NCBI RefSeq assembly: GCF_026571515.1 | Contig: NW_026853744.1 | Coordinates: 1-64,000, forward strand | Direction: 5' to 3' | DNA length: 64,000 nt | From: Ruditapes philippinarum | Taxonomy: Eukaryota | Shown here: positions 1 through 64,000 of the stretch, piece by piece | How positions within the stretch are numbered: position 1 is the first letter of the stretch | How the letters are laid out: each line of letters opens with the position of its first letter | The notes under the pieces: model-generated | Seen by the model: only the letters and a program-made list of their open reading frames with translations | Told to the model about the DNA's origin: nothing | Databases searched by the model: none | Made by a program: the position numbers and the translations under genes

Positions 1-110
1 TATCTTCATGAAAACCATCCTTGCAGTGGTGCGGAAATGTTATCGTAAATTTAACGAGGCAATCAACAAGGCAATTTTTTATAGCTTTATACCCTTTAAA
101 AAAGCGTTAA

Positions 111-416
111 AGGAACTCCATTGAGGTTTATTATATGTTGAGGGCTTGAAAAATCATTTTGAGATTTTTAGCACCATTTGATGATACCAATAACTTTTAA
201 ACTTGTCTCACTCACTCCAGTTTTTCCTGTGTGCAAACACAAAAAAAATGAAAAGCCTTTTAATGTTTTTAACTGAAGTCTGGCTAATAATCGCAAAGAA
301 AAAATGTTTTTCAATTTAATTTTCTGATTATATTTCTTAATTATCTTTTACAGTTACAATTTTGAGTGTCTCAGTTGATCATATTTTATATTTTCTTTGG
401 ACCTCAGTGAAACTCC
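111..416. mobile_element. MITE flanked by TTAA (Kolobok-like), family copy 1
   Basis: TTAA|AGGAACTCCATTGAGG ... CCTCAGTGAAACTCC|TTAA imperfect TIRs; related to copies at 19839-20145 and 26389-26730. Confidence 0.65.
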
Positions 417-561
417 TTAAAACTTTTAAAGAGATCATAGATGTAATTAAATTAAAATTGCTATAAGCAGAAAACCTTTAAATTTATGTAAAAAATATAC
501 ATGTAATGAACATTAAACCCTAACTCTTCAGAATTTGTGATATGGACCTGTCCATCTTCAA

Positions 562-1560
562 TTTTTGTGTCGCCTCTACGGATTAGTGGCGACATATAGG
601 GATCACTTCTCCGTCGTCTGTCTGTCCGTCTGTCCGTCCATCCGCACTCACAGGAGAGTAATTATGTGGCTAGAGGGACAATAGGTAACTGTTCTTTCTA
701 TTTGATGTCATTCATTCCATAATGCTTTTATGTGGCTATTTTCTTTTGTGTGGCTAAAAAGAACAATAGAGAGAACAATAGAGTAGCCACATAATTACTG
801 TCCTGTGAGAACGTCCGTCCGCCCTTCCGTCCGTCACAAAACTTATCCGGACCACTCCTCATGAACTACTGGTGCAATTTCATCCAAACTTTACAGGAAT
901 GATCAGTACCAAGTCTAGTTGTGCATATTGTCAGCATTTTCTGGTTCAATGATTTTTGTAAGAGTTATGGCCCTTTAATAATTTTTATTTTTAAAGTTTG
1001 TCCGGACTACTTCTCTTATACCACTAATGCAATTTCAATGAAACTTTACAGGATTGATCTGTAGCTCAAGTCCTTGCGCATATGCACAGGTTTTCCGGTT
1101 GAATGATTTTTGATTGAGTTATGGCCCTTTGACAAAAAGGTGTTTTTTTTCTGTGTGTTGCCAGATACACAAAAGTTTGTCCGGACTACTTCACTTAAAC
1201 TACTGGTGCAATTTCATCCAAACTTTACAGGAATGATCAGTACCAAGTCTAGTTGTGCATATTGTCAGCATTTTCTGGTTCAATGATTTTTGTCAGAGTT
1301 ATGGCCCTTTAATAATTTTTATTTTTAAAGTTTGTCCGGACTACTTCTCTTATACCACTAATGCAATTTCAATGAAACTTTACAGGATTGATCTGTAGCT
1401 CAAGTCCTTGCGCATATTGCACTGGTTCCGGTTGAATGATTTTTGGCCGAGTTACGGCCCTTGGATAAAAAGGTGTTTTTTTCTGTGTGTTGCCAGATAC
1501 ACAAAAGCTTGTCCGGACTACTCCTCATAAACTACTGGTGCAATTTTATCCAAACTTAAC
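562..1560 (-). mobile_element. Non-autonomous Helentron/HINE-like element with internal tandem repeats
   Basis: Terminal palindrome TGTCGCC...GGCGACA next to a T run, (GTCC/GTCT)n microsatellite, then alternating ~155 and ~178 bp units (tccggac motif at ~847, 1000, 1179, 1334, 1511) forming a ~333-bp higher-order repeat. Confidence 0.65.
647..809. mobile_element. 163-bp MITE inserted in the HINE microsatellite
   Basis: 26-bp TIRs CTCACAGGAGAGTAATTATGTGGCTA / TAGCCACATAATTACTGTCCTGTGAG (1 mismatch); no clear TSD. Confidence 0.7.
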
Positions 1561-2207
1561 AAAAAATGGTGAACAAACTATCTGTCATAGGTTGAAGATT
1601 GTGTCGGTATATGTGCAACAAATGTGCTTGAAAAATGGGAAAACATGCTTAAATAGTGCTTAAAAAGTCCTTGAATTTTGGCATTGGATTTCTGCACGAA
1701 CCCTGTTATAGAATCTGGTCACACTGCACATATATTCAGGCCAGCCTAGGTCTACACTGGTGGCAAGGACTAGTCACTTGGTTCCAGCTTAAGGGTTAAC
1801 ATTGTTAATATGATAATGAAATTTCAGTTGTTAATGTTGAAGAATACAAATTCTTTGTTACTGGTTCTTAGTTTATTTACCAAACACTAATCTTATTAAG
1901 AAGACTTTCAAATTTTTTTTATATATTTTTACAACATTTTGAATCAATGAAATAAAATTTTCATCATGATTTTCTGTGTTTGTGCTCATTATTTACTGGT
2001 TTGCTTGGAAGAAAAAGTTTAGCGACTATGATCGCTATAGTGTGATTTGTTGACATGTAAATACTTTCATGTAGCCCATTATTCAAACATTTTAAGAGTT
2101 ATCAATATGAAACATGTTATATACTTGCATATCTTGACAAGTTATAGTTGTTAGACAAGGGAAATAATTCTGAAAACTATAATGATTTGAGTTGACTGTT
2201 GAGTCCA

Positions 2208-3003
2208 TTTTTAGCTCGAATATACGTAGTATATGGAGAGCTGTCCGTGTCCAGATTTTAGATTAAAGTTTTGGTGCAGTAAAATATTTTTCACTGTAAC
2301 CTTTTCATTTCTTAAGGTATCAACTTCAAATATATGTTCCTTATCATCAACCACATCTTATGTGACAAGGTTCATAACTTTAGTACCAATATTTTAGGAT
2401 TTATCTCCCCTTGAACTTAGAATTTTCCTATAACAATACTATTTTTACTGTTACTTCTTTATTTCTTAAATCCATGTTCCTTATAATTAACCACATGTTA
2501 TGTGACAAGGTTCATAACTATAGCACCAATTTTTCAAGAATCATCTCCCCATAAACTTGGATTTTTTACTGAAAAATGTTTTTTATAATAATTTCTTTAT
2601 TTTTAAAGGTATCTACCTCAAACTTCAATAACTTATTCTTTACCATCAATTACATTTTATGTGACAATGTTCATAACTCTTGAAGCAATATTTACAGATT
2701 TATCTCTCTTTGAACTTAAGATTTTCTTAAAGAAATATTATAACTTTTTTACTTTTTAAGTTATCTACTTCAAACTTCAGATATATATTTCTTATCATTA
2801 TACTCATGTTGTGTGACAAGGTTCATAACTCTAGCATGACTATTTCCAGAATTATTCCCCTTGATCTTGGAATTTATGTTAAATGTCATTTTTTTTACTA
2901 TAACTTAATACATAATTATACATAATTGATTTTTCTTTCATAGTTTTGTCCTTACCTGTGTCCAGTATTTTATTAGTCGAGCTTCGCTGTCTCAGCTCTT
3001 GTT
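2208..3003 (-). mobile_element. HINE-like element with ~150-bp internal repeats
   Basis: tttttagctcga... start, gtccgtgtcc, recurring tgtgacaaggttcataact at ~2360, 2500, 2660, 2811, ends tcgagc...gctcttgtt. Confidence 0.55.
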
Positions 3004-4589
3004 ACCTAGATTACTATATTAAATCATTTTATGGCTTTAATGAGTAAAATATAATGCATCATACACCTAAACGACAAAGATTTTGTGTAAAATATTTTAA
3101 ATTTACAGATTTTTACGTAAAACAGAACAAAATTTTACAAACTTCTGCAAAAAGCAAACAATCCGTTAAATTTGTGCATACGTCTGAAACGATCATCATT
3201 TTCTAAATGTTCTTGTTTGTTGAAAAAATAAATTTTGAGTTACAAAGGAAAGTTACATTAATATTTAAAAACAAGCAAAATAACATGTAGAAATTTTAAC
3301 TGAAACATGAAAAAAAATGTCATAAAACACCATTACCGCGATTTAAATGATGACTTACTGTTTTCAAAATGGTCAACATATGGTGTACGTCTGGCCCATT
3401 TATACTGATTTTGACTGAATATACCGTTGTTTACTTGTGTAATACAGCAGAAAATACCTGTATGTTACAGCTTATGACAATTATAGTACCATAAGTTTCA
3501 TGCGTTGTTTTCTTTCTTGTTTCAAAGCGTTAAGTACCTTGAACTAAGAGGAGCACGAGCACAATATACAAGAAAGGAAAAAACTTGAGATTGCATCCTA
3601 GCTGAAGACATGAAGTTAACCGGAACCTGACTTACGGGAATGACCAAACGCTACCGATTATGTACAAACACGTTAGTAAACATGCAGTTGACCGAAGCCT
3701 TAATATTGGGAAGGCCAAAGCACCAGCGGTTGTATCCGATATGGTTGAATATAGCAGTGATAATTTACGCTTGCTAATAATGGAAAGAGATGATAATTAA
3801 TTCAAAACAAGCGGATGTGCGTAGGTTTTTCAGTCAATGAATTCTTTGCAGTTTTTTGAAAAACTGCAAATAAACAGGATTTTTGTTATTTTGGTAGTAC
3901 CAATGTTTACTACACGGTAAGACAAACAGTACTTGATATTTTTTTTAAAATTTCAGAAATAGATTTACGGAAGTATTAAACACCGGTCATTTACCTTAAT
4001 AAAGTGACTCAAAACCATGGATGGTTATTGTGAAATGTACTAGAATGATAGACAAAAATGTGCTCGTTATACCTAATGCCTGGGAAATGCTATCATTTTC
4101 ATTTAAAAGAATTTACTTTTATTTTTCGTATCTTGTTACAGTTTCCAAATACATACTTATTTACCATATACGTGAACTATCTTTTGCATTATAGTATATT
4201 AAAATACTACATGCTTTGTTAACATTTTGCTACCTTCACGACCATTACTGCATATTCAGTCATTCTTTCTTCAGTTGTTAAACATTTAACATGCTCAAAA
4301 TCTATTATTTAATCATAATTAAACACACGTTTGACATTTCTAAATAATTAAAAGTATACAATCCTAACGCATAATGTGCCTTTAAACAAATGATATATTC
4401 ATGTATAAAAGGTTCTCATAATACTGTACGATTGTAATGTCGCTCGGGAAAGTTTATATTAAGACTATTGTCATTTTTTTATGAAATAAAGGAAATTTGC
4501 TGCAGTATAGATTCGTTATAACGATTATTACGAATATATAAAGATATAAAGAATATCATATAATTATGACAGATTCTATGATCGTATAT

Positions 4590-4800
4590 AAACGAGTGTT
4601 ACCCTCGCCGCTACGGTACCTCTGCTCTGGTATGTACAGAAGAAATCAGTTCCTTACGGAAGTGGAGGCAACTAGTACTGGTAAACTGCTTCACAGCCTT
4701 CCCAGGAAAGAAGCGGTGGCTGAACCGTGCTCTGATAAATTCAATGTTGCTTACTGTCGAGACCTGGAGTGAAAACTACCACCACCACCACGCCACTATA
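4590..4800 (+). mobile_element. Possible degenerate SINE remnant
   Basis: GC-richer island ending in a (CCA)n-like tail; no intact A/B boxes seen. Confidence 0.3.
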
Positions 4801-5782
4801 TAACATACGAAGGAATCGATTATACACATGTATTTGTACAATAGGAAGTTAGGATCATTTTTGATATGAAAACAAACAATTTAATTGGAAAGGTAAACTA
4901 GAGACATTTATTGCATATATAGCTTCATGGTTAAACCATGTATATATCCTTAAATTATCTTTTTATCAGTGACTGTCTATGTAAAATTCATGGAGGTTGT
5001 GGCATCAAATATGAAAATGTGTCAGATTTTCAGCATTTAAAATAATAAAAAAATATCACCTTACCACATAATAAATAAGTGTAATTCCGCTGATTAATTG
5101 CATGAATTCAAATGATATGTATGCTTCTCTATTTTTTTTATTTATTTTGCTCTTTTATGTTTGCTGTTTCAGAATCGCAGATGCTTGATAAACACTTATT
5201 ACGGGTTATTTCCTACAAAAATAGAAACATCACAATGAAAAAGGTCACTGCACGATTTAAACGCACAAACGTGATTTCTTCGAATGTTTATAGCAGATTT
5301 TCAAGCTATTTTGATCTAAGGAAAGACAGTCCTAGTCAAGGAGGCCAAATATAAACTCCACATACAAAAATAAAAAAAATATTTTGTACTCAATTTTTAC
5401 CGCCACTCCTGAAATATTTTTTATTTTCATACCACTTGATAAAGATAAATCTCGAAAAAAAAAATAATATTCTCTGTTCATTTAGATCTACTAGAGAAAA
5501 AAAATATTGCAATAATAAATATATCATTATTTACACACTTATTAAAAACATGAATATCCTCTTTTTATTTACTAGTTTAGAGAAAAAAAGTACATGTACA
5601 TGTATATTGCAATAAAAATTTATTCATTATTTACTAATTGTATTACTATCTAGTTAAATGTAACTTATATTTGATGAATACAGCAACTGAAACAAGTTAG
5701 ATAAACAATGGATATTTAAATAAACATCTAGTAAAGTAATAAAAAAAATTAGGCTTATAGCTGAATTATTATTATTTTGCGT

Positions 5783-5932
5783 TTACTTCGGTTTGCAGAA
5801 ACCTAAAATGTCGCAAAGAAAACGTCTCTTAAACCCATGTTTGTACTTGTAGGGTTGCATATACCACTGCTTTCTGGCCGTCTTATCATTGGGTTCCCAG
5901 ATAGATGACGGATTAATAAGTTTACACAATCG
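5783..5932 (-). CDS. SLC6 exon 14 (C-terminal tail, stop)
   Basis: catttcag|[49 protein letters not shown]; fits the SLC6 R..L..P...W.P tail pattern. Confidence 0.88.
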   Translation of the reverse strand, partial: RLCKLINPSSIWEPNDKTARKQWYMQPYKYKHGFKRRFLCDILGFCKPK

Positions 5933-8900
5933 CTGAAATGTAACAAAATTAATATTTGACTATTTTATTACAATGCTAAAACTGCTGTTAGGTTTGGAAA
6001 GTCTGAGAAAACTAAACATAAATATCAGTCATCCTAGTAAATGAGCAATCGCTCAAATGTAGAATTTTACTTTACACAATCGCTAAAATGGAGACATTTC
6101 TTAACACAACCGATGAAAAGAAGTCATTTACTAAACACAATCGCTCAAATGAAGACTTTTGCATGTACATTACACAATCGCTCAAATGAAGTCATATACT
6201 TTACACAATCGCTGAAATGAAGACTTATAATTGTACTTTACACAACCGCTGAACTGAAGACATAAACTTTAGCAATCGCTGAAATGAAGACACATACTTA
6301 AGCAATCGCTGAAATGAAGACATAATCTTTAGCAATCGATGAAATGAAGACTAATACTTTAGCAAACGCTGAAATGAACACATACACTTAAGCAATCGCT
6401 GAAATGAAGACTAATACTTTAGCAATCGCAGAAATGAAGACATAAACTTTACACAATCGCTGAAATGAAGACATATACTTTCGCAATCGCTGAAATGGAG
6501 ACATATACTTTACCAATCACTGAAATGAAGACATACACTTAAGCAATCGCTGAAATGAAGACTAATACTTTAGCAATCGCAGAAATGAAGACATAAACTT
6601 TACACAATCGCTGAAATGAAGACATATACTTTCGCAATCGCTGAAATGGAGACATATACTTTACCAATCGCTGAAATGAAGACATATACTTAAGCAATCG
6701 CTGAAATGAAGACATAATCTTTAGCAATCGCTGAAATGAAGACATATACTTTAGCAATCGCTGATATGAAGACACATACTTTCGCAATCGCTGAAAGGAA
6801 GACATAAACTTAAGCAATCGCTGAAATGAAGACATATACTTTCGCAATCGCTGAAATGGAGACATATACTGTAGCAATCGCTGAAATGAAGACATATACT
6901 TAAGCAATTGCTGAAATGAAGACATAATCTTTAGCAATCGCTGAAATGAAGACACATACTTTCGCAATCGCTGAAATGAAGACATACACCTAAGCAATCG
7001 CTGAAATGAAGACATATACTTTCGCAATCGCTGAAATGGAGACATATACTGTAGCAATCGCTGAAATGAAGACATATACTTAAGCAATCGCCGAAATGAA
7101 GACATAATCTTTAGCAATCGCTGAAGTGATATCATATAATTTCGCAATAGCTGAAAGGAAGACATATACTTTACAGAATCGCTGAAATGAAAACATATAC
7201 TTTAGCAATTGCTGAAATGAAGACATATACTTTACACAATCGCTCAAATGAAGACACATGCTTTACGAAATTGCTGGAATAAAGCAAATTTATTACACAA
7301 TCTATGAAATGAACACATAAACTTTACACAGTTGCTTAAATAATGATATATATACTTTATACAATCGCTAAAATAAAAGACAAATATTTTACGAAATAGC
7401 TGGAAGGAAGCAAAATCCTTACACGATCGCTGAAGTAAAGACATATATTCTTTACACGATCGCTGAAATGTAGACACATACTATACACGATCGGTGAAAT
7501 AAAAACATATACTTTACAATATCGATAAAATAAAAACATATACTTCACACGATCGGTGAAATAAAAACATATACTTTACAATATCGGTGAAATAAAAACA
7601 TATACTTTACACAATCGCTAAAATATTGAGATAAACATAATACATATACAAAACGGTTGCATATTTTTATGTAACCAGTATAATATAGAGAAAAATTTTA
7701 ATACCCTATGTCTAAATTTAAACAATCGTTGAGAATGTGAGATTTGATGCATTATTTTGCTATTGAAAATATAAACTTTAATTTGTACACCTTTTTTGTT
7801 AATAGAATTTACTCTTATAACCAAATTCTTTTTAAATATTAAAAATAAAACTTTCATAATTTTAAAAACAAAAATCTGCTACTATTCTTGGAATGCACTG
7901 GTTAATAAAAAATACGCACCCTCATTTAAAACTAAAATTTTAGGTTTTTTTTTTTTTCAAATGTCTCCAAATACATTAGTTTTAAGACAGACATAATTTT
8001 AACAGATATTAGTTCCACAAACATTATCGTATTTCAATGCTTAGAGTCTTGTCCCCATTCCCATCTCTTTCCGCCTCTTCTTTCCAAATTCAATAGAGAA
8101 ATGTTCAATATGCTGGCAGCCCAGTTAAATAAGGTAAACTTACTTGTTTCAGCGATCCCTGTGATACAATAACTTGATAATCAGCCATTAGAACAACAAC
8201 AGACATTGGTCCAAAGGCAAACAGGTTTCCAATGACAAGAGCGTGAGTTGGGTACTGATATTTATCTTTATCTAGATCAGGAACCGAGTAAGAACTTACT
8301 GCGGTGATCAGTATACCCTGAAAAACGAATATTCAAAGATTTTATTCAGAAAATAATTGGTCATATTTTCGTTTTTTTTTTTCTTCATCGTACTTTCAAC
8401 TTTCATTACCGTGGCTTTGACTTTTCACCATCGCACTTTCGACTTATTATAATCGTACCTTCGACTTTCCAGTAGCGAGTTCCGCATTTAAGCCATCGTA
8501 GTTTCGACTTTTTACCATACTATACCTTGTGGATTTACGCCTTTCTGTTAAACTGCGCTTTGAAAAGATGCCATTAGATTCTGAAGAAGGTGCGTATTTA
8601 AAGGGTTTTCCATCAATTAATCTATATATTTACGGTACGTTAAGGTTATACTTGATAGTTTAACATTTTAAACTATTGTTAAGATATAATTGGATGTACG
8701 GTACTATTTTACATACGGGTAGATGATAATGTCGTAGGATAAGAATTTATGTAAAATGTACACTGCCAAAATTTTGTTTGATGATTTTATAGTCCACTAC
8801 GGATTTCCTGGTAGGATTCATAGTGACCAGGGACAGAATTTTGAGTCGCATCTAATCAAAGAGCTCTGCAGTCTGGCTGGCATTGAGAAAACAAGAACAA

Positions 8901-11900
8901 CGCCTTACCATGCTATGGGGAACGGAATGGTCGAAAGATTTAATCAAACGTTACTCAAGATGCTTGGGACTCTAGAGGAGCATCAAAAGTCCGATTGGAA
9001 AGCCCATGTTCCGAGTCTGGTCCATGCATACAATGCAACCCGTCATGAAAGTGTCGGCTTCTCTCCGTACTTTCTTATGTTTGGACGTCATCCTAGACTC
9101 GCCATTGATGCTTTTCTAGGGTTACCTACTGATGGTCTTTCATCAAGCATCCATTCGGAGTATGTGATTAAACTTAACGACCGTCTCCGTTCCGCATATG
9201 CAAAGGCTCGAGAAACCGCTGTTAAAACATCTGCAACAAACAAGGCTTATTATGATCAAAAAGCTAGAAGTTCCGTTCTTCAACCTGGAGACCGAGTGCT
9301 AGTCCGTAACGTTTCAATACGTGGAAAACAAAAACTAGCAGACAAATGGGAACACAGTCCTTATATAGTTGTTAGTCAACCTCTTGAGGACATACCTGTT
9401 TACGAGGTTAAAAAGGAAGGTTCTCGTTTCAAGAAAACAAGAACTCTTCATAGAAACCTCCTTTTGCCATTTATGTCTATTTCAGATGTTCCAGTTGAAG
9501 ATAAACAAATGGAACTTGACATTGTAAATGACTCTGGTGATTTACAAACAGACGTAGATGTTACAGATGCAGAGCACGTTTCTGTTGAGAATGGTATGAA
9601 TCTGAATAATGATTGTTCTTTTTCTCATTCTGATATTTCTATTTCAGGTGAACATGATGATGATGAAATACAACCTGAACAGTCATCTAGACCAGTAAGG
9701 ACACGAAGGCAGCCAAATTGGATGTCGACAGGCGACTGGAAACTTTAGATTCAAATAAAATATTGATGACTCTTAATCCGTACGCTACTACATGTATATA
9801 AGTATGAGTTGTTATTTTGTTTTCTCTACTCGTATAACACCTATTTGATGTGATTCTCATGAATAATGTTAAAACTGATATTTTTCAGTGCAATGATATT
9901 ACTTACCTTTATCTAATGTGCTTCTATTTGCACCCTTAGGGATTTGATGGACTCGACTTATGTACAAATGTCAGATACTTACCATTAAATGATGTATACT
10001 TACCTTTTCTGGAGGTTATTCATGCAACTTAGCATCTTAAGAATGATTGTAGATCTTGTTGTCGTTGTCCAATAAGATGTTTTCTTTTTGTTTCATTGAA
10101 TTAAAATTAATGACAACTTATTTATTGTGTAATTACTCATTTGTAGACATCTACCAATGTTAGTAATACCAAATAGAGCGAATATAACACCTCTGGTGGA
10201 GTACTTGTAAATTTTGTAACCCACGTTTTGTACTTTTTGTTGTTAATTTTGTCATTTTACTTTTATAACATAAGTTTTATACTTAAGATATTAGTGAGTG
10301 TAATTTGTAATAATGGGAGACGTACAGAAAAGTCAGGAGCCTTTTTAACGAACCTGGAGGAGTATGTCGTAGGATAAGAATTTATGTAAAATGTACACTG
10401 CCTTATATTTTGTTAATCATTTCAAATAAAATATATTAACTGTATCTAAATGCGTTACATGTTATTTGACCCCTGATCCTATACCGTTATATCTCTCTAT
10501 ATTTCTATCATTCCTATCTCTCATTGTTACTAACCTGTCACCCGTAAACTTAATATGCTATGTTCGGGTATGTTGTGTGATGCTCCATTGCACTTCATAT
10601 TTGACCATTTCATGTTATAGTTGTATAATTATATTTATATTGTGTAAATATATTCTTTAATAAATATCTTGGATATTTCAGGTTAGTAATCTTTGAGAGT
10701 TATAATTTAAACTATAAAATTATTACAGAATGTCTTTATTGGTATATTTAAATAGGTTTTGATAAGTTACTTACAATACTTACCTGGAATACTTACCTAA
10801 TTGTACATGTAGTTATTACATACCTGTATCATACACTCAACCTTATGTTATAATTGTTAATGGCACTTCATATTTGACCATTTCATGTTATAGTTGTATA
10901 ATTATATTTATATTGTGTAAATATATTCTTTAATAAATATCTTGGATATTTCAGATATTTGCATTTGTTGTGTCTTGTGTCAGTCGATATATTACCCCAC
11001 CTATAATACAAGTAACTGCCGACTGGGTTACGTCGACAATAATATAACATTTTTAACATAGATATAAACAAACGGCTTTTATCACAATAATCCACACATG
11101 TTGCAATGAATACTTAAAATCTTTTTTGCGTAGCTTTTTCTCATGATTTATTAACAACTGTTGCAGAGTTATAAATTTATTGTGATTTATCGATACCATA
11201 GTTCGATAAACAACTGTCGGAGGGAGTCAAACCTCCATTGATTTAAAAATCTAAATAAAAAAGATAAAGAAACTTTTACCACGATAGTATTTAAATTATA
11301 CATTACCCCAATAAAAACCGGAATAACAAACACCCAAATAATTCTAAGAAGCAAAGATGGCCGAGTTCCTCGCATCATCTGTATGTCTGAACAAAATCTG
11401 TTAGCCCCTACAATAGATATACCGTAAATTGTTTTTATTATCAAATATAATTTTACATCAGACGAACATGTAAATAGAAATGTAAACCTTGAAATGAACA
11501 TTTTAGAGGTCTTTTCTGCTTCTTTTTTGGTACTTTGCCATTTTTGCATAAGTACTTGTTTTCGGGACAAATCCCCTTTTAACTAATCAGTAGCTGTCAA
11601 AATTAACCTTCTGTAACGATTTTAACGTACAATTCGTTTTTTAAATATCCGCCGTTTTTCACTGGTTATAATTACTTGAGGGCGTTTCCTTTAACAGAAT
11701 TACCCTGTATATATAACCTGAAACATGTCGTCAGCTTCATTAATACATTTTATCTAATTTTCTCGAGATTTTAAAAGTAATAAAAGAATGGCTGTCTAAC
11801 AGTTCTGGTCACTAACCAGACGCTGAGCTACTCGGCACAAAGGTCTGGTACAAAAGATACTATGATCGGTATTTTCAGGCTAAGATTTAATTACCATATA

Positions 11901-14900
11901 TCCATGATATGACGAAACACTCCATGAAACATATGAACACAAGGTTAAAAGTCGCCATGTACCAATCCACGAGAACAAAAATGTAAAATCCAGCCTGTAA
12001 ATATAAAATACACATAAGTATCATGTCATGTACAAGTACTTAAATCATGTTATCATGTTATCATGTACACTATTGTGTATCAATATCAATCTGAAAATTA
12101 TACACAAAAAATCGGTTTCTGTATTGTGATGTCTTTCTCCTTCTAGTCGGATTCTGTATTGTGACGTCTAGCTCCTTCTAGTAAATTGTTTATTTTCCTT
12201 CTTATTCCGATTATGTAACACTTTCTAAGTCCCTGGTGGATTCTTTATACAACAAATCTCAGTATTTCACTGATTGTAATAAAAACATAAAGGTATGAAA
12301 TCAATATACAGTTGTACATTATTTAAAAGAATTTTTAAACAATTGATTCCAAATATAAATATAATTCTATAAAAGCCCGCAAAATTTTAACCCACAAATA
12401 GTTGCTGATGATTTGAAATATAAACTAACTGTCTGTCAAAGATTATTCAAATTCCATTTTCCCCATTAAACAACCCATGATCGATCACCGAAGATCCACT
12501 GCAGGAAAATTGTGATAATTTTTAAATACATATATAAGATAAGATCATACTAGGGGTATCATTTTTTCACCACATACAGTTACGAGTTATGAAATATTTG
12601 TAACGGTTGGCTTTAAAAGAAACATGCCCAATAGCTAGCCACTCAGAACTGTTTCACACAAGAAGACTCATATATTTTTATTCCTATATGAGTCTATATA
12701 AACTAAATGATTTTGACCCTAAGTCAATCATTCATAATTACCATTCATAATTTTTATAGAGTATCACAAGGTGATGTTACATGATAGATTTTTGCTGCTC
12801 TGAGCACTGTAGTTACGGAGAAGATTTTTAAGACAGGTATAAGTTTATGCAAACAAAAGTAACATCCCAGGGAAAACCATTTTAGACGTCATGGGCCTGC
12901 CACGAGGGGTACTTAGTTTTGAAAGTCTTGTTTAGGGTCAGTCACTTGTAAGGCCTGTTAAGGAGAACTACAGTGCCTAGAGCTTAGATATTCAGCATCT
13001 AACATTTCCAAGTAGAGAAGACCTCTTTAAAAGTTACGCTCTTTGCGTCACTTAGTGTTTATATATTATACATAGTAAATAGTGCTGCATATTAGCCTAT
13101 TTTAATATCATATTTAGAGGGGTAACTGGTCTATGTCAGGCAACAGCAAGTCTATGTCAGCCAAGTTCATACACCAAAATGTTCGTCTGGATATGTAGTT
13201 TCTGGAAAGGATATTAATTTGCCCAAACCCCGATGCGAAGCTGAGATGTCAAAGATGGCCACCAAATCCCTAAATATTCTAGTATATTTACTTTGACTTA
13301 TTTCTTTCTCATTTTTGTTAATCAATTGAAATTTTATATGAAATTTCTTATTTTTTACTAGCTTATGCTATAAACATTGACTTTATTGCATTCTTTTCAT
13401 GTTTTCATCGTCTAATTTTAACGAAAGAAGAAAAAATATGTTGCAAACTGGGTGTTCTTTTCTTAATATGTCTATACTTTATAGTTAAACTTTTCTCTGG
13501 CGGGTATTTGATAGTAATACTAGGTGCTTGGGGCGTAGACGGTAACTTGCACTTTTCAGTATCGTCCATAAACAGGCCCTATTAAACCGAGCATGCAACA
13601 GCAGGTTTCAAGTGTTGTGTGGTGGCCGTAAAATGTTGCATCTTACTTAATTTCAATGTTATATTTATAGGTCCTTTGGGATCATTGATTGCTTATTTTT
13701 TTAGTTGAGGATTGAATGCTACTAAATCGGTACTAAGATGTGTGAGAGATGTTGCAAATAACATTGTCTCTCATCAGACCCAATCATATCGAGCCTTAAT
13801 TATCAACTTTTCATTGTTTTATTGGCCTCAAAGGACCATCACTTTTCCTGAATTTTACAATCATAATGCAAATGACATGTTATCTGCACCTGATAGCTGA
13901 TTTACTTTTATACTGTTGTGAGAGGGATTTTATGTTAAAAATCTGGGAACAAAGTGATCCCTCGGAAGCATTAATCACAACAAAATTACAAGAGAATTGC
14001 AGACTCGGTTTGATTGAGTCTGTACATGAGGGATAATGAATACGTGCAACATCCCTCACGCACCCTAGCACCGGCTTGAGCGGTACTCAATTCTCAACAC
14101 TTAATAGTGCAGCATCAATGATCCCGAAGGACCAGAAAAATATAACAACACTGAAGTGAAGTACGGGGCAAATTTTTACAGCTGCCATACAGCACTTGAC
14201 ACCTGCTGTTGTGAAGTATAAAATTCTGGAAACAAAGTGATCCTTCGGAAGCATTAATCACAACAAAATTACAAGAGAATTGCAGACTCGGTTTGATTGA
14301 GTCTGTACATGAGGGATAATGAATACGTGCAACATCCCTCATCCCTTAAGTCTCTCTCCTAATTCACAACCGGAAGTTATACATAAAATAACACATCCCA
14401 CTACCTAGATGATATCCTTCACATTAATAATCCTTATATTGATCAAATTAGATCAAATGAAATCTCAAATATGTCCAAGTGAACTTAAAACGAATAAAAT
14501 AAACTCTTCATTTTTTTTAGATTTAAACATTCTATCCTTAACTATATCATAGTAACTATAAAATATATAATAAAGAAATGACTTTTAAATATCGTTTACT
14601 ATTCGCCGCATGTACTTCATACAACATCATGTTGGGTATATATTTAAGTTAATTAGATTTGCCAGGATCTGCTGTCGTGTGGTTGATTTTAAAAGAAAAC
14701 GCATGGACACAATGGTATCATAAATTACGTGAATATTTTACAAAGTTCTCCCATCGTAAATTCAGACATATTATAGAATTCAATTGTACTCTTTTACGAC
14801 TAGCTATAAGCAAGCCTGATTTCTTTGATCATGGGTCATGGTGGTTTTTATAAGCATTTTTTAAAAGAGGCTATGGCCCAGTTATTCTACAGCGTACCAC

Positions 14901-17900
14901 AAGCTTGGTGTTTGACTTTGACCCTTTTACAGTCGGACGCTACGCTTTCTTCATCTCTTTGTTGCATGGACGAAGTGGGAGACTTTATAATGGACAGTTC
15001 TAAATATATTTCACACTGAATTGTTTTAATTTTCGTCTTCTGTCTTGCTTTGTTGGTCCCTTAGGCGATTTTTTGTTGCTTTGTCTTCCATTCAGGCATC
15101 CCTATACATTTGTTGCCCATAAGGCTGTACCTTTTTGTACATATTTACATCATCATTTATGTGTTTTATTAATTTCGTCTTATGTAACCATGACAACTGT
15201 TAGAATTATACTTTGCGGGGATTCATTTTATTTACACTGTCTCGTCATATAGGAACATACCAATAGTTGTCATTGCAAGCTACAGTCCACATCTTCAATT
15301 CTACATTAACTAGTATAATTTTAAAGGAAGTGAAGAAACATCCAAAGATGTATTCTCACGACAGTGCAATGACTAGTTTTCCCCCCAATGTAAAAGGGTT
15401 TCGGGGCCAATTTTCCCACGAAAAACGGCTTTATATTTCCCCAAAAAAATAGAAAAAAAAATTGGGCAAAACCCCAAAATTTAAAATGTTTTAAAAAAAG
15501 GGGACAAGGGTTCAAAAGAAAATTTCAAAAAGCAAAAAACACCCAAAAGGGGGTTATTAAACCCGTTTTTTTAAAAATGGGGGAATTTTAAAAATCCCCA
15601 GAACCACCCCAACCCCGGAAAAATGTCCAAAAGAAAAAAATTTTTAAAATCCCCGCAACAAAATTTAATAATGAAAACCCAAAACCCGTTTCTTCATAAA
15701 AAACAATATGTTATATCCGATTTAATGCATGGTTCATGAAACTGAAGGTCAACAGAGTAATGATACATGTAGATACAAATATCATACTTTTAAAATGACT
15801 GGTTAGACAATTTAAGCGACTTTAACAAACGAATAACATTTCATTTAACATAAAAATAAATGAAAATGGCTTTTAGTATACTATTAAAAAACCATGCTTA
15901 TTAAATTGGTAATATATTTTTAAATAAATAATTAGATCTTAAAAGATACCTCTAACGGTATCATTATTTCAAAATCAACTTATGTTTATTTACTTTCGTA
16001 AATATTGTCATCCACATATATAATCAGCATAATCAAGGGATCAGACTTTCTCCAGATTTTTATTCGCATCTACTAAAATAGTAGGTAGGTTACGATTTGA
16101 CCAGTAATTCATTAAACAACAAGAAACAAATTATCATATTCCTTTATAATTGTGTTAATCTATTACATGGTATATGCAATAAAGGACCTATAATATGACA
16201 GAAACACAAAGTAGGGGGAAATAATTGATAGGACAAATAAGCACGAGTTACAACATTAGTTTAAAACTCTTTAAATGTAGCGCCTCCTATTTTATATGTC
16301 TTACTGCTTAATTGTAAACAAAGAGTTTCCTTCAGATATGATATGAATACATTTAAGCATTACTCTCGTGAATACATTACAATAGTAGAATAGCAAAATA
16401 AGTAATAAGTATTGCTCTGTTTAAGCATGGACAAGACTATCATAGCAAGAACCCATACGTTTAGTATTATTTTGCATATTTATGTATGAAACAGCAAAAA
16501 ACCATCTGTTTTCTCCAATAAAATTAAGCCTCTTCTTATAAAACGCTTTAAATGACCTTTTCCGTGTGCAATTGTTTACTTGAAATACAAAAGAGGAAAT
16601 AAATATGAGCCAACATTATTTTTTTAGAATATTTAGGGATCTGGCGGCGATTTGCAGAACTAAAAGTGTTTAAAAAATCTTCTCAAAAAGCAGAATGCAT
16701 AGAGCATTGACACTAATCATGTATCATCATCTTGTGTCTTTATGCATCAACTAAACACAATACATGTACATGTTTTTCTTTTTAAAAAGCCAGTGACCGG
16801 TCGGAGGATGGGATATTTACAAAACTAGGAATGGCCTGAAAGTAATTACTTACGGACGATGCTACTGGAAGACCAAGAACCGATAAAGCAACCACTACAA
16901 TGGCCGATATATGTAGTCTGTATTTTCCGTATTTCTTCAGATTCAGATCTAAAATAGCATTGGTAATGGTTTCGAACATACTAAACTGAAAATATGGAGA
17001 AAAAGAAGATAAAACAGTTAGTGATGATTCTACGAAAACGTCATTTGGCCTTTGTCTATTCACTCAATCAGTGTGTACTTAAACCGGTATTTTCTACAAA
17101 CTTCTTTATTCTTAAATGTTTTTTTGTTTGTATTTTGGGTTTTACGTCACATCGACACAGTATAGGTCATATCGCGACGTTCCAGCTTTACTGGTGGAGG
17201 AAGACCTCAGGTGCCCTTCCGTGCATTATTTCAGGCACGAACGGGCACCTGAGTAGAACCACCGACGTTCCGTAAGCTAGCTGGATCGCTTCCTCACATG
17301 AACGAATCCAAAGTCCCTGTCGGGATTCGAACCCACAGCGGTGAGGGGCAAGTGATTTGAAGTCGACGACCTTAACCACTCGGCCACGGACGCCCCATTT
17401 TTAAATTTAATAAGATTTCTAATGTAATTAATATTCGCCTGTTTTAAATTTTTATAAGAATATCTATCATCAAAGATCCATTGCTTAATAGTAAAGTCAG
17501 AAATACTGACACATTACTTATCATTTATGTTACTGTAGTATTCTAAAACCATTAATTATAGATGTTACATTAAAGTACATGTATATTAAAAAGCAAACCT
17601 GGGTATCTATGCCAACAAGTACCAAGGTAAGAAAAAACAGCACCGACCATAAATGAGGTAGAGGAAGGCGACTAAGGGCTTCTGGATAAGCAATAAATGC
17701 AAGCCCAGGACCTGGAAAAGCAGTTATATATTACGCACATACATGCTTGTTTTGTTTTAAACAAAATTTTTGTTAAAATTCACATATATTTTGTAATTAT
17801 TTTTAAATATTATTTACACATTATGCCTCAGAAACGATTATTTTTTTTTCTTTTTCAAAATAAGTTTTAAACAAATCTAAAGGAAACACTAGTCTGATAA

Positions 17901-20900
17901 GTAATGATAATTTAATGCATCACCATCAATGGATAACTGTGATAACCTACCTGAAAATGGGAGGTCATGCAAAGCAATTCCAGTCTCTCTAGATAAGAAA
18001 CCTAGTACTGCATACACCACAAGGCCTCCGTAAAAGCCAGTGAATACATCGGCCGTACAAACAATAACGGTATCTCTTAAAATAGATCAAATTTTTATCA
18101 TATTAAATTATATCAATCGAATCATTTGAAAATCACAATAGCCAGTTGCTGTGATAGAAAACGTACCTTTTTACTTTATTTAAGTGTTGTTATGTTATGT
18201 TGATACACATTCTGTTTAACGAAGAACAGTTGTTTCTTGTACATGTATTGTATTCTCATAGATAATCGGAGCTTAGATTTTTTGTTGGCTTTTACGTCGC
18301 ACCAACACTGTAAGGTTATGTGGTGACTTTCCAGCGTTACAGGTGGGGGAAAACTTCAAGTGCCTCTTGATCCGTGCATTATTTCTGACACAAACTGGAA
18401 TCTAAGATCTTCCACCATCGACGTTTAGTAAGCTAGCTGGATAGATTCTTCAAATGGAAGAATCAATAGTCCTTGGCGGGATTTGAACCATAAGCGGGTT
18501 TGAAGAACCACTTAACCACAACGCCCCTTTTGTGTACAAAATGAAAAAAATAGTTCAACAACCCAATCCGCCATTGGTAGATCCATTCTCCGACTTTTTA
18601 TTTGAATTACAAAATTTTTAACTATAAACACTGTTCTTTTGTTAACAAATACGGTGTGGTAAAATTCTTTTATTGTAATTTATCATTTAATCTAATAATT
18701 TAAAATAGGCGGATAAAAGTCATTCAGGATCTATGCATTGTGAAAAAGGTAACTTACCTAAGGGCATTGTGACTGAATTTATTGAAACTTGCCATGGTAA
18801 TAACACCGCCCCATGCGGGTCCAAGAGAATAAAAACTCATTACAGCTGCCTCGGTCCATAGCTATAATTTAATCAACAGACATAGTAAGTAAATTTATAT
18901 TTATACAAAGTACATGTGGTTTAAAGAAATATTTTGTTCAGTTTGATTCAATATAAAGAAAATTACATTTCATACAAGCATTTAATTGAATTACTTGTAC
19001 GAGTCAGTACATCTTAAAGTACACAAAGTAAGGATTCATGACTTATATTATAGTTTTACACTATATTTAGTATATGCTGCAAAGCTAGCGGATTTAAGTA
19101 AGTAATTAAAAGTCAATTTTAATACCTGTCCATTGAATAATTTTGTAAAATCAGGGACGAGGTACTGGCGAAGACCTATCCATGCCCCGTCTAGTGTGAC
19201 ACCACGAATCAACAGAATTGTTAGTAATACATACGGCATAGTAGCTGTAACGTACACGACCTTTGGTAAAACAGATAAAATAAGTTGTTATTGTCAACAT
19301 AATTTGGGTGTTCTGATAAGGTAACAGTCCCAAGAATAAATGGATGCATGACAGATTCCTTCGTCCACTGGTTTTAATGTTTCCAATCACTATTTATATA
19401 AGCCCCAAATGATACTTCTTAAATTTACAATGAGTGAAAACTAATTACAAGCGATTGATTAAAAATTCGCTGTTAATATGCAGTTATAATTTTCACATGT
19501 TAGACAAATCTCAAAGTAAATTAAGATGGATTTGAACTGAATAGATATATATGATAGCCAACCTTTCCAAGCGTTCTAACACCTCTCGCAAGACACAAAA
19601 AGACCAGAAACCACCCTAGAAATAGACATCCAATCAAATGGAGTTGAATCGATCCTATCTCTTCTATACCGTCTGATTTATGTAACACATTCCGCCTGGA
19701 ATTAAAATAAAAGTTATATTAACTCTGTCACGTTTGGGGTAATTGAAACTACTGTATAAACAGTCGTCTGTCTCTGCATACCGTTTATAATAAATGAGTA
19801 CCCTTTTTAGAAAATATCATTTCAGTGAGGGATTTTAAGGAACTCAACTGAGGTCCAAAAGACAAAAACATAAAATTTCAATTTCTTACATAGATCAGCT
19901 GGGATACTTACAAACAAAAGGACATATGCAAAAGATAATAATTAATTTACTCAGAAATATTTTGTATTTTGTACTATTTTTATCACGATTTCAGCTTCTC
20001 AATGCTTGCCAATTTTGAGTGAAAATGATCTGAAATTCTGTACACAAGTTTTTTGTCTAGATCTTCATCAAATAGAATGAATCTCGAAAAAAATATTTTT
20101 CTCTTAAGTCATTTCCATTTTTTTAAAGAACTCAGTAGTGTCCCTTTAAAATCCAGCATTTTCAACAAACACAGTAAGCTCATTATGATTAGTATTTAAA
20201 TATTTAAGTGTTGTCTTGACAGCAATATCAAAATAAAGTTTTCGCAACAATTAAGCGTTTCAGAATAAAACGAAAACAATAGCCATGTTTAAAAATGTTA
20301 AAATTTAAAAGATAACAACGGTATACACTTTCATTTGTCATATTAAACATCACTCACTCCCAAAATTCAGTACCAGAAGTCTTGAATAAAGCGTGTGTTG
20401 AATTCGTACTTTCATTCTGCATTTTCTCGCTTAAGTTTGTTCTAGAGTCTGAAATACATTTGAAGTTTTGGAAATAAATCATCACTTGCACTGGTATTAA
20501 ATAACAAAAGTATAAATTTTGATACAATCAACCACCAGTGGTGGTGATAGTTTTCATTCCGGATCACGGCAGTAAGCCACATTAATCACAGCAAAAGTAA
20601 CCTGCACCGACCGAGAATCGAACCCGGATCGCCCGATTCACAGTACAACGCTCTAATTATTGAGCAGAACCTAACAGTCGTTTTACGACTCTATGTTCTG
20701 GATACTCCAAATTTCAAATAAGTTGCAAAGTGGTTTTATATTCCTTATACCTTAAAACCTGCTTATGTCTGTACTACCGTTGACAATTTTAAGATAAGAC
20801 ACAACGTTTCAGTAAATTTATACTTTACCTGTATCTTTTTCACATGAGATAATGAGGAAAGTGCAAAATAGGGAACGATCTGAGATAAGCATCGTATACG

Positions 20901-23900
20901 TCACTGATAAGAGACCTGTTCTAAAAATAGCCACATATCGATAACTTTCGGACAAGGAAACTGGTTAATCTACATGTAGATTATACAACATGTAATGGTT
21001 ACGAATACTTTTATTCACATTTCTCTCAATGGAAATGATGTTCCTGGGGTTAAACTTGTGTAAAGCATGATTGAGATGGTTTAAAACCATCAGGAAAAAA
21101 AAGATGATATGGTGAAAAAGAAATAACTTTCGGGGCAATACTTTCCATGCATGTCAATTTGAGAAAAATGCCGGCGCTTGGCAATTTGTTTTTGTTTCAC
21201 TGTTTATCAAAATTAGAAATGGTGATATGATATGGTATGATTTTAAGAAATTGGGACTAAAAATGAAAAAGTATCTTTCTGTCCCAGATATACCGTACAA
21301 TTTTTTGTTTCTATGTAAAATACGCAGATTGGAGAAGTCATGAATCTATCCACCAAAGTGCTACCAGTATTAGATTAATGACTATAATATCTTAAATTAA
21401 TTCTTTAATAATTTTAGAATACGCAAAACTCTGCGTTTTTCCTATTTTACCTAATAAAAAATGCCGATTCTAGTAGTTACTTTATCAGAAATAATGTATA
21501 CGTACATGCATGCTTGCATGTATATTTAAACTGAATTGACAATTGAGGTCCGTGATTTAACATACACTGTTTACGTATAGACAATAAAATACATTTGTTT
21601 TTTTATTTTATGTCTCACACAAAATATTTGTTGTTAAAATCATCGCCAATTTAGAATTACTGGTGCATTTTGTAAACTTCGCCTCATCAATCAAAAGAGT
21701 CAAACTTTTTTTCCGCCTGAATGACAAAATCCGTTTTATTGACAAATATAGAGGCCAGAGCAGATTGTGACATATGTTTAAATTTAACTTTTCAAAAGTA
21801 CAGTGTGTAGTTGTCCCTTTTCTTTTCACACTAAATTCCATTTCCAACTTTTTTGCATTCTACAATTTCTTAAAATATTGCATGTAAACAAAGTAAATAT
21901 ACGCTGATTAACATCATGTATAGTGTGAACTCCCTAATCCCTTGTCCGAAAGTCAGTACAGGTGATGTAGTGGTGATAAGGTAAAATCTATTTTTAGAAC
22001 ATTGTTACCTTCAGATCGAAGGCTATTAAGTGTAATGAGATACGAAGTGTGAGACGAAAAAAAGTGTTTGAACACCACTCTAAGTATAAACCGGACAAGG
22101 TGCTTGAATGATTAAATGCTAAAATCTCGCCTTTTCATCCACCAAAATGCACTTAAGAACGGCTTATTTATCTCCTAAGACTGACTAATGATATATGATT
22201 ATGAATGAAAAATGTAAGAATCGCCGAAAAGAAAAAGAAGTTATTTTTCTACATGTTATCATGATTTATGTCAAGCGATTAGAGTTACTGCTACTAAAGT
22301 AGTGATTAAATCCGAATACAAACTTTATGTAAAATAAAGTAAAACCAGTAAACCTACCAATGCAATTAAATGTGTTCCAGGCATTATTACAGGACGACCA
22401 CCCAAGTGTAGGATAGAACGACTGGATTAAAAAGTACAGAACCCAAGCAAAGGCTATCCCATAATACCAAAGGTAAGTGAATGATATAATTATCATGTTC
22501 AATCCTATACCTGAAATATAAAATAAAGGCAAGCGCAAATTTGAAAGCAACGGAAGCAAAATGCAAAGGTTAAATATGAACACACATAAAAAGATCAACA
22601 AGGAAGGGCTGCGTTCATTAAACTCAAACTCTCACAACTCAGCAACCTTACAGACTCTTTATAAAAAATATACAGTACCAAGATAATTTTCCGAAATTAA
22701 GAATTTACAATAAATTTAACACTTATAGATCAACAATTCTCAACAACAACCAAAATCACTTGCTCCCAATCGGTGCTGCTCTGAAAAAGTAAAACTGTAC
22801 ACCATGAAGGTGTTCAAACTTCATAATTGCGCAATGTGTTCCTTTCATGAAACCAAAGAAAATGCATTATTGCTGCGATATTTTAAAAGCAATTGTTGTC
22901 AGATATAATGTTTTCTATATTCTGTACCAATGTCTAGTACATGTTCTATTGGAGACTATCCTCACATTAACCAGAGAGTCATTGGCTTTTCTCATAACAT
23001 CATATCAGGTTTTATTATCATGTAGATTCCTATTTTATCTCATTGTATTATTTTTATCGAAAACCTGTTTATGTGAATTAAGACAAAACATCTGTCTGAT
23101 TTTAACCCACAGCGGGAGTCATCTTGAAGTCATCGTTTTAGTTAATAAATTTTACAACATTTTTTAATGTACCTTTAAACAGCGGGCATATATGCCAAAC
23201 ATTGACAGGCGACTGGCCGGAGAACTGACCTAGACATACTTCTATGTAGTAGATTGGTCCACAGCATACGACCACGAATATCATAAACGGAACCAAGGCG
23301 ATACCTGCAAATACATTGAAGTTTTATAACGCTCTTACATTTGTATTTTATCATAAAATCAGTTAGAATAGAAATAAAGGTAATTCAAAATTAAAGCAAA
23401 GAGGGTTAATGAAAGTTATTTCACTAAGATTGAGAAAGGTATGTACCTTCTCACATAAGCGCAGACGTATAAATTTATATAAACCACGGACATTTTAAAG
23501 TCGATAAATGTTGTGTTGTTGTGACATTGATAAACGATTTTGTTTTTTCATACTGTCTATTTGATCATCGCAACAACCAAAAAAGATATAGTGAAACAGA
23601 TATAGAGGTTTGTAAAAGGTCAATTTGGATAGAAATAGACCTCCTTCTCTCCATCGCAGAGCATATTTTATTAAGATAAGATAAAATCGCGAGGAGTAAT
23701 AAATAAGTTGTTTGTATGGCTTTAGTAACAAGCAATTATCAGTTATCAATTGCAGGCAATAATAAAGTACCCTACCGGTTAAAACCCCACAAGAAATATT
23801 TCCGCGACTTTCTGAAAGTCAATGGCCTTTCTATTATGTCATTTTTGAATGGCATGTATGACCTTTGAGTTTTAGATTAACCTTAAGGATTTGTCTATAT

Positions 23901-26900
23901 CATTTTAGGTGTTTAGTTTCCCTGTCTAGTGAGGTAATTGTGTTTATACAATCGATATCAAATGCTCAAGATTTCACATGATTAATGTTTCAATACTGCT
24001 CTGCTCTATCTTATGTAAATTTGTTGAAATAATTTCAAGAACTTAAAAAGAGATCTCAGGATACAATTTTTAGAGACGGACAGACAATCAGACGGAGGGC
24101 AACCTTAAGGCCCTGGTTGTCGCCAGTAAGGGACTAAAATGACAATTTGATAAACATCATCCGAATTGATATCTATCAGTATTTCAAGTTTTGTGGACAA
24201 ATATCTGATGCATGAAAATAGTAACAGACTTAAAGATTGCCATTGAACAAACACAATGAGGTTAAGTTAAATATATCGGTATTTTTGCAACATTTTAAGT
24301 CTATTTATTACCATAACAACCAGATGTCAGAAAATAAAATGATGTGTATAATCTCTATACTTCCAACTGTTCATGTTTTAAGCTTTGTTAAAAATAGTAT
24401 ATTCAAGATATAAACGGGCCTAAATGTATTGCAATTTTCTATATGCTATAAGGAAGAAAGAAAATGACGTCCATAATATATATATATCCGCGCAGTCTGA
24501 TCAGGATCCATGCTGTTCGCTTACAGACCCTATAACAAGTAAAGAAACTGATAGCGAACAGCATGGATACTGATCAGACTGCGCGGATGAGCAGGCTGGG
24601 TTGGATCCATGCTGATCGTAAACCCACTATGTTGGCTTTGTTATGACACAGCTCATATTTTATTCCATATTGAATCATAGTTACATCCATTTTTAGCAAA
24701 CGGTACTCTCCTCATTGAATTATCGCAATACAAAATATAAAGAAACACAGAGTTATTGTGATAAACAACTTTTTCCTTTTTATGTTTGCGAGTCATAACT
24801 TAACAGTTAAACAAAGGGATTTTATATGACTAACTGTAGGAGTAATAGAATGAAGTTTACTATATGATTTTTTTGCAAAGCATTTATACATTAATTAAAA
24901 CAGAAATAGGATTATAGGATTATTTTGTGATAACGAGGTAAAGTAAAACAGAGAAAGGTTTATATGAAAGGAATTATTTATTTTTTTTTCTTTTCGCTGT
25001 CAACTCAAATTCCGCCATTTTGAATGTATGTATCCTATGAGATACATATCTCCACAAAGGACAAAGTCACGCTCAAATCAATTGTAGATGGGAGTTGGAT
25101 ATTGGAAGGAAAAGGGAGGGGAGGGAGACAAAGCAATTAAAGAAAACAATAGAAATGTCAATAGTGTCAAAAATGTATTTTATTGATAGAGACTCGTTAA
25201 TGTAATTATTTATATAAATTGAATACAAATACATTATAAGACAACAAAAATGAATGATGCAATACTAAGAAAGGCACACACATCACTTTTCATAAATATC
25301 AAACAACAGAACGGCATAAACATGACAATGTAATTCATAATTGTGTATAAACTGTTCACATGTAAAGTATATATATTTATTCATTTTAGCTAGTAAAAAT
25401 TTTCTTCATTTTTATAAATGACATTCCGGCATGCGTTCAATATCACGCGTTACCAAAAGATATACGAACACACAATGTTATCTACAAAATCACTTAGCAA
25501 TGAATTTCACATTTCTAATGATTGAAAACACACAGCAGTCAATGCAGCCAAAATTAACGAGGCTATTATTTGCCGAGAAATAGCGGTATCATCACCGATT
25601 TACGCCGTGAATGGTGCTTCCTTCTACGACTCGATTTAATAGGTTGAATTCCCCATTTCATGTTCTTGCAGTCGCATCCTTCTACCGGAGGAAGAAAATC
25701 AAATATGCAGACGGGGCATTTGATACGGAAACATTCCGAATATTGCAACACACATAAACTCATGACAGCGAGGAACAATAGAGTTCTCATCATCTTTGAG
25801 TGTGATTTCAATCTAAAATGATAAAAAAAACATCTGCTATAAAAGACGGTATCTTCTTATTTAAAATCAATGTTTATTATTACAGAAATGTTAATGTGTT
25901 TATTTGCAAGTTTTGTATGCACTTAGAAATCTAAAAAAATGTTTCAAAACAGGTATTTTTTACAATTCTGATATGTAGTTTTGCCGATCCAGTCTCTCAA
26001 TTACAAAATCACATATAAACATAATTTGATCTAAGATGATAAATTATCTGGCACTCCTCTTTTTTTGCCAGTTTTTAAGCTAAAATTAAAATCTCAAGCG
26101 TTTGTTTTCCACAGGTATATTATATTTACATTAAAAACGTTTGTTTCATATTTACGAGTATATAGGTATTTTTTTTCTTCAAACAGTCTAAATACATGTA
26201 AACAAATATAGAATGTGCGTTTTTATAAGATACTAAACGTACTTTTTACATATATGAATGACACATGCAACTTCAAACTGTTTGCAAATAAAGGTATAAA
26301 CACATTCTTTTGAGTATATCAATAAAAATAATCAATGTGAAATTAATTTACATGTTAAATGCTCAAAATATTATCATATTTTTCTTAAAGGGACTCCACT
26401 GAGGTTTTTTGACTGGAAATAATTTTTTGAGAACATTACTCCATTTGATGTAGATCTATACTAATAACTTATGTGCAAAATTTCAGATCATTAGCTTGCT
26501 CCGTTTTTCCAGAATAATTATTATAATAGTGAAAAATGACCCAAAATTGAAAAGTGTTTAAACGCTTTTCACTCAAATCAGACTGAGAATAGCACAAACA
26601 TATGATTTTCAATGCATTTCTTCTATATTTCTTGGTTATATTTTATTAATATTTATGTTTTAAGCGCTCATGTTTATCTATGGAAAAAAATTTTCATGTT
26701 TTTAGGCTTATAAACCTCAGTGGAGTTCCTTTAAAATACTCTGTAAAAATGTAGAAGAAAACTTACCTGAATGCCTTTACTTCTGGACAAAAGCTCCAAA
26801 CCTCAGCTGACAATGACTTTTTCTTCTGATGAAGCGGCTATTTATGTGTTGTAGTCATTCATGAAGGACCAATCAAAATTTACGTCTTTGCCTATCCTTA

Positions 26901-29900
26901 GAAGTAAACTCGTTAATTTATCAAATTACCACCGCTTAGTGGAGGAAAACGCGGAAGGATGAAATTCCTTTCTACCAAACTTTATTCCTTTTTCTTTTTT
27001 TATTGATAATGCCATTACTTATGGTATGGTTGTCTTAATTAATTCTTGTAATTTTGAGATTTAATGTAAATCCTTTTATATTCTCGTACTATTTATTTCG
27101 CGAAAAAATGCCTGAATTATTTCGCGGATGCATAAGTTCGCGAAGGCAGAGACAGAATAAAATTCGCAATTTTCGTCGGATATGTTTTGGGAGCAAAAGG
27201 AAAGTGGAAAAATATGTTAGTAAATCTTGAAAACTTTATTAGTATGTGCACACATTATTTTTAAACGGTATTTGTATTCCTTATCAAACTAGTGCACCAT
27301 TCGGACAATTTTGAATCGGATTTAATTTTGTAAAATGTATGTTATGTTAAAGATAAACTATGCTCATCCTTGCGTAACATATTTTTATCAAAGAAATTTA
27401 CTAAAATATATGTAATTCTTACTGTAAATGTCCAATTTGAATAAAAGAATGAATAAATTATGTATTGTAAGCTGCGTTCCCTATAACAGGTCAAGTAAAA
27501 TTGGTCTTTTCTTTAAAAAATGCCAGTTTTTTTAATGATACTATATAAGTATACTATTAATAATTGTTACCACCTGCAGTGTGTAGAATTTTACACACAA
27601 CATATCTACTTTGTGTGAAGTTAAATCATAGTTATTTTATATTTACAAAGAAACTGTGTAGCAAGCATACATATTTTCAAATATGAAATTTGAGCATAGT
27701 ATATCTTTAAAAAATACGCGGCACCATGATTTCGCGACGCAAACGATCCGTGAATGGTAGCGAAAACTGAAACATTGCACATAATACTGAATTTACAGTT
27801 TATATTCAAAATTTAATGATAATAACTAAATATATCATGGAAAATAGATTTCTTGAAAGGTTTATATTCCTAAAAATACGCACAGAAGTTAATTTCTGAG
27901 TAAAGTGTACTCTCAGAAATATATATAAAAATAGATGAACGCTTTGACTTAGTATTTGATTGGCAAAGAGGAGTATTCCGATTGTTTGTACCACCATGAG
28001 TATAAATTATAGAAACTAGGAGGTATAAAAAAACAACGAATCGGGTCTTGACTGGATATTTCTCTATAGTTGAAGACTAAATGTTAATTCTCAACATGGT
28101 ATCAGTCCATGAATATGTAATGATATGTTTGAAATAATGTATTTTTGTAGATTAACTGATTTTTGTATTAAATTGTAACCGGCCTGAATGTGACTCACTC
28201 CTTTTTGTTTTCATTGTAACTTTGAAATCATTTCATGACAAAGCAGAAAATTGCAGGTTAATACAGGTACAGATTTGCAAAACACTTACAAGTTCGTTAA
28301 ATGGCTGTCGTTCAGCGATCAATAAAAAAATAAAACAAAACAAACATACAATAAATGCACAAATAATTCAGTTAGTAACAAACCAATATAAGTTCATTCT
28401 AACAATTGAACTTACGTTAGATGTAATGTGTACAAAGGAACGGATGATACAGATTTTAAAAGGAAAATTCATGCTTCTATTGTTAATTCAAATTATCAAA
28501 ATGTACGGAAATTCCGTCGGAACTGTATAAAATGTACGGAAATTCCGTCGGAACTGTATAAAACAGGCGTGTTTGTTTATTCCGTAAGAGCCAATAACAT
28601 ATGTACGAAATCATTGAACCTTGCATTAAAATAACACTATATTTATTTTTTGTTCCGTAAATATTTTATCCTGTTTACTTTCAATATGGGTAGTAAATAA
28701 CAGAGACGTTGTATATGAGAATCGACTATAAATTTATGTAAACTACATAATTTTACCGTATATTTATACTCCTTAAATATAGATATGATATAGCCTTATA
28801 CGCGTTAAAGCTACAGGCCTCCAGATAGATGAGCTGCTTTTTAAAAACAAAAATGAGAAACATGTACTACGATTTTAGGAAAGGTAATAAAATTCAAGAT
28901 TCAAGTAATAATTTATATGTTGTGTGCGGTTAATGACTGATTTTTCAGTATTTACATCTATATTTCTACTGCGTTACTAACGCAGTAAGAGCTATTTTAC
29001 GTATTTTGACATATTTTTGGTGGTTTACATACATTACGAGTGTCATTTATAATGTGTAAATTGCTTCCGTTTGGTTACTTCACAATAATATACTTTTAAA
29101 TACATTTGCTGCTTACAACTAAACATTTCTTTAATGAAATACAAAATAAAGTGTTGATTTTTTTTACAAAAGAAAGGCAGTATTTTAAATTGAAAAATCA
29201 CTATTATTCAGACAAGTAAATTGATTTAGTGTTTAAAATTATTTATATAAATGGTCTCGCGCACATTGGTTACTGTTGTAATTTTGTAAATGCTTACTAG
29301 GGGAATTCTATTTTAAAGTCACTGCAAACACTAACCTTAATACAAAATAAAATCTGATGTTAAACCATCCAAAAGGTACCATAGACAGCACTAGACAGTC
29401 AAGGAAATAACATCATTTTCAACCTCAGATTTCAAATTTGTCTCTGTCTATGCATGGGAGGGGATACCTCCCCTAGACGCACCCCAATCACCTACATTTT
29501 TCTTTATTCTATTCTTATCGTCTAAACATGCGTACAAAATAAAATGTTTTCTGATAAGGTGAGCTATAAAAGAATCTATTACAATTTTTGTCACATGAAC
29601 AAGATGCCGGCCCAATCTTCAAACATGCGCACTTTTCCCCTATCGCATTGTTTTTCTTTTGTGTTTTGTATATGGTACCTTTTGGATGGTTTAACATCTT
29701 CCACCCACATTCCAGCTTCGCAGCTAACCTTGTTCTGTATCCGCCACTGTTTAAGCAAATTGATTTTGTGAAGAATTAATTTCTCATTTGATTAGTAAAT
29801 TATGTACATCATATAATAATTAATATTGAAATCAGACTAAAGAAAATTTAAAATTAAATTTCTACAGAAATGTGTTTTTCCCCCATCAGATATAATATTA

Positions 29901-32332
29901 TAACATTCTTTTATATTGTATTTGCAGGTTAAGATACAATACTTATTGTTCGTTCATACAAAATGTCTAAAATAGACCATGTTCATAAAGTGTGTAAGCA
30001 ATGTAAGAATATCCACAATTAAGACCACCCCACAATTTAGACCACTTTGGTCAAGTCCTGATGGTGGTCTTAATTGAGGGGTTTTACTGTATAATGTTTT
30101 AATTATTTATTTGGACTCAACTGATGTTTTTAGACATTACGGGGCTGAAAATACATTCCCGATATTTGTGTTACAGTTGATTTAGGTCTTTTTCTATAAC
30201 TTGTTTGCAAATTTTAGCTCATTCCCTCGTCCTGTATTTTTCTATTGTGAAAAATAGCCCAAAAAGTAAAAGGTTGCAACGCTTTTTTCTCAAATTTGGC
30301 TAATAATGACATGTCTTTGCAGATTTTAAATATTTAGCGTTCACTTGATTTTTGTAAAAACAATTAATTTAATGGTTTTTTTTATTGCTTTAGATCTCCA
30401 TCAAGTCATATTTACTTATAAATTATGATAACATTAAACAATTAAAAATGAAAATGTTGATTTGATACAAAAGTTTTTAACATATAATATCTCGATTATT
30501 CTTTTTCATGCGCCATTAATTTTTACAACTGTCATATAGATCTACATGTATTATCATTAATATAGACACACGCGTTAGGTTCATGTGCGTGCACATGAAT
30601 TCAGTTAACTTTATCATGTACAATGTTTCTCACTCCACTGATCTTGTATTTAATCAATTCGATCATTTTAAAAGTTTTGAGACATTACCACTTAATGTCG
30701 TGTGATATAGTTATAATTACGATTGTTACATTCGCACGCTTCACCGCTTCTATCATTTAGAAATCGTTCCAAATTCAAATAATTTATTTTGTGGTAGCAA
30801 TGTTTTTACACTGTAAATGTTACAAAACTGAAATAAGCAAGTATAAAAGAAATATCGTGGAAGAAAATCTCTCGGGACTTGAAAATATTAGTACATATCT
30901 TTTAAATATTTTGAATATTTTTGCTAAAATTATTATTTCTGCTTTTAATAATGGCTGATTGTCCAAAATTTCGAGACTGATAATGAGAAGGATTGTTTCA
31001 CTTTTGCTTTTTTTGTTTCCTAAAATCGCCTATTTTCTTGTTGTTTTTTTTTTCTTCTTCTTATTTTTTTTTTTTAGCAATCATAAAGTTTGCCAAGCTT
31101 ACACATAAATTACCTACCCTTGAAACTATCTGAAATCAATTTAAATGGCAGAAGACTTGAAAACGAGGTAGGAGGCCCATCTCAAAATTTTTCTGTTATC
31201 GTATTCTAAGATCATCCAAGGTGTTAGAATAATCTGCTATAAGATTTCCATTTTGCTATATGCTACAACGAACTTAAATCACATACCTTTCTGAAAAAAT
31301 TAATACAGATTTTAACGTGGATCTCTTAAAGATATGTTGAGCCTCAGACATGTGCACGAGTTATCTCTGAAGAAAAGACAAATTTAAAGAAATCGGTGTT
31401 CAGTGAGTGAGAAAAAAGAAGTGTTATAAATTTTCGTAAACAACCAATGGACAAATGGCAAAACATAATAATTCAAAAGATGGTTTAGTTATATGGTTAA
31501 TGTGTATCATTTCGGGATCCTTAATAAGATGTGCAATGAGGTACATTTTATTTGGACATTTAGCGGTAAAATCATGTATGAATGCAATATTATTAGTCCT
31601 GAAGGAATTCACAATATTTCTTGCTGCATGGCTAACGTCATACGGCATTATCCTGTTGTTGGCATTGTTTTGGTGTGTCATCCAAGATTCTCATTTCGGT
31701 AGCGTTGGACATTCAAATTAACGCCGATCACCACGAGAGGTGTTAGATAATTATGCGCAATACCTGCCCAGACCAAGACAGAACCTCCGCCCAATAAACG
31801 ATCTCGTTCAGTAGTCAACAGTCGGCATAGCGTTCATAACTTCTTTTTGTTTTTTCCGCCCAAAGCAGATCATGAAAAGTCGCTTCGTATAGGTACGAAA
31901 TGTAAAACTGGAAATGACTTCCTAACGGAAGTTACGTCGGCATAAACATAAACGAGATCAATAATAACATTATCAATTTCTTTTTCAGGCAGGTGCATGG
32001 TTATCATAATACATTCCACACAAAATTGATTTCTTTATGACATTTTATATATATATATGTCAAAAACATTTACTACGTATTAATTAAAACGACACCAGTC
32101 GCTTTTTGTGTCACGGTTCAGAACTGTTCACTATTTTGTGTGAGCGACCGGATGGCTCAGCCGGTACAGTCGCGGAGCGGTGTTCATATAAGAAAACAGA
32201 ATATCACACGACCGCTCTAATGAGTGGACGGTATTGTAATAAGTCTTAACACAATTTTCTATGTAAATAATGGTTTATTAAGAAATAAAAAAATTCTGAT
32301 CAATTTGAATTAGCACTTTGATTTTTTTCTTC

Positions 32333-32368
<36 letters not shown>

Positions 32369-32896
32369 GGCCATTCCGAACCTAATCGGAATGAATCTTA
32401 AAATGTAAACTATTGTTTATCGTCAAATGCCCGCCACACCTAACACACACACGAATACACACAAAAACCATAAAATCAAGACAGTTTAGGTTCACCTCAC
32501 ACATTTTGCAACTCTGCTTATCGGGTGGTCGATCTTTCTACCAACATAAACTTTAGTTAAATTCTGTATATTCATAATCAAAAATAACAAAATGTTTACA
32601 AAATTGATGCATATTGAGGCGAAAATTATCAAAAACTTACCGCCACCGTTCCTGAAGCAAAAATAAGGAAAACGCCAAATATTCCCTAAACCGACTGTAT
32701 ATCCTACAATGGAGAGTACAAACTCAAACTGGCCGCTCCAAGTTTCCCTTTTCGTTCGACCATTTGTATTATCGTCCATTGAATGTCCTGTATTATCACT
32801 ATCAATTTCGACAAAAGCATGGCTAAAGCTTTCGCTTTCTTTTTCGTCATCTTCAAATGTTCTCATGACATTTAAATTTGATACCTCCTCAGCCAT
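5783..32896 (-). CDS. SLC6/NSS family Na+-dependent transporter (amino-acid type, glycine/proline-transporter-like); 14 coding exons, 632 aa
   Basis: Exons 32641-32896, 23173-23304, 22358-22510, 20358-20448, 19563-19695, 19126-19260, 18758-18861, 17951-18075, 17599-17711, 16854-16985, 11895-11994, 11307-11407, 8144-8317, 5783-5932. All GT-AG, phases compatible, total 1899 nt. Motifs [69 protein letters not shown]; exon sizes 135/104/125/113/100/101 are typical of SLC6 genes. Confidence 0.95.
6045..7620. repeat. 30/31-bp minisatellite (~50 units) in SLC6 intron 13
   Basis: Unit ~CAATCGCTGAAATGAAGACATATACTTTAG; homogeneous 30-bp core ~6270-7170, more diverged 31-bp units at both edges. Confidence 0.95.
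8144..8317 (-). CDS. SLC6 exon 13 (TM12)
   Basis: tttcag|[58 protein letters not shown]|gtaagt; 174 nt. Confidence 0.9.
8756..9748 (+). CDS. N-truncated Gypsy integrase ORF (330 aa)
   Basis: [51 protein letters not shown]...KW...PY (GPY/F module); lacks HHCC and the first catalytic Asp. Confidence 0.85.
   Translation: MYTAKILFDDFIVHYGFPGRIHSDQGQNFESHLIKELCSLAGIEKTRTTPYHAMGNGMVERFNQTLLKMLGTLEEHQKSDWKAHVPSLVHAYNATRHESVGFSPYFLMFGRHPRLAIDAFLGLPTDGLSSSIHSEYVIKLNDRLRSAYAKARETAVKTSATNKAYYDQKARSSVLQPGDRVLVRNVSIRGKQKLADKWEHSPYIVVSQPLEDIPVYEVKKEGSRFKKTRTLHRNLLLPFMSISDVPVEDKQMELDIVNDSGDLQTDVDVTDAEHVSVENGMNLNNDCSFSHSDISISGEHDDDEIQPEQSSRPVRTRRQPNWMSTGDWKL
10365..11038 (+). repeat. 3' LTR (674 bp) with an internal 92-bp direct repeat
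   Basis: TG...CA ends; 10590-10681 equals 10863-10954, each containing AATAAA. Confidence 0.88.
11307..11407 (-). CDS. SLC6 exon 12 (TM11)
   Basis: ttgtag|[33 protein letters not shown]|gtaatg; 101 nt. Confidence 0.92.
11895..11994 (-). CDS. SLC6 exon 11 (TM10)
   Basis: ttacag|[34 protein letters not shown]|gtaatt; 100 nt. Confidence 0.93.
13595..14341. repeat. Cluster of a ~270-bp interspersed repeat: diverged inverted copy 13595-13857, copy 13938-14210, partial tandem copy 14221-14341
   Basis: Shared gcattaatcacaacaaaattac...gtgcaacatccctca; another copy at 46087-46305. Confidence 0.75.
14370..14900 (+). pseudogene. Penelope-like retroelement RT relic
   Basis: Frameshifted translation [12 protein letters not shown]...CPSELK.NK.NSS..FLDLNI...LIRFARIC fits the PLE RT YxDD-to-thumb pattern; boundaries approximate. 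Confidence 0.6.
16854..16985 (-). CDS. SLC6 exon 10 (TM8-TM9)
   Basis: tttcag|[44 protein letters not shown]|gtaagt; 132 nt. Confidence 0.92.
17118..17396 (-). mobile_element. tRNA-derived SINE (Meta-type core), young copy
   Basis: A box TGGCCGAGTGG, B box GGTTCGAATCC, core CAGGTGCCC...GGGCACCTGAGGTCTTCCTCCACCA, A-rich tail; ~10-bp TSD attcttaaat/atttttaaat. Confidence 0.85.
17599..17711 (-). CDS. SLC6 exon 9 (EL4, TM8)
   Basis: ttccag|[38 protein letters not shown]|gtttg; 113 nt. Confidence 0.93.
17951..18075 (-). CDS. SLC6 exon 8 (TM7)
   Basis: tttaag|[41 protein letters not shown]|gtagg; 125 nt. Confidence 0.93.
18278..18526 (-). mobile_element. Older, diverged copy of the same SINE family
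   Basis: Colinear similarity to 17118-17396 (ccgtgcattatttc, gtaagctagctggat, cttaaccac). Confidence 0.75.
18758..18861 (-). CDS. SLC6 exon 7 (TM6)
   Basis: ttatag|[35 protein letters not shown]|gtaagt; 104 nt. Confidence 0.93.
19126..19260 (-). CDS. SLC6 exon 6 (TM5)
   Basis: aaag|[45 protein letters not shown]|gtatt; 135 nt. Confidence 0.93.
19563..19695 (-). CDS. SLC6 exon 5 (TM4)
   Basis: ttccag|[44 protein letters not shown]|gttgg; 133 nt. Confidence 0.93.
19839..20145. mobile_element. TTAA-flanked MITE (Kolobok-like), family copy 2, opposite orientation to 111-416
   Basis: TTAA|GGAACTCAACTGAG ... CTCAGTAGTGTCCCT|TTAA. Confidence 0.6.
20358..20448 (-). CDS. SLC6 exon 4 (EL2, glycosylated loop)
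   Basis: tttcag|[31 protein letters not shown]|gtgagt; three NxS/T sequons; 91 nt. Confidence 0.9.
20535..20665 (-). mobile_element. tRNA-like SINE head fragment
   Basis: Minus strand has gctcaataattagagc and B box GGTTCGATTCTC; stems too degraded for a tRNA gene. Confidence 0.45.
22358..22510 (-). CDS. SLC6 exon 3 (TM3, EL2 disulfide)
   Basis: tttcag|..[50 protein letters not shown]|gtagg; 153 nt. Confidence 0.93.
23173..23304 (-). CDS. SLC6 exon 2 (TM2)
   Basis: ttgcag|[45 protein letters not shown]|gtac; 132 nt. Confidence 0.93.
24487..24655. repeat. Hairpin-forming MITE-like repeat fragment
   Basis: 35-bp inverted repeat 24487-24521 / 24553-24587 with 1 mismatch, plus a partial third copy at ~24590-24615. 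Confidence 0.7.
25179..25184 (-). terminator. Candidate polyA signal of the nested peptide gene
   Basis: AATAAA on minus strand ~380 nt after the stop, followed by T/GT-rich sequence. Confidence 0.5.
25566..25793 (-). CDS. Nested gene: 75-aa secreted peptide precursor
   Basis: [75 protein letters not shown], then TAA TAG; acceptor ttttttttatcattttag| 19 nt before the ATG; GC-richer than flanks. Confidence 0.8.
   Translation of the reverse strand: MMRTLLFLAVMSLCVLQYSECFRIKCPVCIFDFLPPVEGCDCKNMKWGIQPIKSSRRRKHHSRRKSVMIPLFLGK
26389..26730. mobile_element. TTAA-flanked MITE (Kolobok-like), family copy 3, inside the nested gene's intron
   Basis: TTAA|AGGGACTCCACTGAGGTT ... AACCTCAGTGGAGTTCCT|TTAA; 18-bp TIR, 1 mismatch. 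Confidence 0.8.
26767..26814 (-). other. Predicted non-coding exon 1 of the nested peptide gene
   Basis: Consensus donor CAG|GTAAGT at 26767/26766; begins at Inr-like TCATT. Confidence 0.6.
26812..26873 (-). promoter_or_regulatory. Pol II core promoter of the nested gene
   Basis: CATAAATA (26846-26839) at about -32 to -25 from Inr TCA+1TT (26814); CCAAT box at 26869-26873. Confidence 0.55.
29356..29698. repeat. 343-bp segment bounded by a perfect 28-bp inverted repeat (MITE-like)
   Basis: GATGTTAAACCATCCAAAAGGTACCATA at 29356-29383 and its exact reverse complement at 29671-29698. Confidence 0.7.
31470..31865 (-). pseudogene. Tc1/mariner transposase relic
   Basis: Broken translation [44 protein letters not shown] ... 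[27 protein letters not shown] fits the Tc1 DD34E region. Confidence 0.75.
32334..32368. repeat. (ATT)n microsatellite
   Basis: About 11 TTA units. Confidence 0.9.
32641..32896 (-). CDS. SLC6 coding exon 1 (N-terminus, TM1)
   Basis: ATG at 32896; MAEEV...[36 protein letters not shown]; donor G|GTAAGT. Confidence 0.93.
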
Positions 32897-33039
32897 TTCA
32901 ATACAACTTAATAGAGTCGTTATTTAAATAAAATGGATGATTATTTGAAACAGCATATCTGCTAACTGTTCACAAATGCCTTCAAATACATACTAACCTG
33001 TCTGAATTATAGCCCGTGTACTGTTGTTTTTTTCTCGAT

Positions 33040-34250
33040 AGACAAGAAAGTCCTGATTGGCCTAAATCCATCACCTGATATCCAATGCTTTGTCAATATT
33101 TTGAGAGTAATTATTACAGAAGTAATTAGATGATATTATGTCATCTTTACACAATTGCCTGATTTATAAATCATTGATAGATTTCAACTAACAAATGCTG
33201 CTTTGTAGTTTTCGTGGTTTCATAAAAAATCTATGGACGGTTCAATTTGGCCATGATGCCGAGGTTTTTAGTGGACCTCAAGGTGTTGCTAAATATCTAA
33301 GTGTTTGTAAATCCTTTTTGTATCAAAGTGACATGGCTGATTTAAATTTTGTAGAGGTCCACTACGCAAAGCTTAGTGCCAAAATATCTAAACTCTGGGC
33401 ATTAAATTTTCAAAACAGAAGTTTTGATAACACTTTATAGCCTAAGTAACCCAGGTGCGGGGTCAATTTTGACCCTAGGTCAATGGTTCATATGACTGTT
33501 TTACAAGAGCACAAGTTGGTGATTCATGATAAATATCTAAGCTGCTGTAGTTAAGGAGAAGAAGAAGTTAAAGACATTTTAAAAATGAAGGGGTGAATTT
33601 TATTAACATCTGCAGAAGCACGAGATCGCTTTTCAAGTCCGGGCTTGCAGTGCGATGTATTTAATAAATGCGAGAACTTCTGCGAAATAAAGACTTATAT
33701 AATGTAGGCCTATGTAGATGTCTACCAGGCAATTCTGTATATCAAACAATCTAAGCTCTGGGCTTAGTCGTTTACTTAAGTCTTTATAGACTAGATAACA
33801 TCGGAATGGGGCCAATTTTGACCTCCGTGGCATGTTTTCTATAAATTATGTAAAGGACCACAAGTTGGTTGATGTTTCATGCTAAATATCTAAGCAGTGG
33901 ACATTGTACTTAAGGAAAAATATTTTAAGAATTTTTGGAATACACGCTTATATCTCATACACTGTGTTTTGTCCCAGAGCGGGGTCATTTTTATTCCCAG
34001 GAGCATTACACTTATAACGTTAGAGGAGGCCCAATATGTGATGTTTCAAGCTACAAGAAAGGGTTTATAAAAAAAAATCATAGGTAATTTTTTTAATTGT
34101 TTTGTATAGGGTTACAAAAGGATCATTGATATAAAGTTTGGTCAACATCCACCATCTGGCTAAGGAGGATATTTTATTTGAAGAAATAGTTCAAATCGAT
34201 TCACAACATAATAAAACATCTGAGCACTTTTCGCTCAACTGAACTAAGCT
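33040..34250 (+). mobile_element. Degraded HINE-like element just upstream of SLC6 coding exon 1
   Basis: acaag...tcacctga start, decayed ggggccaattttgacc / gctaaatatctaagc units like those at 54792-56660, ends ctgagc...gctcaactgaactaa. Confidence 0.55.
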
Positions 34251-35554
34251 AAAATGCATTGCGCGCTTTCTCGGTGAACCGGAAAACTGCCGTACATCAT
34301 TCTTTAAAACGTATGTAAAATACATTACACATGTTATTATGTACATTCATTAAAATTTTAATGTGCATATGCATTCTAAAACTTAATCAGTATCACTTTC
34401 AGTTGTAAAGTATCTAGTTGTCAGAGAACCGAACAAATACTTCGAAATACTTTTGTCAAAATTATAACTTTAAAAGCAAGGAAAATATATATTCTTTAGA
34501 ACAATATTTTATAATGTGTCTACAATAATTAGTAAGTTGATAGCTATATACTATCGTTTATTCAATGTAAATAATTATCATTAGTCAGTGTTTTTCGGGA
34601 AAGAGCTATAAACATGTTTCATATACACACTGTAGTGATAAACGTTTTTAAGGTACTGATTAGTTATGGTCCCCGATAAATAACCCAACCCACTGATAAA
34701 CAAAAGAGGGAGCGCGTGCGAATTGTACAGCAGCTGCTTCATAAGTGCAGCTTTCGATGAATCATAGGTTTAATGCGAGATGAGAAAAACCCGTGTGAAT
34801 CGTTAAAATTATTTTCTAATTCGCTTGCTCAAACGAAAATAAATTATTTATTCTCTTTAAAGCTATTAAGCATAATAAACAACGAGAACATAATTTAGGA
34901 TTGGCCAATTGCATTGCTTTTATTATATCAGAAATACAGAAAATAAATTCAAAATAAATCATTAATTTTGAACTTTGCCTCTTCTCACTTAATGAAAGCA
35001 TCACCTGTTAAATATAACAAAAAAATGAATAACATCGTGAAATGACTTCTTTTTCTTTAAAACAAAACCTGATATGATACCAGCTTTACCACATCAAAAT
35101 TGTGGGTGGAGGATGGATGGAAAATAAACATGCAAATAAAGCAATGAATTATTTCGGACTAATTTGAAACTACCTTTCGATACTTTATAAGAAACTGATA
35201 CGCTTAGTTGATTGCACGAAATTCTCGTGCAACACAATCTTTACACAATTACTATATATTACAGCAAATTAATAACTCAACAAGAATAGATACATTTATT
35301 TTTAATTCCTTGCTAAAAAACGAAAATAAATTATATTTTTTCCCTTAAAAGCTATTAAGCATAAATAAACAACGAACATAATTAGGATTGGCCAATTGCA
35401 TTGCTTTTTATTTCGAGCAAAACAAAGAACGGGAAATTAACGTTAATTAACTTTAACATTGAAAAAAAATTCTATAAATTTGTTCTATGAAAACTTTAAC
35501 AATTCACTGAAATAAATTTTTACAAATCATACTTTTTGCTAATCAAATATTCAT

Positions 35555-36560
35555 TAATACCAAAATTTTTTTTGACACTAAAGAAGTTTACTAAATCATC
35601 TTTTAATATACCATCTTTACCTTTTCGGACCGCCAACGGCCATGTCTTTTAAACAAACGGTCCGGAATTCCGGAAGTTTTAGCCGCAGCTGTAGCATCAC
35701 CGGACCTAAGCTAAACCCAAATTTTTTTCTCTAAACCAATCGCAGAAAAACATGTTAAGTACAATTTCTCTAACCCAGTATATGTACAAATGATTAAACA
35801 TCCTTTTATTTATAAGTATTGTTGATTTTACACGTAAGACACTAACGGAAAAAAATAAAATCGTTCGAACCAACCGTATATTACTCATATCATATAATTC
35901 TCTAACAAATACATCGGCATGTCTTTTTTACCATCCTAACTATAATACATTTTTGCCTTCAATGATATATGTCGTTTTGCTTTTTGAACCTTATATAAAT
36001 ACCAAACATGGATCCTGAAAAAAACTGAAGATCTGATCGTCTTAAGTCACTTAACTCCCAGAAAATCGTAAAAAATCCTGCAAAGCTACAAAACGCATAA
36101 TAAATTTCTCAAATACATTAAATTTTGAAATATTTCACTCCAAACCTTCCATAAGTTAATTTAAAACATTAAAGGAGCACAGGTTTTTTTTCGACACAGA
36201 ATGTCCCAAAAGCCGGTGTGCTGCTTCCCTGACTGATTAATCAAGAGAGTCACAAGGGATAGAAACTAAAACCAGCCAAATCATGAGCCCATTTGTACGA
36301 ATAAAACTTCATCAACGAAGTTGGGGAAATTTGATCTCTGTAACTGAATGAAATAAAGCCAAATTCAAATACTGCTGGTATAGATTCGAACCTTGTTTCC
36401 GTGTCCAAAAAAACCAATTTTTCCGAAAAACTCTTTGATTACTTTTCACAGTGTTGGAACTTTAGATTCAATATAAAAAATTGGGTAACATCAGCAGCTA
36501 AGGAAATACAACTCCGGATCTTGAAAATCAATGTATTGACCTTCTTTCGTGCGATCAGAT
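35555..36560 (-). pseudogene. Tyrosine recombinase relic
   Basis: WAHDLAG; SFAGF/LRFS; KSKT; SLRSGDATAAAKTSGIPDRLFKRHGRWRSEK; many frameshifts. Confidence 0.85.
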
Positions 36561-37018
36561 ATGTAAAATGGTATAAAAAGAAAGACAAAAAAAAGTGCGT
36601 GCATTTAAAAGCTATTTAACAAAATAATTTTAAAACTCAAAATACACTGATATTACAAAATTTTTAAACAATATTAGCCGTGCAAAAATGTTTCAAGTTA
36701 ACCTTCTAGACTTTTCCTATCCAACAAATTTTGCCAACCTGTTTATGGCAAATCATCTATAAACACAAAACTATTACAACGCCAACCTGTTATGCAAAAC
36801 ACATACAAGAAAGAAAAACAATCTTTCAAAAAATAACTTCTGATAATCATACCGATATAAACAGTCACGAAAAAATCACTGCAATTGAAGAAAACATGAA
36901 ACTCAAATTATCCCTTATAAATACAATAACCACCCAATAAAGTTAAAACTCAAATTGACACTAAAAATCTTAACTGGAACCGAAAATATATTCTTATTAA
37001 AATATTGTATAAATATGT

Positions 37019-38900
37019 TTATCTATCTTTTCGAAAAAAAACAGTCCGCGATATTACGGTTTTTAACTTGACTGTAATTCTCCCGTTAACATAGGCCAAA
37101 AAATGCTGAAGGGGCCAATAAGGTGCTATCAAAGTCCCCGAGCTTTTACAAGCCAACAGAATATTTATAACTCCGGGAACTAAAGCTACAGGAGGTACTA
37201 ACCTTATTTTCATTAGCCCAATTTACAGAAAAACGCGTCAACTTTCATCAATGCCCGGGAACCCAAATAAACTGTTAAACGAACAATTTTTCGATTATAA
37301 TGGTTCGCAAAAATCTACTGTATAGGTCCCAACTTAAACAATGAAATCAAAAAAAACCTCCCTAAACGCCCCAGTCATCAACATCACATAATTTTACTAT
37401 AATAATCAGCCAAAAACATTAGATTCTCTGGGAATTTCCATGTCATATGTAAAGAAAATCTGATGTTTAATGCACAATTCAAATAATATCTAAAAGCTAT
37501 CCTTGTAATCTAATGACGTACTCCCCCATCAACATATGAACACAATTCTATTATCTAATAACTCAAACACCCCCCCCCCCCCTATAAATGGTAAAAAAAC
37601 TTTTTAAGGCAAATAAAAAAGCAGTTTTAACCCGCCATGTAGAACTGGTGTCCTTCTCATAACTGAGACCAATTCGGTATGACAAATTTTTATCGCATAT
37701 TATCTTTTCAATATAAGCAGCGCAGGCTATTTGGCTTGCATCAGAATAGACAGTTACTGACTCAATAACTATATGAAACAAGATCTAAGGTTGGTTTACT
37801 TATTACTTTCTTTTTCCAGAATTTGATTTCTCGAATAGCTCCCTTAAACCGGCTAATATCTAAAACAGAGTCCCAACCCTAATTTCTCATTTCTAGATTC
37901 AATGACATGATGCAAATGTTTTGTCATTAATTTGCAAATATTACCTATAACAGGCATTAATGAAATAATTTTCCCTGTAAACTTTGCTATTTCTCGTGCA
38001 TTTAACAGAGGAATTTTCGCATTACATATTCTCCGCCTTTTCGGAAAATTTCCAAAGCAAGTTATCCTTTTAAATTCCATAAAAAGCCCAGCCATTCAAG
38101 AATTTGTACTGTTTCTAAAAACGCATTTGTTCAAATCAATCAAAAATACCTGACCTAATCAAAAAATGACTTCACAAACATAAACGCATTCTTAGCCGAT
38201 TGAAGTTTTTATTTACACCCTAGCCATCATCTAAAAATAGTACAAAAAAATATACCATTTTTCCCTGATATGCTTAACAATTGGCCGTAAACACTTTGTC
38301 CAGATAAATGGAGCCGATGTCAGTCCGAAAGGTAAAACAGTGAAAACATAATATTTTGTTAAAACCGTTTTCAAATCCAAGAAAATCCTAAACATGTTTT
38401 GCTTAGATGGAGCTATATCTATATGGTGATATGGCTGAGGTTACATCAAATTTGTACATGAAGCTTCCCGATACACAATATTCAAAAGCGACTGACCAGT
38501 CTCGAACTTAAAATGTTCTTTCCAAACATACCTTATTTCATAACGCTTAAGTCAAGAATAAGACGTTTTTTGCCAGAAACTATTGAGCGACACTGACAAC
38601 GGATTAACTAAATAAGGAATAAAAGGAACTTCTAAAACACAACCAGAATGAACTAAATCAGCGATAGCACCCGAAACAAAATCACAATGTTCAAAAGCAG
38701 ACTTGTTGTTTTTGAGAAAATAACTAATTTTGTATTCAAAATACTTAGTTTGTGCTAAAATAATGTCATTTAAAACACAGTTTTTGTTCTGCAAAATACA
38801 ATCATTTGAAAAATACTCATCTTTACAATAAGCCGGTTCTTGGTTCAGTTGCGGTTTGTTGTGGTTTTCCCGCTTGTTGCTGATTGACCTTGACTGGTTG
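37019..38900 (-). pseudogene. DIRS-type RT / RNase H / methyltransferase-like relic
   Basis: PYLVNPLSV; TVLPFGLTSAPFIWTKCLRP; LFLDDG (~38225); YSDAS and SSTWR; VPPVALV...GTLIAPYWP. Confidence 0.85.
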
Positions 38901-39642
38901 ACCTTGTAAAGAGAAGGCGCTTCCAAGAACGGGATAATATCCGACTCCTTGGGGTTGACGTAATCTTGGGCAGTTAGACCGGAAGTGTCCAAATCCACCA
39001 CAGGCATAAACACTGGATGAGCTGTTTGTTGTTTCGTCGAAAGGTGCGAAAAGACAGAATACACCCCTATCAGTTGTCATCAGCATAACCCGTATCACGT
39101 GACGAACTCCAGCAAGCTGACTGTAGAAGTTGCAGGGTTTCGAACCCGAACGAATTTTTTTCTTGGCCAAAGCTCGCTTTTTCAGCACGACGGATCTTCT
39201 TATCATCGTCGCTATCGCTGGCGATTTCATCCGACTCATATTCAGCAACTGTGTCCCATGCCGCCGGGACTTTTATCAGCTAATTTGATAAGTTTATTCC
39301 TGTGAGTCAGGCTTTTGACGATTCCGGCAACTTATCTAATGATCTACGCTGTTCGTCGTTCTGAATAAAACTGGACACCGACTCTAACTGTTCAATTAAT
39401 CCCGAGTTGAATTCAAACTGTTTCCGGTTACTTGTCCACTTAAAGTCCCTAGCACAAGAACTAGTACTTCCTCTCAATTTTTTGAACTGCTTGTCATTGG
39501 AAACTAATAAATCGTCTCTCAATTCTCGCTTAAGCGAAGGAAACTTCTTATCTAGATACTCCTGAAAAGCGACCATAGAATCTGCTGAACCGCCTCTATC
39601 GCTACCACGTGGCCGCCCTGCGTTTTCGCTATCACTATCCAT
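38823..39642 (-). pseudogene. gag-like ORF with zinc-knuckle remnant, frameshifted
   Basis: ORFs 39307-39642 (FKWTSNRKQFEFN) and 38823-39248 (YACGGFGHFRSNCP). Confidence 0.75.
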
Positions 39643-41789
39643 TTAAGTGGGAAAATAAAAATAAGAATAAAGCAATGCAATTACCTATGGTAAGAGAAGC
39701 CCTTAAAGTCTGAAAATAAAAGCATATCAATCATTGAACAATTAAAGACAACAATTATTTTTCAGTTATCTCAAAAATTCAAACATATGATAACTTTGCT
39801 CATTGAAATGAAATATGCACATATTGACATCTTAAAAAGCAACTTTACAATTTTCATAAACGTATCCCTGAGGATCAGTCATGAATATAAGGGATACTTT
39901 TACTTTTTTCTATGTGTCAAGTATTGCTATTTTATAATATATAAATCATGAATGATATTTGAAATGACACTTTAAAATTATTTGGTTGTTTATATTTTAT
40001 GAGACCTATTATATTACATTATTTTATCTAATTATAAACAAATTCTCCCTGGTCTTTTCTTAAGAATCACGTGACTACATGTTTATATATCTTGTATATC
40101 GTTATAAAATCTATAAATAGTAACAGATTGCTGATAAGACATACAGGTAACTTGTTAATGGTTGGCAAAAGGTGTGGTAGCTGATAAGATACTTATCATT
40201 GTAATTTTGTACAGATAATTACATAAGTTATTTTTCATTAATCAGTTTCATACTTTATATCATTAGAAAAACCTGTTTACTCATATTTTACACATTCAAA
40301 ATAAATTTTCAAAACATTTTCCTTTCTTCTTGTTAAAGGGTTAAACTTGGTCCTTTCTGTCAAACTTTCGACAAGAAAGTTCAAAAGTTTAGTTTAGGTT
40401 GAACATCCCAAAATAATTTTATGCTTAAGAGGCACATTAGTGAAATGTATAATGGTAATCGTTGATTTCGGTATATTCCGTCGGTTTCCATCATGACGTT
40501 AGGGGTCCGGAATCGTATTAGATACATAGACTATCTTTGTGTTGATAGTTTATCGCACTGAAAGGCAATTAAACGTTAATTTTATATATCGTATGTAACG
40601 ATGGGAGTACATGTATTGATTTCAACTTAATAATATATTAATAATATATTTTTTCTATTGCACAAAATAATGATGTACAACACTTTTACAGTAAAATTGT
40701 ATTGTTTCATGAAATAATTAAACAAATATATTTGCATAGTCACTTTGCAAATATTCGATGATTGGTTATTATTTATCAGTAATTATCTGAATCTGAACTA
40801 GTAATCTATACGAAAATCAATGTATGGTACTACAGTATATGAATAAGGTACAATTACAAGAAGAATTACCAGCATAGCACTTGCCTTACAAGCCTCAGTG
40901 GCAAACATTACTCAACTCATTGTTCCTCTTATTTTTGTACTTGAACCATTAAACTTATATTTTCTTATATTTATGATAATACAATCATTTTTCTTTCCGG
41001 CGACTTGATGCTTTAGCATCAAAATCTCTACTTGTTATTTTAGGTCTTAGAAAATTCTATTAGATATCCAGCAATTTTCATAGTCTTACAATGTATCATT
41101 TGTAATGCAACAAATCTTTCAATGTTAAATTTGTTTAACAATTTCCTTTTAAAAATGCTAATGTTCCGTTAGCAATTTGCTGCTATATCTGACAAAGTCT
41201 TGAAACTCTTAAAACTATACAATTTATTTCTGCAAACAACTTAATATATAAGCACTTGATACAATTTTTTCCTCTATCTGACGCTGGGGTATAATTTGCA
41301 GCAAATATATCGTTACTGAAAGGTTTATGTACTAATATTAAAATCAATATTCTCACTGATTTTATTACATAAAATGGTCATCATGTTGCAGTCAACTTAT
41401 AGTTTGTAAAGAAAAATATATAAAAAATATGAATGTATGAATAGGGTAACGAAAATTATGAAATCAAAGTGTCATATTTATCCTAATTTTACAACATAAC
41501 ATTATTTTATTTGTATTATTATCTTTTAGTACAGTTAACAATAATTCATCAAATAAATATATAATATGCATATAGATATTAATTTAAATAAAAAAATATC
41601 TTAACCACATTTGCATTCAGCACTTTAAAACTGCTTGTTTTTGCATTTTCATTTATTAGTCAAAATAATGATATGAGCGCTTTATGTTTCTATGCTGTTC
41701 TCTTTGCAGTCTGTCATTAATTTTGACATTCATGAATCATTCGGAAACATTCATCAATCCAGTTTTCACCAAAGAATCTTTTTACTTCT

Positions 41790-43320
41790 CTTTCTGATGG
41801 TGTCTGATTAGGGATCTCTAGGTCATTTGCGCTTGACCTATCTATCAAAGGTGAATGAGCTTTCCTCATTGTTTAATTTTTCCTATCATTGGGGATTTGA
41901 AGCGGAACACTTTGAGCGTTCAGAATTTGCATGTTAGCATCTTATACGTGCCATGCTTCAGTGTGTCGACATCAGTTTTGTTTAAGCGTTTTATAACTTT
42001 ATGTACACATGTTCGGAACGCAAAAGCAACACTGTGACAATTTTGCATTTAAGTTGCAGCTGTCCCTGTCACACTCAAGTGTAACTTTGGGTTAAAGTAA
42101 TCAAGTACTGGCTCTCTGTAATGATTTATTTCACCTTGAATGCATCAGTTTGAGGTTAATCCTAAAGGAACTCCGTGTATTTCTTGAGTAACAATCTTAT
42201 GGGGCTTGTAACCTCGGTTAAGTTTGGAGAAAATTTCTATAGTCAGTTAGCCATATAAAGTATGTTCTCATGTTGATGTGGGGCCTTTGGTATCTCAAGG
42301 CTTACAATTGCCTCTATTTTGTGAATGGTCAGCTTTCAATAAAAGTGTCACACAGTAACACCTATGATGCATTTGTCAAGATTGAACTAAATGCCCTTGA
42401 CTTAGCTCTGTGTAAATTTGCGTTGTGCTTCTCGCGAGATCTCCTTTATATAAAAAAAATATTGCATTGACTGTTATACCAGTCAGTCTCTCAAAAATGT
42501 CTCCCACTTTCTGCCTATATATGTCGCTTGAAATTGAGATTGCACATTGTAGTCTTAAGCATCGATGTTTACCAAATTCTGTCCTATAAGTCGTCAGAAG
42601 TTAGGACTTCTTTTATTTTTACGCTTCAATAGGCATGATACTGAAAACTTTAGCGACAATCAGTCTTGATGTGAAGTTATCAGTTATATAAGGCGTTTAG
42701 ATCAAGCGTTCCCCCTTATATGTTCTTTTTCTACTATGACCTAGAAATTCATCCAGTCTGTAGGTTCTGTGACCTTACATATTTTACGAGTCAATGTTTC
42801 GGGAATCCGTCTAGGTGCATTAGTAACAGGAATAGAATTTGCTTTGATATGTAGCTTCCTTTCACATGGAATGACCCCTACACAACTGAATACATCACCG
42901 TACTCAAACATAACCCCTAATCTGTATTTACGCGGACAAATTTTTGTGCAGAAGACTTTAGACATAGGAGAGGTATTGATTGGCTATTAACATTGTAACA
43001 CATGTTTTATCGGGATGTTATTTTATCTTTAGATCTTAATTGACAACTTATCATACTACAAACAGGTAATGCCTGACCTGTATATGATGCATAGCGACTG
43101 CCTGAGGCCTCTTGAATGTGATTTATATATAGCTTATTTAATAATTTGCCATTTACAAGATCAAGAGAAGAAGATTCTCTAACTGGATCAACATAAAATT
43201 CCTCATCACTTCTTGATTTATATCCATAATTATCATTCACATTATGAATAGATTTTTCTGCAGATCTACAAGCACTAGCAAAGTGTATAATCCCCCCCCC
43301 CCCCACACACACACACTTAT
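41790..43320 (-). pseudogene. Fragmented Gypsy gag-pol relic
   Basis: HFASACRS (knuckle remnant), YGDVF...PVTNAPRRIP, KVTEPTDW, EKHNANL...FNLDKC; large deletions. Confidence 0.65.
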
Positions 43321-46086
43321 CGTTTATGACGATGAGATTTTATTTTGGTTTTCTGTCAAACTTGGGTTATTTCACTGGGTGCTGCCATTGTACTGAGAAT
43401 GGGATTTAAATTTGTCATAGTAGTTCTGAAGGGTTTTTGTATTGTCGACTGTGAATCAGAGGTCAGAGACATAACTGGCTTCCCAGATCATGACTGGAGC
43501 AGATAATCCTGATATTGAAACCTTTGTATTCAAATACTTTTACTCTTTCTGACTCAATATTATGTTTTCTGTTTGTGTACGTATGTATATACTATTATAA
43601 TATTACGTTCTGCCACATACTAACTAATGTGAGTAAATAAAGATGAACTCAGGTGTTAAATAATATAGTTTAATATAAGAACTGGTCTTTGAGGGGAAAA
43701 ACCGTCTAATAGTAGAGTCATCCGCAGAATAACACTAACATGTAACGGTCAAGGTAAAATGCATCATCATTACAGTATAGTAAGGTTACCGGACTTATTT
43801 GGCGGAAAACAGGATAGGTTGTTTTTACAAATACTTTTTATTACATAGTTCCATGGCAATGTAAACAAAAACAGGATGTTGATAGACCATATGATTATCT
43901 CCGTCACCCTGGAGGCAATTAGTATATTGAAAACTTTATGAAAGGGTCTTTTGAAAGTAAACAATATTGAATAAGATGCAGTTTCAGTGTGTTCATAAAG
44001 AGGTAGTCCTTAAAATAAACATAAATTCCTAAATCAAAGATGATTTGCATTAGCATTCTATTCCATTCCATTCCCGTTCAATGTATCCCTGTCTATGGAA
44101 GATTATTTATAACATAATTTGTGTTGTTAGATCTGTTATATACGTCTTCATGCTTAATTAGAAATTATTCGCATGTAATTAGAAATGCATAATTTCTAAT
44201 AATTAAACATTCTGTTTGATAAAAACAGTTGTTTAATGCGTGCGACTTGAAATCGTAAAATTTAACTTTGAAAAATTTCAAAGTCATTGATTTTTTTAAT
44301 AATTGATAACCTTGCTGATAATAACATGAAGATAATATTGAATTTGTGATTTAGCATAACACATTAAACAGATGTAAAATGTAATTACCGCATGAGTAAT
44401 CTTCTCATCTGTTTACAATACTAGTTTGCTATATTTGTAAACGCTTTCCGACTAAACTGTATATCTTTCATGAAAGAATAAAAAGATATATCATCTTAAT
44501 ATGGTCAAAATCACTTAAAGTAATACAACGCAAAATGGTTTTTAAGACAAAATAGAACTGAGAGGCAGTAGCAGTTTGTGTTATACAAACATAGCGTAAA
44601 GACGCACTAAATGTTAGGGCTACACTATAGGCGTGCCAATGTACAGGGGATTTTTTTCACTGTAAACAGTTCTTATTTTGTGTATGTGTTAAATAGAATA
44701 TCATATTCGTGTAGATTCAATGCTAAAATTATTGAACTCGTCGATATTAATTGAACCCAAACTCAATTAATATCCTCTATGTATTGTTTGTTTTTAATGC
44801 AACACTTGGCGTAATGCATATTAGAAATAACTTACCTTTGAAAATATCTTGATTGTGATAAATTTGCATATAGGACAGCTCAAAGAAGTGCAAAGTTTAT
44901 CAGCAATATTTCAAAAGGGATGCAGTAAATATCTAAACGTATAATTTTTTTCCATTGCGGATAAATACAAAAAAGTGCTTCCTAGAAAGTCAGTTGTTAC
45001 GGAATTTACGGTTTATATCCAAAGTCAAGGGTTGCTGTGGTAGTTACTGGTTGCAATGACAAGTTATTGGTTGTTCTGGGAAGTAAATGATTGATATTAT
45101 AGTAACTGACTGTCAAGGAAAGTCAATAATTGCTATCGAAGTCTTTTCGTCTAGTTGATCACTACCAAGTTTGTTTAAACTGCTGCTTGGATTCAAATTT
45201 TGCCTCATACCGGGGAGTCATGGGTTTTCCCTATCTGTATATAGTAAAAACTTTCCTCTGAACACGCAAGGACAAGAACTAAACCATTTTGCATCTGGAA
45301 CGCTACCATTTATTCAAATTAAAGGCGTGCATACATTTTAAATTGATGTCAGTTGCGTAAATGGTACTGTTGCACTGTACACACGTCAGTGAAAAACATT
45401 ATACTTTTTTCAAATGTAAACAGTTCTTTTTTGTATGTGATGAATAGAATATTATATTCTTGCAACTTAATTTCTAAATTTACTCCAGAACATCTTGATT
45501 CAATTGTATACGTTTTTCAATTAATAAAGCTACACTCATTCAATTCTGTATAGGGTTTTCATCATCATAGTTTTAATATGCAGAAAATATTAACCTTTCT
45601 TGCAAAATTGCTTTTGCTTTTGCATTTGATTCATTATCAAGCTTAATAGATATGAATTGTGTATCTTTTATGTTGTTAATGTTGTTACTGGTCCGGTTTT
45701 GCTCGCACAGACAAGAATAAACCTAACCGAGCCGACTTAAAAGGGACCTTGTTTAAACTTCAATTCTCATCTTTTCAATAAATCTCAGAGACTATTTGAA
45801 CCTATCCGGAGATTGACGAAATGGGCAAGGGTTCAATCAAATCGAGCCTCCAACAGTTTCGATATTGCCGTGTTGGACAATATCTAATGTTCCAATGTTT
45901 TTTTCACAAAAGCGAAACGGCAAACAAATGGAAATCATAATAAATGTTTATATATATGTTGTTTCACAGAAATTGTAACCAGATGAACATTAAACTTGTA
46001 ATTATTTCATAAAATGGTGAGCGTTTAGGATGTACAGTTGCCAGATCATATTAAGTTGTTTGTCAAGAAGCTCAATTCAAGTAAAG

Positions 46087-46305
46087 AAATCTGGAAACAA
46101 AAGGATCCCTTGGAAGCATTAATCGCAACAAAATTACATGAAAATTGCGGACTCGGTTCGATTGAGTCTGTACATGAGGGATAATGAATAAGTGCAACAT
46201 CCCTCACGCCCTTTAGCACCGGCTTGAGCGGTACTCAATTATCAACACTTTATAGTGCTGGCATCAATGATCCCGAAGGACCTGAACAATGTAACAACAC
46301 TGAAG
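46087..46305 (+). repeat. Dispersed copy of the 13938-14210 repeat
   Basis: High similarity by eye to 13938-14156. Confidence 0.8.
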
Positions 46306-46600
46306 AAGAAGCCTAAAAAATATTTGTTTACACATACTTTAACTGAAATATTCTTAAGAGGATAATATACAATTTATTTGCATTTTAAGACGTTTTGAGC
46401 CCTTACCCTGAGTGTATGTGGTGACAGTCAAATAAATTTATATTTTGCAATTTTAAAATGACTTTAAGTTTCATAATTTACTTTGCATGAATTACGACAA
46501 AAACTCACGTCGCCTAAGGAAATTTCTGATAGTATCCATCAAAATTTACATGTAATGTTCAATTAATAAAAACAAGAGGGACAGTATTTTTATAATTTAG

Positions 46601-47575
46601 GAAAATTTAAATTTTGCCCTAAACATTTTCTTATTACTTGTATCTATATTGAAAAATGAAACAGAGGGTAATTCAGAAATTTTTGGCTAAATGATAACAC
46701 CGACATTGAAGACTTCTAATCAGAATTAATTACATTCAGCAGTGTCATGACACCTCTTTTACTATTACAGGCCCGCTATGTATCGCTAATGACATTATCA
46801 GCTAATATTGAACCTTGCAGTTACTGTAGTAACTCCTCACTGGGAATGAAGTTAATTGTGTGAGTGGACGGTAGTTTGAACTTACCACAACTGTCCAATA
46901 ACAGGCTCAGGCAAGTCGACCCTACATAAGTTTTTATTTGGCTGTGTTAGAACTTTCATTTTATCATTTTCTTGTTTCCCCCTTACCACGCTAAATATCT
47001 TTAATGGACTTGACAATCTTTCAATCTGGACACGGCCATTTATCGTTTTAAGAATAAGTTCTGTAATATATTGACTAAATAGCGAACAATGATCAGACGA
47101 CATGGGCAGAATTAGTAGCCGGCATCAGAATTAGGGTTAAGGATGTGGGTTTGGTTTAGAGAAACTGGATTTATTGTTCCTAAAAATAGTGACAGTAAGT
47201 TCTGAGAATTGCTTTCTTGATGACCTTTTTGTGCCATTTTATACTTAAGTGTAACGTTAATCTAACAATATTGTTACAAAAATGTTGTCTATTAATATCC
47301 ATTTCAAAACATTACAAAGAAATAGTCTAAGTAGAACACCGTTTCTAATGTACATATTTGTATAAGTATGCAGAAATAATCTTGTAAAGAAACAACAGGG
47401 ATGGTTTAACTTTAACAGGTTTAATATTGTAAATTTTTACCTTTCCCATGAAGGAAAAAATATGAAAAGGCTATTTAATTCATTAGCAATTATTTAATAG
47501 ACTTGCGATCACAACAACGATATAAACACACCCATGCAGTATACTTGAAAACAACAAACAGCAACAAAGCAAAGA
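46601..47575 (+). repeat. Left arm of ~950-bp inverted duplication
   Basis: Colinear reverse-complement match to 50608-51546. Confidence 0.9.
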
Positions 47576-48749
47576 AAATGTATTATATTTATTTGACTTA
47601 GTAATTCTTTTAAGTGTTATGTACGGACAAACGGACGGCAGGACGGAGGCCATTCCTATAATCCCTTTAGAGATTAAAAATAGAGGCTGTCCTACTTTGA
47701 AATGACATCAATATCAGTATGCTATAATTTGATAAAATGGTTTTTGCGGTAAGCCGCTTTATAGTTACAACAAATTGTAGAGAGACTGGTCATTTTGAGC
47801 GAAAACAGCCAAATTATTAACTCTGAGTACAAAAAAGCTCTCAAAATGCAACAAACAATTACCAATTATTCGAGGATTTTTCATGTGCTGGGCCATTATA
47901 TCATAATGTAATTTTATGTGATTTTGATTACTCGAATGAGGTTGTGAGAATAAACATGTTTTGAAAATATTAACATATGCTTGTATAAGGATGCCCGATG
48001 TTACTTCGCTGAATTCAGTGAACAATCCAAACTCCTCGCAGCGGTTACTTCCCTTTACATCAGTGCAGTCTACGCTAAAAAATTAAGGGGAGATCACTGC
48101 GTGAAGATTGTGAACAGTTTCGTTTGATTAGGTCGTAAAAATGCAAATGTTATTTCATTTTGTTTTAGGCTTAACTTATACAAATAAATATATGTCAATT
48201 ATTTCTATGTATTTTACTTTATTTTACAAATGTTTATTAAGTATTTGTCGTGAAGAAGTGAGAATTGAGATTTCAGCAATATCGCGCATGAATATACATT
48301 GTATCTGCATACAATATTTTTGCAAGACGACGACAGGGGTTTTCAACAAGCGTGCAATTTTCCGCGAATAAGATGTGATTTTACATATTTTCAGTTTATC
48401 AATTGCATTGTTATTGTATGTTTAAGATTATGCAATGCTGTTTTAGCGGTGTCTGAGTGAATTAAGCCTAAACGATCACTGCCTTGTACGATACCTACTT
48501 GCGCTTGGTTTGTTTACATGAAGGTGATATTGTTTACATATCAGTATAATCACATGCATATTAGATTGCATTTTACTGTTTGATATATGGTTAGTATGTG
48601 GCTGGTAAACGTATTTCATGCAGGCCTTTTTTCAGTTGCTGCTAGTTGTAAGTCTGTAAATTTATTTTTGGCGTCTTTTCCATACTATATTACCCAATAT
48701 GATACATTTCCAACCTTGTTCAGTATTCAGATATTCAGAGATGGATTGA

Positions 48750-48985
48750 TTTCAACATACTGAATTTCTCATGGTATAAATACAAATTTGATATTAAATT
48801 ACAGAATTGTACATGTATTGAAATTGTGTTGAATTTACATGGGATTTGATTTACACTGAATAATACATGGAATCTGAATTGCACTGAATTTCACGTGGAA
48901 TATGACGCACACTGAATCCCACATGGAATTTGAATTGTACTGAATTCCTCATAGCATTTGAATCGTGCTGAATTTCTCATGGCAT
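48750..48985. repeat. Degenerate ~28-bp minisatellite
   Basis: Recurring gaatttgaattgcactgaatttcacatg-like units. Confidence 0.65.
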
Positions 48986-50607
48986 TTTAATAACCGATAA
49001 ACAGTTTCTGAACTAGCAGACGACAAGCTATTCTTATCAGTTGAGTTTCAAGTAAAGTTAACCGGTTACATATCTCTCAGTATAAGTTGTATGTAAAATG
49101 GTGTGACAGGCAGTATAGTTTAGGTACCTTCAGTTTCAAAAGGGGGAGAATAGTCTGACTACCTATGCTTTACAATTCTCGGTCTTACCGCATACAGCAC
49201 TTTCAGTGCTTTGATTTTCTTACAGTAGTGCTAAATTTATCTGTATTGAAAAAGAAATAACAGTTGAACTTCGGCCGAGTATCTTTATTAAAGATATTTC
49301 TTGGGGTTTTTGTTGTTGAAATGGTTCGTGAGTTAAGAACCTAGAATCAATTTGGTAAAATTTCATTGTTTTTATGGTTTTGAATAACAGTTACAGCAAA
49401 AAAAAAACATATCTTGTCCAGTAATATGATGTTTCCCGGTAGTCTGGAAAATATTTGTTATCACTTCATAAAATGTGTTAATATTCAAATATTTGCAGGA
49501 TAAATTTCAAAGCGGCCTTAGTTATTTAAGCAATGCAATGATAATCAAGGAAAAGTAATCAATATGAAAATTCCTGGAAACGCTTTTGTTTAATGTATTC
49601 AATTCTGGCACAAGACTTTTCATCGTGTACTTTTTCGAACGAAGTCCGTCTAAGAACGGGTTGACTTCCTGTAAAATTTACAGGGAAGAACTGAATACGA
49701 GTAATGGTTTCACTGGTCATTTAGAAATACATACTACAATCTGGATATTTCATTGGCCATTCTCAAATTAGTATAATAATGTAAAGGATATTTCTGAAAC
49801 GTAAACACATCCAAACTATTAAATAACCTAAAGAATTATATAGCACAAACTTTCTAGTTATCAGATATTTGAAATATGTGAAACGTGCTTCCGCCCGCTG
49901 CTTTTAAAATTTCATTTATTCTTGAATAGCTCATTGGACTTAAGAAGTTACGTAATTAGTTATTAATGACTTTTTACAGGTTAAAGTTTTGTACAAAATA
50001 ACCAATAATGCTCACGATCCCATACATAACTCATGTGCATACCAAAAGACATGAACTTTTCTGGTACTCTCAAAAGAATTTGTTCATTTTTCATGATATT
50101 ATACATGTATGATTATTGATGTGTTCAAATTGATATAAATTAAAAAGCAAAAACACTTATATTTGTACACGAGTACGGAAGTAAAGGGTTCAGTTAAAGA
50201 AACGCGACAGTTTCATTTTAAAACATATTTTCTAGATCTAAACATTAATTTAAATTACTGAACTCCGACACAGCGTATGCAAGTAAAAACAGTTGTACTT
50301 CGTTCGAGTATCTTTTAAAGTAATACTTTCTTGTTTCTTTTTCAAGTTTATGCATACCTTAAGCTTACAATAAAAGTTTCGAATTTCTGAAAGATATGGT
50401 TTTCAAAATCATATACACCAGTATTCCGTGTTTGTATAATTTAATAGAAATAACAGAATCATTACTTAGTATTCATCAACTATAGCATCAGTATTTAAAA
50501 GTATTTACGTGAAAAAGGTAAAGCTTTTGTTATTTTTAATCATTCATACTGGTATTTCAATTTTAAAGAATTACTCATTCAACAACCCCTACTATATAAA
50601 AATAAAA

Positions 50608-51546
50608 ACTTTTGTTTTCTTGTTGTTTGTTGCTTTCAAATCTCCGGGGTGTGTTTATATCGTTGTTATGATCGCAAGTCTATTAAATAATTGCTAATGA
50701 ATTAAGTAGAGGTGTTAGTCATAATAAACAGCCTTTTTATATTTTTTCCTTTATGGGAAAGGTTGAAATTTACAATATTAACCCAGTTGAACCATGCCTG
50801 TTGTTTCTTTACAGTGTTATTTCTGCATTCTTATACAAAAAAATAAATGTACATTAGAAACGTCCGGTGTTCTACTTAGACCATTTCTTTCTAATGTTTT
50901 GAAAAAAATGTCATCATCGTAAAAAGCGATTATCGGAACTTACTATCACTATTCCAGGAATGCCAATAACAATAACTTCAAAGTCTCCATAACCAAAACA
51001 ATACTTTGAAAGTAAAACCCTTATTGCAGGATCCCTTATCCCTTGATCTGCTGCGGCAACTGATTCTGCCAATGTCGTCTGATCATTGTTCGCTATTTAG
51101 TCAATATATTACAGAACTTATTCTTAAAACGATAAATAGCCGTGTCCAGAGTGAAAGATTGTCAAGTACATTTAAGATATTTAGGTAAGGGTACAAAGAC
51201 AAAATGAAAGTTCCAACACAGCCAAATTAAAGCTGATGTAGGGCCGGCTTGCCTGAGCCTGTTATTGGACAGTTGTGGTAAGTTCAAACTACCGTCCACT
51301 CACACAATTAACTTCATTCCCAGTGAGGAGTTACTACAGTAACTGCAAGGTTCAATATTAGCTGATAGGGTCATTAGCGATACATAGTGGGCCTGTAATA
51401 GTAAAAGTGGTGTCATGACACTGCTGAATGTAATAAATTCTAATTAGATAGGAAAGTCTCCATTGTCGGTTTCCTCTCTGTTTCCTTTACTTATAATATT
51501 AACATGTAGATAATCAGAAAATGTTTAGGGCAAAATATAAATTTTC
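50608..51546 (-). repeat. Right arm of the inverted duplication
   Basis: Reverse complement of 46601-47575; 51248-51367 is identical to 46796-46915. Confidence 0.9.
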
Positions 51547-52540
51547 ATTCAATTTAATTTCGTTAAAAACATACATACATTTAAGAGATTATAAGTTGAT
51601 GTAAAAGACACGCATGAACAAAATTATCTGAAATATAACATTTACAAATATGCTATCACGTCACTAAATGTGTAAATAAAAGATATTATGAGAGTATAAT
51701 ATATTGTTGAGAACAAAACTAACTCATTTGGAGGAGTACACAGCCACCAGACCTATATTGGACGGGGCGCTAGCCATTTTACATCTGTGTATGAGTCCAG
51801 TTGAATCAAATATAATAATAAAATTTTTAAATTTGGGTGAACCCTAAGCAAATTTAAAATAAAACCCCTTTTAACTGAAAAATTTTTTAAAAAGCGAGAA
51901 AAAAGAGTGTTTAACAAAGTCCGTAGCTGGGACAAGGGGGCCCTTTTCAATAGAAAAAAATTGTTATTTTTTGTTCAATTTGGTTTTGGTCGGGAAAACA
52001 TTACACTGCTGAATGCTTTATTCCGATAGGAAAGTCTTCATTGCTGGTGAAAAGTTTAACCATTTTTTGTTTTCTTTATCTAAACAGGATTATTTTCTAA
52101 TTATTTAAATTATTGTTAGCACTACTAATACCGAGATCTATTCCTTTGCGCCGAAGATTATTTATGTTTACAAACATAAGCCAGGGAGGTTTATTACACG
52201 TCTGATTACAGAGACATAGATAACATTTACATCTCTGCTGATAAGAACATAATTAATTGACTTAAAAAAACTTCTGCAATATTATATATACAAAGAGAAG
52301 ACTTTATAATTATGACATAGCACAACTAACCTATCCCATTTTCTTGCATTGTGGACGTAAATGGGAGCTCGCACTTCCCACTTCTTTCGTTAAACGAGCT
52401 TGCAACAGTTCCAACTTTGACGTGTTAGGTGACATATCATTTTGTATTGTAGACCCCCTCGGATAACATATCATTTAAAACTGAATCTTGCTTAGTAATG
52501 ATAAATTGTTAAGAAACCATCGATTTCAATGTGTATAATA

Positions 52541-54657
52541 ACAAGGGTGCCATAGTCACAAAATACGCCCGTTTACGAAAGCTTTAGATGGAGATGGGGG
52601 CATTATGGATAAGTGTTATCTAGCAAGCAAGTTTTTATTCTTGGCACTGTGTTGTTAAATGAACCTTAAAACAAATCAGTAGGGAAGATATGCACAGGAT
52701 GTGTGACCTTGACCTTGGTCGCAGGGACCTGAATTTTATGCACGGCACTCAGCCTCACAATGATGAACATTTGTGCCAAATTATATTGAAATCCCTCTAT
52801 GCATGTAGAAGTTTTGCTCCAGACAAGCGTTTTTCTATGAGCTCTAACTGTGACCTTCACCTTTGACCTAGAGACCTGGATCATGCATGGAACAATACAT
52901 ATCATGGTGGTGAACATTTCCATAAAGTATTATAAAATTCTTTCATACATGTAGGAGATATGCTCCAGACAAAATCTGGATATTTCACCATCTTTAGTGA
53001 CCTTGACCTTGCATATATTGACCTAAAGTACATGTGTCACAGCCGTAGTCATGATAATGACCATTTGTGTTACAATCCCTCAATAAATGATGATTAAATC
53101 GTCCCTATACACATCTTCATATTTTTATCTAATCTTTGACCTCTATGTGTGACCTTGACCTTGACTGCAAGGACCTGAATTTTGTGCGCGACACTCCGCC
53201 TCACAATGGTGAACATTTGTGCCAAGTTATATTGAAATCCCTCTATGCATGTGGAAGTTTTGCTCCGGACAAGCGTTTTTCAATGAGCTCTAAGTGTGAC
53301 CTTGACCTTTGACCTAGAGACCTAGTTCCTGTGCGTGACATGGCTTCTCATAATGGTGAACATTTCTATGAAATTTCATTAAAATCCCTCCATGCATGTA
53401 GGAGATATGCTCCGGACAAAATCTGGATATTTCATCATCTTTAGTGACCTTGACCTTGTATATATTGACCTAAATTATATGTATCACAGCCATAGTCTTG
53501 ATAATGACCATTTGTGTTACAATCCCTCAATAAATGATGACTAAATGGTCCATATACACATCTTCATATTTTTATCTGAACTTTGACCTCTATGTGTGAC
53601 CTTGACCTTGGCCGCAAGGACCTGAATCTTGCGCGCGACACTCCGCCTCACAATGGTGAACATTTGTGCCAAGTAATATTGAAATCCCTCTATACATGTG
53701 GAAGTTTTGCTCCGGACAAGCATTTTTCAATGAGCTCTAAGTGTGACATTGACCTTTGACCTAGAGACCTGGTTCATGTGCGCGACACTGCTCCTCATAG
53801 TGGTGAACATTTCTATGAAGTTTCATGAAAATCCCTCCATACATGTAGGAGAGCTGAACTGATATTTACTTGAAAATTAAAATATAATTAAATTTCTATG
53901 AGAAAGTATTTACATTTGATAAGGTAATTACTGTATGATCTTTATGAACAAACACCAAGTCTACAGAACACCATAGTAATCACAGTTAAGAATCTTGACC
54001 AATGAATGAAACATGTGTAAATAAATGTTACATTCTTTAGAACATACTCAAGTCCAAGAAAGAGGATTATTTTATGCCCTTTGATTAAATTCTATTTTTA
54101 GAATTGAAAGTGAAAGTAGATCAAGGGGAGTAATTGTGTAAGTCATTTATGAACAAAGTAATAACTTTGTTTGTCGCCCTTTGATTAAATTCTATTTACA
54201 AAATCTGGATATTTCATCATCTTTAGTGACCTTGACCTTGTATATATTGACCTAAATTATATGTATCACAGCCATAGTCTTGATAATGACCATTTGTGTT
54301 ACAATCCCTCAATAAATGATGACTAAATGGTCCATATACACATCTTCATATTTTTATCTGAACTTTGACCTCTATGTGTGACCTTGACCTTGGCCGCAAG
54401 GACCTGAATCTTGCACGCGACACTCCGCCTCACAATGGTGAACATTTGTGCCAAGTAATATTGAAATCCCTCTATACATGTGGAAGTTTTGCTCCGGACA
54501 AGCATTTTTCAATGAGCTCTAAGTGTGACCTTGACCTTTGACCTAGAGACCTGGTTCATGTGCGCGACACTGCTCCTCATAGTGGTGAACATTTCTATGA
54601 AGTTTCATTAAAATCCCTCCATACATGTAGGAGATATGCTCCGGACAAAATTGGACG
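52541..54657 (+). mobile_element. HINE-like satellite-bearing element (gtgaccttgacc family), ~440-bp composite units
   Basis: acaagggtgcc start; repeated GTGACCTTGACCTT units; 53417-53850 nearly identical to 54198-54635, separated by ~340 bp of unrelated sequence. Confidence 0.65.
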
Positions 54658-56673
54658 CTGAAATCGCTCACCTGAATATAGAAACTCTCAAAGACAAGAA
54701 ACAAGTAATATTGTAAACTATAAACAAAAGCAGATATAAGATCAACTGATATCACAAAGTTCATATTTGTATCTGAAATAATGCATGTGAAACAAGAGGG
54801 CCATGATGGCCCTGAGGTCGCTCACCTGTATATAGCTCCCCCCCCAACCCCCACCCCCCAACCTTGCAGGGCCAATTTAACCCAAGGGCTTTTATTTGCA
54901 CAAACTTGGTAGACACCCATAAGAAGATGTTTCATGCTAAACATCTAAGCTCTAGCTCATTGGGCTTTTTAAAAGAAGATTTTTTTTTAAGTTTTTACTA
55001 TACACATGTAGTTAAAAACAATGACACCCCTGGGGCCGGGCCAGTTTTGACTCCAGGGCTTTTATTTGAACAAACTTTGTAGACACTTACTAGAAGATGT
55101 TTCTTGCTTAATATCTAAACTCTAGCTATTTGGGTTTTTTCAAAGAAGATTTAAAGTTTTTGCTATACACATATAAAGAAAATCAATGACCCCCGGGGCG
55201 GGGCCAATTTTAACCCCAGGTCTTTTATTTGAACAAACTTTGTAGACACTCACTAAAAGATATTTCATGCTTAATATCTTAACTCTAGCTATTTGGGTTT
55301 TTTCAAAGAAGATTTTTTAAGTTTTTGCTATACACATATAAGGAAAATCAATGACCCCCGGGGCGGTGCCAATTTTGACCCCAGGGCTTTTATTTGAACA
55401 AACTTGGTAGACACTTATTAGAACATGTTTGATGCTAAATATCTTAGCCATAGCTCTTTGAGTTCTTTAAAAGAAGATTTTTTAAATTATTACAATATGC
55501 ATATAGGGAAAATCAATGACACCCCGGGGCGGGGCCAATTTTGACCCCAGGGCTTTTATTTGAACAAACTTGGTAGACACTTATTGGAACATGTTTTATG
55601 CTAAATATCTTAGCTCTAACTCTTTTGGTTCTTTAAAAGAAGATTTTTTAAGTTTTTACTATATGCATATAGGGAAAATCAATGATCCCCCGGGGCGGGG
55701 CCAATTTTGACCCCAGGGCTTTTATTTGAACAAACTTGGTAGACACCTATTAGAACATGTTTGATGCTCAAAATCTTAGCCATGGCTCTTTGAGTTCTTT
55801 AAAAGAAGATTTTTTAAGTTTTTACTATATGCATATAGGGAAAATCAATGACCCCCCCGGGGCGGGGCCAATTTTGACCCCAGGGCTTTTATTTGAACAA
55901 ACTTGGTAGACACCCATTAGAACATGTTTGATGCTAAATATCTTAGCTCTAGCTATTTGGGTTCTTTAAAAGAAGATTTTTTAAGTTTTTACTATATGCA
56001 TATTGGGAAATCAATGACCCCCCGGGGCGGGGCCAATTTTGACCCCAGGGCTTTTATTTGAACAAACTTGGTAGAAACTTATTAGAACATGTTTCATGCT
56101 AAATATCTTAGCCATAGTTCTTTGAGTTCTTTAAAAGAAGATTTTTTAAGTTTTTACTATATGCATATAGGGAAAATCAATGATCCCCTGGGGCGGGGCC
56201 AATTTTGACCCCAGGGCTTTTATTTGAACAAACTTTATAGACACCTATTAGAACATGTTTGATGCTCAATATCTTAGCCATAGCTCTTTGAGTTCTTTAA
56301 AAGAAGATTTTTAAAGTTTTTACTATATGCATATAGGGAAAATCAATGACCCCCGGGGCGGGGCCAATTTTGACCCCAGGGCTTTTTATTTGAACAAACT
56401 TATTAGACACCCATTAGAACATGTTTCATGCTAAATATCTTAGCTCTAGCTCTTTGGGTTCTTTAAAAGAAGATTTTTAAAGTTTTTACTATATGCATAT
56501 TGGGAAAATCAATGACCCCCTGGGGCGGGGCCAATTTTGACCCCAGGGCTTTTATTTGAACAAACTTGGTAGACACTCACTAGAAGATGTTTCATGCCAA
56601 ATATCTAAGCTCTAGCTCTTATGGTTTTTTAAAAGAAGATATTTAAAGTTTTTTCTTTCGGTTGCCATGGCAA

Positions 56674-59600
56674 AGTTTGATATATTACGTAGTTTCATTT
56701 TGTAATCACAGTGATATAAATTGCTTGTGAATTACTCTTGTGGTTTTAAAGATATTTGGAATTTAAAACTTTGATGATTCTATACATTTTAATATTTTAT
56801 TTTTAAAGCATACAGCAATTATGTGTTTTAGTGAGCGAAACTCGACGAGGATTATATATACACGGTCAGACCTGTATAATATCGGGCAATTACCAAGTTC
56901 ACAAAAAGGACTTAATCATATTATTATCAACACTTTGAAAGGACTTAAGTTAATGCAATACAGAGGGAACAGAGGTGGGCAATATGGGATTAGACGAGCC
57001 TGGGATACTAACAATGGTGTGAATGTTGACAATTTACAGTTACTTTTCCAAGAAATAACAAAAGAAAATCAGAGAAGACGTATAGAAAAATCACTCAGCA
57101 TGTGCAATGTGAAAATTTTAATCCGGGTAAATCTTGAACACAATACAACAGTAAAAGGCCAAACAAACATAAAAATATGTTTAATGAACACACGCTCAGT
57201 GAAAAACAAAACCCTATCCATATGTGACTTTATTCTCTCCAGTGAGTTTGATATATGTGCCATAACTGAAACATGGCTAGGTAGTTCCGTTGATAAGGTG
57301 TGTATCAGTGAACTTGTACCTCCTGGCTACAAAATGAAACATGTCCCGCGTGTTGGTAGGCGAGGTGGTGGTGTAGCTATTATCCATAAAGCTTCTATAC
57401 AAGTCACCACTGAGTCGTCAAGTCAAAGCAAGGAATTCTCACAATTTGAGTTCATGGACTGTAATGTAGTTATTGGGCGGTACTCTATGAGGCTAGCGGT
57501 AATATACAGACCACCTCCTTCTAAACAGAACGGCTTGAATACAAACACTTTCCTTGATCATGAGTGGCCCCTTTTCTTAACTAAGTACGCTACAGTTGAC
57601 AATTCTGCAATCATAGTAGGCGATCTGAACCTTCATCTAGATATACCAGACAACAACGATACGAGAAAATTTACAAGTAACCTTGATGCATGTGGTATGC
57701 ATCAGCATGTACAAGAACCAACCCATGTTGCAGGTCATACATTGGACGTAGTGATATCAAGGGAAACAGACAACATTGTATCAAACATAGAGGTCGTAGA
57801 TCCTGGACTCTCTGATTCAAGTGGAAATATCTTACGTGACCATTTTGCTGTTACATTTGCTGTCAAAGCCTCAAAACCTGCACCGGTACGGAAATTGGTT
57901 TCTTACAGAAAACTTCGCGCAATTGACATTGATTCTTTTCGAGATGACATACGGAAAATGGAATTCTTCAACAAAGAGTGTATCCCTTCTGACATAGATG
58001 GTTTTATGATGGAGTATTTAGACAGTCTAACCTCTATTTTGGATAAACATGCTCCGATGATTAACAAGACTATTACATTGAGACCTGCTTGTCCGTGGTA
58101 TACAGAGCAACTCCACGAAGCCAAACATGAAAAACGTAAAATGGAACGGAAATGGCGTGAAACTAAACTTACAATAGACCATCAGATCTACAGAACACAC
58201 TGTTCTAGTGTGAACAAGATGTTAAAACAAGCTCGTGTAGAATACTATACAAGTAAAATAGAGTCTTGTGGCAATGATCATAAAAGTCTATCTAAGATTA
58301 CCAAAGGTCTACTTGGAGATACAAATGAAGTGATTCTACCATTTGATTCATCTTCAGAGCGCCTTGCCCAGAAATTCAGTGACTTCTTTATCGGAAAGAT
58401 TGAAACAATAAGGAATAACATACGTTCTCAAACACAATCGGTACCTGATAATGTAGATATGGAATCTGAATATACGGGTGTCAAATATACTGTGTTTGCT
58501 CCAACCACAGAGCAAGAAGTAAAAGCATTGATTAAAAAATCAGCCACCAAATCCTGTGAGTTAGATCCCATTCCAACATGGCTGTTAAAAGAATGCCTAG
58601 ATGAACTAACACCAGTGATAACCAGTTTTATAAACGTGTCCTTGGATGCTGCTTATGTACCAAAAATGTTCAAATACTCACGAATAAGACCACTTCTAAA
58701 GAAACCAAATCTAGATCCTAACGAACTGAAAAACTATAGGCCTGTGTCTAACTTGCCATTCCTGTCTAAAATCTTGGAAAAGGTCGTTGACGTACGAATT
58801 GAGAGCTATCTGAAGACAAATAATCTACACGAGGTCAACCAATCTGCTTATCGCAAGTTCCATTCGCCCGAGACTGCATTGTTAAAAGTTCAAAATGACA
58901 TTCTACGGTCTTTGGATAATAACAATGTGACTATTCTCGTGATGCTTGATTTGTCTGCTGCTTTTGATACAATTGATCACGGAACGCTCCTTCGCCGCCT
59001 TGAACGACACTTTGGAATTACAGGCAAGCCACTCGCATGGATGACGTCATACCTGACCGACCGATACCAGACTGTATGCATAAACAACAAACTATCACAG
59101 CCAGTCCACATGGAGTACAGTGTACCTCAAGGGTCTGTCCTGGGACCCAAGAGCTATGTGATGTATACGAAACCTGTCGGAGAAATCTGCCGTAAACATG
59201 ATCTAAACAACCATTTCTTCGCAGATGACTCACAACTCTATCTATCCTTCAAACCAGTGACTAATATTTCAATTCAGAAAAATATAAACCGTATTTGAAA
59301 GATGTCTTGAAGATATTGTAAGTTGGATGAATGCCAACATGCTGAAGCTAAACGGCGACAAAACAGAGTTGATCATCTTCTCATCTGAACATAACGCACA
59401 ACCTGTTTCAGATGTTACAGTAACAGTCGACGGTTCGAAAATTAGCCAATCATCTAGTGTGCGCAATCTTGGTGCATTTCTTGACTCGAACATGAGGATG
59501 GAACAACATGTAAATAATGTCTGTAGGAACTGTTATGCACAATTAAGACAAATCGGTCACATCAGACCCTATCTTACTGTTAAAGCAACCAAATCTCTAG

Positions 59601-60360
59601 TAAATTCACTTGTTACTTCTAGGTTAGACTACTGTAATGCACTGTTATATGGAGTCTCTAAGCAGTCAATGACCAAGTTACAACATGTTCAAAATACAGC
59701 AGCTAGAATTGTGACCAAAACACTCAAATATGACCACATAACACCTATCTTACGTGACCTTCACTGGCTTCCGGTAGAGTATCGGGTCGAATATAAAATT
59801 TTGACTTATACATATAAATCCCTCATCGATCAATCACCAGCTTATATAAAAGACATGATAGACGTGTACATCCCAGTCAGAAATCTGAGGTCCCAGAATA
59901 ACTCAATGACATTAGTTGTGCCTAAAGCTCGGACAGTACGATATGGTGACAGGTGCTTCCAGACAGCCGCAGCGAAATTATGGAACTCGTTACCACCTGA
60001 CATTAGAGACTGTAATACCTTGCCATGTTTTAAGAGAGCTCTCAAAACACATTATTTCATAAAGTTCTATGGACGTTAGTTCATAAATCATCATACATGT
60101 ACTACTTTTGCTATATTATCAGTGTTAATTTTAATTGAGCCTTGATTTTAAACTAAATGTGTCTGTATTTCTTACCATCCTTTACTGGTTTTAGATTATC
60201 ATTATTGTTTAATAGGTTTACTTAATTAATGTTGTACATTATGTCTTATATATATATATATATGATTATGTTTTATTGGATTTATGTAAAGCACTCTTGA
60301 ACATTTATTATTTATGAAAAGAGTGCTATAGAAATGTGGTATATAATAATAATAATAATA
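56674..60360 (+). mobile_element. L2/CR1-group LINE, near intact
   Basis: TSD ATGGCAA (56667-56673, 60361-60367); (TAA)n tail; 3' stem AGCACTCTT (60290-60298) / AAGAGTGCT (60319-60327). Confidence 0.92.
56821..60079 (+). CDS. LINE APE endonuclease + reverse transcriptase, one +1 frameshift at ~59295
   Basis: APE: MNTRS, ITETW, IYRPP, GDLNLH, TLDVV, RDHF. RT: NYRPVSNL, QSAYR, LDLSAAFDT, PQGSVLGP, FADD. Second part KLNGDKTE, VRNLG, SRLDYCN, LHWLP. Confidence 0.9.
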
Positions 60361-60636
60361 ATGGCAACCGGAGTTCTGCATGGAATTAAATTCTTTGAAC
60401 AATTTTTAAAGGTGACCACCAAAGGAACATTCCTGTGAAGTTTGGATGAAATTGGCTTAGTGGTTTATGAGGAGATGTCATTTAAAGTAAAAGTTTACGG
60501 ACGGACGGACGGATGACAGACGGACGGACGCCGGACGAAAAGCGATCACAAAAGCTCACCCTGTCACTTTGTGACAGGTGAGCTAAAAACATTACTGGAT
60601 GCTGTTGCTAAGGGAAAACAACATTTCCAAATAAGT

Positions 60637-61356
60637 TAAATCAATTACCCCGACTGGGCGGGTCAATTTAGACCTCAAGGCCTTTTATTTGAACAAACTT
60701 GATAAACATTCACTAGGAGTGGTTTCATGGTAATATCTAAGCTCTAGCTATTTGGGTTTTTAAAATAATATTTTTTTAAGTTTTTACAATATACATACTA
60801 GTAAAAGGAAAATCAATACCCCCCTTAAGCGTGCCAATTTTGATCCCAGGGATTTTATTTGAAGAAACTTGGTAGAAACTCATTAGGAGATGTTTCATGT
60901 TTAATATCTAAGCTCTAGCTCTTTAGGTTTTTAAAAGAAGATTTGATTTTTTTAAGTTTTTACTATATACATATAAGGAAAATCAATGATCCCCCCCAGG
61001 GTGGGGCCAATTGGGACCCCAGGGCTTTTATTTGAACACACATGGTAGACACTCACTAGAAGATGTTCCATGCTAAATATCTAAGCTCTAGCTCTTTAGA
61101 TTTTTTAAGAGAAGATTTTTTAAAGTTTTTCTTTCAGTTGCCATGGCAACCAGAGTTCTGCATGGAATTAAATTCTTTGAACAATTTTTTAAAGGTGACC
61201 ACCAAAGGATCATTCCTGTGAAGTTTGGATGAAATACGCTTAGCAGTTTATGAGGAGATGTCATTTAAAGTAAAAGATTACAGATAGACGGATGACAGAC
61301 AGACGAATTGTGATCACAAAAGCTCACCTTGTGACTTGGTGACAGGTGATCTAAAA
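60637..61356 (+). mobile_element. 5'-truncated second copy of the 165-bp-repeat HINE
   Basis: About 3 units plus intact ccatggcaaccagagttctg tail and the terminal hairpin; shows the empty site of the LINE insertion. Confidence 0.75.
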
Positions 61357-61499
61357 ATAAATTAACAAGATAAATATACTTCATAATGTGTGTACTAGTA
61401 TAGCAAATCTTGTTAAAAAAGTTTTTGGTCGGGGACATCTTCTATCTACTTGTATCTATAAACTAACAAAAATTCAACCACAAATTAACTATATTTTCT

Positions 61500-62198
61500 T
61501 TATTCCTTAACAACATGTGCAACAACCATTAAATGATCTGATGGGAACAACTCTTCCTCTAGGACTGTGTATGTTAAATCTAACACTGGTTTGAATACTC
61601 GTTTTGTATATATGCTAAATGAATATAGGATGATTAAACATCCAAAAAACTGTATATATGGTGGAAACCAAAACAATGGCCACATCTGACAAAATTTTAG
61701 ACATTGCTGCTTTCTTCCAAAAGTTTTTCCACTGAACTTGCATAACTTTGGATTGAATAAACAACACTTAAATCCTAAAATTGAATGTAAGGTGTCCCCA
61801 TATGAATTTGCACCAATTGTTAAAATTAACACCACTGAATAAAACAAATGAAATAGAACGATGACAAATATAATGAAATGCAGGACTAGATTCTCTAATA
61901 CATCTGAAATGCAATTATCACAGTAAGGAAGCAGACAATCCTTTTTGTTTCCAATAGCAACACAAACCCCACACTGACATGATCCATGGGGTCCACAATC
62001 ATGACTGCATGGATATCCTTCCACTCCTTGATATGACAAGTACGCTGATTGGATGACAGTGGTGAATCTTGACCAATGAACAGCAGCCTTATATCTCTGT
62101 TTATATCTCTCACCATTCCCAATAACTTTTGCATTTTTTACAGAAAGCTTAGACTCCACCAGGATTCTGTCTGGTCTGCTTTCAAATCCAGGAGAAGG
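61500..62198 (-). CDS. Terminal exon (232 aa) of an EEP-superfamily-like protein with Cys-rich and two-TM insert
   Basis: Acceptor tttatcattacag|CCT; SRPDRILV and terminal FPSDHLMVVA motifs; CSHDCGPHGSCQCGVCV; two hydrophobic stretches; upstream exons not identified in the window. Confidence 0.7.
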   Translation of the reverse strand, partial: PSPGFESRPDRILVESKLSVKNAKVIGNGERYKQRYKAAVHWSRFTTVIQSAYLSYQGVEGYPCSHDCGPHGSCQCGVCVAIGNKKDCLLPYCDNCISDVLENLVLHFIIFVIVLFHLFYSVVLILTIGANSYGDTLHSILGFKCCLFNPKLCKFSGKTFGRKQQCLKFCQMWPLFWFPPYIQFFGCLIILYSFSIYTKRVFKPVLDLTYTVLEEELFPSDHLMVVAHVVKE

Positions 62199-62516
62199 CT
62201 GTAATGATAAATCATATGATATCATATGAATCTTATTCATTTATACCTAAATATCATGATGAACAATAAAACAGGTGATTCAAATAACTATCTATGTGGA
62301 AAAGTTGACAATCAAAGAACAAATAATTGCAAATGAGCATTAAAGTTACATTTTAGTTAACCAGCATATATTCTGACAGTTCCATCCCTTTTTCATACTT
62401 TACTCATTAACAGATGAGTGGGAGAGGACACTCATGAGCTTTCATAGCTTTCTGCCCAATCCCAAAATGTATTGTGTTAATATTGTTCATCATGCAAAAT
62501 GTAAATGAACTAAATG

Positions 62517-63670
62517 AACTAGAACTGCCACTGTCATGGCGTGAATACCACGGCATACCACTTTGTCAGAATCAACACTGGCCATTTAGAGCTCAAGGAC
62601 AACCTCCCTGCCTAAAATGCTAAGTTATGATTCTACATGCTTCAAATGTGAAAATGTCAAAATCAATACTCTGAGGACAGGCATTCTTAAGCATTTGAGC
62701 AGACAAGCTTATTATAGTAAAAACCATGTGACCTTGACATTTGACACAGTCACCTAAAAATCAAAAGGGGTCATCTACTAGTCATAAACAACCTCAATAC
62801 CCAATATGAAGACTGTTGACCAAAGCATTCTTAAGCAATTGAGCAGACAAGCTTTTTTGGTCAAGGCCCCTGTGACCTTGACCTTGGACCCAGCGACTTA
62901 AAAATCATAAGGGGTCACCTTATGGCCATGATCAACCTCCATGCCAAATATGTAGACTGTGGGTCAAAGGTTTCTTATGTTATTGGGCGGACAAACTTTT
63001 TGAAGTCAAAGTCCATTTGACCTTTGACCCAGTGACCTCAAAATCAATAGGGGTCATCTACTAATCATGACTATCCTCCATGCCAAATATGAATACTTCT
63101 GGTCAAAGGAATTTTAAGTTATTGGGTTGACAAGTTTTTTTTAGTCAAGGCCCCTGTGACCTTTACCTTTAACCCAATGACCTCAAAATCAAAAGGGGTC
63201 ATCTATTAATCATAGCTAACCCCCATGCCAAATATGAAGACTGTGGGTTAAAGGAATCTTAAGTTATTGGGCCTACAAGCTTTTTGAAGTCAAGGCCCCT
63301 GTGACCTTGATATTAGACCCGGTGACCTCAAAATCTAAGGGCATCATCTACTAATCATAACCAATCTAAATACCAAATATGAAGACTATGGGTCAAAGGA
63401 ATCTGAAGTTATTGGGCAGACAAGCTTTTTGAAGTCCAGGCCCCTGTGTCCTTGATCTTTGACCGAGTGAACTCAAAATCAATAGGGATCATATACTAAC
63501 CATGACCAATACCAAAATTTGAAGAATGTGGGTCAACGGAATCAGAAGTTATTGGGTGGACAAGGAAAAACCGATGGAAGGCCGGACGGTGACAGCTGGA
63601 TGTCTTGACGGACAAGCTGATTCCAGTGTACCCCCCTTACAACTTCGTTGTGGGGGGGGGGGGTATAAAA
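62517..63670 (+). mobile_element. HINE-like element with ~144-bp internal repeats
   Basis: aactagaactgcc start; aaaatcaaaaggggtcatcta-like motif at ~62757, 62901, 63041, 63186, 63330, 63476; ggac repeats; taccccc...gggggta terminal palindrome. Confidence 0.65.
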
Positions 63671-64000
63671 ATAACACAGCATAATTTCACAAAATGTTAA
63701 CCTTAACCACAGACTGACTTGAAATTTTCATCTTGATACCCCAAGAATCAAAAAAAGACTGTCACAGTTCTATAAAAAATTCAGCCAGGTAAAGGGTTAA
63801 ACCAGGACAAGTCCATTACATTCAAGTAAGTGCAATAATGGTTAAAGCAGCATGCCTCCTAATTAATTTTTGTGAAAACTTCAAAAAATGATGAAAATTT
63901 TTTTGTCGAGTGTACATGCATGCACAAAATAAGTTATTTAATCTATCATTTGGGTCATATTTAACCTGTAACTTGTCAAAAAAGGTAAACATTTCTCTTC

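Follow-up and report, generated by a model that had tools for sequence, protein, structure and literature searches.

A putative secreted-peptide precursor gene nested on the same strand within an SLC6 transporter intron of Ruditapes philippinarum

Background

Does the long intron that separates the first two coding exons of an SLC6 transporter gene in Ruditapes philippinarum harbor a small gene of its own, and what might such a gene encode? The locus lies in a window of 64,000 nucleotides (positions 1 to 64,000 of contig NW_026853744.1, RefSeq assembly GCF_026571515.1), for which a first-pass annotation had proposed a self-contained two-exon gene for a hormone-like or defence peptide. Many bioactive peptides of molluscs, among them hormones, defence peptides, and toxins, come from taxonomically restricted secreted-peptide genes, and lineage-restricted genes of this type are commonly overlooked by annotation pipelines and homology searches. 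If the gene is real, the genome gains a secreted peptide that is taxonomically restricted and lacks annotation, and its predicted products are small enough for synthesis and testing.

Gene structure and nesting within the SLC6 host gene

The host intron extends over 9.3 kb of the minus strand (32640-23305), between two exons with matches to the Pfam SNF family (Table 1). The whole predicted small gene (26873-25160, minus strand) falls within this one intron and has the same orientation as its host. The same-strand nesting proposed earlier is thereby upheld, with SNF exons on both sides, although the designation "intron 1" applies only to the first coding intron. The 75-codon open reading frame (ORF) with its double stop, the CAG/GTAAGT donor, the 954-nt intron, the pyrimidine-rich acceptor, the AATAAA, the TATA-like box, and the Inr were all recovered on the minus strand where they had been claimed, and the signals of the small gene are all canonically spaced. 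The CCAAT box is present as well, but its orientation is inverted, reading ATTGG on the strand of the gene. A further AATAAA lies near 25380. The leader of the model mRNA is 67 nt long and free of upstream ATGs; the first ATG of this mRNA, at 25793, is the start of the ORF and has an A at -3.

Table 1 Features of the candidate small gene, its predicted product, and the flanking host exons. A slash marks an exon-intron boundary
Feature	Position	Strand	Remarks
Host SLC6 first coding exon	32641..32896	-	Start ATG to NGGG motif; phase-1 donor G/GTAAGT; Pfam SNF E=3.8e-19, profile positions 1-57
Inverted CCAAT box ATTGG	26869..26873	-	Candidate element, read directly; ~55-60 nt upstream of predicted transcription start
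TATA-like CATAAATA	26839..26846	-	Candidate element; ~30 nt upstream of the Inr-like A at 26814
Inr-like TCATTG	26816-26811	-	Read directly from the sequence
Predicted non-coding exon 1	26767..26814	-	48 nt; Inr-like TCATTG to CAG/GTAAGT; no ATG
Small-gene intron	25813..26766	-	954 nt; GT...AG; T-rich tract before AG
High-copy MITE-like element in small intron	26385..26734	.	350 nt; 23-nt terminal inverted repeats, 96% complementary
Exon 2	25160..25812	-	19-nt leader, CDS, and ~400-nt 3' UTR; 3' end at ~25160 predicted
75-codon ORF	25569..25793	-	Followed by TAA TAG at 25563-25568
Residues 1-21, signal-peptide-like	25731..25793	-	Basic R3, 13-residue hydrophobic core, small S and C at -3/-1
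Four-Cys motif C-P-V-C, ten residues, C-D-C	25668..25718	-	Residues 26-42; C26, C29, C40, C42
RRRK, candidate convertase site	25617..25628	-	Residues 56-59
RRK, candidate convertase site	25599..25607	-	Residues 63-65
C-terminal SVMIPLFL then G-K, candidate amidation signal	25569..25598	-	Sole candidate peptide (residues 66-73) ending in Gly-basic
AATAAA, candidate poly(A) signal	25179..25184	-	Sequence reading; contig of run X2 stops at 25295
Host SLC6 second coding exon	23173..23304	-	Pfam SNF E=1.8e-10, profile positions 37-83

The small intron contains a MITE-like element at which each of the four runs (4/4) reached very high depth and showed loose ends exactly at 26385 and 26734-26736. In the 1.4-Gb assembly, both exon 2 and the segment with the promoter and exon 1 are single copy, and thus the small gene is not a repeat. 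A search of the 23-33 kb interval for RNA families in Rfam identified none. Elsewhere in the host intron, a GC-rich patch at 31.4-31.8 kb was considered as a Tc1/mariner remnant, for which Pfam gave no support.

Transcript evidence

Run X2 contains one 536-nt contig that was placed on 25295-25814 with ~95% identity and a k-mer depth of 44.9. The alignment ends at 25814, two letters (AG) into the intron, and the 30 further letters that the contig has past the acceptor do not follow the intron sequence. Depth on unique small-intron sequence was zero in this run, and in the genome-sized run X15 pieces of the small intron were covered. Reads on the exons were found neither in run X1 nor in the 12% of the raw RNA run X24 that was read. 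Exon 2 therefore appears, on the basis of one contig from one RNA-like run, to be transcribed up to the predicted acceptor, in keeping with the self-contained small gene of the first-pass annotation.

Two other readings of this contig have to be weighed. First, there may be no gene at all, the ORF having arisen by chance and the contig being either an artefact of assembly or capture or a piece of DNA from a divergent haplotype. The transcript support comes from a single contig, and the RNA nature of run X2 (contigs totalling 96 M letters, well short of genome size; longest contig 11 kb) is a guess. However, a single-copy locus at a depth of ~45 in a contig set of this size cannot be whole-genome DNA, the contig breaks exactly at the predicted acceptor AG, neither of its ends lies at a common restriction site, and there is an excess of silent changes between alleles (see below). 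Absence of a gene is thus highly improbable.

Second, exon 2 could be an alternative terminal exon of SLC6, with host exon 1 spliced to the acceptor at 25813 and intronic polyadenylation producing a truncated transcript in which the 75-codon ORF is untranslated. Such an arrangement would be consistent with the shared strand, with the strong acceptor within the host pre-mRNA, and with the 30 upstream letters of the contig, which could be of either origin. Yet the phase-1 end of host exon 1 means that its junction with 25812 would read GAT TGA, an immediate stop. Further, because the two additional aligned letters are AG, the alignment end at 25814 fits a preceding exon in ...CAG, as in exon 1 of the small gene, and not host exon 1, which ends in ...GCG. 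The TATA/Inr/donor set is correctly placed for a promoter belonging to the small gene, and the allele pattern suggests coding constraint on the ORF. An alternative SLC6 exon is therefore very unlikely.

Coding constraint and chance expectation

The X2 contig represents a divergent allele in which the ORF is kept. Seven differences fall in the CDS, four of them silent and three conservative replacements (V10I, L13F, and I52V), giving a pN/pS of 0.19 (Fisher p=0.034; X2 allele versus the window, n=7 changes) for the 23 of 26 contig mismatches that were listed; the other three could lie near the start codon. Both indels of this allele (1 and 13 nt) are in the UTR. The Cys residues, the basic sites, and the C-terminus are the same at the protein level. 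One silent change occurs in RRRK (in R57), and the codons of RRK and of SVMIPLFL-G-K have no nucleotide difference from the X2 allele among the mismatches listed. This comparison suggests constraint at the protein level.

The length of the ORF is by itself not significant, since a shuffled host intron would be expected to contain ~1.1 ATG-initiated ORFs of at least 75 amino acids. GC content peaks locally over the CDS (42%, versus 26% to 31% in the surrounding small intron, UTR, and host intron), which ranks among the highest 3% of 228-nt windows across the host intron. Further, a crude rule, set post hoc, that combines a signal-like start, at least four Cys, at least two dibasic sites, and a G-K or G-R end singles out this ORF among the 94 of the window and retrieves none of the 3,638 ORFs generated by 60 Markov shuffles. 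The N-terminus of the 75-mer also conforms to a crude n/h-region rule for a signal start, as do 0.7% of shuffled ORFs.

Predicted processing of the encoded protein

The hydrophobic N-terminus, CPVC-x10-CDC, RRRK, RRK, and the Gly-Lys end were all found in the translation as claimed. RRRK, RRK, and G-K-stop, which the two alleles share, are predicted sites of cleavage and amidation. The product would enter the secretory pathway by way of its first ~21 residues. Subtilisin-like convertases would cleave the remaining 54 residues at RRRK and/or RRK, and the basic residues would subsequently be trimmed. Convertases use RK-type sites less than KR or RR. Judging from the motifs, cleavage would free a peptide of ~34 residues in which CPVC...CDC could form up to two disulfides; the computed monoisotopic mass of the 34-mer with both disulfides is 3893.895. 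Two further Cys, C14 and C21, are located within the presumed signal region, so the number of Cys in the mature peptide hinges on whether the signal is cleaved after C21 or elsewhere. Cleavage may likewise free a second peptide, the short and very hydrophobic C-terminus, whose Gly-Lys end would permit amidation (SVMIPLFL-amide). The predicted amide has a computed [M+H]+ of 918.548, is uncharged, and has a GRAVY of 2.3; such a hydrophobic, uncharged octapeptide would be unusual for a hormone. In a single-sequence AlphaFold prediction (pLDDT 52.8), the signal helix alone was modelled and there was no confident fold.

Homology searches

The first-pass annotation did not recognise the family of this protein, and our searches agree with it, as a known family is absent from Pfam, word, ESM Atlas, HMMER, PDB, and JGI results. 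Pfam contains no family with a match at E<=10 except for a chance match of Pox_vIL-18BP to the signal region (E=0.24, under its cutoff). A word search of 5.8 billion clusters yielded no candidate, top scores in the ESM Atlas (0.79) were at chance level, a PDB sequence search with the 34-mer returned nothing at E<=10, and 0 of 363 pattern matches in JGI metagenome contigs were confirmed by tblastn. Exhaustive HMMER searching of 1.84 billion representatives produced a single match, P0001 (E=2e-4), which consists of three near-identical tandem units on one ENA contig. We rejected it as a homologue, since its score is summed over the tandem units and a single unit reaches 14-17 bits (E=500-4,400 for the 1.84-billion library); an own-genome search with P0001 as the query returned nothing. 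An own-genome protein match, C122 (E=8), was also set aside, as the ORFs there have no similar Cys pattern. The HMMER, word, JGI, and own-genome searches, in libraries poor in short mollusc proteins, contained no orthologue or paralogue, and cross-species conservation is to this extent absent. A literature search on the peptide motifs gave no match, and neither CPVC nor PLFLG occurs in the available supplements of three bivalve neuropeptide catalogues (scallop, pearl-oyster, and Pacific-oyster).

The empty searches bear on a further possibility, that the locus is transcribed and spliced but that the ORF is young, possibly de novo, and represents a proto-gene or a non-coding RNA in which the prohormone-like motifs arose by chance in an AT-rich, K/R-rich translation. 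This would be consistent with the lack of homologues among the 1.84 billion representatives, the 5.8 billion clusters, the JGI metagenome contigs, and the own genome, with the number of ORFs of this length expected by chance in the host intron, and with the AlphaFold result. However, the GC peak is restricted to the CDS, silent changes exceed replacement changes between the alleles (p=0.03), the joint signal, Cys, dibasic, and G-K features occur in none of the shuffled ORFs, and the first ATG is in good context. We consider a young or non-coding origin unlikely, although it deserves some weight.

Interpretation

Overall, the locus is probably a two-exon gene with transcription of its own, which shares the strand of the SLC6 intron that surrounds it and encodes a lineage-restricted 75-residue pre-pro-peptide. 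Its product is best read as a prohormone-like precursor of secreted peptides with a putative role as a hormone or in defence. The conservation of the basic sites and of the G-K-stop end between alleles makes us lean slightly toward a signalling or regulatory peptide over a tissue-specific secreted or defence role. If the gene is real, the same-strand nesting would also provide a natural system in which to study how nested poly(A) and splice signals interfere with a host pre-mRNA. A bolder version, which we regard as quite unlikely, is that the gene founds a family, undescribed and restricted to its lineage, whose amidated and disulfide-bridged peptides act in signalling or defence, and that nesting couples peptide output inversely to transporter expression, since the nested promoter, splice, and poly(A) sites would compete with host transcription.

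Comparison with known peptide systems

The candidate resembles invertebrate neuropeptide and prohormone precursors in its small size, signal-like N-terminus, two basic clusters, G-K-stop, and a Cys peptide located right after the signal. It differs from them in that no sequence relative is found among the catalogued scallop, pearl-oyster, and Pacific-oyster precursors.

Mytilus inhibitory peptides had been suggested as a parallel for the C-terminal peptide. The predicted end, P-L-F-L-(amide), is of the form P-x-F-hydrophobic-amide, but relative to the core P-x-F-V(I)-amide it has P-x-F and a final Leu instead of Val, with amidation predicted. Precursors of the Mytilus inhibitory peptide/PxFVamide type belong to a repetitive class with many short amidated copies (PMC4200219), whereas the 75-mer has one candidate copy and a Cys domain that is not in those precursors. 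Neither HMMER nor word searches detected homology to these precursors, and no motif is common to the 75-mer and the bivalve catalogue supplements. Given one copy, a non-repetitive precursor, and a match of just P-x-F-hydrophobic, the resemblance is superficial. An F-L-amide end, predicted here, also characterizes the oyster fulicin-type peptides xSEFLamide, which are short, amidated, and excised at GKR sites (peptidome table of PMC8398477). The core of fulicin is an acidic S-E-F-L that each precursor carries several times, in contrast to the single P-L-F-L without Glu found here.

The first-pass annotation had also entertained a cationic antimicrobial product. The Cys-rich antimicrobial peptide precursors of bivalves (defensins, mytilins, myticins, and big defensins) contain 6 to 12 Cys in recognisable domains. 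They share with the candidate a secreted precursor, a C-terminal extension cut at basic sites (predicted here), and high allelic diversity, but the present protein has four Cys and no Pfam match. The 75-mer product thus has neither the Cys array of the defensin, mytilin, myticin, or macin type nor a strongly cationic mature peptide. An antimicrobial role is weak because the computed net charge of the predicted 34-mer is only +2, and strong charge (+10, computed) is confined to the uncleaved pro-region.

Framework XIV (C-C-C-C) conotoxins such as pl14a have loop lengths of 3/10/1. The candidate is distinguished from conotoxins by the lack of a match to a Pfam conotoxin family or to a PDB chain. 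Like the framework XIV peptides, however, it would be a secreted mollusc peptide with four Cys (here with a spacing of 2/10/1) and an amidated end (predicted here), a likeness that we offer as a lead.

Structure of the predicted nested gene and its SLC6 host

The minus strand carries a predicted two-exon gene (26873-25160) whose 75-codon ORF encodes a secreted-peptide-like precursor. All of the promoter, splice, ORF, and poly(A) elements listed in the first-pass annotation were found on that strand, with the CCAAT box present but in inverted orientation. The protein features named there are likewise all present, including a hydrophobic N-terminus, a C-P-V-C, x10, C-D-C arrangement, RRRK and RRK clusters, and the C-terminal end; the presumed signal region holds two additional Cys. 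Judging from these motifs, the precursor would be processed to a two-disulfide 34-mer and SVMIPLFL-amide, requiring cleavage at RK-type sites and a putative signal cleavage after C21. The likeliest reading, which we consider probable, is that the locus is a real gene, spliced and lineage-restricted, that is nested in an SLC6 intron and encodes a secreted precursor of the prohormone-like type.

Features of the nested gene and of its host
Feature	Position	Strand	Basis
ATTGG, inverted CCAAT box	26873-26869	-	sequence read
TATA-like CATAAATA	26846-26839	-	sequence read
Inr-like TCATTG	26816-26811	-	sequence read
Predicted exon 1, 48 nt, ATG-free, CAG then GTAAGT	26814-26767	-	sequence read
Intron, 954 nt, T-rich tract and AG at 3' end	26766-25813	-	sequence read
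Exon 2, first nt	25812	-	sequence read
Start ATG, A at -3, first ATG in model mRNA	25793	-	sequence read
ORF, 75 codons then TAA TAG	from 25793	-	sequence read
AATAAA	25184-25179	-	sequence read
Host exon 1 (coding), ATG at 32896, phase-1 donor G|GTAAGT	32896-32641	-	sequence and SNF
Host exon 2, start	23304	-	sequence and SNF

Minus-strand stop-free segments match the Pfam SNF profile (PF00209) colinearly, with profile positions 1-57 at 32.6-32.9 kb, 37-83 at 23.2-23.3 kb, and later ones down to ~11 kb. Because SNF-matched exons flank it, the small gene lies wholly within a 9,336-nt intron of its host on the same strand, bearing out the proposed nesting. About 230 nt past the donor of host exon 1 is an (AAT)n-type microsatellite (32281-32416) whose open frames encode poly-Asn or poly-Ile, and a long minisatellite (6075-7700) gives a 220-aa stop-free repeat-unit frame on the minus strand in the 3' region of the SLC6 gene.

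Evidence for transcription

Transcript support comes from a single contig of a single public run, X2, whose RNA label is a guess. The contigs of X2 total 96 M letters against a 1.4-Gb genome and thus fit a transcriptome, not whole-genome DNA. The contig (536 nt, k-mer depth 44.9) aligns to 25295-25814 with 26 mismatches and 14 gap letters, and carries 30 more letters that do not run on into the intron. X2 depth on unique intron sequence is zero; X15, a run whose contigs add up to about the genome size and which is probably DNA, covers the intron pieces 25818-25881 and 26010-26137. No common restriction site was found at either contig end, which counts against a reduced-representation DNA library.

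The X2 alignment ends two letters into the intron, on AG, as expected from an upstream exon ending in ...CAG. Host exon 1 ends in ...GCG, so its alignment would stop at 25813; we regard the rival reading, in which exon 2 serves the SLC6 gene as an alternative terminal exon, as improbable. Joining host exon 1 (32641) to 25812 on the minus strand reads GAT TGA, an immediate stop, so that the strong acceptor and poly(A) signal of the small gene could trap SLC6 pre-mRNA in premature termination.

The run search covered 24 runs under one species label, none of them on record as an RNA run with a match. Four runs were aligned to 25050-26950, where most matches fall on a high-copy element and the exon 1-exon 2 joint is absent among the joints displayed. 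The 12% of the raw RNA run X24 that was read contains zero exon reads.

The high-copy element (26385-26734) is MITE-like, 350 nt long, with 23-nt terminal inverted repeats beginning TTAAAGGGACTCC, and the donor of the small gene is 32 nt upstream of it. Its depth is very high on both strands in all four runs, raw RNA reads included, and it is behind most of the matching runs in the 24-run search. The X15 depth ratio suggests roughly 10,000 genomic copies.

Chance expectation and possible coding constraint

Markov shuffles of the host intron yield a mean of 1.1 ATG-initiated ORFs of at least 75 aa versus four in the real sequence, and the length of the 75-aa ORF is by itself without significance. 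Composition sets the CDS apart, its GC content being 42% versus 28% for its 3' UTR, 26% for the small intron, and 31% for the host intron, where only 3% of 228-nt windows attain the CDS level. A simple filter that asks for a signal-like start, four or more Cys past residue 20, two or more dibasic sites, and a G[KR] end picks this ORF alone among 94 in the window and none of 3,638 across 60 shuffles, a significance that is overstated because this crude filter was devised with the ORF already in view. Only 0.7% of shuffled ORFs have the signal-like start and 0.3% the G[KR] end. That there is no gene whatsoever we consider highly improbable.

Other GC-rich patches (43-45%) of the host intron lie at 31565-31735 and 24415-24640. 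In the former, open frames of 51-88 aa are reminiscent of a Tc1/mariner transposase remnant but have no Pfam match at E<=0.01.

The X2 allele keeps the ORF, every Cys, both basic clusters, and the last ten residues. Listed differences from the window number 7 in the CDS and 16 in the UTR, the remaining 3 of the 26 mismatches probably lying within 30 letters of the piece ends, one of which includes the start codon. Both indels (1 and 13 nt) fall in the UTR. Among the CDS changes, four are silent (in L8, G48, and R57, and at the third position of codon 52), whereas V10I and L13F, both within the signal region, and I52V replace residues conservatively, giving a pN/pS of 0.19 (Fisher p=0.034, from 7 changes); replacement versus silent plus UTR sites gives p=0.024. 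The comparison is suggestive of coding constraint on the ORF, and a transcribed proto-gene or non-coding RNA is in our view unlikely.

Copy number and relatives

For the favored secreted-precursor gene, both exon 2 (25150-25870) and the promoter with exon 1 (26740-27000) have no match but themselves across the 1.4-Gb assembly, so the locus is neither a transposon nor a retrocopy; the intron argues further against the latter, as retrocopies would lack one. No paralogue of the protein was found in the clam's own genome, where a weak second match on contig C122 (E=8) was rejected, nothing similar being present there.

The first-pass suggestion of a novel family agrees with the searches, which returned no Pfam family, zero candidates among 5.8 billion protein clusters by word search, no relative in the ESM Atlas (scores <=0.79), no match in PDB, and no confirmed match among JGI metagenome contigs; these libraries are mostly microbial or metagenomic, and absence from them says little about related molluscs. 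Exhaustive HMMER comparison with 1.84 billion representatives gave one match (P0001, E=2e-4), a 186-aa ORF of three near-identical 66-residue tandem units on a single ENA metagenome contig (4,649 nt). We rejected it as an artefact, since the score sums three dependent unit matches and a single unit reaches only E=500-4,400 at the same library size; P0001 has no match in the clam genome. The case illustrates that whole-sequence E-values from HMMER can be inflated by tandem repeats. Genomes of this kind commonly carry orphan secreted peptides.

Comparison with known peptides

AlphaFold without an alignment (pLDDT 52.8) models only the signal helix. The Cys spacing of 2/10/1 is reminiscent of framework XIV conotoxins, in which pl14a has 3/10/1, while no sequence match backs membership. 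A cationic antimicrobial product, the proposed alternative, fits poorly: the predicted 34-mer has a net charge of only +2 (whole pro-region, +10) and is weakly basic with four Cys, whereas the antimicrobial families of bivalves show recognisable domains with 6-12 Cys.

A full-text literature search on the peptide motifs found no paper, and CPVC and PLFLG are absent from the available parts of the neuropeptide catalogue supplements for scallop (PMC5996578), pearl and Pacific oysters (PMC4200219), and oyster visceral ganglia (PMC8398477). Oyster fulicins end in S-E-F-L-amide (PMC8398477) and are multi-copy, in contrast to the single candidate copy here. The resemblance to Mytilus inhibitory peptides drawn in the first-pass annotation does not extend far. 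Those peptides belong to the repetitive-precursor class, with many short amidated copies (PMC4200219), whereas the clam precursor has one candidate copy with a Leu end, and the likeness is therefore limited to P-x-F-hydrophobic.
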